Origin: Torpedo marmorata
Taxonomy: Eukaryota
Assembly (NCBI GenBank): GCA_977017645.1
Contig: OZ360235.1
Location: 37,138,001-37,202,000 of the forward strand
Reading direction: 5' to 3'
Length of the DNA stretch: 64,000 nt
Positions 1 to 64,000 of this stretch are shown in pieces. The notes beneath the pieces were generated by a model. That model ran no database searches and was not told the DNA's origin. It worked only from the letters and a program-made list of their open reading frames with translations. The stretch's first letter is position 1. Each line of letters starts with the position of its first letter. The translations under genes were made by a program, and so were the position numbers.

Positions 1-130
1 TTCAGGTGCCTGCCTGCTTTTTGTTCATACCTTGACAAAGGGCTCAGGCCCAAAACGATGGTTACATATCTTTGCTTCTTATGGACGCTGCGTGTCCTGC
101 TGAGTTTCTCCAGCACTTTTGTGTATTGTA
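1..130 (+). mobile_element. Penelope-like element 3' repeat (pLTR) fragment with degenerate hammerhead-like core
   Basis: CATACCTTGACAAAGGGCTCAGGCCCAAAACG...CTGCTGAGTTTCTCCAGCA matches the 3' end of the GIY-YIG-bearing copy at 16440-16610. Confidence 0.75.
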
Positions 131-1014
131 AGATAGCTAGCTGGGTCGGTTGTATATGTGCACTCATATTATTTAGATTTGGAGTAAGAACGATATGGGC
201 TGCATTGGGAAAGAATTGGAATGAGACATAGAGATTGAGTATTGACAAAGAATAGTGTGACCCTAAGATTGACTGCACTGGAATCTCAATTATCCACACT
301 TTAATTACTCTCATTGTAATCATCTGCCAAAATTGTTCATGAACAAATCCACATTCATGGCATTTCATCACTGCATAGCCTGTTATATTAATCTCCTGTC
401 TGATAGAATTCAATCTCACAGCCTACGAATGCTTAAATTTAAAGTGTGTTCACTGTGTTGTAGTTTTCGTATTCCCATGTTTCAGGAATTGCTACACTAT
501 GCATTCAGAAGCAGAGAATTCAGTAGTTATTCACCAATTTCCATTATCTACCATTCCACTGTAGCAAAGAACGATGGATTCACCATAAATTTTTCAAGTA
601 AAAAGGCAAAGAAATGTGGATCTAGATTATCAACTGTCTGGAATGTTGCCAGATGTAAATTCCAAAAAAGGTGGTGAGAAGAAACATTCAAGAATTTAGA
701 ATAATAATATTAAGAAGGTGATATGTAGATCTGTAATGATGCAAATAATTTAAAAAAAAACTTTCCATAAAAAGTCCTATGTTTCGTCTAAAATGATAGA
801 GAATCTGGATGCACAAATACTGTATGTGTCACTAAAACTAGAAAAGTTGATTCCAACACAATGAGAAGCTAACTGAGTACTGGGGTTCAAGAGGAAAAAA
901 TTTTAAAAACAGCAAATCTATGTAAATGCGTAATGAACCTTGGTTGACTGTGAACAGTTTTCATTTCCAATCATAAAATGGATAATGATTACGAGAGACA
1001 ATCCAAAATATTTT

Positions 1015-1685
1015 TACTTCTTCCTGAACTATGGCTTCCCATCTACCACTGTTAACAAAGCCCTTGAATGCATCGATTTATTTCCCACATCTCTGTCTCA
1101 ACCCCTCTCCTCCAGGACAGAGCAGGGATAGAGTACTTCTGGTCCTCACCCTCCACACCCCAGCATCTGCACTCAACATGTCAATCTCCACACTTTCATC
1201 TTCATTCTGGACACAATATTGAATTCTACAACTTCAGATAACTTGATTTATCTGTCTGAATCAGTTATTCATCTCTGATATATCCTCAACTTGTTTGTAT
1301 GTTTTTCCCTTGTTAACCTTTTCTTTCGCTAGAGGTGAAGAAGATGCCCAACCTGACCTGTCAGGCATGTCTTCCTGCTCCACATTTTGCAGTTCCTACA
1401 TTCATTTGTCTATGTTCTCAGTCTAATTGCTCCTATTCACTCATTAATGTTGTTTACAGTCTTCCTCGTGGTTACCCCTGGGTTTATCCTATCAGAACAT
1501 CCTTCCTCCTCCACCCTCCTTGCAGCTTAATAAGCTTCTTCTCTCTCCTCCCCAATTCTGATCTCGGGCCTTTAATCTGAAATATCAACTCTGTTGGTCA
1601 AACTACAAATGTGGCCTGATCTGCTGAGTATTTCCAGCATTTTCTGTTTTATTTTATTTTATCTGCAGTATTTTTTTTACTTTCA
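1015..1685 (+). mobile_element. Old degenerate Penelope-like element fragment
   Basis: Peptide remnants FFLNYGFPSTTV and RDRVLLVLTLH resemble the PLE RT C-terminus; ends in the CTGCTGAGTATTTCCAGCATTTTCTG tail shared with other PLE copies. Confidence 0.55.
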
Positions 1686-2807
1686 ATGCAAAAGATTTAT
1701 TAGAATGACACTGGAACTAACAAGATAGAGCCATCAGGAAAGGCAAGGATTCTGCTCTCCAGAAAAGAACAAGGGAGAAAAACATAAAACAAGATGTTGA
1801 ATAGATTGGACAGAAAGGGCTGAGAGAAGCTGGTCCAGACACATATACGCCTGCTCTGTGAAATGCTCTTAGTTCTGTAGTATAAATACTATTAAAAAAG
1901 TGGAATCTAACTAAGTAAGAAGTATGAGGAGAGAAATTTGTAAAACCAATGGAAGAGAATAAGGATGACACCAAGTAAACCAAAAATGACTGGTTTTGAG
2001 ATACACTGAGGAACAGCATTGCCACGGAATGTTGGCAGAGAACAGTAAAATGGAGAAAAAATAAAATAAAGGACAATGTGAGCTAGACATAAAGGATGGG
2101 ATGAGAAAAACTGCTGAAATAAAGAAGTTTAAAAAAAGTCCACAGGACACAACATGAGCAATAGCATAGAAAGTAAAATAGTTTGTTCTGGGTTGTGAAA
2201 GGAATTTCCAATATAAAGTTGTCACATTGTGACATGATATTTTAAAATATTTTAAGATGAGGTTGGATGACACTATGCTCTCACAAATATTTCTGAATGA
2301 TCTTTTTTCATTCTTGATTAAGTAAATGGAATTTCAAATGAGTTGAAAGTAAAATATAATGTATAAATAGTATATATATCACAGAGACAAGATTATTGTG
2401 TTTTGTTAGTGTTTGGATTGTTTATATGCCAAAAGCAATGGAACATTATGCTTTTCTGGATTTGCTTTTTAAATGGATTGTCATTGGATATTAAAACACC
2501 AACTGAAGTCATTTTTCACTCCAAATCCTAATCAATAACAGATGCAAATGTCCAGCAAGTCAAGCAACATTTGTGGTCAGAGAGTTATTTTTGATTATGT
2601 TCCAATGTTTATCTAACCAATCACATCAGTTAGTTATACGGGGTACTTTTTACCTGGAGAAGTTGCAAATGTCTGATCATACAATCAAAGATTAGATGGT
2701 CCACAAAGAGACCCATCATAACTTCTTGCATGTCATATCTTTGAACATTATGAAATCCACTGGACAAGCATAAAGCACTATCAACAACATGGCAACAGAA
2801 TGTAGGC

Positions 2808-2954
2808 CAATGGTTCTCAACCTTTTTTTTCCACTCACATACCACCTTAAGTAATCCCTTACTAACCACAGAGCACCCATGGCATCCAATGCATCCCTAA
2901 GTGATTACTTAAGGTGGTATGTGAGTGGAAAAAAAATAAGGTTGAGAACCACTG
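2808..2954. mobile_element. Palindromic hAT (Charlie-like) MITE
   Basis: TIRs CAATGGTTCTCAACC / GGTTGAGAACCACTG, near-palindromic body, perfect 8-bp TSD ATGTAGGC (2800-2807 and 2955-2962). Confidence 0.9.
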
Positions 2955-3144
2955 ATGTAGGCCTTGATTTCATGGCTAACAAACTGAATGTAGTTAAGCT
3001 TAGATTGTATGGAGCATTGCTCAGAGCTTTGGGTACCATGCTGCATGAAGGATATATTTGGCCGAGGAGGGGATGCAATAGATATGGTGTTTAATGAACA
3101 GGACATGTTACATAAAATGCCTTTACAATCCCTTGAATATAGAT

Positions 3145-3518
3145 CAGTGGTTTTCAAACTGCCCCCCTAATCCCACATTGCACCTTAAGCAATCCTTATT
3201 CCATAAGTGCTCTGTGATTGGTAAGGGATTGCTTAAAGTGGTCTGTGAGTAGGAAGGGAAGGTTGAGAATCACTGCTCTAGACCCAATTGTTACTGAAAT
3301 ATTTTGCTTGAGAAAAATTGTCATTGGCCCATTTCCTTTGGGGTTATGAAACCGTGCACATAACGAGTCAAATAGGTTCGATTAAAACAGTGGTTTTCAA
3401 ACTTTTTCTTTTCACTCACATACCACCTTAAGCAATCCCTTACTAATCACAGAGCATTTATGGCATAGGGATTGCTTAAGGTGGAATGTGAGTTTGGGGG
3501 GCAGTTTGAAAACCACTG
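3145..3518. mobile_element. Composite hAT MITE: two MITE units flanking a ~110-bp spacer
   Basis: Outer TIRs CAGTGGTTTTCAAACTGCCCCC / GGGGGCAGTTTGAAAACCACTG, perfect 8-bp TSD ATATAGAT (3137-3144 and 3519-3526), inner TIRs at about 3261-3275 and 3388-3402. Confidence 0.9.
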
Positions 3519-4256
3519 ATATAGATGATTCCTTGATGGGGAAATGAAAATGAGGTGACGTGGTCTTAAAATTTATCTCACTATTTAGGAGGAATATCAG
3601 GGAGTGCTTATTCACATAAACAGTCGCAGAGACCTTACCATGCCTAATGCGACCACTGGGATAATTGACACTTTAAAGATTTTTGTTTGCAATGGTTATC
3701 AAGGAATATTGAGCTAAGATGGATATATAGAGTTGTGGAATAGATTAACATTGATCTGATGAAATGATGGTGCATTTTCAATCACTGAATAGCTCATTCT
3801 TGTTCTGATACTCACTTGCCAATATCCACAATTGGTTGAAAATCCCAGTGCCATTTGTGATGGTCACAGATTTAAGGCCTGAGGTGAACAGAGAAACCTT
3901 TATTGCACAACGTCCCTCTGTCCCCTCCAACGCTATACTGAAGTAACTGAAGGTTTCATGAATGAGATTTAAACAAAAAAATCATCTTATCTAAATGATA
4001 TTTGAAAGGATAATCTATGTTTTGGGAGTTCCACTTTCTTTCAGTGCAATCTGGCTTGGGATGCACATTTCCATGGTTATATCTTTAAAATTTCAGTTGT
4101 GCAGACATTGACCAAATGCAGGTGTCTGCCCAAAGTTGATGCTTCCATCACGATAGGCTATAAATCTCTGACCTAAAGCCCATGTGTAGAGGCAAAACTT
4201 TTATAAATAACCACTGTATTCAACCGTGCATTTTATATTTGCTTAAGGAACCTATT

Positions 4257-4648
4257 GAACATAAGAACATACGAAATAGGAGCAGGAGTCGGCCATCTGG
4301 CCCATCGAGCCTACTCCACCATTCAATGAGATCACGGCTGATCTGATGATAGGCTCATCTCCACCTACCTGCCTTCTCCCCATATCCCTTTTTTCCCCTA
4401 CTATGTAAAAATCTATTCAATCTTGTCTTAAATATATTTACTGAGGTCGCCTCCACTGCTTCAATGGGCAGCAAATTCCACAGATGCACCACCCTCTGGG
4501 AAAAGCAGTTCCTCCTCATCTCCATCCTAAATCTACTCCCCTGAACTTGAGGCTATGTCCCCTAGTTCTAGTCTCCCCACCAATGGAAACAACTTGCCTA
4601 CCTCTATCTTATCTATGCCTTTCAGAATTTTATACGTTTCTATGAGAA
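4257..4648 (-). mobile_element. CR1 LINE 3' fragment
   Basis: (GAACATAA)n tail followed by AGGAGCAGGAGTCGGCCAT; reverse strand resembles the CR1 ORF2 C-terminus of the long copy at 53150-53500. Confidence 0.8.
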
Positions 4649-6401
4649 TATTGTATTCTATATTGAAAAGCATGATTAATTATATACAAACAGCAGCCAT
4701 AGCATTTCCAAAGGGTCCAGTAAATCATTTTAAATTAAGTTTAGATCCAGATACTTTATGTGGTTTGCACGTGCACCTCATGTGGAGTTTCCTCATGCGC
4801 TCCAGTTTCTTCCCTTATCTCAAAAACATGCTGGTAGATTAATTTGCAGCTATAAATTGTCCCTTAGCATATAGAAGTGGCAAAAGAATGAAAAGGGAAT
4901 AGATTTGACACTCATGTGAGAGAGAAGAGGTTACAGGGAAATAACTAAGGCAATGGGACTGATTGCTCTGAGAAGGAGCACAGTCATGATGGGCCGAATA
5001 GCTTCCAAGAGCGTCTTATGAAGTAAAGCTGAGAATAATTCTATTGGTTAGCAAACCAGACTTGGTAAAAATGCCTCAATGAGCAATTTGCCAACAATGC
5101 ACCTATTTATCTGTGACTAGTGCCATGATTTAAGCTATAATGCCTTGAAAGCTATACCTACTGTAATTACTAATCACGTTAGCATTAAAAAAAGACCAAG
5201 GCACAGCTGGCTTTTTCTGCGCAATATAATCTCTGTAATGAAGCATAAACTACTAAACTCCTCACTGAATTACAGGAGTGAGTGAACTGACAGATCACAA
5301 CAGAGTACATATTTTCAACTGTTCATGGTTCTTTATAAAAAAAAACGGACGTATTTTTTCAAAAACTTTCAAGGGTATTAAAAATTTACATCAGAGAAAG
5401 GCAAAGCACACTACAAATTGTCAGTAAACATTAGCGTCACTGTTTTTTATGCGATGTCACAGAGCTGTAGGTAAATCCTGTGTTGGATTTATTGAGACAG
5501 TTTATGACTTTATGAGGTTATTCTTATTTAGAAAGTATTTCTGCTTACTTTGACATTTTTCTCTTCGGATCTGCACTGAAGGACAATTTTTTGTTCTAAT
5601 TTACTAAAATTTATAATCTGTACATTTTAGTGAAAGGATAAATGATAGGTATGTTCAGCTGCACAACTCATAGTTATCATTAAGCAGCAGGGTGATACAT
5701 TTGAAAAGATTTTGCAAACATTTTTCAGAAATTAGGACCCTGTTATAGTAAGTAATTAAAATTAAAATGAAATATACATTAGTCTAACTCATCTTTTATG
5801 CAAGAAATAAGTGTAAACCAATTGGTTCTTTTGGGGTGACATTTAAAATACTGTTCTGAATTCTTCTCTCAGATTCTACTTAGTTTTTCAAATCTTCCTC
5901 GTTCCAAATCCTTGATACTAAAACTTGCTTTTGAACATTTTCTCCCCCATGCCAATATCAGTTACCATATACTTAAGTGTTAACAAGAGGTTGAGATTTG
6001 TTTGGCAAAGTGAAATTTCCTTCTGTACCATCCATTAATAGAAAATTGATAGATCTGTTGCAGCAAGAGGCTGGGGGAATATTTGGAATGAACCCTGATG
6101 AACCACAGGTCTATTGGAGCACTCTATATCAGATGCAAGAACCAGTGAAGCCTCAGTAAGTTCCCTCCACAGCAATTGTGGCATTGAGTTCTGAGGCATT
6201 TAGGGTGAGATTTTGGGCAGATAAGAGTGGTATTATACACTTCTGGTGCTGCTGTAAATGCACTGTTGGATAATCACAACCTTTTCCTTCTGCCAGAGGG
6301 TGCCCCCATTGGAGATTGAAGATATTTGAATTCAACTACCGTAATAGAAATTAAGTTGGGAGTCACAGCAGTATCAAGGAAACATCTAAAAACCTAATGG
6401 G

Positions 6402-6605
6402 ACTCTCTCTCTCTCTCTCTTCCCTTTTCACCAGCCTTTTAATATAGGCCCCTGCCTGCTTTTTACTCATACCTTGAGGATGGGCTTAGGCCTGAAACGT
6501 CGGTAATACATCTTTACCTCCTATGGTCACTGCAAGACCTGCTGAGTTCCTCCAGCATTTCTGTGTTTTACTACAATCACAGCATCTGCAGACTTTTGTG
6601 TTTCA
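6402..6605 (+). mobile_element. Short Penelope-like pLTR copy (internally deleted form) with hammerhead-like core
   Basis: (CT)n then CATACCTTGAGGATGGGCTTAGGCCTGAAACGTCGGT...CTGCTGAGTTCCTCCAGCA; same layout as 62800-63005. Confidence 0.8.
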
Positions 6606-7919
6606 CACCCCTGTTTCAACATTGTTGCCTGACTCAGAAAACCAAGGCCTATTCATATTGAATTCATATATGAATTTAGGGTAACGCAAAGTAAATTTTC
6701 TACCTGGCTCCCCAGCATATATTCAACTAGTTTTTAAAACAGAACAACCCCAGTTCTCTGTTCTCTACACATAACTGATGCCATTCCACTAAATCTATAA
6801 AGCTGGCATGGTGAATTCATATAAAAGCTTATCAAAGCAAATCACTCCTGACCTCTGAATCATCATTCCAGGATGGTGTTATAGGCGCAATAATTTTTAA
6901 ATGACTGGTTCAAATAGATGAAGTAATGAGAAATGTGTAACCTTCAGTGTAAATGATAACAAACAGCGGGGCCGTGTCCTCTACATATTTTGGTACACAT
7001 GTATCAAAATATACTACTAGACATAATTGCTAAATTTTAATAAAGCATTAATATGAAAACAGTATTTTTGAATGGCAAGTGAAACCCAGGTCAATATTTC
7101 ACAATAAAGCCTTGCTCTCAGAGCGGCATATTCCAGTCCTTCGTTTGATGTCATTCATGTTGAAACTCCTACAACAGCTACTATACATACTGAGTGAAAG
7201 TCTATTCCCAGGACACCATTGGTCTCCTAGTTAACACCCATGGACTTCCCAGGCATCATTTCACATGACAGCTGAATCAATCATCCAGGAGCACGTCAAT
7301 TTTTCCACCATTACCATTTAGGTCACAGTTGTTTTGAATTCGGTGTTCTGGGTCATGAACTGTTCACGAGGTTTTGAAAACATCTGAAAATGGAATTCTA
7401 CATAACTTGTAGGTTTAACCTTGCAATCCACAATAAATTCTCTTAACAATTTATTTGCACATAAACCTGCTTTAGAACATCAAAGCTACCTATGGATCCA
7501 GAAAATACAAGATACTTGAAGCAGTTCAGCACAGATATATTTTTTGTGTAGGTCACTATAACTCAACTTATTTCCAAGGAGCTGCCAATGATTCATAATT
7601 AGGAAATTTTAAATAACTGCAACTTAATTTTACTTATTCCATTTATTTACTAGTACTGTATTATATTTAGCTCACAATTGACAAGATAATTAAGACCTCT
7701 GCATATTAAATGGACATTACCTGTGTAAAAATTGTGTTTGAAACTCTTGTATATTTGTATGTGAACAACACTGTCCAGAGTACCTAACTTGTTAAAATTA
7801 TTGTATTTAATTCAGGATTTTCTGGAATCTCCTTCCACTAACTTTAAGACAGCATATTTCTGATCACAACGGCTGTGCTTCACCATAAATCTCTATCATC
7901 TGACTTAGAAAACAATTTC

Positions 7920-8800
7920 CACTCATTTACTCCATCCAAACCCTTCCTGACTTTGAACATCTCTATTAAATTTCATCTCAATCTCTGCTCCAGGCAGAAT
8001 AACTCTGGCGCTTCTCATCACTGATACAGTTCTATCATCTTCTACACCTTCTGCAAGAGGTTGACTTCTTTCCTTAAGGGTGATGCTCACAACTGAAAAT
8101 AATGCCAAAGCTGAAACCCTTGGAAGGGTTTAGCATTAACTTCCCAATTTTTATGCTCCGCAAATCATAATTATTTTCGAACGCCTTTCAAATATTTTGC
8201 ACATCGATCCCTATGTCGCTTAAGTCACATTCCCTTTAACATTGTATAATTTATCACATCCCCTTTAACATTGTATAATTTAGCCAATATGGCATCCTAA
8301 TTCTTCTGACCAAGGGTCATCGTTTCACGCTTCTCAGGATTGCACTTCATTCGGCAGATGAGTGCCTACTTCACCAGTCAGTCAATGTGCACCTGAGGTT
8401 TAATCCTATTTTCCACATTGCTCACTTTCCTGATCGTTGTGCAAAAACAGTGAATTATACCTGGTACATCCAAATCCAAGTCATTAGTATAAATAGATAG
8501 CATAACATAGTAAAAAAAAGTTATGGTTCCAATTGTGCACCCCTCAATGTTTCATTCTAGTTTGAAAATTCACCATTCAGCACTATCTTGTTCCTCAGAC
8601 AATTTTGGTTGCTTGCTGCCAATTTTGCTGTAATTTGTTGGGTTATAGTTTCACTATTATGTGATAGTTTAACAAGTGCACGTTTAACGTCTGTATAAAT
8701 TTAAGCTTTTCAAGGAACTCAATCAAATTAAACATGATTTTCCTTTACCAAATTCATGTTGACTGTCATTTATTAATTCATTCTTTTACAGGTGGCAATT
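7920..8800 (-). mobile_element. Old degenerate CR1 fragment
   Basis: Patchy similarity to the reverse strand of the CR1 RT region (e.g. TCAAGGAACTCAATCAAATT, CCAAGTCATTAGTATA); no ORF. Confidence 0.45.
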
Positions 8801-8974
8801 AATTTTGTTCCAGGTTACCGTGATTAATTGATCTCCAACCAGATAGCTAACTGCTCAATAATTTCCAAGGATTTCCCTCTCCTCTTTTCTTGGACAGGAA
8901 TTTTCTTTCAGTACTCCAGCATATTCCTCCCATCTAATATGGTTTTTAGACATAAATACCGAGAATTTCCCATC

Positions 8975-9270
8975 ATCAATTTGCATACTTACCCTCCGGA
9001 GTGGTCGTTCACACAGGAAGGACATTTACACTAACTTCCTGCGTTGCGGTGATTTCGGAGGGTGGACGTCGTATTCATTAGCTCATTGTTGCGGACCGCC
9101 TGCAGTTCAGTTTAGACTGCAGGCAGTCCGCAAAATTGTCTCGGGCTGCTGCAGGAAAAATGTCGGGATGGAAATTAGTTACTAATTTCCATCCCGACCT
9201 TTTTACACAGCCAGCGTTGTGGGAATTTTGTGAGAATTTCCCATTATGCAGCGGCTGTGTAAAAGTCATA
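8975..9270. mobile_element. Putative non-autonomous DNA transposon (MITE), superfamily uncertain
   Basis: CpG-rich block with TTCACACAG / CTGTGTAAAA subterminal motifs and an internal palindrome (GTCGGGATGGAAATTAG...CTAATTTCCATCCCGAC). Confidence 0.45.
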
Positions 9271-9849
9271 TAAGTTTGCAGTTTGAATCATCACAGTTTC
9301 CACCATTCCATTGCACTGAAATGTAGAATGAATACCATCTGGAACAGGTTATGGTTCGACTGGCAACTGTTTAATGACATTCGCTTAATTTATTTTTCTC
9401 CAATATCACTACTGCCTCCTCTTTTAGCAACATGAACATACCTGTCGAAATGATAGTGCTACATTACATCATCCTGTCATTGCCAGGTTCCTGTTAGTGA
9501 GAATTTGGTCAAGGAACTAATTGCTTTATGTCAATGCTCTTTCTTCAGCTACACCTTCACCAGTATGACTCAAATAACTTCAGATATAGAGCTTCTGATA
9601 TAACTGCAATTGACAATCTGGGCATAAATGAGTTTCTGATCAAATTCACTTGTATTTTGTAAAATGTAAAATCTGCCATGAACCAGTGCAATTGGCAGCT
9701 GTTCTTCCATTGCCTCTGGTTCCGAAGCCTGGAAATTCCTATTCAACAAAATCATTAGAAGGAGGACTGAAGAAGCAGTAATTAGAAATGGGCAATAAAT
9801 GCTGATGTTGCTACATCCCAAAAAAATTAATTAAACCAAATAAAATAAA

Positions 9850-10650
9850 ACCATAGAGCATGAAACAGACCCGTTGGCCCTCCATGCCCATGGAGACCAC
9901 AATGTATCTACTATTTACTATTTGGCCTGTTGCCTTCTATGTCTTGGCAATTCAAGCGCTCATGCAGGTACATCTTAAATGTTAACCTACCTCCACCACT
10001 CACTCAAGCAGTGTGTTCCAGATTTCAATCACTCTCTGAGTGAAGAAGTTCATCTTTAAATTCTCTAACCTCCTCATACATCCCACCTATTTGTCCCACC
10101 TTAAGTCTTTAGTTTTAGACTCTTCTGCTGTGGAGAGAAGTTCCTACAATCTATCCTATCTGTACCCCTCATAATTTTACACAATTTTCTCGGGTCTCTC
10201 CTCAGCCTCCATTCTGAAGAAAATAATCACAGCCTTTCCAGTCTGCCCTTACCACTGAGACACCCTACTCCAGGAAATATCCTGTGAATTTCATCTTCAC
10301 CCTCCCCAGTGCAATTGCAAACATTCCCACGATCTTGTGACCAGAACAGCACATGGTACTCCAGCTGCAACACACAAATGTGCTGGAGAAACTCAGCAGA
10401 TTAACCAAAGTTTTATAAAGTTCTGCTATAACCTCCCTGCTCTACATTTTATGCTCCAGCTAATGACGGCAAGCATCTCTTTTGCCTTCTTCACCAACTT
10501 ATTTGTCACATTCAGAGATCCTTAGATATGTACACTGAGGGTTTTCAATACTCTATGGGCCCTGCCATCTGTTGCATAGGTCCCATTCTTATTAGTCTTC
10601 CAGAAGTTCATCACCTCCATTTATCGGGATTAAATGTTAACTGCCATTAA
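9850..10650 (-). mobile_element. Old CR1 3' fragment
   Basis: Colinear similarity to the 3' part of the young CR1 (CCACTCTCTGAGTGAAGAAG, CTATCTGTACCCCTCATAATTTT, GACCAGAACAGCACA). Confidence 0.65.
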
Positions 10651-10974
10651 TCTGACCATCTTATCAACTTTATATAATTTATTTTAGAAAGATTCTTTGA
10701 TATATGAACATCAGAAAGCTGCTTTAATGTAAAAAAAAAGGCAATTTAATCAGTGTCTTGTCCAACAACTACAAGTAAATAAATCAAAAGGACTAAAACT
10801 TTCTGGACCTGCTTGTTCTTTTGGTATTGCATAACCACTAAACCCTATAAAACATGCCAATCAGCAGCATAAAAAAAAATGATTTTGGAGTTTACACAAA
10901 GGCCTGAAAATAATTGTTGGAAAGGCAAGCACTCATTGCCTGTCTTTAATTTCTGATGGGTTTGTTGGGATTTA

Positions 10975-11222
10975 GGGGCGGAACAGTTAGCACAGCGGTA
11001 AGTGCAACGATGTTACAGCGCCAGCGATCAGGACCGGAGTTAGAATCCCACGCTGTCTGTAAGGAGTTTGTACGTTCTCCCCGTGTCTGCGTGGGTTTTC
11101 TCCGGGTGCTCTGGTTTCCTCCCACCCTTCAAAATGTACCAGGGGTTGTAGGTCAATTGGGTGTAATTGGGCGGCATGGGCCTGTTAGTGTGCTGCATGT
11201 CTAAATTTTACATTTTAAAATT
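10975..11222 (+). mobile_element. tRNA-derived V-domain SINE (HE1-like)
   Basis: tRNA-like head with A/B boxes, V domain GTTCTCCCCGTGTCTGCGTGGGTTTTCTCCGGGTGCTCTGGTTTCCTCCCAC, AT-rich tail; repeated at 23017, 30993 and 59405. Confidence 0.85.
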
Positions 11223-11573
11223 AGAAGTCAACTATCCCACAATGTTTTGGAAATACTTAAGGCCAGACTAGGTAAAGATAAAAGATCTCTTTCCCAAAAG
11301 GATATTAGTAAACCAGGTAGGACTTAACAGTAATCTGTTCGTTCCATGGTCATACCAGAAAATTTAGCAGGCTGACATAATTGACTTGCATTTTGCAGCT
11401 ACAATGGAGGGATTTAAAATCATGTCTCTGAATTTTAGCCTCTGCTGAGCTTATCCCATCTCTAGAAATGATGATTCATTTGATCTGGGAACGTGGCCAA
11501 CTTTGTTGGAAAAGGTGAAATCTATTAGGATTTGTTTTAAACTAGCACAAGACATCACAAAGCACGTGCTGAA

Positions 11574-11828
11574 TGTAACTTATGCTTAAATCCCTGTGGT
11601 AAACCACTGTGTATAGGTTGTGGCTGGGTGAGATGTCTGGACATGCCCTCTGCTGACTGTTCCTGTGGCTCCTCCCACAGACCCCCTGACTAAAGGCAAT
11701 TGTGCCACTGCTCCTCCCCCAGTCCGGGACAGATGACCAGCATGGATGTGACTCCATTCTATTGCTAGTAAAAGCCTTTCAGTTCAAGTACAACTTCTAG
11801 TCTTTTGAAGTTATTGGTGGGCTCCTCA
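11574..11828 (+). mobile_element. 5' LTR of the Ty3/Gypsy retrotransposon
   Basis: TG...CA ends, degenerate TATA (GACTAAAGG, ~11688), poly(A)-signal-like AGTAAA (~11767), immediately upstream of the gag ATG at 11852. Boundaries are inferred because no 3' LTR is present. Confidence 0.6.
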
Positions 11829-11851
11829 ATTTTATTAGCAATAATTTAAGC

Positions 11852-13620
11852 ATGGAAAATGTCTGAGACCCGACAAGCTGGACCTCGATCCGCAAACACC
11901 AGAGGCCGTCAACGCTTTCGAACTCTGGCTAGCCTGCTTCGAGTCGTTCCTGGAGGAAATCAAGGTACACGAAGACGCTTCAAAACGCAAAGTCCTCCTC
12001 TCTAGGGTCATCCCACGGGTCTACTCGATGATCCGAGACCTGCAGACCTACGAAGACGCGATGAATGCCCTCAAAATACAGTACATACGGCCAGTAAACA
12101 CCGTATATGAGCGACATCAGTTTGACGCAGCAGCAGCGGCCCATTGAGTCGAGCGCTGAGTTCGTCCGGGCCCTACAGAAACTCGTGCGGGCCTGCGATT
12201 GCCAGGAACTGACGCCCGGAGAACACGCGGAGCTCCTGGTAAGAGATGCATTCGTCACGGGGACCAGGTCGGTGTATGTGCGCCAGCGCCTGCTGGAACA
12301 AGCCGACCTCACCTTACACTTGGCGATAGAGCTGGCTGAAACGCTGGAAGCCGCTCTGCAAAACTCAGACGCTATCCAGGCGTGCGATCTCCCGCCGGCT
12401 CCGTGGATACCGCAGACCCCGCTCCCCGCCAGCGAATCGACCACAGTTGCCGCCAGTCGCGAGTCCGAGAAGTGCTACTTCTGTGGACTGGAAAAGCACC
12501 CCCGGAAACACTGCCCGGCCCGAGAGACGACCTGAGCCAGCTGCGGGAAGAAAGGTCACTTCGCCAAGGTCTGTAAGTTCAAACCGCGAGCGGGATCAAG
12601 CAGCGCCGCGTGCGAGGCGTGGGAGTCGCCATTGTTGCTGTCGCCATCTTGCCCGTCCGCTGCCACCATGTGCGAGACATGGGGGTGGCCATCTTGTTTG
12701 TTGTCATTTCCGTCGTCGCCATCTTACACACGCGCAACCAACACGTGCGAGTCTGGGGAGCGGCCATCTTGTTCATCGCCATCTTGCCGACACGACGCGG
12801 CCCACAACCCGCGGATGCCGCCATCCCAGGCTTCTCCGTTGTGGGAATGGAACACCAGGCACTCCATCGCGTTGGATGAAGACAGCGACTCAACTTTGGC
12901 ATCCGTTACCCTCGACCAAAGTCTACCCCACCAACTCGCGAGGTCTATGATGGACATTCTGGTGGAAGGACACAGGACAAGCTGCCTTTTCAACACGGAC
13001 AGCACGGAGAGCTTCATCTACCCAGACACGGTGCAGCGCTGTGGACTGACGACACAACCGGTAAGCCAGAGGGTCGTCATGGCTTCCGGGTCGCACACAC
13101 CAGACATCCGAGGGGGGGGGTTGTGCAACGATGCTAGTGGTGCAGGTCACTGAATATCGGGACTTTACACTACTGGTCATGCCTCGACTGTGTGCCCCTG
13201 TGCTACTGGGGCTCGACTTCCAGAGCCACTTTCAAAGCGTGACGATCGAGTATGACGGAACCCTCCCACCAATCACTGTCGGTAACCCTCAATTCCTCAG
13301 ACATACTAAACGTATCCTGCCACATCACACGCGCAGCCGCATCGCAGACACTACTTGCCGCCTATCCACCCTTAAGATCAATCCCCCAACGCTGTTCGCC
13401 AACCTGACCCCTGACTGTAAACCTGTGGCAACCAAAAGCAGGAGATACAGCACGGAGAACAGGGCCTTCATTAAGTTGGAGGTGCAGGAATGGTCAGGGA
13501 AGGGATCATTGAGGCGAGCACAAGTCCCTGGAGGGCCCAGGTGGTTGTCGTTAAGAACGGGGAGTAAAATAGGATGGTGGTAGACTATAGCCAGACCGTC
13601 AATAGGTTCACGCAGCTCGA
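11852..13620 (+). pseudogene. Ty3/Gypsy (Mag-like) gag-pro-RT, frameshifted and 3'-truncated within RT
   Basis: Gag (LRPDKLDLDPQ..., RDAFVTG...RQRLLE), tandem CCHC knuckles (CYFCGLEKHPRKHC, *ASCGKKGHFAKVC), protease site decayed to LFNTDS plus LLGLDF, RT start SPWRAQVVVV...MVVDYSQTVNRFT ending abruptly near 13620. Confidence 0.9.
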
Positions 13621-15183
13621 GTTTTACATGACTTGCATTGAAATTCTGTGCAACACATCATCCTTCTCCAAATACTGAAGCATTTCATTCAGCCTGTCTT
13701 CATGCATCTGTCGATTTGGTGCTGTGATGAGAATTGCATTCAATAACATGCTTCCCCTTCAATTTCATGCAAAATTTGATTCATTATGACCTGAAAAATT
13801 CCTGGGAGGAAGAAACACTAAACAGCAGCTCATCAAACTCAAGTTGAAGGGAGGCATTCACCAGATCAAACTGAAAAATGTGTCCTCCCGTCCGCTTTGT
13901 GAACAAATTTTCCACACTTGGAAAAATCACATGGATTACATTTATTGATTAGCAGTCATTGTATAATTACCACATATTCTTAACTACCATCTGGTTTATG
14001 CACTAGAACTCTGGACAGAGCTTAATGAAAATAAAGCTCACAGCTTCAAATCTTTTCTGTTCTTGCTTTATGCTTCCTTTCAGACTACAAAGCATTTGGT
14101 ACAGTTAGCAACAAGTAGATCTTGCTTCTCTCTTAACTCTTACTTTATCCTTGAATCCTTGAAGTGAAGTTTCTGTTTGACTGAAAACCCTTGGATATAT
14201 CTTTCACATATCGCACATCAAGGGGAATTTTACTTCAACACAAAATCTCTCACTCAAATCCAGAATCAATGAATCTAACCAAATTCTTCCTTTGAGGCTT
14301 GTTTACCTTACTTCACTGTGACGATGGGGAAGGAGTCAAATGCTTCTTGTATGTGGCTGGAACAAACACACATCCAAATGGAGGAATCTTCTCTCTTCCA
14401 ATTCTACATATTTCTACTAGCTATTTCTCAACTTTTTATAGTAAAGCAATCGTGAGATGACAATTGATGCACATTGAATTCTGTGGTAAATGCAATTCCT
14501 TCCAATAATATTCAGATGGCAATCCCCTGCAATTTGTTGCTGGATATCCTTGTGCTCCTCATGACAAGAATCTCGAGTGATCTTTCCATTTTGTGCTTGT
14601 TCTATGATGGTAAGCAGTGATTTCCACTTTCATTGGTGCAGGTGAGAGTGGCCAGTGTACCTGCCAGGACAACCACAAGGAGACAGGGGATGACTGTAGC
14701 CTGTTCAAGGTGTCACAATCCCTGCACCATTCAGCAGTGTTGGAAGGAATTTCATCATCTGACATAAGTTCTAGACCAATGGCACACTGCCCTTTCATTC
14801 TGACACTCACTCAAACACTCAGATAGATTGCCAGGGGAATGTGCATTTAAAGGTTGATGCCCTTCTATCAGTGATGCAAAGGAAACTGTCTCCAACAGGA
14901 CATAGAATATTAATGCTGGGTTAAGTGGAGGAAGAGATGTAGGATCAGCGATGGGGGTGGGGGGGTATTCCATGTAGATGATATGGTGTGTGTGTGTGTG
15001 TGTGTAGTTCTTCAGGAGCAACAGGATCTCAACATGAGCAGCAAGCTCTTTACTACCAGCAGTGATGTGCATGTCAGCAGTTTGCTTTCCTTCACGAGGA
15101 TAGCGAAGCCATGCACAAGATGATCACTTTCCAAGAGAAGCAGAGACAAGGCTCGCAGTAACTCACCTCCCATATGCATCTCA

Positions 15184-15660
15184 AAGGTTCATTTTATTGT
15201 CACATATTAATACATTACAAACGTAATATAGATTCAATTTCAAGATTCAATTTATTGTCATAGTAATAAAGCAGTGTCATATTACATGAAATTTATTTTT
15301 GCCTGCTGCAAGGCAGACAGATTCGCCACCGGCAGAAACGGCCTAAGCGCCTCTAACATTCCTTACAGTCAGAGAAAGAGAAGCAAAAGAGAATCCCCCC
15401 AGAGTCACCAAGTGTCCGTAGATTCGCCTCCCACGCTTCTGCAGCCTCCGCAGCCACACTGAGTCCAGTCCAAACCATCGGCAACCTGAGCTCCATATCC
15501 GAACCTCCGACACGGTCAGGAACCCTTCAGCGCCCTCGGCATATACATGATATACTTCAATTTTGTCTGTCATAAGGCAAATAAAGAGTCACCATAAGCA
15601 TTGCCCCGGCGCCCCTAACAATGGGAGAAAGAGAAACAAAAGAGAGTCACCAATATCCAT
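15184..15660 (-). mobile_element. Cluster of non-autonomous retro-element 3' ends with a Rex1-type tail
   Basis: Repeated TTTATTGTCA...CATGAAAT tail motif as at the Rex1 3' end (42474-42500); internal duplicate block AGAAAGAGAA...AAAAGAGA. Confidence 0.45.
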
Positions 15661-15900
15661 TCCTGGTCAAACAATTCAGAGTGTGACTCTGTGGAAAGTG
15701 AAGTTATCACGGACCCGAACCCTGTGGTTCGGGAATCTATCAGCAGCTCAGCTACAGGTTTTGCAGCTAAAACAATGGTGAGCAGTTAACGACAGGCCAC
15801 TGGCAAATGGTGCACATGATGATCCAGAATCCTAGATTCTATTGCTGAAAGCAGGAGGATGGTGGAGAGTGGAAGTGAAGGTAAACATTCCTTTCTCCTG

Positions 15901-15978
15901 TGGGAGATCGCTTTGCTGAGGTCGTAGATTGGGAGATCGCTTTGCTGAGGTCGTAGATTGGGAGATCACTTTGCTGAG
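15901..15978 (+). repeat. 2.7 tandem copies of a 29-bp unit copied from inside the adjacent Penelope element
   Basis: TGGGAGATCGCTTTGCTGAGGTCGTAGAT starts at 15901, 15930 and 15959 (partial); source sequence at 16035-16064. Confidence 0.95.
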
Positions 15979-16610
15979 AACTTATTTACTGCATCCGGTG
16001 CTCCCTTTGTGGCTTTCTCTACATCGGAGAGACCGGTCGTAGATTGGGAGATCGCTTTGCTGAGCACCTCCTCTCCGTCCGCATCAACAGTGACCTCCCA
16101 GTAGCCAGCCATTTCAATTCCGAGTCACACTCCCACACTCACATGTCTGTTCATGGCCTTATGTACTATCCCACCCAGACTACCCGCAAATTGGAGGAAC
16201 AACATCTCATTTTCCGTCTCGGCACTCTCCAGCCAGATGGCATTAACATTGACTTTTCTGCTTTCCACTAAACCTGCTTGTCTTTTCCTTCCCCTCCCCC
16301 CTCACCTGTCCTTCCTGTTTTTTTCCACCCACCCAGCCATCCCTCCTCCCCCTCTTTGCTGCTGTCCCCTCCCTCCTTTCTCCACCTATCATCTCCTGCC
16401 TTTGCCACCCCCCCCCCTTCCCCCCTCACTCTTTTGTTCAGACGCCTGCCGGCATTTTCTCATACTTTGATGAAGGGCTCAAGCCCGAAACATCGGTTAT
16501 GTATTTCTACCTTTGCTACATAAAAGACACTGTTTGACCTGCTGAGTTTCTCCAGCATTTGTGTTTTTTACTTCAACCACGGTGTCTACAGATTTTCGTG
16601 TTTTACTTTA
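15979..16610 (+). mobile_element. Penelope-like element 3' part: GIY-YIG endonuclease C-terminus, pyrimidine-rich UTR and pLTR
   Basis: Open frame NLIYCIRCSLCGFLYIGETGRRLGDRFAEHL...PVASHFN...EEQHLIFRLGTLQPDGIN to the stop at 16271; TTGATGAAGGGCTCAAGCCCGAAAC at ~16467-16491. Confidence 0.92.
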
Positions 16611-19600
16611 AAATACTCCAGCCTTTTGTTCAAGTGCATTCAAGTTTTCCTGACTTACGTGGCAAGAAGTTTGAATTTAAATACAATTAAGGCTGTGTGA
16701 CCAGCTCAATGCTTCCAGCGGTTTTTTTTTCAGTTTTAAAGCAGCTGCAAGGGTATTGATTTTCATATCCCAAAAGTCATTATACGTGAAGTCAAAGGAT
16801 ATAGATATCATCATCATTGACCTGATGAGGCAGATTTTGCTACTGCAGGTACATTTACAATTGCCAAGGTTTCTCTCCAGTTAAAAACACTAACATGCAG
16901 ATTCTGCGCTTCATCCAAAGTTCAGTTCCACTTTCAACAGTGAAGCAGATTTTGGAAGCTGAGTAAAACATGCAGTTGCTCCCACATAGTGCTTTATTAA
17001 CCAAGAGTTTTCATTAATTTTTCTCAAAGCATCTTATTGGAAGAAATTTTCTTTTCATCCAATCAGCTGCGAGAAATTTACTTGAAATGAAATGTGGCAG
17101 CAACATAAAGCAATAGATTGACACCATAAATAGCAAATATTGTTATATTTTAGATTGTAAAATACTAATACTTCATTTAACACTCAGGTCGTGTTCCCAA
17201 GAAATGAGAATGCTGATAGAATCAGTGCTAAAGGGGGACTTTAACAGCATTATAGAATGAGAGATGTATTACTTACAGCTGTGCTGGGAACCTAACATGA
17301 ATCTCAGCAATGAATTTCCCACAGCTCAGTTGGTAGAGTTGCCTCAGAAGGCTGATGGTGAATTCGTCACCAATCCTGGGAGGTTGGGCTCGGGGCTGCA
17401 CTACGGCTGGTACAGTGTGGGTCACTGTTGGAGATTACCAGGACCTGCTCCATGTTGTCACAGACCACTTAAATCTCTTTCATCATTACTTGTTGCATGT
17501 GATGAAGCCGTCTTCTCCCCCTCTTTTTGTTTGGCTGTACAGCTCTCCCCAACCCAGAGATTTCTCTACAATAAGATTCAACAGCTGTCAGTGAACAGCA
17601 GCTTCTAGAACATCCAACACATGAAGCAGCTGCTGCCAGTAAGGACCAATGGACAGCACTCACTATGCCAGATCTGAGCCCCACATCTCGGTGCAGTGCT
17701 ACTTCACTACTCATCACTCATCTTAGCCTTCACAGGCATCCTCTCCACAACAAGTCATGGAGAGCACTAGTGGAGCAGAGGTTGGTGCCAGGTTTCTGGC
17801 ACAGCAGTGGGGTGGTCAAGGACTCTCGCCAGTTCACAGTGTAGCAGTCCCAGTGAGGGTCTTTTTTTAGAACCTGTGAATGTTCAGATGGGAGGACCAA
17901 GAGAGCAATAATGAATCTGTGCTCTGTGAGGTTGTGCTAAGCAGAGTACCAGTGTTAATCAGACATTTGCAACTTTCTCTGCAGCACTCTGCAGACTGTT
18001 TAATTTTATACATTAATGTTAGTCATAAAGAAATTCCATGATTTAGAAATTATTTAATATCATAATTTAAGCTTTGGGGTTTGTGCCTTTGCATTACAAA
18101 GCTATTTTTCGCTATAACTAACTCTGTGGATAGGAATACCCTGTTCCAAACTGGCCTTACTGCATTTTTCCAGATATTTCAATATACAAAATTCTGCCTA
18201 TCAAAATAGTTTCCAGAAATAAATTCCTTTCAAAAATTGAGGAAAGCACATACTAACACTCTAAGTTGGCAACAGGATGCTAATGGGGGAGGGGGCATTT
18301 AATGGTGAAAATGAAAATAAAAAGGCCACAAAGTGGAAGACAACATATTTTAACAAAACACATATTAAATCACAACTACGATACATTTGCAGAACAGAAG
18401 AAAACATAATGGTCTTCTTTGATTTTTCTGCTCCTTGTGTTCGTAAAATATGGTTTAATTAGCTCTCGCCTAAATGATCGGCATTCTGAACAAAGGTCGG
18501 CATACAAATCTCTATTCTTGTAACTTTGGTATATTTTAATTGTTGAATCTATTTACATTGTGTCATTATGTAGCAATAAATTTGCTGTTAATTAGCTTAT
18601 TGATTTTGTTTTCTTGTCTTGACAACTAGTTCACAGAGTACTGTTACAAAACATCAGAGGGTAGTTCATTCCAAAGATAAGGCAATTCCAATGATTATTT
18701 GTTGAATCACCTGTTGTCGAACATGGTATTATGTAGAAACATGCTCTTACAAATTTTAGTAAATTGCTCATACACATTTGGTGAATAACTGACGCACACA
18801 TTTGATTGGGCCTGAGCATTTTGGCTCATTGCTAAAAAGAATCTAGAAATTGTAAAACAAGTACATTTCATGAACTTTTGACAAAGCCATTACCAATCTT
18901 CATCAATAAAAAATATTTCTATAAAATACATCAAACAAGTACTTCTACCTTATATCAACTGGAGTTACAACCAGTCACTGAAAAAAATTGGAAGTCTCGT
19001 TCAGAGACACTTCCTATAAAACAATGTGACATAAGGGAAATAAGCTATGTGTGCCAAAAACCTTTATGCCTGGAGAGGAAAAAAACATGAAAAAAAATCT
19101 AAATAACCAAATAAAATGTAATGTTGTTAGGATGTCGTTATTGGTGGAACTGTATATTTTATACGTATATTATCATTTAGCCCAACACATAAAGTTTAAT
19201 TAAAATATTATTTTCCCAACAACCCAGATTCACACCTACTGTACAGAATTTCAGTATAGCACCTGCCCCCTAAACAACATCACAAAGGAGATCAGGCATG
19301 AAATGGTCATAAGTGTTTGTTTCCAGTAGATTTCACTTTTCTCTTGCAAGCTACAGCTTGACATTTTGTAAAATCTCCAGGGACCAAACATTGAAAAATC
19401 GAGTTACAGAAGGAGTGCACTGTAAATTCCATGAAGTCATGTAATATGTCTTAACACAGATGGGCACACAATGGTAATTCGCAGTAGTTGATAATAGAAC
19501 AATACCTTCTGTTTTGTCTAGGGAAAGAGCAATGCATCTGCTACATTGTCAGTCATTCTACATATCTTTTAGTGTCATCCTAATGTAGAAGACGACTCTA

Positions 19601-20540
19601 TATGTCAGGCCAAGTGTACAGTACTGTAGGGATTACTACAGGAATATGAAACGTATTCTGCTATTGAAAACAAATTACTGTACCCTTATGCTAAATCGAA
19701 ACACCCTTGGTGAAATTCTTTTCCTAACATTGCATGCAAATTAAATATTTTCTGTTGTTGTGATTACAAATTTTTGCATGATGAATTAAGATGGGAACGC
19801 AATTCTCTGAATGAAAACATGTGGTTTAATGGAGTATCTTTCCTGTATCTGTGCTGCATAAAACCTCAATGATTATAGTTTCTAAATTATGCTCAAGGGC
19901 AAATTAAAATTTGCATGAGAGTTTTAGCTTGATGAGCTGGATGCTGTACAGACAACAGCACGCAGTGTAACTTTTAATTTTGCATATTTCCCTAAAGACA
20001 GAAGAGTGTATGGATTATAGGAAAATGAGAAACTTGCCAAGCTGGTATCAGCTGAACAATGTATCTTCTTAACTGACATTAATTAAAACTCCCAGTGGTC
20101 TCCTAAACACCTGACAAATACAATAAATGTTGCATAAATGTGCCGTGTGCTAACAGGAGATGTTACCAGGAATGATTAGTACTTTAAAACCAAGATTGTA
20201 GGGAAAATCAGCAAGCCTGCAGGCAATATTACTATGGCGATCATAAATAGAAAATCAACATAGTAGCTCAGACAACAGCCAAATGGATGTTCTTTTATTA
20301 AATTTATTTTCAAAACTACATTGCGGAAGAAGAAGTTTTCAAGAAGCTAGTTGTTTAAAAAAAACACATACAAGTGAACGCATCCACAAAGTACAAAAAT
20401 ATAAAACTCGAAAACTGAGATCAAAATATACAGATATATGAACTCACTCATTTACAATGGTAATGTACAGAAACGACCACACGACGAATTTAAAATAATG
20501 TGAACGTAACATAAAAATTCTAGACACTACTATCTAAATT

Positions 20541-20728
20541 NNNNNNNNNNNNNNNNNNNNNNNNNNNNNNNNNNNNNNNNNNNNNNNNNNNNNNNNNNNN
20601 NNNNNNNNNNNNNNNNNNNNNNNNNNNNNNNNNNNNNNNNNNNNNNNNNNNNNNNNNNNNNNNNNNNNNNNNNNNNNNNNNNNNNNNNNNNNNNNNNNNN
20701 NNNNNNNNNNNNNNNNNNNNNNNNNNNN
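20541..20728. other. Assembly gap (N run)
   Basis: Run of N. Confidence 1.
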
Positions 20729-21494
20729 GCAACTTACAGACTCAGCGCAGAGTAACAATTGGCTGTGAAATGAGAAAAGGTGCCCCATCCGCAGAACTGT
20801 GCATGAGATAACAAATGTGAAAGGACTGAATGCAAATATTGTACTGATAAATAAAATCTAATAGAAAACACAGCCTAAATTTAATGTTACAAGTATTCGA
20901 CCTCATTAGCTGAACATGTTCCTGTCATATTTTCTCTGTAAATGCTTTCATGCAAGACAGGCACAATGAATAAGCTACTCTTTGTACCGGTAGATTTCAC
21001 TTTTCATGCTGCAACTGAGAATAGACTGATCATACAAAAGGTAGTGCTCTAGTATTTATCAGGGTGGCAGCATGAGAGATATTTTTTTCCTTAATTCTAA
21101 GACAAATGTACTTAATGAAATTTTAAAGCTATTTTTTTCTCTTTGCCACAATTTTTAAAAAAAATCTATGACATGTATCAGATTCAAACCTGAAACATAT
21201 TTTAATCAAACAAGTGAAGACAACAATGAAATTTATATTTGGGATATTCTGTTGTATTCCCTAGAAAGTTGTGGCAAAAGACTAGAGAAATGTCATTGGA
21301 ATTTCAGGTTCTATTTTTACCTAATAAGTGTAAAAATTAGAAAGGAAAAGCATTGAGCAAATAAATGAATTATAAATGGTAGTTATAATTGAGTCTCACA
21401 AATGAAATGAACTTGGGTACATAGCAGTTAGATACCAGAGTAGTATACAGTGGTATACTGACAGGGATACATTCAAATCCCACCACAGCAGCCA

Positions 21495-22000
21495 TTTACA
21501 GTATGGGAACAGTCCCTTTGGACTAACGTCGATGCCAACCATGTTGTCTCCACAAGTTGGTCTCATTTGTCTGTGTTTGGCCCATATCCCTCCAAATGTT
21601 TCCTAACCCTCCTGTCTAAATGTCTTTTAAATGTTGTAATTTTACCTGCCTCTACCACTTCTCCTGGGTGCTCATACCATAGACCTTTCACCCACTGTGT
21701 GAAAAAGTTTCCACAGGTCTTGACCCTCTCACCTTAAACCTTATCCTGGGAAAAAGACGAGGACCGTTTACCTTATCTATGCCTTTCATGATTTACATAT
21801 CTCTATAAGGCCACCTCTCAGCCTTCTACTTTCCAGGAAAAAAGTCCCAGCCCATCTAGTCTCTCCTTATAACTAAAGCCCTCTGGTCCCTGTATTATCT
21901 TGTAATTTTTTTTATGTACATACCCATGTCCACACTCATCACCTCTTCAAGTAAATCAATTAAATTTGTGAAACATGATTTCCCAAGCACAAAGCCATGA
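21495..22000 (-). mobile_element. Old CR1 3' fragment
   Basis: ACAGTATGGGAACAG...CCCATATCCCTCCAAA...CTCTATAAGGCCACCTCTCAGCC, colinear with the young CR1 3' end. Confidence 0.7.
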
Positions 22001-23016
22001 TCAATTCAAGGCATTAAATAAATGCTTGTTGATCACATTGTACTGGATCAGTTTACTGCCTGAACCTGCCACCCATTGTGCCTAATTGTAGGTACTAACT
22101 TAATCTAGGAGGCTTATTGAGTTCACTATCTGGGACTGTGTCCTCCTATGAAGTGGAAGAGGCCTTGAATGACCACGAGATCTCAAGTTCTGGATCCTTT
22201 GACTATGCCTCTAGCAGGCCTGATGGCCTTTTGATCACGTACAAAGAGGAGGGATGGTCTGTGCATGCTGACTCTGCATATTATTTTTCTGCCACAATGG
22301 AAGTTAGTAACAATATGATGTGTGGCAGAAGATTACAGATGTAAGTATAATCCAGACCACTATTTATATTTACAACCTTGATATCTGTAATATCCTTGAA
22401 ATTTTTTTCCAGATAATCTTTTCCATCCCGTTCACAAATATCATTCAAGAAAGTAAGTCTGCCCTCATTATTCTATCTAGGCTGCATGTGAGTCCATACG
22501 AACCGAGGCAGCTGACTTTAAATAACAAAATGAGGCAAAGATTAAAAATAAACAAAATACCTTGTTACTCTCTGTATATTTAGTTTTAGCAACATGCTAA
22601 AGTATACTTTAACCATCAAACAGTGGTTTTGAAATACACAATCATAATTAGGTTATCACAATTCTGATCACAATGCACTATCTGTATGATTGAACATTAG
22701 CTTGGCTAATCAATCGGTCATCCGTTGAGATTTTTCTAATGCAATTTTTCAACAGTATGGAATATGCATAAATGGTAAATTTTCTTTAAAGCAATCATTA
22801 GAAGTCATCCAAAAAAGAGTCCAGCTTGCTTCTAATATGCAAGACCTTTTATCACAGAACAAGAAAATAACACTGACATTCCACTCAGTGACTCCCTTGG
22901 GCATGCAACCCTCAACAAAACTCCATTTGCCTGGGCCTCAAAATGGCTCAGATCTCATGCCTGTTCGAGCAGCCAGGACAAATGACTGAGGCACAAACTA
23001 TGCACCCATTTTAAAT

Positions 23017-23292
23017 GGCGGCACGGTTAGCGTAGCGGTTAGCGCAATGCTGTTACAGTGCCAGCGATCGGGACTGGGGTTTGAATCCCGTGCTGTCTGT
23101 AAGGAGTTTGTATGTTCTCCCCGTGTCTGCGTGGGTTTCCACTGGGGGCTCCGGTTTCCTCCCACTGTTCAAAACGTACCAGGGTTGTAAGTTAATTGGG
23201 TGTAATTGGGCGGCATGGGCTCGTGGGCCAAAATGGACTGTTACCGTGCTGCATGTTTAAATTTAATTTACATTTTAAATTTAAATTTAAAT
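23017..23292 (+). mobile_element. tRNA-derived V-domain SINE (HE1-like)
   Basis: GGCGGCACGGTTAGCGTAGCGGTTAGC head, GGTTTGAATCC B box, V domain, (TTTAAA)n tail. Confidence 0.9.
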
Positions 23293-24894
23293 TCTTCTAG
23301 TGGTTCAACGCACACATGAGCAGGGTGTGGAACCACAAAATAATGGCTAAAAGCGCAAAGTTCTTTACTTTATCAGCACAAAAATGAATAAAATTTTTTT
23401 TACAGTGTAAACAAACTCCAAAATATCTTAGAATTATTTCTAAGTACAAGTCCTTCTTTGGTGAGGAATTGTGTGTTTAGTATCAAAAATTAATTTACAT
23501 TTTCTGTACGTGTACGATGAAATAATAAAGCGTATCTTTTGACTTCGGAATAAGTAAATAACCAGGTACAACAATTAAACCACACAAATAATAGGGGAGC
23601 GAGAGTATAAAATGTATAGGAGATTCTTTTTCTCAAATTTCTTTCAATTTGGGATAATTATATTATGAATTTGAACTTATATCAAAGGCGAAGTGTATCT
23701 TGGATATATTGTTGGGGTGTATAATTCACTTTCCAATGGCATGAGGCAATCAAGTTCCCTCAGAACAAAACAACATTAGTCTAAATCAATACTTGAGTTG
23801 TACTCATGTTACAGACTTCTGAAATAAAAGCTTCATGCATTGTTTTATGATATTGTTTTACTAATCCAAATTTAAAATCTTTCTTTTGCTGAGCAGTGCA
23901 TGAGGTATATATTTTGACAAGCAAACTTGAATTAGCAGTAATTCAAATCTTTTCAAATTTAAATAATTCCTGAATTTTCAGGGAATGCTGTAGGGAAAGG
24001 CTGGGATTATGATAATTGCTATAGCAAGAATTTTGCTACAATAGAAATAACATCAATGCAATACTCTGAATGTCCACCTCTAAGATATTGTTCATGATTT
24101 GTTGTCAAGTATAGTATTTTCTGGATAAAACTTCCAATGTTTACACTCAGTCATAGGTGATATTCTTGCTGTATTTCTGAAAGCACCACACTATCACTTG
24201 TTAGCTGTAAAACCTAATAACTAATTATACTTGGGCAACATGTGCATCTTTCCTAGCACATAAGAACAAATAACTCAAGAGATATTGAATTGTGAACAGT
24301 GTGTATAAAATATTGTGCAAATTCCAGTAATCTGTGTATAACCACTTATATGGTTAATTTTAATATAAATGTTCAGTATAAATTCTAACTCACTTTATAT
24401 GCGATTCAGAGAGAGGAACAATGAGGCAATGTGTAGATGATGGAATATGCCATTTAAAAAAAAGGTTTCTGTCATAATTGATTTTACACGCATGCTTGTA
24501 TAAAATTATTTTCACGTTCTACATCACAAAAGCTCTCTTCTCCATGGAAAACCGTTAATCCAACTGAACCGTTAGATGAATAATGTCAAGAAAAAAAGAA
24601 CAGTTTTTTAACAAAATAATTCCCACTGTTTTGTTCCCGAGTGTAGTTTTAGAGAAATACTTGCTGCTTTTCATGGAATAACTGTATAGATTTTACTGTA
24701 CTTACCTGAAAGGTATGTCTCACTCATGAGGTGTAGCTTATATATGACAATCTTCTTTGTGATTGGAATAAAAGAATTCAACATTTTCAACTCTGCATAG
24801 AATAAATTCTAACATGCATACATATAGTTGTCGCCATAATTTCAAATTCTGATAAATTACAATATGCTTGACCAAAGAAGCTTAAACACAAGTA

Positions 24895-25620
24895 CAGTAA
24901 AACCCCTGAATTCAAATCCGGAATTCAAGCAACCGGCAACCTCAAGCAACCGGCAAAAATAAAATCGAGGAAGATAAATAATTTTTTATAAATAAAAATT
25001 TAAATAAAAGTTTAAAATTGTAAAAGTAAATGTTCTCTGAAATAACACATAAACCTTTGGTGAAGATGGGTGCAAATATTCAGCCAGCGGAGTGCCGTGC
25101 TCGTGCTTTGCTCGTAGTAGCTGTTTGAATAAAGATGTGTTTGAATAAAATGGTGTCGCCCAGGATGAAGAGCTGGTTGATGCTGCTCGCCGTTGGGGTG
25201 ATTCTCTTAAAATGTCTCCTTATCTCTGCTTAGTGAGAGTCTTTATCTTTATTAGTATATTATTAAGTATATTAGTAAGGCTTTATCTGTAAACTTGGAG
25301 GAGGGGGGGGGTTAATTATCTATAATGTTATTGTTTGTCTTTCGGGTGGCTCCATGGAGGGGGAGGAACCTGCAGCGACGGTTAAATGTTTTCAAAGAAT
25401 GTGACTGAAAATAAAGTAAAATGCTTTAAGGTTTATATATTCATGGAAGCGAACTTTTTTCAGGGTATGCACAGATTTTTATTTGTGTCTTTTAAACTGT
25501 TTATTCTTAATGCAGGTGTATTAGTTATGCATTGTAAGAGTAAGTCTCAAGCAACCAGAAAATTTGCTTATCCGGCATCTACCAATCCCCGTAGGTGCCG
25601 GATACCAGGGGTTTTTACTG
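24895..25620. mobile_element. Tc1/mariner (Tigger/pogo-like) MITE, long form
   Basis: TA-CAGTAAAACCCCTG ... CAGGGGTTTTTACTG-TA; shares terminal regions with 35499-35718. Confidence 0.85.
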
Positions 25621-25749
25621 TATTTCATATCATTATGTCCATTCTCTTTTACATTCAAGGATATTCAGTAGTGACATTTACATGAGTGTAGTGATTTGAT
25701 ATTGTTTTCATGCATTTACGACCTGTCCACCTATCACAGCTGTAACTTA

Positions 25750-25985
25750 GTACATAAGAAACAGAAACAGGAGGAGGCTATTGGGTCCCTCGTATCTGCT
25801 CTGCCAATCAATAAGATGACATTCATTTACATCAGTGGTACTTCCCTGCACTATTCACATATCCCTAGTTTCCATTAATATCTAAAAGTCTATTCAGTTC
25901 TGTCTTGTATGTACTCAGCAATCTGGACTCTACAGCCCTTGAGGACAGTGAATTCTACAGATTCACTAACCTCTGGGTGGAACAA
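25750..25985 (-). mobile_element. Old CR1 3' fragment
   Basis: CATAAGAAACAGAAACAGGAGGAGGC tail and ACAGATTCACTAACCTCTGGGTG motif. Confidence 0.55.
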
Positions 25986-26123
25986 GGTGTCTGGAAATGT
26001 GTACTATTTACTGAGTTTGTCTTGTTATCCAATTATTTTTAAACTGGTGGGTGAAACAGTGTCGGAGTGCTGCAATATTTGTTCTCTTGATTACTGTAGT
26101 GAGATAAACTGATATACTGTAGT

Positions 26124-26292
26124 CAGGGGTGGTCAACCTTTTCATTTTTAATTTATACATACAGCATGGTAACAGGCCATTTCAGCCCACGAGTCCGTGC
26201 CTCCCAATTAAACTACACCCCCGGTATGTACTCGTGGGCTGAAATGGCCTGTTACCGTGCTGTATGTCTAAATTAAAAATTAAAAGGTTGGC
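26124..26292. mobile_element. Fold-back of a SINE 3' tail enclosed by hAT-type termini (right end lost in the gap)
   Basis: CAGGGGTGGTCAACCTTTT at 26124; arms 26134-26194 and 26230-26290 are inverted copies of the SINE tail; ends AAAAGGTTGGC at the gap. Confidence 0.7.
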
Positions 26293-26455
26293 NNNNNNNN
26301 NNNNNNNNNNNNNNNNNNNNNNNNNNNNNNNNNNNNNNNNNNNNNNNNNNNNNNNNNNNNNNNNNNNNNNNNNNNNNNNNNNNNNNNNNNNNNNNNNNNN
26401 NNNNNNNNNNNNNNNNNNNNNNNNNNNNNNNNNNNNNNNNNNNNNNNNNNNNNNN
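26293..26455. other. Assembly gap (N run)
   Basis: Run of N. Confidence 1.
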
Positions 26456-27164
26456 GGTGTAGCTGAACTTAGTTCATAAATATCATCCTCAGTTTTTTCA
26501 ACCAGTCGTCATCATTCCAATCATTACATCAGGTTATGAGTGTTTTAAATATATTTGGACACTCTGAGCTTATGTAAAAATGTTGTTAATCATGAAAATT
26601 CTGTTATGTTTATGTTTTATTTGCTACCTTTTAAGAAATACTTTTAAAAAGTTCAGTAATCTTTCATTCTTTATGCAGTCAAAAATTAACAATTTTATAG
26701 CTTATTAAAATCTCCAAACATTTCTCAAATGGCCAACAATATACATGTTTTGGAATCATTTGATTATCAATCCCCCCAATCAGAAAAAAGTGTATAGGTT
26801 TCAGGTTTTTCAGAAATAAACTCTATGCATTTGGCGTTTTAATAGTACTCTCTTCTCACTATTTTTAGTTGTTCATCACCAGCTGAATGTCTCAACCAAT
26901 GTACTGTTCCAAACCCCTGTACCTCTAGCTCCCTGATGCTAGAAGTAGAGCAGGATAAAGCCACTAATAATATACAGTGGCAGTAAAACTCCTTAGTGAA
27001 ATCTGTCAAATAACTTCAAGAAGGGTAAATCATAAAAGATAAATCAGAAAGACCTAAATTTGTTACTTATGACACAGTAGTCCTGCATATATCAGAGCAG
27101 TAACAAAGATATCTGCATTAATTCACCAATCTCAATGTTTTTACATGATCACATTCAGTTACCG

Positions 27165-27584
27165 CAGGGGCCCCCAAACTTTTTAGACCATCGACACCTT
27201 CATGGAATCCTTGATCCCTCATCGACCCCCAGGTGGTGGCGCTGGCCGGGGTGGGGGGTGGAGACGCTGGCCGGGGGGTGGGGGGCGCTGCCACCCCGCG
27301 CCCCCACCCCCCGACATACAAAGAACACACACCTCTTTCTTCTCCGCTCCGTCCACCCTCCCTCGTCCTCCCGTTCGCTCTCAACTTATTAAAAGGCCAA
27401 AGTCAAATACAACATGGCGGCCACCAAGGCCAGCTCTTGCGAGAGGTTAGCCACCCCTGCCATAGGTGCTATTTTCCGTAGATACGCCCCTGCTTTTGAC
27501 AGCAAAAGTTCAATCGACCCCCCTGATGTTTATCGACCCCCTTTCGACCCCCAGGGGTCGAGATCAACCACTTTGGAGACCCTG
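27165..27584. mobile_element. hAT non-autonomous element
   Basis: TIRs CAGGGGCCCCCAAAC / TTTGGAGACCCTG, 8-bp TSD AGTTACCG / AGTTACTG (one CpG-type mismatch), repeated ATCGACCCC subterminal motifs. Confidence 0.85.
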
Positions 27585-27858
27585 AGTTACTGGAATGCTC
27601 GACTCATAGTAGCAGATGAAATAATAGATTAGGTGAACCTATTTCTTAAATGTCAACCTCAATATTTTAAAACAACAATCATCATTCCAATCGATATATC
27701 AACTTACTAGTGTTTAAAGAAAAATGAGCTCATTCATCTGGGTAGAAGACTGTCAGTATTAACCCATCAGATCAGTTGGAAAGAGGGAATGAAGGCTGTC
27801 AATACAAAGCAGTTCCTACATATAACATGTTACACTTTGTTCTGTTTTCTTGTGGACA

Positions 27859-27861
<3 letters not shown>

Positions 27862-27940
<79 letters not shown>
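27862..27940. repeat. (GT)n microsatellite
   Basis: About 39 perfect GT units. Confidence 1.
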
Positions 27941-27945
<5 letters not shown>

Positions 27946-30900
27946 GAGTTTTAGAAAGGCAGAGGGAGAGAGTGTCTAATACATATCCTTAAATAACTTA
28001 CAGTTGATAATTAACCTGCTGAAATGCAACCAACAGAAATTTCCCACAAATGCACTTTCTAGGGTATTCCTGGCTGTTGCCTTCACTTTCCATTTTCAAA
28101 TCCTGTTCCCTGATGTGAATACATTGGCCCAGGGCTTGCCCACATGGCAAACAGAGCATTTCCATCTATTTACACTTGCCTATCGATTTCTGTGGGGTTT
28201 TTACACAGCAAATTGCTGTCAACTCGCCATGTAAAATGTGCAGCACCACCTACAGGGCATCTGGGAGGGTAAACAAGCTTCCCTTGACCAATCAGTTGGC
28301 CAATCCCTAATGAGCACTGTCTTAACCAGGAATAGAATATTAGAATCGTGAAATCAAAGTTACAGTGCTGCAAAGGTAAAATAATAGAAAACATTGTGTT
28401 AAAATGAAGACAAAAGAAGATACCTAAAGAGATATTTATTATTTTAAAAGTTCCAATGAGAAAAATGTCCACACTCACAGAAGTTCATTTTCAGAGCCCA
28501 AGTGAACACAAGACTTCTCAAACCATTCAAAGAATAATTACACTAGAGTGTACAAGCTTTATTGTTTACAATTGTTTACTTTGTACTTATCAAGTCTGTA
28601 CAGCAGTTTCACCCTAATTATGAATAATTAATTCATGGTGAGAAGTGCTCTTCAGGATCTTGGCATAGAGCACAACAGCTTCTGGATATCGATATTTAAC
28701 TGCAAATGTGTTGATATCATAAGAGGTTGTACATTTTCCATGTAAATAATGGTGAATTCTATTGGTGTCATATCACATAGAAATATTAAACCAAATGGGT
28801 GTGTTTTATGTTAGCTACCTTGTCAAGGTATTTACTAAATTGCTGAATGTAGAAGCACATTACAAAATGGATTTGGGCAATGATCAGCTTTCCTGAATGA
28901 AAAAATACAAAATGTTATGTTGGGTATTTAAATATTCTCTGTTTGTTTTACATAAATGTTGGGCGTTAGTTTGCTCATGGGATGTAGATGCAGTAAATAT
29001 GACCGTGATTCTGAACATTTTCGGTATCTTTACTCGTTCATAAAAAAAATCATTTTATTACTCTGGATTAACTGGAAAAGCAGCTCGTCAACATTCATGA
29101 GAAGATTGAAGGCAATCAATAAGAGAGTAGTGGATCACAACCCCAGCATGCATGCATTCAGCTTGATTGACCACAGCTTGGAAATCAGTCTCCTACATCT
29201 GTAACTGTAAACTGTTCCTTTGCTACTTCAATTTATTTTAAAAAAAGCAGTGATAATAGATTCTTCTGGTATTTGAAAATAAACACTTTTTAACATGTCA
29301 GTAGAATAACATTGTCTCTGAATTAATATCAGCAGTAGTGATAGACATATGCTTGTTGTTTTGAAATGACATATCTTGATGAAGGGGTTACCTGTTTAGT
29401 TTAAAGTAGCACTTTAGCTCTGTCAAAACAGTAGACAGAATGATACCCGTGAATATTGACTGCTAGAAATTGCAACACTGGAGGGTTCGAGAGCATATAA
29501 CATTTCTTGAACTTTTATACTCACCTTTGATATCTCACTATATTTGCATCACAAATTGCTGGATCGGCAGTGATTTCAATATTTCACCTGAGACCATATG
29601 AACACTCCATCTATTGAGTTAGACCATTGTCTACTGAAGGAACAGAACAAAGAAAGAAACAGTGCAAATGTCTTTGAAGTCATGGAGCAGATTAGAGTCA
29701 GACAAAAGTTAGAGAGAGAGAGATAATGAGGAAAGGGGGAAAAAAACATTTCAAAATAGATGTTTCTATTTTATTTAGGAATGCTGTGTTGGGCTTGGAC
29801 AAGTTAAAGAGGCTTTCATGAAATAACTCATGGAATTTCAATCAATCTATGGGTATATTGTTACACTTCTTTCATATAAACTGCTGAATGAAAATTGTCC
29901 AAAACTTATCCTGTTCAGCTTCTTCCAATCTGTAACCACAAGATGCAATGAAAATGAAGTTACCAGCTAACCAGAGAAAACAAACTCTGTTTATTCACAA
30001 AAGAAAAAGAAATGGCATGAGAAACCAGATAATGTAACACTTTGGTCACCATTGCATCATGATCGCACTTTCCGTCCAAGGCATTGACATTATCAAGTCA
30101 ATCAAGTTAACTTTCTCCTTGCCCATTGAAAATTGTGTGCAGAATTGGACTGGTGTCCTAAACAGAACAATGAACTTGATGGACAATGCTCCAGTGAGAT
30201 CGTAATAAGGTCCATGAGCTGAAGCAGCACAAACTGTGGCTCTTGCAGTGACATGCCATGCCTGTAAATTTTTCAACGTAAGTAACAGATCCCTAGAGAA
30301 AATATGGAAGAACAAAATACTGATATCCAAGGAAGTTAAAGTATATTACGAGAGGAGAAAGAGGAAAAGGTAAGATGTACATCATAACATTTCTCTGCAA
30401 CACTCCGAATGCAAAATTTCAGCACATAATTTCACTTTGTAAAATTGACTGTTCAGCAAGGAACTACATTTTGCACATGGTGCAAACGTGGTTACATTGT
30501 GTTCATGTTCAATCGAGTATCAAAATGTGATATGGATTAAATCACTATCATCATCAATGCTGACTTTAAACAGATCTGTTTCACATGAGAGTTTTGTCAT
30601 TATGTCAGTACTTTTATAAGTTTTCAGCATATTAAGGGTGTGGATTATGCTCAATATCACCAATACAGTTGGGTAAGTTTTGGATCTTATTAATGTTTGC
30701 AGAGAACTGTTATTCCCCTTGGATTTATGCTAACAATAAACTAAATGTAACCAACATTCTTACCTCAAGTGATAAAGAAAAAAATCTAATACAGACATGG
30801 GTCAACAGTTCCACATCACATACTAGAAATTTTTGCACCAGTCTAATATCTAAACAAATAGAGGTACACTCCAATGAAGTATTCTGAGTTGTTTTTTGTT

Positions 30901-30992
30901 TCTTATTCTGCTTCTTCCTGAACTTCCACAGAGCTTGCCTTGAGTGACACGAGTCATAAAAATTATATGAACCTAGAAATGATATAAACCTA

Positions 30993-31248
30993 GTGGCACA
31001 GTTAGTGTAGTGGTTAGCACAACACTATTATAGCAGCAGCAACTGGGTTTGAATCCGGCGCTGTCTGTAAGGAGTTTGTACGCTCTCCCCGTGTCCGCCT
31101 GGGTTTCCTCCGGGTGCTCTGGTTTTCTGCCACATTTCCAAGACGTGCAGGGTTTGTAGGTTAATTGGTCACATGCGTGAATTTGGGCAGTGCGGCTCGT
31201 GGGCCAGCAGGGCCTGTTACCATCTCTAAATTTATAAAAAAATTAAAT
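30993..31248 (+). mobile_element. tRNA-derived V-domain SINE (HE1-like)
   Basis: Same head, V domain and tail as the 23017 copy. Confidence 0.85.
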
Positions 31249-31376
31249 ACGCATTGAATAAGCATGCCAACCATCCATGTTTATTTAGTCCATGTTTGGT
31301 CACTAGGTATGAATTGAAACTCAGATGGGAGATGTGTACATGGTAGCTGAAACATATTAAGCAGTGAGCTTAAAGT

Positions 31377-31562
31377 GTGAAAACACACAGAAATGCTGGA
31401 ACTCAGCCGGTCTCGCAGCGTCCATAGGAGGTGAAGATAAATTACCGACGTTTCAGGCCTGAGCCATTCTTAAAGGTGTGATAAGAGGAAAGGTGAGGAT
31501 TGATTTTGGCTCTGTGAAAGGAGACAGAGGGAAAAGGGAAGGAAGAGAGAGAGAGAGAGAGA

Positions 31563-31608
<46 letters not shown>

Positions 31609-31678
31609 GTTCTGGGGGTAAGGCGTCAGGGGAAGAAGAAGGGGAGGGGAGTTAACGGAAGCCAGAGAAGTCAATGTG
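31377..31678 (-). mobile_element. Penelope-like pLTR/3' UTR copy containing a (GA)n microsatellite
   Basis: CAGAAATGCTGGAACTCAGC...CCGACGTTTCAGGCCTGAGCC is the reverse complement of the pLTR; (GA)n at ~31544-31605. Confidence 0.75.
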
Positions 31679-31904
31679 TGAGCGGTACTTGGAGGAAGGA
31701 AAACAGCAGACACTGTGAGTGCTACTTTGGGGATATAAAAAGGAAACAGAAACTTTGATGCATACACCATGGCAAATAGAACACAAACCCAATGACATCA
31801 TAATCCTGTACTTCATTTTGCATTCACCTTAATTAATCTCCTGTGGCAGAAATATACCCTGCATAATGTCCAAATTCAGTTTGAAAAATATGGTAATGAC
31901 ATTT

Positions 31905-32150
31905 ACACCAATAGCCTGAATACGACTGGGATTGAATGATCTCAGAAGCTAAGCAGGCACAGGACTGGTCAGTACTTGGAGGGGAGACCGCCTAGGAACA
32001 CCAGGTGCTGTAGGTTTGTGTGAGGGGCGCTGGACAAAGTAGCGACTCTCTGTCGGCCTTACGGTAGACAAAAATTAAAGAATTTCATGTATGTTACATT
32101 CTAAATGTAGTATTACGTGACAATAATGGAACCTTTACCCTTTACCTTTA
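31905..32150 (+). mobile_element. 5S rRNA-derived SINE (5S pseudogene head plus LINE-type tail)
   Basis: 31937-32016 matches the 3' two-thirds of 5S rRNA (TGATCTCAGAAGCTAAGCAGG...AGTACTTGGAGGGGAGACCGCCTAGGAACACCAGGTGCTGTAGG) including boxes A and C; tail ends in (CCTTTA)n. Confidence 0.85.
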
Positions 32151-33935
32151 TGTTCTTAATTCAGTGTTTCTCCTTTGGAATTATACAAAGGTGCAGAATT
32201 TGCTGGACATTAAAACTCATAATATGCTGTTATTTGTTAAAAGTTTACTTTATGCTACTGTTTTTAAAAATCTTGTACCATTCACTATCTTCTGGTAATG
32301 TGAGACGAACAGGGCATTTGAACAGTGAACAAAGTGATCAAAAGACTATTACCCTAATATTTAAGGATAGATTAAAAAGACTGATATGGAGTGAAATAGG
32401 ATGAATTAGAATGAAAACAGTTACAGAAAGAAATATGAAATTAAGATTGGAAAATGAAATGACATTGTCTTTTTAAAACAAAATGTAAGACCAGCTTACT
32501 ACCGAAATGAGACATTACATTTTCAATATCCTTTGTCTGGGCTAGTTAAGTGCTATTTCAGGTACATATATCTCATCCACATGCTGTTAAAAAGCATAAT
32601 TTCTGACTCATGACAGAACGTTTAAATGTTAATTTTGTCTATTTCCATGTACAGCAAATTCATGAAACTGCTGGCAAGGCTGATAGCTAGCTCCCATTTT
32701 TTTGAAACGTAACTCGTTCAGCAAACTTCCAATGCGTGAGAGGTATCTTTCTCTGTTTCCACTACTGCAGAAATTACATACTAGTAACCACATAGGTTTT
32801 AAACTTGAGGACATTTTAAAAATAAATTCTGACTCATATTATTCAATTTTTAACTTATTGCTCCTTTTAGATACTTACATTTTCAAGAAGAAACAGAAGA
32901 GGCTTCATGATAATGGCAAGCAAAATTGCTGGCTTCCAGGAAAGTGATTCACCAACTGATTCAATCCATAAGAGAAGTCAGAAGTCTATTCATGTCTCTT
33001 TTGCTGGTATTATAACTGTTGACCACTGTGGTGAATGCATCTCTCAGTTTTCTGGTCTCGCAAGGATCATTTGCCTATAAATTTACTGGCTGTACATCAG
33101 TCACCAGTTCTCTACAGATTCATTGGTACACAACAGCATTATCTGCTCTAATAATTCTGTTTCTCTCTCTACAGATGCTGCCTGATCGACTGAGTATTTT
33201 CCGCATCTTCTGTTTCTGTCCCAGGTCTTCAGCATCAGTTGGTTTTTTTTTTACCTTTGGAACAAGGCAACCACTTTTTGCTGTATTCAAAGACAAGCTG
33301 CCAAACCTTGCAGAGTATTTCATGAATTCTCAAAAGGAGCAATAAAATTACAGTGCAGGATGAACAATATTCATTTGTATGCTGGTCATTTCTGGAAACA
33401 TTTCTGAACATAGTAGACCTTTCATTCCTGGTCTTCCAATGGCACTTACACTTGGCAAGCTAAACCTCTTTGTTGTGTTATACATTGTACATATCTGAGC
33501 TGAGACTCTGCTCAGTACAAAAAGCTGTACTGCAGTGTACTGCATTGCCATCTATTTAGCCTGCTTTGGTTTGTTCGTCTAAACTAAAGCCTCGCCTTCC
33601 TGATGCAGGAAATTACCTCCAGGGCTCTGCCTCTGGCCTTGTTCTCAGTCACATTGCAAACAAAATCCAAAACTCTTCTCCAAAATATAACAATTGGAAG
33701 GAAGAGCATTTTTGTTCTATTGCAAGGAATAAATGAATCATTCCAGACTTCACATATTTGGATCAAAACACATCCATGTTGGAGAGCTCATTATTTAGAT
33801 GATGGCACTTCACCTAAGTTATCCCATGCTTACTTACCTCGATGCCACGCATGACCCCACTGCAATAAGGGTAATAAACTTCCCCAACTACTTCTTCATA
33901 AAATATAAATGAGTTTACATAAAAATGTTTCAAAG

Positions 33936-34169
33936 CAGGCATTCTCAACCCTTTTTCAGCTATGGCCCCCCCAGGGACTCTGCTCAAAGTTTATGGGCTC
34001 CCTTCCCTGTGAAGCGGTCAAGTTTTGGTTTCTTCTATACTTCTCTCCTACCGACTACATAAAAAATAAAAAAAATATTTAAGTTATGTGAGGTGAAAAG
34101 AAAACAAGGCTTTTACTTAAATATGCTGTGGCCCTCAGGGAGCCGTTGGGCCCCCGTTGAGAATGGTTG
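33936..34169. mobile_element. hAT MITE
   Basis: TIRs CAGGCATTCTCAAC / GTTGAGAATGGTTG, GGCCCC subterminal motifs; TSD is degenerate. Confidence 0.65.
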
Positions 34170-34223
34170 GTTTGAAGTATACAGAAATGCACGCTTGTTC
34201 ATATTCAACTGTTTACATGTATA

Positions 34224-34407
34224 GGAGTAAAACATGAAAGTCTGCAGACACCGTGGTTAAAGTAAAAACATAATGCTGGAGAAACTCAGCTGGTCAAACA
34301 AACCTTGATGAAGGGCTCAAGCCTGAAACGTTGGTTATGTATCTTTATCTTTGCTCTATAAAGTACACTGTTTGACCTGCTGAGTTTCTCCAGCATTGTG
34401 TCTTTAC
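34224..34407 (+). mobile_element. Minimal Penelope-like insertion: inverted tail plus direct pLTR with hammerhead-like core
   Basis: 34227-34300 is the reverse complement of the pLTR 3' end; 34302-34407 is the direct copy; flanked by a 12-bp direct repeat TTTACATGTATA (34212-34223 and 34403-34414). Confidence 0.88.
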
Positions 34408-35498
34408 ATGTATACATCCTTGACATGTCTAGAAAGTAGCTTTCTCTGACAGAAATATGCCAGTGAAACAATTATTACATGATAAAGTTTTGCAGTTTTC
34501 TTGGAAATAAAATATTTTGACCGAAACATGTTCTGCTTGAAGTAATTGGAAATGAACATTTCAGTAAAATAAAAACATACTGGAGCTACAGAACCAATAA
34601 CAACAATGGTTCCAAGTTTAGTCTACCCATTTATGGTTACACAGTATATGCAGCAAAGGAACCGACTGCTCAAACATTTTTCGTTCGCTTCCCACACTTC
34701 CTCAACTATGAGTAACCACCAGTAATTCTTTACCCCCATGTGCTTATCAGCCTTCTTAAACTTGTGCTGATATTATATATAAGGCTGACAATGGAGCTCA
34801 CGGAGATCTGCAGCAATCTGCGGGATTGACAGATTGAACACTGACAGGCTCTTATTGGGGTTGGGAAGTCTAAAACCAGGAATTATGGTCTATGGACAAA
34901 GGACTGCCAATTATTCCATTCCTGGGATTTTCAGAAGAGTCAGCAGATGCACTATCATTGGGTCTATTCAAGATTGATAATCCTGTACCTTAGGGCACCA
35001 ACAGAATCAAGAGTTAAGAAGTATTGGAGCTAAAGTGGATGAAATGCAAATCAACCATGATTATACTGAATAACAGGGAAGGGTTTGGAATCATGGGGAG
35101 TAGCATGCTCCGATTTGTCATATTTTTACTTTTTGCAATCACTTTTATCATCAATTCTTGAACACTACTTATTACCAAAACTGGAAATAAAATGTTGACA
35201 TGGCATCATTACACTCTGATGCCATCCATGGACTCTTGTTGAGTGTACACTTCTGATAATGTAGATATAAGATGTGATATATAAAAAAAAATCTCCTCAC
35301 AGAATCAAAGACAACTGCAACATGCCAAATACTATTGCTAAATTGAATGGAAAATTGTGATATCTAGAAATGACAATACACAAAATTAAAACAAAAACCA
35401 ATTCACTAAAGCACAAAATAAATTTTGCATAAGGAAGTTTCAAATCATAAGGATTTTTAATTATGCATTTTCAGTAAAATTCTATGACAAAATTAATA

Positions 35499-35718
35499 CA
35501 GTTAAACCCCTGGTATACGGCACCTATGGGGATTGGTAGATGCTGGATAAGTGAAATTTCAAGTTACTTGAGATTGCATGTTGCGTGATTGGCGAACTAA
35601 CGGCGAGGTGTGCCAATTTTAAGCTTCTGTATTTTTTACCTATTTATTTTCTGTGATTTTTTTGCCAGTTGCTTGAGGCTGCCAGATGCTTGAATTACAG
35701 ATAACAGGGGTTTTACTG
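35499..35718. mobile_element. Tc1/mariner (Tigger-like) MITE, short form
   Basis: TA-CAGTTAAACCCCTG ... CAGGGGTTTTACTG-TA; inverted relative to 24895-25620. Confidence 0.85.
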
Positions 35719-38700
35719 TATTATATTGCATATTTTGAAGGAAAACTCAGTGATTATAATTTTTCTGTGTTTGTTATGAAAAAAGTTATTATTTTTCAGT
35801 CAGCTGCTTTTATCAATTCTACAACTTAAAATAATTTAACTTTTTTTCATTTCTGAAACATCACCCTAAGTTTTAAGATCAATTTTATATAATGTATCTA
35901 TTTCCTTTTATACAAGTAATATACAACAGGAAAATATTAATGACATTGAATGTTTGTCACCAAATTGGATGTATTTGGCTTGTATTTGCGTTCTCTGATC
36001 TAGTTCAGCCAAAGAAATCAAATCTATTGCCAAATATAGTCAACGATTTAAATGATCTTTTAAAGACAATTTATCACCTTTACATGTCTGAAAATAATTT
36101 TCAGTGACATGTGACAGACCACAGAAAAACAAACATCATCAAGATTGACAATCAGTTCCCATGTAGTCACAACTGAGTTTACTGCAAACGTATTAATTTA
36201 ACTGAAATACTCTTGTCAAAGGAGTAACATATTACAGGAATGCTTTGGCTGAAGGAAGTCATAGATGGGTGGATGAATGCCTTGGAACTTTGAAGCATCA
36301 CAATTCCAACCAATTTCAATTGAAGCTAAAGTTGAAATTCTAGGAAAATATTAGTAACCCATGATCAGGTCCCAAATTAGGTCATGCACAGCTGAAGGGG
36401 AAAAGGGAGTTTGTTTGACTCATTGGGCATTAATATCTGTACTTCAATCATTCATTTGATCCAACCATTTCAACTCAATAAACTATTTCTCTTTGAAATT
36501 TCTTCTTGAATTCTAAATGCAACCAAACAATAGTCAGTCTGGACTAACAATCTACTTGTAACTCACTTAAATCAGCCATGACCAATCACATGTTCAGATG
36601 ACAACAACATAGTTCCAGTGGAATGAGTCACTGGACATACATGTTTATCTTTGAAATAAATTATGTCTCTCTTTTTTTAGCCTTCTCTGGTGGGGAGGGA
36701 ATGAACCATTGTAAGCAGATTTTTACACCGTTGTATTCATTAAGCTGCTTTTTGGATGTCGCCATCAAGCAATTTAGGTAAGTCTATATATAGATCCCTC
36801 AGGTGCAGGTGTACGCTTTCCAACAGGGACTTGGTAAAATTTAAATAATTGTTTCATGCATATCAGCATGTGCCAAGCACCTGCAACATTACACAGGGCT
36901 CTCCCCAACGGCTTCTAAATTTACTCCATTCTGAATGATATAATTTCCAGAAAATATACTTCATATCCACTCATACATCACAATTTATTTATTCTTTGAA
37001 AACTTATACAAAATATTAAAATTGTAACACAACACACCCCAAAACACAATGTATGATAGTTTGCGTGAACATTCCTTCTAAAAAGCTATACTGTTTATGT
37101 TACCCCATAAAATTATTTTCTTTATTCTTAACAAGGACTGGAAGGAAGTGTAAATTTTGACATGGCGGGACAAGGGAAAGAATTAAAGCAGCAATCACAA
37201 CTGACCAGAGTCCAGAATTTGCTGGGAATGTCGTTTGTTCACAAAGTCTACACCACACTGGACCTGGTTCAGCACCTGCACACCCATTGTTGGATCTGCC
37301 AGCACACACACATAGGCAGAAACTGTCTGTAAAGCTCAAGCCAGTTTATACTAGATCCAGAGTTCCCAAGCTCATTCACTTGATTGAATATTTTACAGCT
37401 CCCATACAACTTTGAGCAGAGAGTGGACACAAGTGGATCGAGTGCTCATCAAATTAGGTGAGTGGCATTAGAGGATGGCTTTCCACACCACAAGTTCTGG
37501 GTCAATCTCAATAATGGTGACAAAGTCCATGAGCTCCCAAAACTTGTTGTTGGAGGGGATGCTGAAGGAAAGGGTTTGACAAAATGTTTTCCTGTTGAGA
37601 AGAGAAATCGGGACTATCTTTGCATTCCAGGATGGTCTTGGAATAATGAGTCATGAGGGATGATGTGTGCAGAGACTGTTAGCAATTTATGTGGTACAGC
37701 TGGAATGGGTGATGAATGGTTAAATCAGTTGTCTTCCAAATCTGTTCATGTCTATGTCTCTTGGGCTAACAGATAGGAAGGAAGCCAAGCAGAAAGTATT
37801 TGAATGGAGGAGAAGTACCATGTAGTCCCCCATACCAGTTATTTGATGAGAGAAACTTACATAAGAAGCCGACTTCTTATTGCTGCTTTTGGTTTCCTCT
37901 GTGGACTTGACCGTGTGCATGCTAAAAATGGGTATTACCTCCTTAGGATTGGTGGAAAAAGTTGTTGGATGTTTATTTACTGTATGGTGTTTTAGGAGAA
38001 CAATATGAAGGACACTCTGTCTTTTATCCTAAAACAATAATATGCAAATTTGCTAAGAACAGCAATTAATGAAAGAGTGTCTTGTATCGTGGAGAATAGA
38101 GATGTAGTGCTGCCACTTTGTTAAAGAGCACGAAACATATAAAAAACAGTTATAAAGGTCTTCAACTTACTGCACTATTTATTCTTAACCAGAGTGCACT
38201 GTGAAAGGTTCGCTCTATAACTTGGAGTTAAAATCCATTGCTGCCACAGAAGCAAATTTAAAGCATAGTTGGTTACTTTGCCTGCTCTGATTGGATTGCG
38301 CGGCTCTAAATGGAAGTGCTTCCTTCACGTTGCATGGGTTACATTTTTGCTGACAGAAACCCAGCTCTCTCTCTCTTCTTTGTACATGGGTTACATTTCT
38401 GGCAGATTCCTGCTGACAGATACCCAAGTCTTTCTCCCTTTGTACTATTTTTTTCCTTCAGCATTTACTGGTCCATATCTGAAATTTTGAGGTGCTTTAA
38501 TTCCTTGATGGGCGGCATAGACTGGTTGGGCTTGTGCAACCTGCTCCTGTGTTAATCACGCTTAAATTTGGCAAAAGAAAGGTGCCTTGATTAAAATGCT
38601 ACTTACCATGAAGAGATTTAAGGCAAGAATATTGGTGTACATATTTCACAACTTGTGTGTGCCCATAAAGATTTATATAAATAGATGTTAAGATGCGAAT

Positions 38701-39281
38701 TCAGTCATGATTATGTAAAAGATCAAAAGCCTACCACAAATTTCCAGCACTGGTGATTATTGAGTGGCAGTGAATAGCCCATATTTACCCACTCCATGAT
38801 CTGAATCTATTGATTTCAAAGGAATGAATTATCTGCAGCTTGACAAACTGGTCTATAAGATTCTATAATATAATTTACATGGGGTCACTGGATGACTTAC
38901 GATGGCAACACCAAAAGACATGATTAAAACTGTAATGCTACTTTGTTCAGCCACCTTCAATGCTCATTTTTTCTCATGTAGATTCAGTGTAATTTAACTT
39001 CAAAAAGGTGAAATTCTATAACTGAAGAGAGGTCACTATCTTATGGAGTTTAGATAGATGGGCAACATTATGGTCAATCTTCCTTGATAGAGCTATTACT
39101 TGGATCTTGTCAGCACTAAAGATGCACATCATTTATCCACCCACTGTCTAACATTGTCTCCATCACCTGCATTGATTTAGATGCTGCTCAGATTCATTTA
39201 AAACTAAACTACTCTCTAGAGGGTAGTGTTACCAACAAAAAGAAAATTTTTACTTTTGATGACATCTATAAAATCATTAAC

Positions 39282-39326
39282 AAAGGTAAAGGTTCCATTA
39301 TTGTCACGTAATACTACATTTAGAAT
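39282..39326 (-). mobile_element. Extremely 5'-truncated copy of the tail seen in the 5S-SINE
   Basis: AAAGGTAAAGGTTCCATTATTGTCACGTAATACTACATTTAGAAT is the reverse complement of ~32098-32143. Confidence 0.85.
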
Positions 39327-39404
39327 AAGGATACAAAATGGAAAGGAACCAGATTTTGATGCAAATGCTGTAAAGATAATACTTATCCATTAAGATAGAA
39401 AACC

Positions 39405-40131
39405 AAATCACCACAAAAACTACACAAGTCAAATTCAGAAATATGAGAAATGTGTTTCAGGTATGGTATAGAAATTGGATCCTTTTTACACTCCACTCGG
39501 TCATGTGCAAAGGTAAGGCCCTTTTGGCATGATTTAGCTAACGCACTAACTAGGATTACGGGAGTAGCCTTTCCACTGGACCCGGAGTTGTATCTTCTAG
39601 GAAACCTCATGGACATAAGCAACAGATTATCTAAATTCCAAATACAATTTGTAAAAGTTGCTCTGTCCGTAGCAAAAAAATGCATTGCAGTTACTTGGAG
39701 GTCCGACTCCCCCCCTTCTCATCACTCGATGGTCTACGGAAATGTACATCTGTATCCCCATGGAAAAAATTACATATAGTCTTAGTAATAAATATAACTT
39801 TGTTAAAGTGTGGCAACCGTACTTGGAGCACATTGGTGCTCAGTTGTAATCAAACCCCTGAGGTATGGTATAATGTAATGTATAATTATTTTAAGGGTGT
39901 GACATCCCCAAATACTTGAACAAAAGTTGTAAGCACTGATGGTATGTTTAGTTTTCTTTGCTTTTTCTTTTGTCTTTGTTTTATTCTTTTTTTGGGTGGG
40001 GAATGGAGGGTTAAGGGGTGTAATGTATTCTGCACTTGACACGTTTGAAATTTGTGTATATTTTGTGATTGTTTATTAATGTTTTGTGAAAATTTCTGAA
40101 AATGAAAAATAAAATATTTTTTTAAAAAAAA
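39405..40131 (+). mobile_element. L1-clade LINE 3' fragment
   Basis: Decayed ORF2 C-terminal Cys/His motif (CFRYGIEIGSFLHSTRSCAKVRPFW), AKKCIAVTW, KVWQPYL; T/G-rich 3' UTR, AATAAA and A-tail. Confidence 0.85.
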
Positions 40132-40992
40132 GATGGAAAACCAAATATATTCAAAGCTGATGCAGATTATTGGTCTATAGCATTGTTAAAGGTTATAGGA
40201 GCAGGCAGGACAGTGGAGTTGAGACAAAGATTTGCCCACCAATATCTTATTGAATGGCACAGTGGGTTCGAAGAATTTAGTGGCCATTTCTTGTTCCTAA
40301 TTCATACATTCTTATAATGATTTTAAGCATGGTTCCTCAAACTAAGTCAGGTATCCACTTGAGCACTATATAATACAATAGCCACTGTACTAACCAAGGC
40401 TACAAGGTGGCTCCAGAAAGATGAATTGTCAAACTTTCTATGACTTCCAAGAACATTTTGTGACTGTACATTGCAGATTACAGCATTGTGAAACATCATT
40501 TATTACTTGATGATTTAAAGCTGCACACCTAATTGATACTGGGTGGATGGTCCCAGAAAATGATGAGGAATGACTTCTGGTACACTCTTGATAATGATGT
40601 GCCCATTCCATCTTTCCTGAGGCTTACCACTAAATGACTAGGGCATCTACTTAAATGAGGGGCAGGTGCTTTAAAAATCGAAATCAATAGTACAACACTA
40701 TTGATTATGTAATGTGCATGTTCCACTCAATATCACATGGTGGATCGGCCACAGAGGAGCTCAGCAGGCAAGTGTAAGATTATTTTGCACGACTGGGAGA
40801 AGTATTTTTCCAGATTTAATCTTGCACTGTATTATCTCCAAGAGAAAAATGCATCCCTTTCTAATTAAGGTAGTGATCACGTTATACATGCCATTGTCAG
40901 TGCGGTCTCCTGAGTTGGTATCAATCAGATAGAGGGCCTAAAGAGGAATTCTTCTGATTTTTTTTCCAAATACTTGGCAGTAAGTTTTGGTA

Positions 40993-41293
40993 CAGTGAAA
41001 CCCCGTTATAATGCGATCATTGGGGTCCATAAAATCTCATCGCGAAAAAATCAGGGTCGCGCTAACTTGGGGTTTCATTATATTTCCCTGTTTAATTTGC
41101 ATACCTACATCATTTCCATTTCTCCTTTATTTGGAACATCCCAGTTATTCTGTATGTATTTTAAATTAATCCGGGAGCCCGATGCCCCCGCTCCTGCCGG
41201 GAGTCCGACGTCCCCGACGCCTGAGTCCAATGACTCATCGCGTTATATCCGAATTCGCGTTAAATCGGGGTGCGTAAAATTGGGGTTTCACTG
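40993..41293. mobile_element. Tc1/mariner (Tigger-like) MITE
   Basis: TA-CAGTGAAACCCC ... GGGGTTTCACTG-TA. Confidence 0.85.
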
Positions 41294-42451
41294 TATATCT
41301 TGACAATGACATGGCACATTTGGATGGTGTTGGGGGCAGGAGGCCTGATTTTATTTTGATAAGGAGATTCTTGAATACCCAAGGACAGATTTAACCACAG
41401 GTCCATTTTGTTTGAAATGTTTGCATACCTTGTTTTTTTTTTGTGTGTACAAACTATTTCACTGTTAGAAACCCTTTCACAAAGAAAGCAGTTTGCTTTC
41501 ACCAACTGGAAAGAAAATGATAATTAACACCAAATGTACATTTAACAAAAAAAAATTCAACAACTATACAAAATTAGTTGAGAAAATGAATGTTGTTTCC
41601 GCTTTTCCTTTCTCTGTTAGGGAATGAGAGCAGGGGCTGTTTAGGATCTGATATTGGGGACACTCATAACCATACATAAAGTTTGCAAGAATATAAATAT
41701 ACAAGTTGAATTTTGTAAGGAGTGGAGAATAAAACATGTAACAGAGGTAAGCCAGACATAGTTTTCTTAACCAAAGCCTAAACAATGCTCAGCAGAGTGA
41801 TCTTGTCAGGAGTTTGAATAAAACTAGGGCCATGTGAAGGGCATTAGAAAGAAGACACTTTTTCCTTTATTCTTTTTAACCTAGCTGTCATAACTGATAA
41901 CCTGGATCCTTTATATTATTTTCTCAAGGTCATGATCACTGCTCACATGTGAACACAAATACTTTGTTTCAAAGTGATTCCTGACTGTTCTGTAAATATT
42001 TTACGACGACTAATTCAGGTAATACGCATGCGCAAGCTCATCAAAACAGATTGTGTTTCATGTTACAGCTGTGCATCTCCCAAGTCTCTAAGAAGGCTAC
42101 ATAAATCTGCTGACAAAGTGGCATTTGGAAATGCTTAAAAGATGAAACAAGGAAAGTGCATGAAGTAAAGATTTCATTGTTTTCCTTGAAATAGAGATAT
42201 TCTCATTATTTAGAGACTGTTTTATTTCAGGCATTAAGGCTAATACCATCACATCATGTGCCACTTTATTTTTAAGTGACACAAATGCATGTTCCTTTTT
42301 TCAATAGTACTAATCCTTCCTATGAGGAAAAAGCTCTTCTCTCACTATTCTGTGATTCTAATCAAACATGAATTACTTTATACTTGAATTAAACTCCTTC
42401 CACTTTTCTGTAATGATTGTTATTATTGTAGATGAATTAGTTTTAATTTGG

Positions 42452-43438
42452 AGAATCAGAATCAGAATCAGAATTTATTGTCATGAACAAGTCATGAAAT
42501 TCGGTGTTTTGCGGCAGCATCATAGTGCAATTAACATTGATATTATAACCATCTTACGACATTACTATAAAAAATTAATCGTGCACGAAAAGTAAGGCAG
42601 TGTCTTTGGTTCATTGATTATTCAGGAATCTGATGGCAGCGGGGAAGAAGCTGTCCTTGTGCCGTTGAGTGCTCGTCTTTAGGCTCCTGTACCTTTTTCC
42701 CGATGGTAGCAGAGTGAAGAGGGCATGGCCTGGGTGGTGGGGGTCTTTGAGGATAGAGGCTGCTTTTTTAAGACACCGCCTCATGTAGATGTCCTCGATG
42801 GAGTGAAGTTTGGTGCCTGTGATGTCACAGGCCGAGTTAACAACCCTCTGGAGTTTATTCTTGTCCTGAGAGTTGGCGCCTCCATACCAGGCAGTGATGC
42901 AACCAGCCAGAATGCTCTCCACGGTACACCTGTAGAAGTTTACGAGAGTCTTCGGTGACATACCGAATCTCCTCAGACACCTCACAAAGTATAGCCGCTG
43001 ACGAGCCTTCTTTGTAATTGCATCAACGTGGATGCTCCAGGACAGATCCTCGGAGATGTTGACACCCAGGAATTTGAAGTTCTTGACCCTCTCCACTACT
43101 GAGCCCTCGATGAGGACTGGGTCATGTTCCCCTGACTTCCTCCTGAAGTCCACAATCATCTCCTTGGTTTTGCTGATGTTGAGCTCAAGGTTGTTGTCAT
43201 TACACCATTCAATGAGATGATCTATCTCCCTCCTGTACGCTTCCTCGTTGTCGTTTGTGATTCTGCCGACAACTGTGGTATCATCGGCAAACTTGTAGAT
43301 GGCATTGGAATTGTGCCTGGCCACACAGTCATGGGTGTATAACGAGTAGAGCAGTGGACTAAGCACGCATCCTTGGGGTGCGCCTGTGTTGATAATCAGT
43401 GAGGAGGAGACGTTGTTTCCAATTCGTACTAACTGTGA
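42452..43438 (-). mobile_element. Young 5'-truncated Rex1/Babar LINE (RT C-terminus; ORF 43366-42611)
   Basis: Uninterrupted PQGCVLSPLLYSLYTHDC...KFADDTT...[10 protein letters not shown]...SFFPAAIR; 3' UTR and (TCTGAT)n tail at 42452-42475. Confidence 0.93.
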
Positions 43439-45512
43439 TCAAACTCATGTTTTTTCACTTGACAGTTATTTTTTTCTGTGAAACCAACAAGTTTATCAAA
43501 TTCCAACCTTCCTAATTATTGCTGCCCTTCCCATTGCAAATGTAGACAATGTTTTTGTCTCTTTCCACTTATTGTACTGTGGTGACAATCTGATAACCTG
43601 GTCAAATCAACTAACTACTGTATGTTCAGTAGGAGGGGAAGCTGAAAATCAAACTAGTGAGCCTTAAGTACATTTCATCACCTTATGTGCAGTACTTGTC
43701 CCTAGATTACTTCTTATGCAGAAGCCCATTATAGCAAAATTGAAACATAGCATTTCAGGTTCTGTCATTTTTATTGTCATTCTTTCACAAAATACTTTGA
43801 AAATCGATCATCTTTTAAAAGCACACTGACTAAAACTGGAAAAATATCAAAAATGTTGAAATGAAAGATACTATCATGTCAGGAGTTCATGTAATCAACA
43901 TCAATGATGGCTCATTATTAAATGAATTAATAGATAGATAATTTGCCTTTTGCTTCAGTTTCTTGGGATGTAGCAGAAACAACTTACACAACTGTCTCGC
44001 TTCCATCAGTCAAAATATAAATAGCACAGGGTGGTGCTCCTATTACTTTATTGAGATCTTTATATTGTTAATTGATCTGATAAAAATAGCTTAAGTTTCC
44101 AAAAAGTTTCACTTAATCTAAACAAAAGTAAACTATTATTATGTCATTGCAGCTAAATTTTAAATTATAGTGAATTAAAACCTGATAAATATGCTAAGAA
44201 TGATTCACCAAAATTTACCGTTTTCAAAAAGATCACCATATTAGTGCATTGTGAACGAAAGGTAGAATATTGGTTAGATCTGACACATGCGAGTATCTAT
44301 CCCATCAAAACTGTACAATAATGATGGGACTCGTATAGAAAACCACCTGCTGGTTGCTCATTTAAATTTTGTTGCACCTAATGCAGCTACCTTCTGCTTG
44401 GTTACATATGTTCCAAATACACTGAGCTGCTCCAAAAAATCATTTTTCTCTATTTTTTGATGGAAAGGAGAATTCAATACTTGCCATTTCTTTACACTAA
44501 TCAAGAACCATAAAATTTCATTTAACTCTTATGAAATTCACAGAGTAAATTTATCTGGAATCCAGAATATTACAAACAAAAATATTTTTTCCCAACATGC
44601 TGTATGTTACATAACTTGTACATTTTGTTTGTATTTCCATTCAGGTTGGTGAATTTAATGACAAAATAAATATGCATCATTACAGTTCTGTTGTGTTTGT
44701 TTCAAAGTTAAATATTTCAGATCCTTGTCATCATTATCTTTTGAATAACAACTTTACCAAAACGAATTAAAGAAAACAATTGTTTTAATCGTCATATTGT
44801 TGGCACCAATTTTAACCTTGACCTTAATGGAGTTTGTGCAGTTAGAAACCAATGGTTTAGTTACTTGGATGGTCCGGTTTTCTGCAAATTCCAATTACAT
44901 TCTGCAGAGTTTAGCACTGAATAAAGGATCCACCAGGATCAGGAAGGTGTGGGGTGTGCAACTACATGAATTTAAGAACATTTGTGTTTATAGGTCAATA
45001 GGGGCTTGACTGTATTTTCATTAGGGGCTTGAGCAGGGAGATTGCAATGTTTTCCTATCAATCTAAAACAGATCAGTAGTCCTATACATTTTTTTTGTGG
45101 AACCAGGAGGAGTAGACATGTTCCTCCAGAACAATGAGCACATTCAAGGTCTAACCATCTCAGATTCCTCTCCATATTCTATCCCTGTCACTGTTAGACA
45201 GCCCTGCACCTGGCAGGGGCAATCTGCTCTTTCCTTACTGGCAGTTGCTGGCTCCTTGTCCTGCCCAGAATTATGAAGGGCAGCATTTAAGTGACAGCTG
45301 AGACTTAAAAGTTCTTGGCCTGTAACTCAATCTAGTAGATGGATTTCAAAATCTCCCCTCCCCCTGCACCCACCCTTCACTGAGACCTGCCAACCATTAA
45401 AATTGACTTCCTAAATTTAAAATAATCTTGCAAGGCAATACAACAGTGAACCTTCTTTACTTCAGAACAAACACATTCAATTTATGTTGTAAGTGAGAAA
45501 TCAAATAATGTG

Positions 45513-45524
45513 GCCCTCTGGTGG
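45513..45524 (-). promoter_or_regulatory. Candidate CTCF site
   Basis: Reverse strand CCACCAGAGGGC matches the CTCF core in unique AT-rich DNA; motif match only. Confidence 0.35.
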
Positions 45525-45838
45525 AAAATAACATATTACAACTGATGTGCCCAAGGTAAAAAAAACTGAAGACTAATAAATAACAAAAACCGATTAGAAT
45601 TACTTTATTTCAAATTAAGAAGATAAATACCTATCAATAAAAATGCATTATCACAATAAAATGTCATGCTACTACATTTAAGCTGAAGAAAGTCTTAATA
45701 TTGGAGTATAATTAATGTGAAAATTGTTTTCAACACTGAAGATTAAAATTACTGAAAGCACTCAAAATACATCTTATTATTCTATGGGGGAAGCTTTTCT
45801 GATCGTTAATAAGAAAAATGTGATGAAATATAAAAGAA

Positions 45839-46066
45839 NNNNNNNNNNNNNNNNNNNNNNNNNNNNNNNNNNNNNNNNNNNNNNNNNNNNNNNNNNNNNN
45901 NNNNNNNNNNNNNNNNNNNNNNNNNNNNNNNNNNNNNNNNNNNNNNNNNNNNNNNNNNNNNNNNNNNNNNNNNNNNNNNNNNNNNNNNNNNNNNNNNNNN
46001 NNNNNNNNNNNNNNNNNNNNNNNNNNNNNNNNNNNNNNNNNNNNNNNNNNNNNNNNNNNNNNNNNN
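45839..46066. other. Assembly gap (N run)
   Basis: Run of N. Confidence 1.
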
Positions 46067-46757
46067 AACACTCTCATTACACCTTTACACTTCCATTATC
46101 AAGATGGTCCCATTCTGCCAATTACAGAGGCAGTCCCAGAACAGAAGGGAAAAGCATGGTACAGTCTTCCAACAAATAAATGCCTTAAATAATTGCATTG
46201 CTGTTTCTTAAGTATTTATAAGCTCACTATAATTACATTTTCAGTCAATGGACTGACATTATACTTTTATGATCAAAAATACTTTAAATTAAGCTGCATT
46301 GCATGATCAAAATAGAAACATATTAATTGTCATGTTTTAAGTCTCCCTTTCTAAAAAAAACACCTTAAACTGAAAGGACAAGTTTATATTCTGTTTTTCA
46401 TACAGTATTATCCAGCTTCGAAAATTATGTGTGACTATAGCTTATTTAAAATATTCAGTATCTTGATTCTGTCAGTATTTTACAGCATTCTTTATGAAAG
46501 ACTGTTGTTTAATGATGCACAGCTAATCATACTAAATTAAAATTTTGTAAGGAGGTTACAAATCATATAGCATCAGCCTGTGATAAATAGAGTGATGGGA
46601 TTCCTTTTAAGGTGACTAAATAAAATTTTGCCTCAAAGGCATTTAAAGAAAAAAGCCCTCGCAGAAAACATCACAGATATTGGCTGCTTTTAAATCGACT
46701 GGCTGATATTCATTTATTTTTGTGACATTTAAAACATTTAATACTGTCCTTCTTCGG

Positions 46758-46976
46758 NNNNNNNNNNNNNNNNNNNNNNNNNNNNNNNNNNNNNNNNNNN
46801 NNNNNNNNNNNNNNNNNNNNNNNNNNNNNNNNNNNNNNNNNNNNNNNNNNNNNNNNNNNNNNNNNNNNNNNNNNNNNNNNNNNNNNNNNNNNNNNNNNNN
46901 NNNNNNNNNNNNNNNNNNNNNNNNNNNNNNNNNNNNNNNNNNNNNNNNNNNNNNNNNNNNNNNNNNNNNNNNNNNN
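46758..46976. other. Assembly gap (N run)
   Basis: Run of N. Confidence 1.
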
Positions 46977-48049
46977 TTTATCATTTCCACTGCATAACTG
47001 TACTGTAGTTTAAGAACAGCAAAAAAAAATGTCGTGCTAAGATCTGTTGAAATTTTATGGTAAATAAATAGCCACAATTGTTTCAAAAACATAACCAGAA
47101 AACCTAGCACCTGCATTCCAGCTATTTTTGAGGTCACATTATTTCTCCCAAAGGCCTTAAAACTTGAATGAAATACTTTTCCTATAAAAAAGAAAAAGCT
47201 CGACTTTAACACTATTTGAAATAAAGTGCATTTGCACTGCTCTCTAAAACACATACAACAACCAAATCTTGAATGCATTGCTCTTCTGCTAGTGAGATCA
47301 AACTCAGCTCACGTCCAAAATGCATAAATGATAAAGTCTATTGTTCATTCTGATTATTAGGTTAAGAAAATTAGAAGCAAATAACACTACATGCATTACC
47401 TCATGAGTAATTCTGCTACAAAACTACTAATAAAATCCAGAGGTTGTATTAATAAATGAAAACTTTTTAAAAAAAATTACAATATAAGTGGCTACTCAGT
47501 AACACAAGCTTCATTTTTCATCACTTGCCAGGTGCAGTTGAGAATGCACAGAATACAAAGAAAATAAGTATGCAAATGGTACACAGAAGCTGACAGCCGC
47601 TTTAGCTACTGTAAACAACTGCTGAACCAGATGTGTTTATGAACAAACAGCCAAGGTTACACTTCTTATTGAACATTAACTAAAAAGATAATACAAATGG
47701 AAAATGTGACACATGATGTTGATGACTCTTACAAGATAAGAATAATGCAAGCAGATTTTCAAGGCACAGCATAAACACATTCAGATTCATTGTACATTGT
47801 ATATGTAAAATATTGAAAACATTTAGAAAGAGGAAAAAGCTGGATTGTTATTTTATTATGTATTTGCAATATTACACACTTTTTTTTGAAAGCGCAAAGT
47901 GAACCTGATGGGCTAAAGTGATCACTGGAAATAATTTGTGAAATCAGTTCTATCTTCTACAATGCCAATGCCATTTTAAATTGTCACAGGAAGGCGCATC
48001 ACCACTAACTGAACAATACGAAGCAACGATTTGAAGAGAAAGTTGGTGG

Positions 48050-48730
48050 CGTAGTTAGTTAAGTTTGTGGATGAGACTATAAGTGGTGGTAGAGTGGACA
48101 AGTGAAGAAGGTGATTTGAGATTACAACAGGATCGAGATGAACTGGGAAAGTGGGCCAAAGAATGGCAGATGGAATTTAACTCAGACAAGTGAATAGTGT
48201 TGCATTGCTGGAAGTTAAACTAGGGCAGGATTTGCACCGTACATGGAAGTGCCCTGGAGAGTGCTTCGTAAAATAAAAAACCAAGGGGCACAAATACATA
48301 GCTCCCTGAAAGGGGCAACACAAGTGGACAAGGTGGTGAAGAAACCGCTTGGCACACTTGCCTTCACCAATGAGGGTACTGAGTATAGGAAATGTGCCAT
48401 CATGTTACAGCAGTACAAGATGTTGGTGAGACCATACTTGGACTACCCTGTGCAGTTCTGGTTGTCTAAGTATTGGTAGGATGTTATGAAGTTGGAAAGT
48501 GTGTAGACAAGATTCATGAGGATGTTGCTTGGACTGACAGGCTTGAGCTATGAGGAGAAACTGGAGAGGCAGGGACCGTTTTCCTTGGAGCAGCGGAGGC
48601 TGAGGAGTGACCTCATGCATAAAATCATGAGGGGCATAGAAGAGGTGAATGGTCACAGTCTTTATCCCAGGGTAGGGGAGTCTAAAACAAGAGAGCGTAT
48701 GTTTAAGGTGAGAAGAACCTGAGGGGCAAT
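48050..48730 (+). mobile_element. Degenerate CR1 ORF2 fragment (RT C-terminus)
   Basis: Peptides KWAKEWQMEFNSDK, LVRPYLDYPVQFW, SLEQRRLRSDL with stops and frameshifts. Confidence 0.85.
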
Positions 48731-50384
48731 TTAGGGTTTTAAAGTTGTGTAATGGACTGAGAAAGAAGGAGTTCTTTTTGGACATAGCAGCAATTTACAC
48801 ACATTGTAAATGTTTATTGAGTTCTTTGCTGTTCAAAGCACACTTCCTCAACTCCCACACATACTTATAAATGGTTGACTAATGTTTTGCTATTATATAG
48901 CATGAGAAACTCACAAAACTTCAATTTCAAACAGCAGGGAATTCTGTCAACAAACATAAATAAAATAGTAAGATAGACAATTTTGAAAAAAATGTCAGGA
49001 TATTATTGCATGCTCTAAAGTTTAAATAAATTATTATTAGGTTTAGAATACTTAAGGACTAGATGTAGAGATGTGTTGTGGAACATGTGCACTGGTGGTT
49101 GAATTGATTGCACATCGCACATGATAGGACTTTTGATCAGATTCTTACTTATGGGTGACCCCATTTGCGTGCAAGAGTAATATCAATCCCAGGTGCAGTG
49201 TCCAAATGGCAGTCCTCCCACCACACTACCCCCCTCCCACACCCAATGAAATTGATTCAAGGAGATGCAAATAACAACCTGAGCGAATCACAAATACATT
49301 AAAGCAAGTGTTTTCTGTGTTGCCTTAAAGTGACATTAGAATTGTAGAAAACTGATTGTTCAAAGGGAATTGTCTCCTTTTGCTAATACGTAATGAAATA
49401 ACAATTTAGCCCTGCACCTGCACGAAAGAGATCATCACCTATTCGCATGTTTCTTTAGAAATCAGAGAGAACAGACCACATCACACTTGATGAAGTTGAA
49501 GTCAACAGTTGTTGGTCTAATGTGAGTGCTAAGGTCGCAGCAACCTTTGATTGCTCCATATGAGGGGTACTTTAATTAGTGATTCCTCTGGCAAGAGAAG
49601 ATCCAAAGCTAAGGGCAACATGCCAAAAGGAGAGTGCCAGAACTCAGTGGGAAAGGGTGGGAGGGGGCTGTGGGAGGGTGTGGGGGCGAGAGGGCAGAGG
49701 GGAGTGGTTACAGTTGGGGCACAGAAGCAGAAAGCTACAATCTTTTATGAGCCACCTTATTAACTCCAATTGTCTCAGGAGCAATAGAGAGGTAAACTAA
49801 GCCTCCAGTGACAGGAATCTGTCATCATCTATGGGCTAATCTTCAGCCTGGAACCAGAGGTCAAGGCCTCAGAATAAGGGGTTGGCCAATTTGTGCAAAT
49901 ACATTCACACATTAGAAATTCTTTGTAATTCATCACCCAAGATGGTTGTGGAGGTTCAGTCACTCAGTACATTCGAAAGGGATTGTGACAGATTTTTAGA
50001 ATATAGGATATAGGTTAGTGGCAGTGGCATAAAATCAGCCGTTTAATGTATAAGTATGTCCTGCACAAGAGGCTGAATGTCTGCTGCTCCTATTTCTTGA
50101 GTTCTTATATGTTCCTCTCCACAGTTAAATTCAGAGCAATAAGGTCATCAGTCTGGAATGGCAGGGCCTTAGACTGCACCATGACAGGTTCATGAACTAT
50201 AACACTGAGGTGGCTACCAGTTCCATTGTTGGAAAGAAGGCCATACACAAGGTTGGAGCTGGACATAACCACGCACCCAGAAATCTCAAGCAGAGAGGTA
50301 GACTATGTTCCAGACTATTTAATTTGCCTGGTCAACAAGCTTGTGCCTCTACGCTGCCTCAAGCTCAACTAAATGTTCTGGGAC

Positions 50385-51540
50385 TGAAATAATGCACAGA
50401 GGATCCATAGTCAGCTGTGCAACACCGGCGACATGAGGTGCATGTGGCAAGCTACTAAAACAATAACAGATCACAAGAGAACCTTGTGGGTCAACGACAA
50501 TGATGCCTCCCTTCCTGACAGACTGTACATCTTCTACGCAGAGTTCGACGAGAACAACAGGCTGACGCCAAAGAAAGCTCAATCTCCCCCTGAACAACAG
50601 GCCCCATGCATAGCCATGGCAGAGGTGAGTAGAATCCTATCCAGGGTGAACCTACACAAGGCAGCGGGAGCAGACAACATATACGGCCGGGTACTGAAGG
50701 ACTGTGCAGACCAACTGACGGAGGTCCTTACGGAGATCTTCAATACGTCATTGCAGCAGTCCATTGCCCCTGTGGGTTTCAAGACAGCCACCATCATCCG
50801 GTACCAAAGAGGGTGACAGTAACAGGCCTCAACGACTACCGCCCAGTGGCACTGACCTTCACCATTATGAAATTCTTTTAGCATCTGGTGATGGAATGTA
50901 TCAAAGCGCACCTCCCAGAGACACTGGACCCATTTTAATTTGCCTACAGATCGAACCGTTCTACTGATGATGCTATAGCCTTGGAACTCCACTCTGTCCT
51001 GACCCACCTGGAGTACGACGCCTCATACGCCACGCTGCTGTTCATTGACTTTAGCTAGACGTTTAATACAATCAAAGAGACTGGTGGAGAAACTGTCCTC
51101 GTTGGCACTCAACGTCCTTTTCTGTAATTGGATTCTGGACTTCCTGACAGAAAGACTGCAGTCTGTGCGGGTTGGTAGTAGAACGTCAAGCACTATCACA
51201 TTAAGTACTGGAGCACCTCAGGGCTGTGTGTTCAGGTTGCTCCTGTTCACGCTACTGATCCATGACTGCATCGCCAGATCCAGCTCCAACAGAGTCATCA
51301 AGTTTGCAGATGACACAACAGTAGTTGGCTTCATCAGCAACAATGATGAGTCGAAATACAGAGAAGAGGTGGAAAATCTCGTGAAATGGTGCGAGAGTAA
51401 CAATCTGAGTCTCAACATGGACAAGATAAAGGAGATGATCGTGGACTTCAGGAGGACCAGGGACGACCACCCTCCACTACTCATTCATAGCTCAGTAGTG
51501 GAGAGTGGGGAGCACCAAGTTCCTCGGAGTCCACTTAGCA
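50385..51540 (+). mobile_element. Rex1/Babar LINE, RT portion (inverted relative to its own 5' half)
   Basis: [53 protein letters not shown]; several stops and frameshifts. Confidence 0.9.
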
Positions 51541-51685
51541 CCGCATTCACTATTTCATATCCTACCGATTAGAGAGGAATATTTAGAGGTGGACTCACCA
51601 CATGTTGAATCAGCTGTCAATGCCAGCTGGAATCCGGGCAGTGGAAAAGAGTGGCATACTTCCAGTTCCACAGAGAACGAGGCTA

Positions 51686-52600
51686 TGCATTATTTCACTT
51701 TGCCTTCCAGATTGCACGGGAGAGTTCAGCCCTGGCTGATCATTGTACCAACTTGTCTCCTGTCCTGACGGCTGCATTTCGAGCTCTGAGAAGTGCACGG
51801 GCCTCTGCGTCCAACCATGGTTTCTGGTTAGCCCAGGTTGAGTAGCCTCGATGCACTTGCTAATGTTGCCAGTCACTGAGCTCGTGTACTCAACGATGTT
51901 TACAGTGCTGTTGTAGGTGGCCACCTTCCTGAAACAGCTTCAGACCGTGGTCTCAAAGCAGTCCTGTAGCACTGCTGTGGACCCCTCCTCCCAGGCCATG
52001 TCCTGATCTCCCAGCGAACTGACTGTTCATTTTTCTGTCTGCTGGGGTTATCAGGACGGATATGTAATCCAAGGTGGAGGCGAGGGGCAGTCTTGTACGC
52101 ACCAGGGACGTTGGTGATTTAGAGTGTTCTCTGTTCTGGTGGCAAAGTTGACAAGCTGTTGAAACCCTGATAGAACAGTTTTCAGATTGACATGGTTGAA
52201 GTCGCCATCTACAATCATGCAACCATCAGGATGGGACATCTTGGCTTCACAGATGGCACCATAAAGCTCCTTCATTGCTTCATCCTCATTTCCCAAAGGC
52301 AGAACGTAAACTGCAGCAATCAGTGTGGCTGAGAATTCCCCAGGCAGGGAGAAGGGTCTGCATTTCACGATCAGGTACTCTATCTTTGCTGAGCAGAAGG
52401 TCTTTACGACAGAGACATTTATGCACCAGTTCTCACTGATGTAAATGCACAGACTCCCTCTTTGAGTCTTGCCAGAAACAGCAGCATCTCTGTCTGCCCT
52501 GACGGAGGTAAGGCCATCTAGCTGGATCGCTGAATCCGCAATGGAGTCCTGGAGCCATGTTTCTGTAATCACCAGAACGCGGATCTTGATTAGCTTGTTC
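51686..52600 (-). mobile_element. Rex1/Babar LINE, APE endonuclease portion
   Basis: ITETWL, IVKCRPFSLPGEFS, GDFNHVNL, and downstream linker that resumes on the + strand at 50385. Confidence 0.88.
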
Positions 52601-52934
52601 AAACATGAATGGGCAGAATAAGATCTCACTTCTCTCTATATAACCACGGTAAAGTGACCACTGGAATTTTCAATATTTCCTTCAGGAGTATGGTGGCAAG
52701 GTTCTGAAACCTTCGTATTAAAAGGAACATGTTGGTTGATGGCTCTGGAAAACAGACTCCAAGTCCTAGGGTCTGGGTCCAGCAGACACAAGAGGTCTCA
52801 TTGCATGTATGGCTAAATTAATTTTGTGGAAATGATATACAAACACATGTTGTGAATGCCTGTCTGTTCAGTCCACGTGTAAGCATTCCATAGCCACAGA
52901 GGACCGGAAAATCATTTGCAAAGACTGCAATAAG

Positions 52935-53071
52935 TAGACAATGAACAATAGACAATAGGAGCTGGAGTAGGCCCTTCAGCCCGTCGAGCCAGCACCGCCA
53001 TTTTACAGATCATGGCTGATCACTACTATCAGTACCCCTTTCCAGCCTTATCCCCATAACCCTTAACTCCC
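52935..53071 (-). mobile_element. 3' end of the outer CR1 (continues at 56584)
   Basis: (AGACAAT)n tail, AGGAGCTGGAGTAGGCCCTTC...TCCCCATAACCCTTAACTCCC; the coding continuation lies at 56584-56940. Confidence 0.8.
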
Positions 53072-53149
53072 CATATAACCATATAACAATTACAGCACGG
53101 AAACAGGCCATTAGGCCCTTCCAGTCCGCACCGAACCAAACATTCCTAT

Positions 53150-56104
53150 CTAGTCCCACCTATCTGCACCCTGCCCATAACCCTCCACTTCCTTCTCATC
53201 CATATACTTGTCCAACTTTTTCTTAAATAATAAAATTGACTCTGCCGCCACTACTTCTCCCGGAAGCTCATTCCACACCGCTACCACTCTCTGAGTAAAG
53301 AAGTTCCCCCTCATGTTACCTCTAAACCTTTGCCCCTTAACTCTTAGCTCATGTCCTCTTGTTTCAATCTCACCTATTCTTAATGGAAATAGTCTATCCA
53401 CATCCACTCTGTCTATCCCCTTCATAATTTTAAACACCTCTATCAAATCCCCTCTCAACCTTCTACGCTCCAAAGAATAAAGACCTAATCTGCTCAATCT
53501 CTCCTTGTACTCTAGATTCTTAAACCCAGGTAACATTCTGGTAAACCTTCTCTGCACTCTCTCCACCTTGTTGATATCCTTCCTATAATTTGGCGACCAG
53601 AACTGCACACAGAACTCTAAATTAGGCCGCACCAAAGCCTTATATAATCTCAACATCACTTCCCAACTCCTATATTCTATGCAATGATTGATAAAGGCCA
53701 GCATACTAAAAGCCTTCTTCACCACCCTATTCACATGAGTTTCCACCTTCAGGGAACGATGCACCGTTATTCCTAAATCTTTCTGCTCTTCTGTATTCTT
53801 CAATGCTCTCCCATTTACTACATATGTCCTGTTCTGATTCTTCCTACCAAAATGAAGCACCTCACACTTATCAGCATTAAACTCCATCTGCCATTTTTCA
53901 GCCCACTTTTCTAAGCAGCCCAAATCCCTCTGCAATCCTTGAAAACCTTCTTCATTATCCACTATTCCACCTATCTTAGTATCATCTGCATATTTACTAA
54001 TCCAGTTTACCACCCCATCATCTAGATCATTGATATATATAACAAACAACAACGGGCCCAATACAGATCCCTGAGGCACACCGCTGGTCACCTGCCTCCA
54101 ACCTGACAGACAATTATCCACTACCATTCTCTGGCCTCTCCCTTCCAGCCAATGTTCAATCCATTTGACTATCTCAGAATTTATACCTAAAGACTGCACC
54201 TTCCTAACTAACCTTCCATGCGGAACCTTATCGAAGGCCTTACTGAAGTCCATATAGACAACATCCACCGCGCTACCCTCATCCACATTCCTAGTCACCT
54301 CTTCAAAAAATTCAATCAGATTGGTCAAACAGGACCTTCCGCTCACAAATCCGTGTTGAGAGTTCCTGATCAGACCCTGTCTATCCAGATATTTATAAGT
54401 ACTATCTCTGAGAACTTTCTCCATTAATTTACCTACCACAGACGTCAAACTTACAGGCCGATAATTGCCAGGCTTCCTCCTTGAACCCTTTTTAAATAAC
54501 GGAACCACATGCGCAATACGCCAATCCTCCGGCACTATCCCCATCTCTAATGACATTTGGAAAATCACCGTCAGAGCCTCTGCTATTTCTTCGCTTACTT
54601 CTCTCAAGGTCCTGGGGAAGACCCCGTCGGGTCCCGGAGACTTATCCACCTTTATATGCCTCAAAAGCCCTAACACTACATCTTTCGTAATCCCTATATT
54701 CTCCATATTTACCCAATTTGCTTTTTTTATCTGGCATATCTCAATATCCTTCTCCTTGGTGAATACCGAAGAAAAGAAACTGTTCAATATCTCCCCCATT
54801 TCTCTAGGCTCCACACACAGTTTTCCGCTCTGATTCTCTAAGGGACCAATTTTGTCCCTTGCTTTCCTTTTACCATTAACGTATTTGTAAAAACCTTTTG
54901 GATTAATTTTCACCCTGCTTGCTATAGTCTCTTCATACCTTCTTTTAGCTTTCCTAATTCCTCTCTTAAGATTCTTTTTACATTCAATGTATTTTTCAAA
55001 CATCTCCTTATTTCCATGCTTCTTATACTTAATGTACACCTCCCTTTTTTTTCGAACCAAGTTTCCAATATTCCTCGAAAACCACGGCTCTCTCAAACCT
55101 TTTGCCCCTCCTTTTAACCTAACAGGAACATAAAGCTTTTGCACTCTCAAAATCTGATCTTTAAAAGACTTCCATCTCTCTACTACATCCTGCCCATAAA
55201 ACAAATTGTCCCAATGCACACCCTGTAAGTCCCTTCGCATCTCCTCAAATCTAGCTTTTCCCCAATCAAAAACCTCAACCCTTGGCCCTGACTTATCTCT
55301 TTCCATAATGACATTGAAGCTGATGGCATTATGATCACTGGACCCGAAGTGCTCGCCAACACAAACCTCCGTCACTTGACCTATCTCATTTGCCAACAGT
55401 AGATCTAACACTGCTCCTTCTCTGGTCGGTACCTCTACATACTGTTGTAAAAAACTATCCTGCACACATTTCACAAACTCCAACCCATCCAGCCCTTTCA
55501 CAGAATGTGTTTCCCAATCTATATGTGGAAAATTAAAATCTCCCACAATCACAACCCTGTGCTTATCACAAATATCCACTATCTCCCTACAGATTTGCTC
55601 CTCTAGGTCTCTGTCCCCTCCGGGTGGTCTATAATACACCCCTACAAGTGTAACTTCTCCTTTTCCACTTCTCAGTTCTACCCAAATAGCCTCCGTGGAC
55701 GAGCCCACTAATCTATCCTGCCTAAGCACCGCTGTAATATTCTCCCTGACAAGCAATGCAACACCACCTCCTCTTGCTCCTCCGACTCTATCTCACCTAA
55801 AGCAACGAAACCCAGGGATATTCAGCTGCCAATCACATCCCTCCTGCAACCATGTCTCACTGATGGCTACCACCTCATACTTCCAAGTATCAATCCACAC
55901 CTTCAGCTCATCCACCTTTTTTACAATACTCCTGGCATTCAAATATATGAATTTCAGAGATTTCCCACTTCTTAATCTCTGTTTGCCCTTATCTTTAGTA
56001 ACCTTCTCTATCACCTGCCCATCCATATTCAAACACTGACTACAAACTTTCTCTGTTCTAACCTTCTCCTTACTGCTCGGTACTATTTTGCTCCCTCCCC
56101 CCAA
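53150..56104 (-). pseudogene. CR1 ORF2 (APE endonuclease + reverse transcriptase) with a single in-frame TGA at 55795-55793
   Basis: ORFs 55793-56104 and 53150-55756 are in the same frame: LNARSI, ISETWL, GDFN, SDH, NYRPVSLTS, DFSKAFD, PQGSVLGP, YADD. True start codon uncertain. Confidence 0.95.
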
Positions 56105-56109
56105 CCTTT

Positions 56110-56583
56110 CTAGTTTAAAGGCTCCTGAGTAGCCCTAGCAAATACCCCTGCCAGGATCCTGGTCCCCCTGGGATTCAAGTGTAACCCGTCCTTACTGTAG
56201 AGGTCACATCTCCCCCAAAAAAGGTCCCAGTGATCCAGAAACTTGAAACCCTGCCCCTTACTCCACCCCTTCAGCCACGTGTTAATACTCCACCTCATTC
56301 TATTTCTACTCTCACTGTCACGTGGCACAGGGAGTAATCCGGAGATTATCCCCTTTGCGGTCCTTCTTTTTAACTCCCTACCTAACTGCCTGTACTCCCT
56401 TTTTAGGACCTCTTCTCTATTCCTCCCTGTCATTGGTACCGACATGTACCACGACCTCTGGCTCCTGTCCCTCCCCCTTTAGGATATCCGGGACACGAGC
56501 AGCAACATCCCGGACCCTGGCACCAGGGAGGCAAACCACCATCCGGTTCTCCTTGCTGCGTCCACAGAATCCCCTATCTGTCC
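56110..56583 (-). pseudogene. CR1 ORF1 SGNH esterase domain, truncated and frameshifted
   Basis: CLPGA, HVGTND, frameshift near 56430, then DGLHLN; the GDS block is missing at the truncation. Confidence 0.88.
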
Positions 56584-56940
56584 TCTTGAGTCTTATCTAA
56601 CTCTCTTTTGAACATAATCAGTGAATCTGCCTCTACCACCCTCTGTGGCAGAGCATTCCACAGATTCACACTTCTCTGGGTAAAAAAATTTTTCCTCATC
56701 TCCGTCCTAAAGGGCCTTCCCTGTATTCTTAAACTATGCCCTCTAGTCCTCGTCTCTCCCATCATTGGGAACAAGTAATCCGACTTCACCCTGTCTATCC
56801 CCTTGATAATCTTGTATACCTCAATCATGTCCCCCCTCATCCTTCTAAACTCCATCGGATATAAGTCCAGTTTTTCTAACCTTTCAGCATATGTCAATCC
56901 TGCCATCCCTGGAACTAACCTTGTAAATCTGCGCTGCACA
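56584..56940 (-). mobile_element. Outer CR1, ORF2 C-terminal fragment
   Basis: QRRFTRLVPG...RRMRGDMIEVYKI...FFTQRSVNLWNALP...FKRELD. Confidence 0.92.
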
Positions 56941-57020
56941 AGGTTAGTTCCAGGGATGGCAGGATTGACATATGCTGAAAGGTTAGAAAAACTGGACTTA
57001 TATCCGATGGAGTTTAGAAG
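56842..57020. repeat. Perfect 83-bp inverted repeat with a 13-nt loop at the CR1 5' junction
   Basis: 56842-56924 is the reverse complement of 56938-57020. Confidence 0.95.
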
Positions 57021-58069
57021 TATTCAATTTTCTGATAAAATTTTATCAGATCGTTTGCTTAAACATGATGCTATTCAAAAGAATTTCTGGACCTCTACTG
57101 TGTGATATTATCAGCTGTTCAAGGGAGACAGGAACATCCCAAATTCAATGAAGTACATGATGAAGTGTATTCATATGGTCAAGGACATCTATTCCACTGA
57201 ATACACCTCAAGAAATGCAATAAAGTTATCACTATTTAGTACTCTTAACGTTGCTTTTTATTCATGTTGTCACAATTCTAGTTTTAAAATGAAATTGTGA
57301 TCATGGCCTCCAACTTACCTAATAACTACAAAATGAAAACAAAACCAAATCTAACTTAACCACAAATTGACTTTTTTAGGTTATGAAAGATACACGTTAA
57401 AACAGAAGAATCAATGGGGCTACAGTGGAAGAAAAGAAGAAGGATGAGTTTTGAATTGTCTCGAAAAGAGCCAGTGCAAATATGATGGGCTGAATGTTCC
57501 TCCTGCTGAGCTACCGTATGTATATCTATGACTTGTTATTCTAAGTTTTCTATCCCGTAGCCAGACAAATCTACTGCAGAGCTTGCCAACTCTTTCCACA
57601 GCATAGAAAACATTAATTTAAATATGGTGAAATTCTACAGATTTTACTCCTTACCTCCTGACAGCTAATCTGGTGAAATGGATCACACATCCTTTATAGA
57701 ATCTGCATAATTTTTTTGCTATTGAATTGAGGCCATGATCCAAGTGATGAAATTCTGCTCTTTTGCAGTTTTCAAACCATGTACATCACATGAAGTGCCA
57801 GGAATCAAAACCTGCTGCCAATGATGAGCTGTGAATGCTTATTTCTATTGTAGGTACCAACCAAGGTAGTGAGGGCAGGGTTTTGTGGGTCCTAATGCTG
57901 TCACATGAGGCTTTGCTCATAAAACAGATGATTGAAAAAAAGGTTCAGTAGCAACTGAGCCATCCTCCTTGGCTTTGACAGCTATGAATGTTTCTGGATG
58001 TCTCTGATATTCAGAGCATTCAAAAACTATAAAAGATCAATTTAACAATTAAAATCATTTGGCGGTTAA

Positions 58070-58192
58070 ACAAGAAGTCTGCAAATGCTGGAGAACTGGA
58101 TCAATATGCAAAAGTGCTGGAGGAATTCAGCACACCAGGCAGCATCCATGGAAAGCAATAGGCAGTCAACGTTTCGAGCCTGAGCCCTTCAT
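58070..58192 (-). mobile_element. Penelope-like pLTR fragment
   Basis: GTGCTGGAGGAATTCAGCA...AACGTTTCGAGCCTGAGCCCTTCAT. Confidence 0.7.
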
Positions 58193-58480
58193 TAAAATCA
58201 TTTACTGCTTTTAAACACTTAACGCATTAAATCTAAAAAAATGCATGCTCCCCTTGCACCTTGCAGCTTTGCCCTCCATGGAATTGAAGTGGCCTGCTTT
58301 TATTGCAGCAGGCCTAACCTGCAACATATTCACACTATGCTTACTTCTCCCTACTGAGTCCTGATCGCAAAACTTCATTTTTTTTAGAATGATTCTTTGC
58401 TCTGATTTCTAGCCATTTAGCACTTTTCACTTTTTAACCAGAATTCCTACAAATCCTTCCCTGAATTTTGTTGGCACTTA

Positions 58481-58721
58481 CAGTAAAAGTCTGAAAATCC
58501 GGACGCCAGAAATCCAGACCACCCGAGAATCCGGACTTCTCGGAAACTCTCGGCTTTTGCATGCATGCGTGCATTGCGTGCGTGCATCGTATGTGTGCGT
58601 GCATTGTGCACGTGTGCGTGCACTGCGTAAGCGCCACAGATGTACTGCCTGAGAATCCGGAAAATCTGAAAATCCGGACCAACCCAATCCCCGAGCAGTC
58701 CGGATTTTAGGACTTTTACTG
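58481..58721. mobile_element. Tc1/mariner-type MITE with TCCGGA subterminal repeats
   Basis: TIRs CAGTAAAAGTCTGAAAATCCGGAC / GTCCGGATTTTAGGACTTTTACTG; TA on the left only. Confidence 0.8.
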
Positions 58722-59404
58722 CGTATATCTTATCATATATGACTAAGAAATTGCAACTTCTGAAACTAATGAAACGTACTCCTTTGCTCAGAATCTCAGA
58801 TTTATTGTCAGAGTACATACATGGCATCACATACAATCCTGAGATTCTTAAGAAGAATTGCTTATATCTTATTGAAAAGGTAAATAAATAAAAAGTTAAT
58901 ATTAATTTAATTTTGAAAATCGAACATTCACAAAAAGGCAATTTCTTGAAAATTTAGAACCGATCATTCCTTTCTCTTTCCTTCACAGACAAGTTCATTA
59001 ACAGGAAATATTTTGTTTCCCTGTTGGTTTACAATTCAGCAATAAAATGGATCCTAGATTTTGGATGGTAGATGAGATCGACTGCACTTATATTGTCCAC
59101 TCTGTCCATCCAAATCATATTGCTGCTAATGGCAAGAATGCAAATCTATCAACAACTATTTCAAATGTTAGCATATGTACTGGATGTGTGCACAAAGCAG
59201 GAATAACTGGCCTTTCTGTGTGTCCCATTAATCATTACATATCTACCTATTGTCTTCATGAAAATCTTTCGAAAAGGAGTAAAGCAGTTTGTCACTTTTG
59301 TCACAGAATTTGGAAATGACTGGATACATTTTGACAACAAATTTCATCCAGGTTCAATATTTGTGTTAATCAATGTCTCTATTTGTGTGAACCTAGTCCC
59401 CCTT

Positions 59405-59595
59405 TAATTATTACACCCAAATGACCTACAACCCCTGTGCGTTTTTGAAGGGTGGGAGGAAACCGGTGCACCCAGAGGAAACACATGGAGACACGGGGAG
59501 AACGTAAAAACTCCTTACAGACAGCGCCGAATTCAAACCCAGGATGCTGGCGATGTAACAGTGCTGCGCTAACTACTACGCTAACCGTGCCGCCC
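59405..59595 (-). mobile_element. tRNA-derived V-domain SINE (HE1-like), tail missing
   Basis: Reverse complement of the 23017-type head and V domain. Confidence 0.85.
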
Positions 59596-59654
59596 TGATA
59601 TACTTACTATCATTTTCTATTTCAATATATCATTTAGCATTATCTTTTCAATGC

Positions 59655-59839
59655 TCTGCCAATTCGGCCGTTCACATTGGAGCCGATTCAAAACGGATCG
59701 GCTTTGATACTACCTCCCTAGGCGGTTAATTGCCGGGTCGATTTGGACCCCCCATACCGGGTTGGGAGCGTTCACACTGGCAGGCAAACCAGTAAATTGC
59801 CGGTTAATTCCTGGGTTCAAGTGCCAGTGTGAAAGGTGC
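59655..59839. mobile_element. Putative MITE fragment (possibly PIF/Harbinger-like)
   Basis: Repeated GTTCACA(C/T)TGG motifs and terminal CCAGTGTGAAAGGTGC-TAA; left end not resolved. Confidence 0.4.
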
Positions 59840-60132
59840 TAATATTACCATGATTGTGCTCTCAATGTGCTTTTGAAAACATCTTTGAGGTTTTCTGGCA
59901 TTTTTTTCCACAGTTGTAGTTTAGGACATTTCTTTTCCAAAGTTTAAAATTATGACACAGTGTTCAACAATTTAGGTTAGCAGTTGATTGACAATGTATA
60001 CTAAAAAATTATGAGTAAAATAAATCAAGTTTGATTTGATGACCATGCATAGAAATTACCGTAATTGGTTTTGGGTGAAAGGTGCTATTTTTTGACTTTT
60101 AAGACTAATATAGGGAAATGTTATGATTATAA

Positions 60133-60488
60133 TGTAGCACGTCGCTACAGTTATAGCTCTGCACGTTGAGTCGGTTATAGCTCTAGTTCTGCAGCTCACG
60201 AGGAGATGCACACCCTCTGAGCGTCGAGTCAGAACTGCTTACTCTGCCGTCGGCTCTGCCTTTTATAGGCGGGCCAAGCCGGGCTGTCGCGTCACTGATG
60301 GGGCGTGGCCTGAGACGCGACGCCCAGGATTGGTCGGGCCACGATCCATCATTGGGAATTGGCCTGTTTCCTCCCTGCCGTTGTGGCCTATGGGAACAGG
60401 TAGTCCGGATCACGTGCCGCCTGCGCGATTGTCGCGTTCGACCACCACTCCCTGTGTCGGCCTGCGGAGTAGGTCGCGGGCCACTACA
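60133..60488 (-). mobile_element. Solo LTR, CpG-rich
   Basis: TGTAG...CTACA termini, 4-bp TSD ATAA (60129-60132 and 60489-60492), minus-strand TATAAAA at ~60261-60267, GC box and CCAAT motifs. Confidence 0.9.
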
Positions 60489-60868
60489 ATAACACTATTG
60501 CCCAGTTAGTTGTTCTTGGCATATAATACTGTGGTGACGGCGTTCTGTACTCTTCCTCTGAAATTCAGCTCCATTGAAGAAAATATAGCATGTTTGGTGT
60601 TCCCAGCTGAATTTCTAGACTTTTTTTTAACACCACTCTTCCTCATGTTAAAGCCAAAATTTACAGTTACAAATTATGATTATGTGACAATGTTACTTTA
60701 CAACATCTCCTCACAGATAACTTGGATTTTATGTTTGAAAGTCTTTATCAATGTAATTAATCTTGGAGCTTTCAGACCGTCTACAGAAGTGACAGGAGGA
60801 CTATATGCACAAGATTGAATTTTCCCCTTCCTAAACAACTTGAATTCGAAGGTTACTTAGTGTTACAA

Positions 60869-61048
60869 NNNNNNNNNNNNNNNNNNNNNNNNNNNNNNNN
60901 NNNNNNNNNNNNNNNNNNNNNNNNNNNNNNNNNNNNNNNNNNNNNNNNNNNNNNNNNNNNNNNNNNNNNNNNNNNNNNNNNNNNNNNNNNNNNNNNNNNN
61001 NNNNNNNNNNNNNNNNNNNNNNNNNNNNNNNNNNNNNNNNNNNNNNNN
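60869..61048. other. Assembly gap (N run)
   Basis: Run of N. Confidence 1.
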
Positions 61049-62004
61049 AAAACATGCCTCGCCACATATTATGTTTATAAATTGTACTCCTTCCCTTTTG
61101 TACTCATGGAGCTTTCCGATTTGCATGTAATGTTTGCCAGCTTTGTTGCCTCCATATATTCCATTTAAAATAATTACCGGTATTTACTATTTACTGACAT
61201 ATGAAGCTAAATATTTTTTTCCAAAGCTGTTAAAAGGGATAAATTCATTTGGGTTTTTTTAAAAGAAATCTAGCCAATAAAATGGTAGCAGCATTGATGT
61301 GGTCAACAAGCTGTTCCAGTCTGTTTATAGAACATTGCAAAATATTTGTTGAGTGCTGAAGCATATTAGCTTTGCTGGTCTAATGTAACTGTGTGCATTG
61401 TTTGAACCATTCTTCTTTGTTCCTATTAAACACAGTAGTTTATTTTTAACTTTGCCTTTATTTAGTTGTTAGTTAGTGAAAGCCGTTCAAACACCCAATC
61501 AAAAGTATCATAACAGAACTAAGTTTTCTCATACTGATTTCAGCTTCCTTTCCACAAGAGTTGAAAGTCATTGACAAAGGATTGCTCAAATTCACACTTA
61601 AATAAACCTTAAATTTTAAGAAAAAAAATCAGTGTGAATGTGAAACTAAAATAGTCAGTGACTGATAATGCAAGTTTGAAGTCACCTTGCAAAAATCTTC
61701 ACTCACATTCATCAGAAAAGCCAACTTCCATAACCAGTTCACCTCTCTTATGAACTGTAAAATAGTGTACTTAATGTAAATAGGACAGAGTGACCAAGAA
61801 AAATGTATTTTCCAGAGAGGTGCACAATTACTACCATTTTTGAATCAAATTGCTTCAGTCCAGAAATTTTACTGGATCCATCCAGTCACATATCACCCTT
61901 GTTTAATTGACATGAGTTCTGTCCGATATGCACACAATTATGTTGACTCTCCCCATTTCAGCTCTCCATTCCCAACACTTCCAGGCAAATTCACATATAT
62001 ATTA

Positions 62005-62312
62005 GGGTGACAGAATGCACAGCCACTGCCTCACAGCTCCAGGTTCAATCCTGGCCTCTGGTTCTGTCCGTGAGAAGTTTGCACTTCCCCCCTCCCCCCA
62101 CCCCCCCCCCCTCCTCCTTCCCCCATGACCATGTATGTTTCCCTTGGATGCTCTGGTTTCCTTCCACATGGCAAAGACATGCTGTCGCAGTATGTTGGGT
62201 AGTAGAATCTAGGGGACAGTCGATGGAAATACAGGAAGAATAAAAGGGGTTTGATGTTTGGTGTGAACTCAGCTGGCCAAAAGGTTTGTTTCTGTGCTGT
62301 AACTCTCTGTAG
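62005..62312 (+). mobile_element. Older degenerate V-domain SINE
   Basis: GCTGCCTCACAG-like head, GGTTCAATCC B box, decayed V domain GGATGCTCTGGTTTCCTTCCACA. Confidence 0.6.
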
Positions 62313-62371
62313 CTCTATGATCATATGACAGACATGAGAAACACACATTATTAGGAACTTAATTCAGATAA

Positions 62372-63007
62372 TAAAAACACAGAAATGCTGGAGGAACTCA
62401 GCAGGTCTCGCAGCATCCAGAGGAGGTAAAGATATATTACCGACGTGTTGGGCCTGAGCCCTTCCTCAACGTATGAGCAAAAAGCATGCAGGGGCTTATA
62501 TTAAAAGGCTGGTGGAAAGGGAAGAATGGGAGGGGGAGGGGTACAGACCAACAGACAAAAGGTGTTAATTGAACATGATAAAAGGAGAGAGGAAAGGTGA
62601 GAATTGATTGAGGGAGGGGGGTAGTTTTTGGCTCTGTGAAAGGAGACAGAGGGAAAAGGGAAGAGAGAGAGAGAGACAGACAGAGACAGAGACAGAGCTA
62701 GAAAGGAGACATAGGGAAAGGCTGTGGCAATTAATCACTGCAAATGAAGTCACCTCAGACATCTTTCCCTATCTCTCCTTTCTAGCTCTGTGTGTGTGTG
62801 TGTCTCTCTCTCTCTCTCTCTTCCCTTTTCATCAGTCTTTTAATATAGGACTGTCTGCTTTTTGCTCATACCTTGAGGAAGGGTGCAGGCCCGAAACGTC
62901 AGTAATACATCTTACCTCCTATGGACACTGCGAGGCCTGCTGAGTTCCTCCAGCATTTCTGTATTTTTACTACAATCAGAGCGTCTCCAGACTTTCGTGT
63001 TTTACCC
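62372..63007. mobile_element. Penelope-like insertion made of two inverted arms around a 40-bp captured filler
   Basis: Minus arm 62372-62720, plus arm 62763-63005, 11-bp TSD AATTCAGATAA (62361-62371 and 63008-63018). Confidence 0.9.
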
Positions 63008-64000
63008 AATTCAGATAAGCCCACTACTTACCTCCTCCCCTCTGAGACCTCTTCATTTACTAAAACCCACTCACCCAATCATGTCAGCAACCTAATTCTT
63101 CAACACCATCTCTCCTCCAACTCGCCCTCAAGTTAACGACTGCCAGCCAATGCCATGTCTCTCTCGTCAGGGCCCTCAGCACTCAATCAGCCTCAACCAC
63201 TCTGGTCAAGCTCCTGACCTGTTAACTCTTCCTTGCTCTGAGCGCAGCCTGGCCCTAGCTCTGAATGAGAGAAGTGTGTAATTGTGATTCATTGAGACCA
63301 TGGTTTTCAGTTGCATTTTTGATTAATCATGTTTTTTCCACTCTCAACTCAAGATGTTGATGGCAGGGTTCATACTAATTGTACTACTTTTGAACAACAA
63401 GGATAGGTGGCTGTGGCAATTAGTCACTGCAAATGAAGTCACCTCAGAAAAATCTTGACTTGCATTGATCACAAAAGCCAGCAGATTGGTGGCAGCCATA
63501 TTATATGTTGAGAACAACTGATATCTACACAATTTATTTGACACAGAAAAACAATTTGAAGGAAATTCATAGCAATTTTACAAAACAGAATTTGGCTTTG
63601 ACCAACGTAAGAACTTAAGTTGGTAAGAACTTGGTGACCAAGAGTAGGTTTTAGCAACATTTTAAAGGTGAATGAATTGAGACGGAAGAGTAATACAGAG
63701 AGTGAATTTCACATTGACAGCTGAAGACAACGCAACAAGCAGTGGATCAATTTACTCTGGGATGGCCAAGCAGCCAGAATTGGAGCATGGATATTTAGGA
63801 TGGTTTCGGACCTGAGGAGCTTATCAAGGTATGAGATCATGGAGAAATTTTAAAAATCAAGCTGTTGCTTAATCTGGTACCATTGGACACTGGAGAATTT
63901 GACAGATGGAATGTATTGTGAGAATATGAGCATTAGGGTTGGCCATGATTCCCACAGTTCCTCTTCCAATACCTCTCCATTTTGTAAATGGGTGAAAACG

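Follow-up and report, generated by a model that had tools for sequence, protein, structure and literature searches.

A duplex between the LTR and the primer position suggests self-priming in a Gypsy retrotransposon lineage without a chromodomain

The window analysed here, a 64,000-nucleotide stretch of the Torpedo marmorata genome, contains the 5' part of a decayed Gypsy retrotransposon lacking a chromodomain, with no 3' LTR seen in the window. Comparison of this copy with its relatives suggested that the element's own RNA serves as the primer of reverse transcription in this lineage, in the predicted form of a capped 5' fragment of approximately 53 nt cut just after the poly(A) hexamer, and we put the probability of this reading at roughly three in four. 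The signal is real and conserved, and most likely represents self-priming by a mechanism of a known type in a changed form. The LTR ends, the duplex, its covariation, the absence of a TGG tRNA site and the formation of junctions before integration were all read from the genomic sequence itself. The initial annotation had proposed two roles for the pairing between the LTR and the sequence following it, namely tRNA-independent priming and a block of polyadenylation at the 5' end. The former gained support from the comparative analysis and from genomic fossils, whereas the latter did not turn out to be the conserved role. The features of the element are listed in Table 1.

Table 1. Positions in the window of the LTR, the duplex and related features of the element.
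Feature	Position	Strand	Basis or remark
5' LTR, 234 bp, TG...CA	11595..11828	+	Alignment with close copies and their 3' LTRs; 5-bp target duplications
TATA-like box (putative promoter element)	11688..11695	+	Other copies have GAATAAAG; one private change in the window copy
Inr-like motif CCAGTCC	11719..11725	+	Ends of short read-through tracts; tracts shift with the motif in other subfamilies
Putative transcription start	A 11721	+	Read-through end points at the Inr
Candidate self-primer, 53 nt, start site to end of pairing arm	11721..11773	+	End points of read-through junctions
Pairing arm	11760..11773	+	Strict core of 12 bp; 14 bp in the subfamily of the window copy
Poly(A) signal within arm	11767..11772	+	AGTAAA in the window copy, AATAAA in close copies
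Second helix, left side	11774..11777	+	RCC motif directly 3' of the arm
Putative cut site	11773/11774	+	Analogy with Tf1
Likely poly(A) site (R/U5 border)	11790..11792	+	Two A-tailed LTR pieces (n = 2), one ambiguous
Second helix, right side	11819..11822	+	GGY motif; shares bases with a short hairpin at the U5 terminus; G-U pairs common
Primer-binding position, complementary to arm	11830..11843	+	One base after CA
Decayed gag, protease and start of RT	11852..13620	+	Stops and frameshifts; truncated near 13620

In the window copy, 11827-11828 is CA, followed by a spacer A (11829) and by TTTTATTAGCAATA at 11830-11843, and the last of these pairs with TATTGCTAGTAAAA at 11760-11773 through 13 Watson-Crick pairs and one G-U pair; the 14-bp complementarity had thus been located correctly in the initial annotation. 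We retrieved 39 close copies, of which 37 were scored for the hexamer and the pairing (two were not parsed). In the alignment of these copies the match between the 5' and 3' LTRs ended at CA 11827-11828. The 5-bp target duplications, which were perfect in 19 of the 27 copies with a located 3' end and had one mismatch in seven and three mismatches in one, agreed with this boundary, upholding the LTR end that had been proposed. The hexamer was AATAAA in 33 of the 37 scored copies, AGTAAA being a private change of the window copy, as had been supposed for the ancestral signal, and all 14 pairs were of the Watson-Crick type in 25 of the 37. The reported lack of a tRNA primer-binding site was also confirmed, and the LTR does not end near 11814. 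A candidate tRNA site at TGGTGG near 11815 was rejected as a private change of the window copy inside the LTR, where other copies have TGATGG. In the gag-selected copies and metagenome families described below, the sequence following the LTR began with A-TTT and varied with the arm, and no TGG tRNA-type site was present; because the primer site varies with the arm, it cannot match any one tRNA. A scan of the window with ARAGORN gave no tRNA gene. At the very end of U5, a short hairpin (ATTGAT..ATCAAT) was seen at 11810-11830 of the window and in the copies L169 and L182; in one subfamily both of its strands have changed, to TGAC..GTCA. This hairpin competes with the second helix, and resembles the U5-IR stem of retroviruses.

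Two degenerate patterns for the start of gag matched 17,373 and 7,803 places in the genome of 6.2 Gb, with no match for the controls. For an unbiased sample, the first 30 places per pattern (60 copies) were chosen by gag alone, with pairing ignored. The longest complement between the 22 nt following the LTR and the LTR had a mean of 12.3 nt in the 59 scorable copies, compared to 5.3 nt for a gag window and 5.8 nt for shuffles. For the count of pairs, L116, with a deletion at the LTR end, and L190, with a deletion within the arm, were dropped from the 60 copies. In the 58 remaining copies, pairs 1-12 (696 in total) comprised 680 Watson-Crick, one G-U and 15 mismatched pairs, and pairs 13-14 held in about 60%. 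Double changes were found in at least 15 arm types. In a set of 22 diverse copies, both sides changed in eight of the 14 pairs, giving a covariation score of 0.394 versus 0.064 or less for slid controls, and the adjacent 4-bp helix showed no pair changed on both sides and had G-U in 19 cells. In one subfamily the hexamer had become ATTAAA together with a matching change in the primer site, and AATAAA and ATTAAA were the only compensated hexamer states across the subfamilies of the genome. RCC directly followed the arm in shark-type copies.

The changes were also counted on a tree built from gag only. Pair 8 changed 7 times in the arm, 8 times in the site and 9 times jointly, and pair 9 changed 9, 9 and 10 times, respectively, 9 being the highest count among the 145 LTR columns. 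These pairs occupy the two bases immediately 5' of the hexamer, and both strands changed on the same branches, transversions included. The two sets of counts were all that was used from the tree analysis, as a ratio of shared change over all fast column pairs was not discriminating, slow columns being nested inside fast ones. A further prediction came from a 3' LTR of a sister family, found by chance in a flank, which carries a different arm. The post-LTR junction predicted from this arm alone gave 2183 matches in the genome and none for the control, and the copies confirmed it. The complementarity first noted in a single copy was conserved in others, in the form of covariation across subfamilies. 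Copying of the primer into the primer site would be expected to produce change of this kind, rapid and strictly Watson-Crick, next to a helix that tolerates wobble pairs. In L113/L143, the arms of the 5' and 3' LTRs belong to different subfamilies, and the primer site fits the 3' arm and mismatches the 5' arm.

If the primer is LTR RNA starting upstream of the arm, plus-strand synthesis should sometimes copy beyond 14 nt, and the primer site would then continue as the reverse complement of the LTR. This prediction of self-priming was tested by searching for the LTR end, the spacer and then the LTR reverse complement. Three genome patterns detected 87, 51 and 11 such read-through junctions (149 in total), with none for the controls, and 148 were retrieved and mapped, one of the 51 places of group 2 being missing. 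In a long class, made up of 57 of the 87 junctions of group 1 and 42 of the 50 of group 2, the tract reached the first base of the LTR, in most cases with host DNA beyond it. Of the first 81, 77 reached the terminal CA and 12 continued into the purine tract. Some copies of the long class consisted of one LTR and an inverted U3 inside a perfect target duplication. The long class is a fold-back of plus-strand strong-stop DNA; it requires DNA fold-back only, and shows that a 3' end was free at the primer site. As separate observations, L347, L348, L377, L379 and L395 are mini-elements consisting of one LTR, the spacer A and an inverted part from U3 to the arm, and three of them (L348, L377 and L379) have two U3 ends and perfect 5-bp target duplications and are integrated fold-back strong-stop DNA. 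Tandem arrays of aberrant elements that share an LTR, as expected for insertion by homology at the primer site, occur in L361-L363 and in L425 (about +1826 to +2111, counted from the first LTR end).

The short class pointed to the start of the transcript. The short tracts of group 1 numbered 30, or 27 after removal of L356 (a tandem duplicate), L273 (not an element) and L315 (a failed alignment). Nine of the 27 ended from -1 to +2 of the A of the Inr, which lies 53 nt from the end of the arm (p of about 4e-8 relative to a uniform distribution), and 12 within -6 to +2, with eight ending earlier and seven later. The distance from the G of the TATA-like GAATAAAG to this A was 33 nt in 77 of 82 copies, and 32 or 34 nt in the other five. 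In subfamilies with the Inr at 73-74 nt, the eight short tracts ended at 23, 41, 48, 62, 67, 73, 75 and 141 nt, and with the Inr at 63 nt the only short tract ended at 60; the numbers of junctions outside group 1 are small. The seven group-1 tracts that run past +2 and one of the eight in group 2, ending at 48, were exceptions, and tracts of 21 nt, the minimum of the pattern, may be microhomology jumps rather than copies of the primer. A C-run adjoining the Inr could be a pause site; another C-run approximately 35 nt further on had no end points. Beyond the tract, most copies of the short class jump to varied internal positions. Perfect 5-bp target duplications were present in six of the eight short-tract elements with both ends visible, and the junctions were therefore formed before integration. 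In the simplest reading, the end points would mark the 5' end of the template, that is, the start site. As the short tracts end at the Inr 53 nt upstream of the arm end, the primer is likely to be a capped fragment of approximately 53 nt. Short tracts could also arise when the plus-strand end anneals to a second intact RNA and is copied to the cap, a route that maps the start site, not the primer. For any suspected self-primer, read-through junctions offer a purely genomic mapping of primer ends and start sites.

In the mechanism that we propose, transcription would start from 11721, and the arm would pair with 11830-11843 past the LTR, assisted by the second helix. The RNA would be cut at AAUAAAA^GCC (11773/11774), probably by the RNase H of the element as in Tf1. 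The resulting minus-strand strong-stop DNA would be about 56 nt long, and would be transferred via an overlap of approximately 18 nt with the 3' end, given polyadenylation near 11791. Plus-strand synthesis would then copy the primer back into the primer site, rewriting the site to match the arm, which would explain the strict Watson-Crick covariation. A 53-nt primer with an unpaired leader of 39 nt needs something that stops plus-strand copying near 12-14 nt, and nothing of this kind was found. The geometry thus raises the question of how the reverse transcriptase would cut inside the RNA at the duplex edge and then limit the copying of a long primer.

All that the short tracts establish is a start of the copied RNA at the Inr, which would also be in keeping with priming in trans. 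Here, uncut genomic RNA would be primed by short RNAs that originate from 5' or solo LTRs, are polyadenylated early and are then trimmed to the duplex edge. The hexamer appears functional, and LTRs without an adjoining primer site were common among the matches, both in favour of such a supply of RNA. The intramolecular duplex, with a predicted mean probability of 0.95, would nevertheless exclude a trans primer, and a cut directed by structure would agree with the conserved RCC..GGY helix at the junction, leaving priming in trans improbable. Compared with the three-duplex "pretzel" structure of the Tf1/sushi chromoviruses, the central duplex and one flanking helix were conserved, and a third helix downstream of the site was inconsistent in the folds shown.

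It is very unlikely that the element follows Tf1 exactly, with transcription starting at the arm and the first 12-14 nt of the RNA serving as the primer. The strict core of 12 bp is near the 11 nt of Tf1 (given in the available part of PMC7175516), and in several subfamilies the arm is preceded by CCATTC, which resembles an Inr. However, other subfamilies have no Inr there, no TATA-like box lies approximately 30 nt upstream of the arm, and the short tracts pass the arm and halt at the upstream Inr.

More distant relatives were found by a metagenome scan, which detected 79 loci with 43-76% identity to the query. The 34 loci with a match at or near the start of gag were examined, four of which were too short upstream. 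An 11-19 bp duplex was present at the primer position in 22 of the 30 scorable loci, and a clear duplex was absent in eight. The 22 loci represent 12 families. In six of them a 3' LTR in the same contig verified the position of the LTR end, and in all 12 families, as in the shark-type subfamilies, the duplex begins one base after CA, the place that a primer has to occupy. The arm ends with TAAA followed by RCC in 11 of the 12 families, and its hexamer is AATAAA in three, ATTAAA in two, GTTAAA in five, TTTAAA in one and unrelated in one. A canonical poly(A) signal is thus missing from the arm in seven families, in three of which it sits in the loop. Because of these seven families, the duplex was considered to track the primer position and not the poly(A) signal, and priming, not masking, is therefore the conserved role. 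In the 3' LTRs of metagenome relatives (L214, L215 and L233), a pyrimidine tract ending in CAG, resembling a 3' splice site, was seen upstream of the arm; some relatives may have an intron in the leader.

Masking of the 5' poly(A) signal was nevertheless plausible in the lineage of the window. When 56 copies were folded from the putative start, the hexamer was predicted to be paired with a probability of 0.95 in the presence of the post-LTR sequence and 0.14 in its absence, and the duplex, one strand of which comes from beyond the LTR, is restricted to the 5' end. Where the hexamer sits in the arm, as in the window copy, masking by the duplex is likely as a secondary use. As to the signal itself, two genomic pieces terminate in a run of A 17-19 nt downstream of the hexamer, cleanly and within a 14-bp duplication in one case and ambiguously in the other. 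A second genome pattern, for A-tailed pieces extending further into U5, gave no match, with two for the control. The depth over U5 was lower in one of three contig-only runs than in the other two; that run was only guessed to be RNA, and as ends are invisible in contigs the difference was set aside. At positions 1480-1870 of L439 (minus strand), a LINE-like 3' end runs into 61 nt of LTR sequence and then an A tail, all inside a target duplication of 14 bp; this represents a 3' transduction or a template switch ending at the LTR poly(A) site.

The folding result, along with the restriction of compensated hexamers in the genome to AATAAA and ATTAAA, would also be expected if the duplex mainly hid the 5' poly(A) signal while some other molecule served as the primer. 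We regard this as highly doubtful, as seven of the 12 metagenome families retain the duplex with no canonical signal in the arm, G-U pairs should be accepted in a helix of purely structural function as they are in the neighbouring one, and an alternative primer would itself need to covary with the arm. A fortuitous match between AT-rich sequences, or a wrongly placed LTR end that conceals a tRNA site, can be dismissed, for although seven of the 14 pairs form an invariant A/T-rich block and the fold of the window taken singly reached only z = -2.3, the fixed LTR end and the double changes refute both.

The domain order was taken from the uninterrupted natural frame of a related copy rather than from the window copy. 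This frame has the order PR-RT-RH-IN and a Gag with two CCHC knuckles, of which the window contains a broken version. The features of Ty3/Gypsy elements were present (TG..CA LTRs, target duplication, purine tract and the order gag-PR-RT-RH-IN), and the best match among solved structures was the RT of Ty3 (E 7e-45). Among the homologues listed, the nearest named proteins were those of rays and sharks (76-89% identity), a sea anemone (64%) and a whipworm (57%). No Chromo match was detected in the full natural frame of the related copy, and PF00385 was absent from all of the 120 homologues listed; the element is therefore not a member of Tf1/sushi. The lineage resembles Mag in its PR-RT-RH-IN order and lack of a chromodomain, as well as in two CCHC arrays (PMC2577118, in part) and a short LTR with a clear AATAAA (PMC3601003, in part). 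Unlike mosquito Mag elements, to which the available text of PMC3286476 assigns tRNA-Leu, -Ser or -Arg sites, it has no tRNA site. Support for the label "Mag-like" comes only from the Gag architecture.

According to the available portions of the literature, the position following the 5' LTR also pairs with LTR RNA in Tf1 and Tf2 of Schizosaccharomyces pombe, in Tj1 and in Tf1/sushi elements, and all of these likewise have no tRNA site and form a further helix from LTR sequence downstream of the primer (PMC10085805, PMC7175516, PMC11042837). In the same portions, the primer of Tf1 is the RNA's initial 11 bases, cut by RNase H, and Tf1/sushi elements are described as chromoviruses (PMC7175516, PMC10085805); the Tf1 primer is copied into the primer site (PMC11042837). 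The lineage studied here shares with Tf1/sushi a primer site complementary to its own LTR in place of a tRNA site, but differs in having no chromodomain and a Gag with two CCHC knuckles. Its primer does not appear to be confined to the 5' terminus, as the end points of the read-through tracts lie at the conserved Inr, 53-75 nt away from the end of the arm, and unlike in Tf1 the arm would lie approximately 39 nt inside the transcript and end on the poly(A) hexamer. Self-priming has also been predicted from complementarity between the LTR and the primer site in the plant Tcn1 and TAR (Houba, Osr-1) lineages (PMC6317226). Unlike the present lineage, these are plant chromoviral Gypsy or Copia elements, and the accessible part of that source describes neither a link to the poly(A) signal nor a long primer. 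Skipper of dictyostelids has neither a tRNA site nor LTR complementarity, as far as the available part of PMC5006619 goes.

As in HIV-1, a poly(A) signal inside R needs silencing at the 5' end. The hairpin of HIV-1 lies within R and is present at both ends, whereas here the partner strand is outside the LTR and the duplex is confined to the 5' end. For HIV-1, suppression of the 5' poly(A) signal has been explained by an occlusion model. A hairpin at this signal and U1-based suppression are described in the available part of PMC5961354.

A search of the literature, as far as listings and partial texts go, found no report of self-priming in an animal Gypsy element without a chromodomain; within the texts covered, self-priming in animals was placed only in the Tf1/sushi chromoviruses. 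We consider the chances evenly balanced that we are dealing with a widespread animal Gypsy lineage lacking a chromodomain, with over 25,000 gag starts in this vertebrate genome alone, in which self-priming evolved separately from Tf1/sushi. Its geometry would be new, with a long capped primer taken from the middle of R and cut exactly at the hexamer, a duplex confined to the 5' end that would both silence premature polyadenylation and define the primer end, and mis-copied insertions that record the 5' end of the primer almost to the single base. If true, this would be a second abundant self-priming lineage, and tRNA independence would have arisen more than once in Gypsy elements. Such elements would presumably lie outside control by tRNA fragments, and their priming would account for a possible failure to detect them with finders that depend on a tRNA site.

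Other repeats were also observed in the window. An open frame of 880 codons on the minus strand at 53150-55792, within a skewed stretch, is probably a LINE. A SINE-like repeat with a tRNA-like head occurs at 10977-11144, 23017-23184, 30985-31152 and 59410-59594, and a second dispersed repeat at about 4-127, 6446-6606, 16445-16606, 34274-34407 and 62851-63005. An inverted repeat of 86 bp is located at 56839-57023, its arms being 99% complementary and separated by 13 nt.
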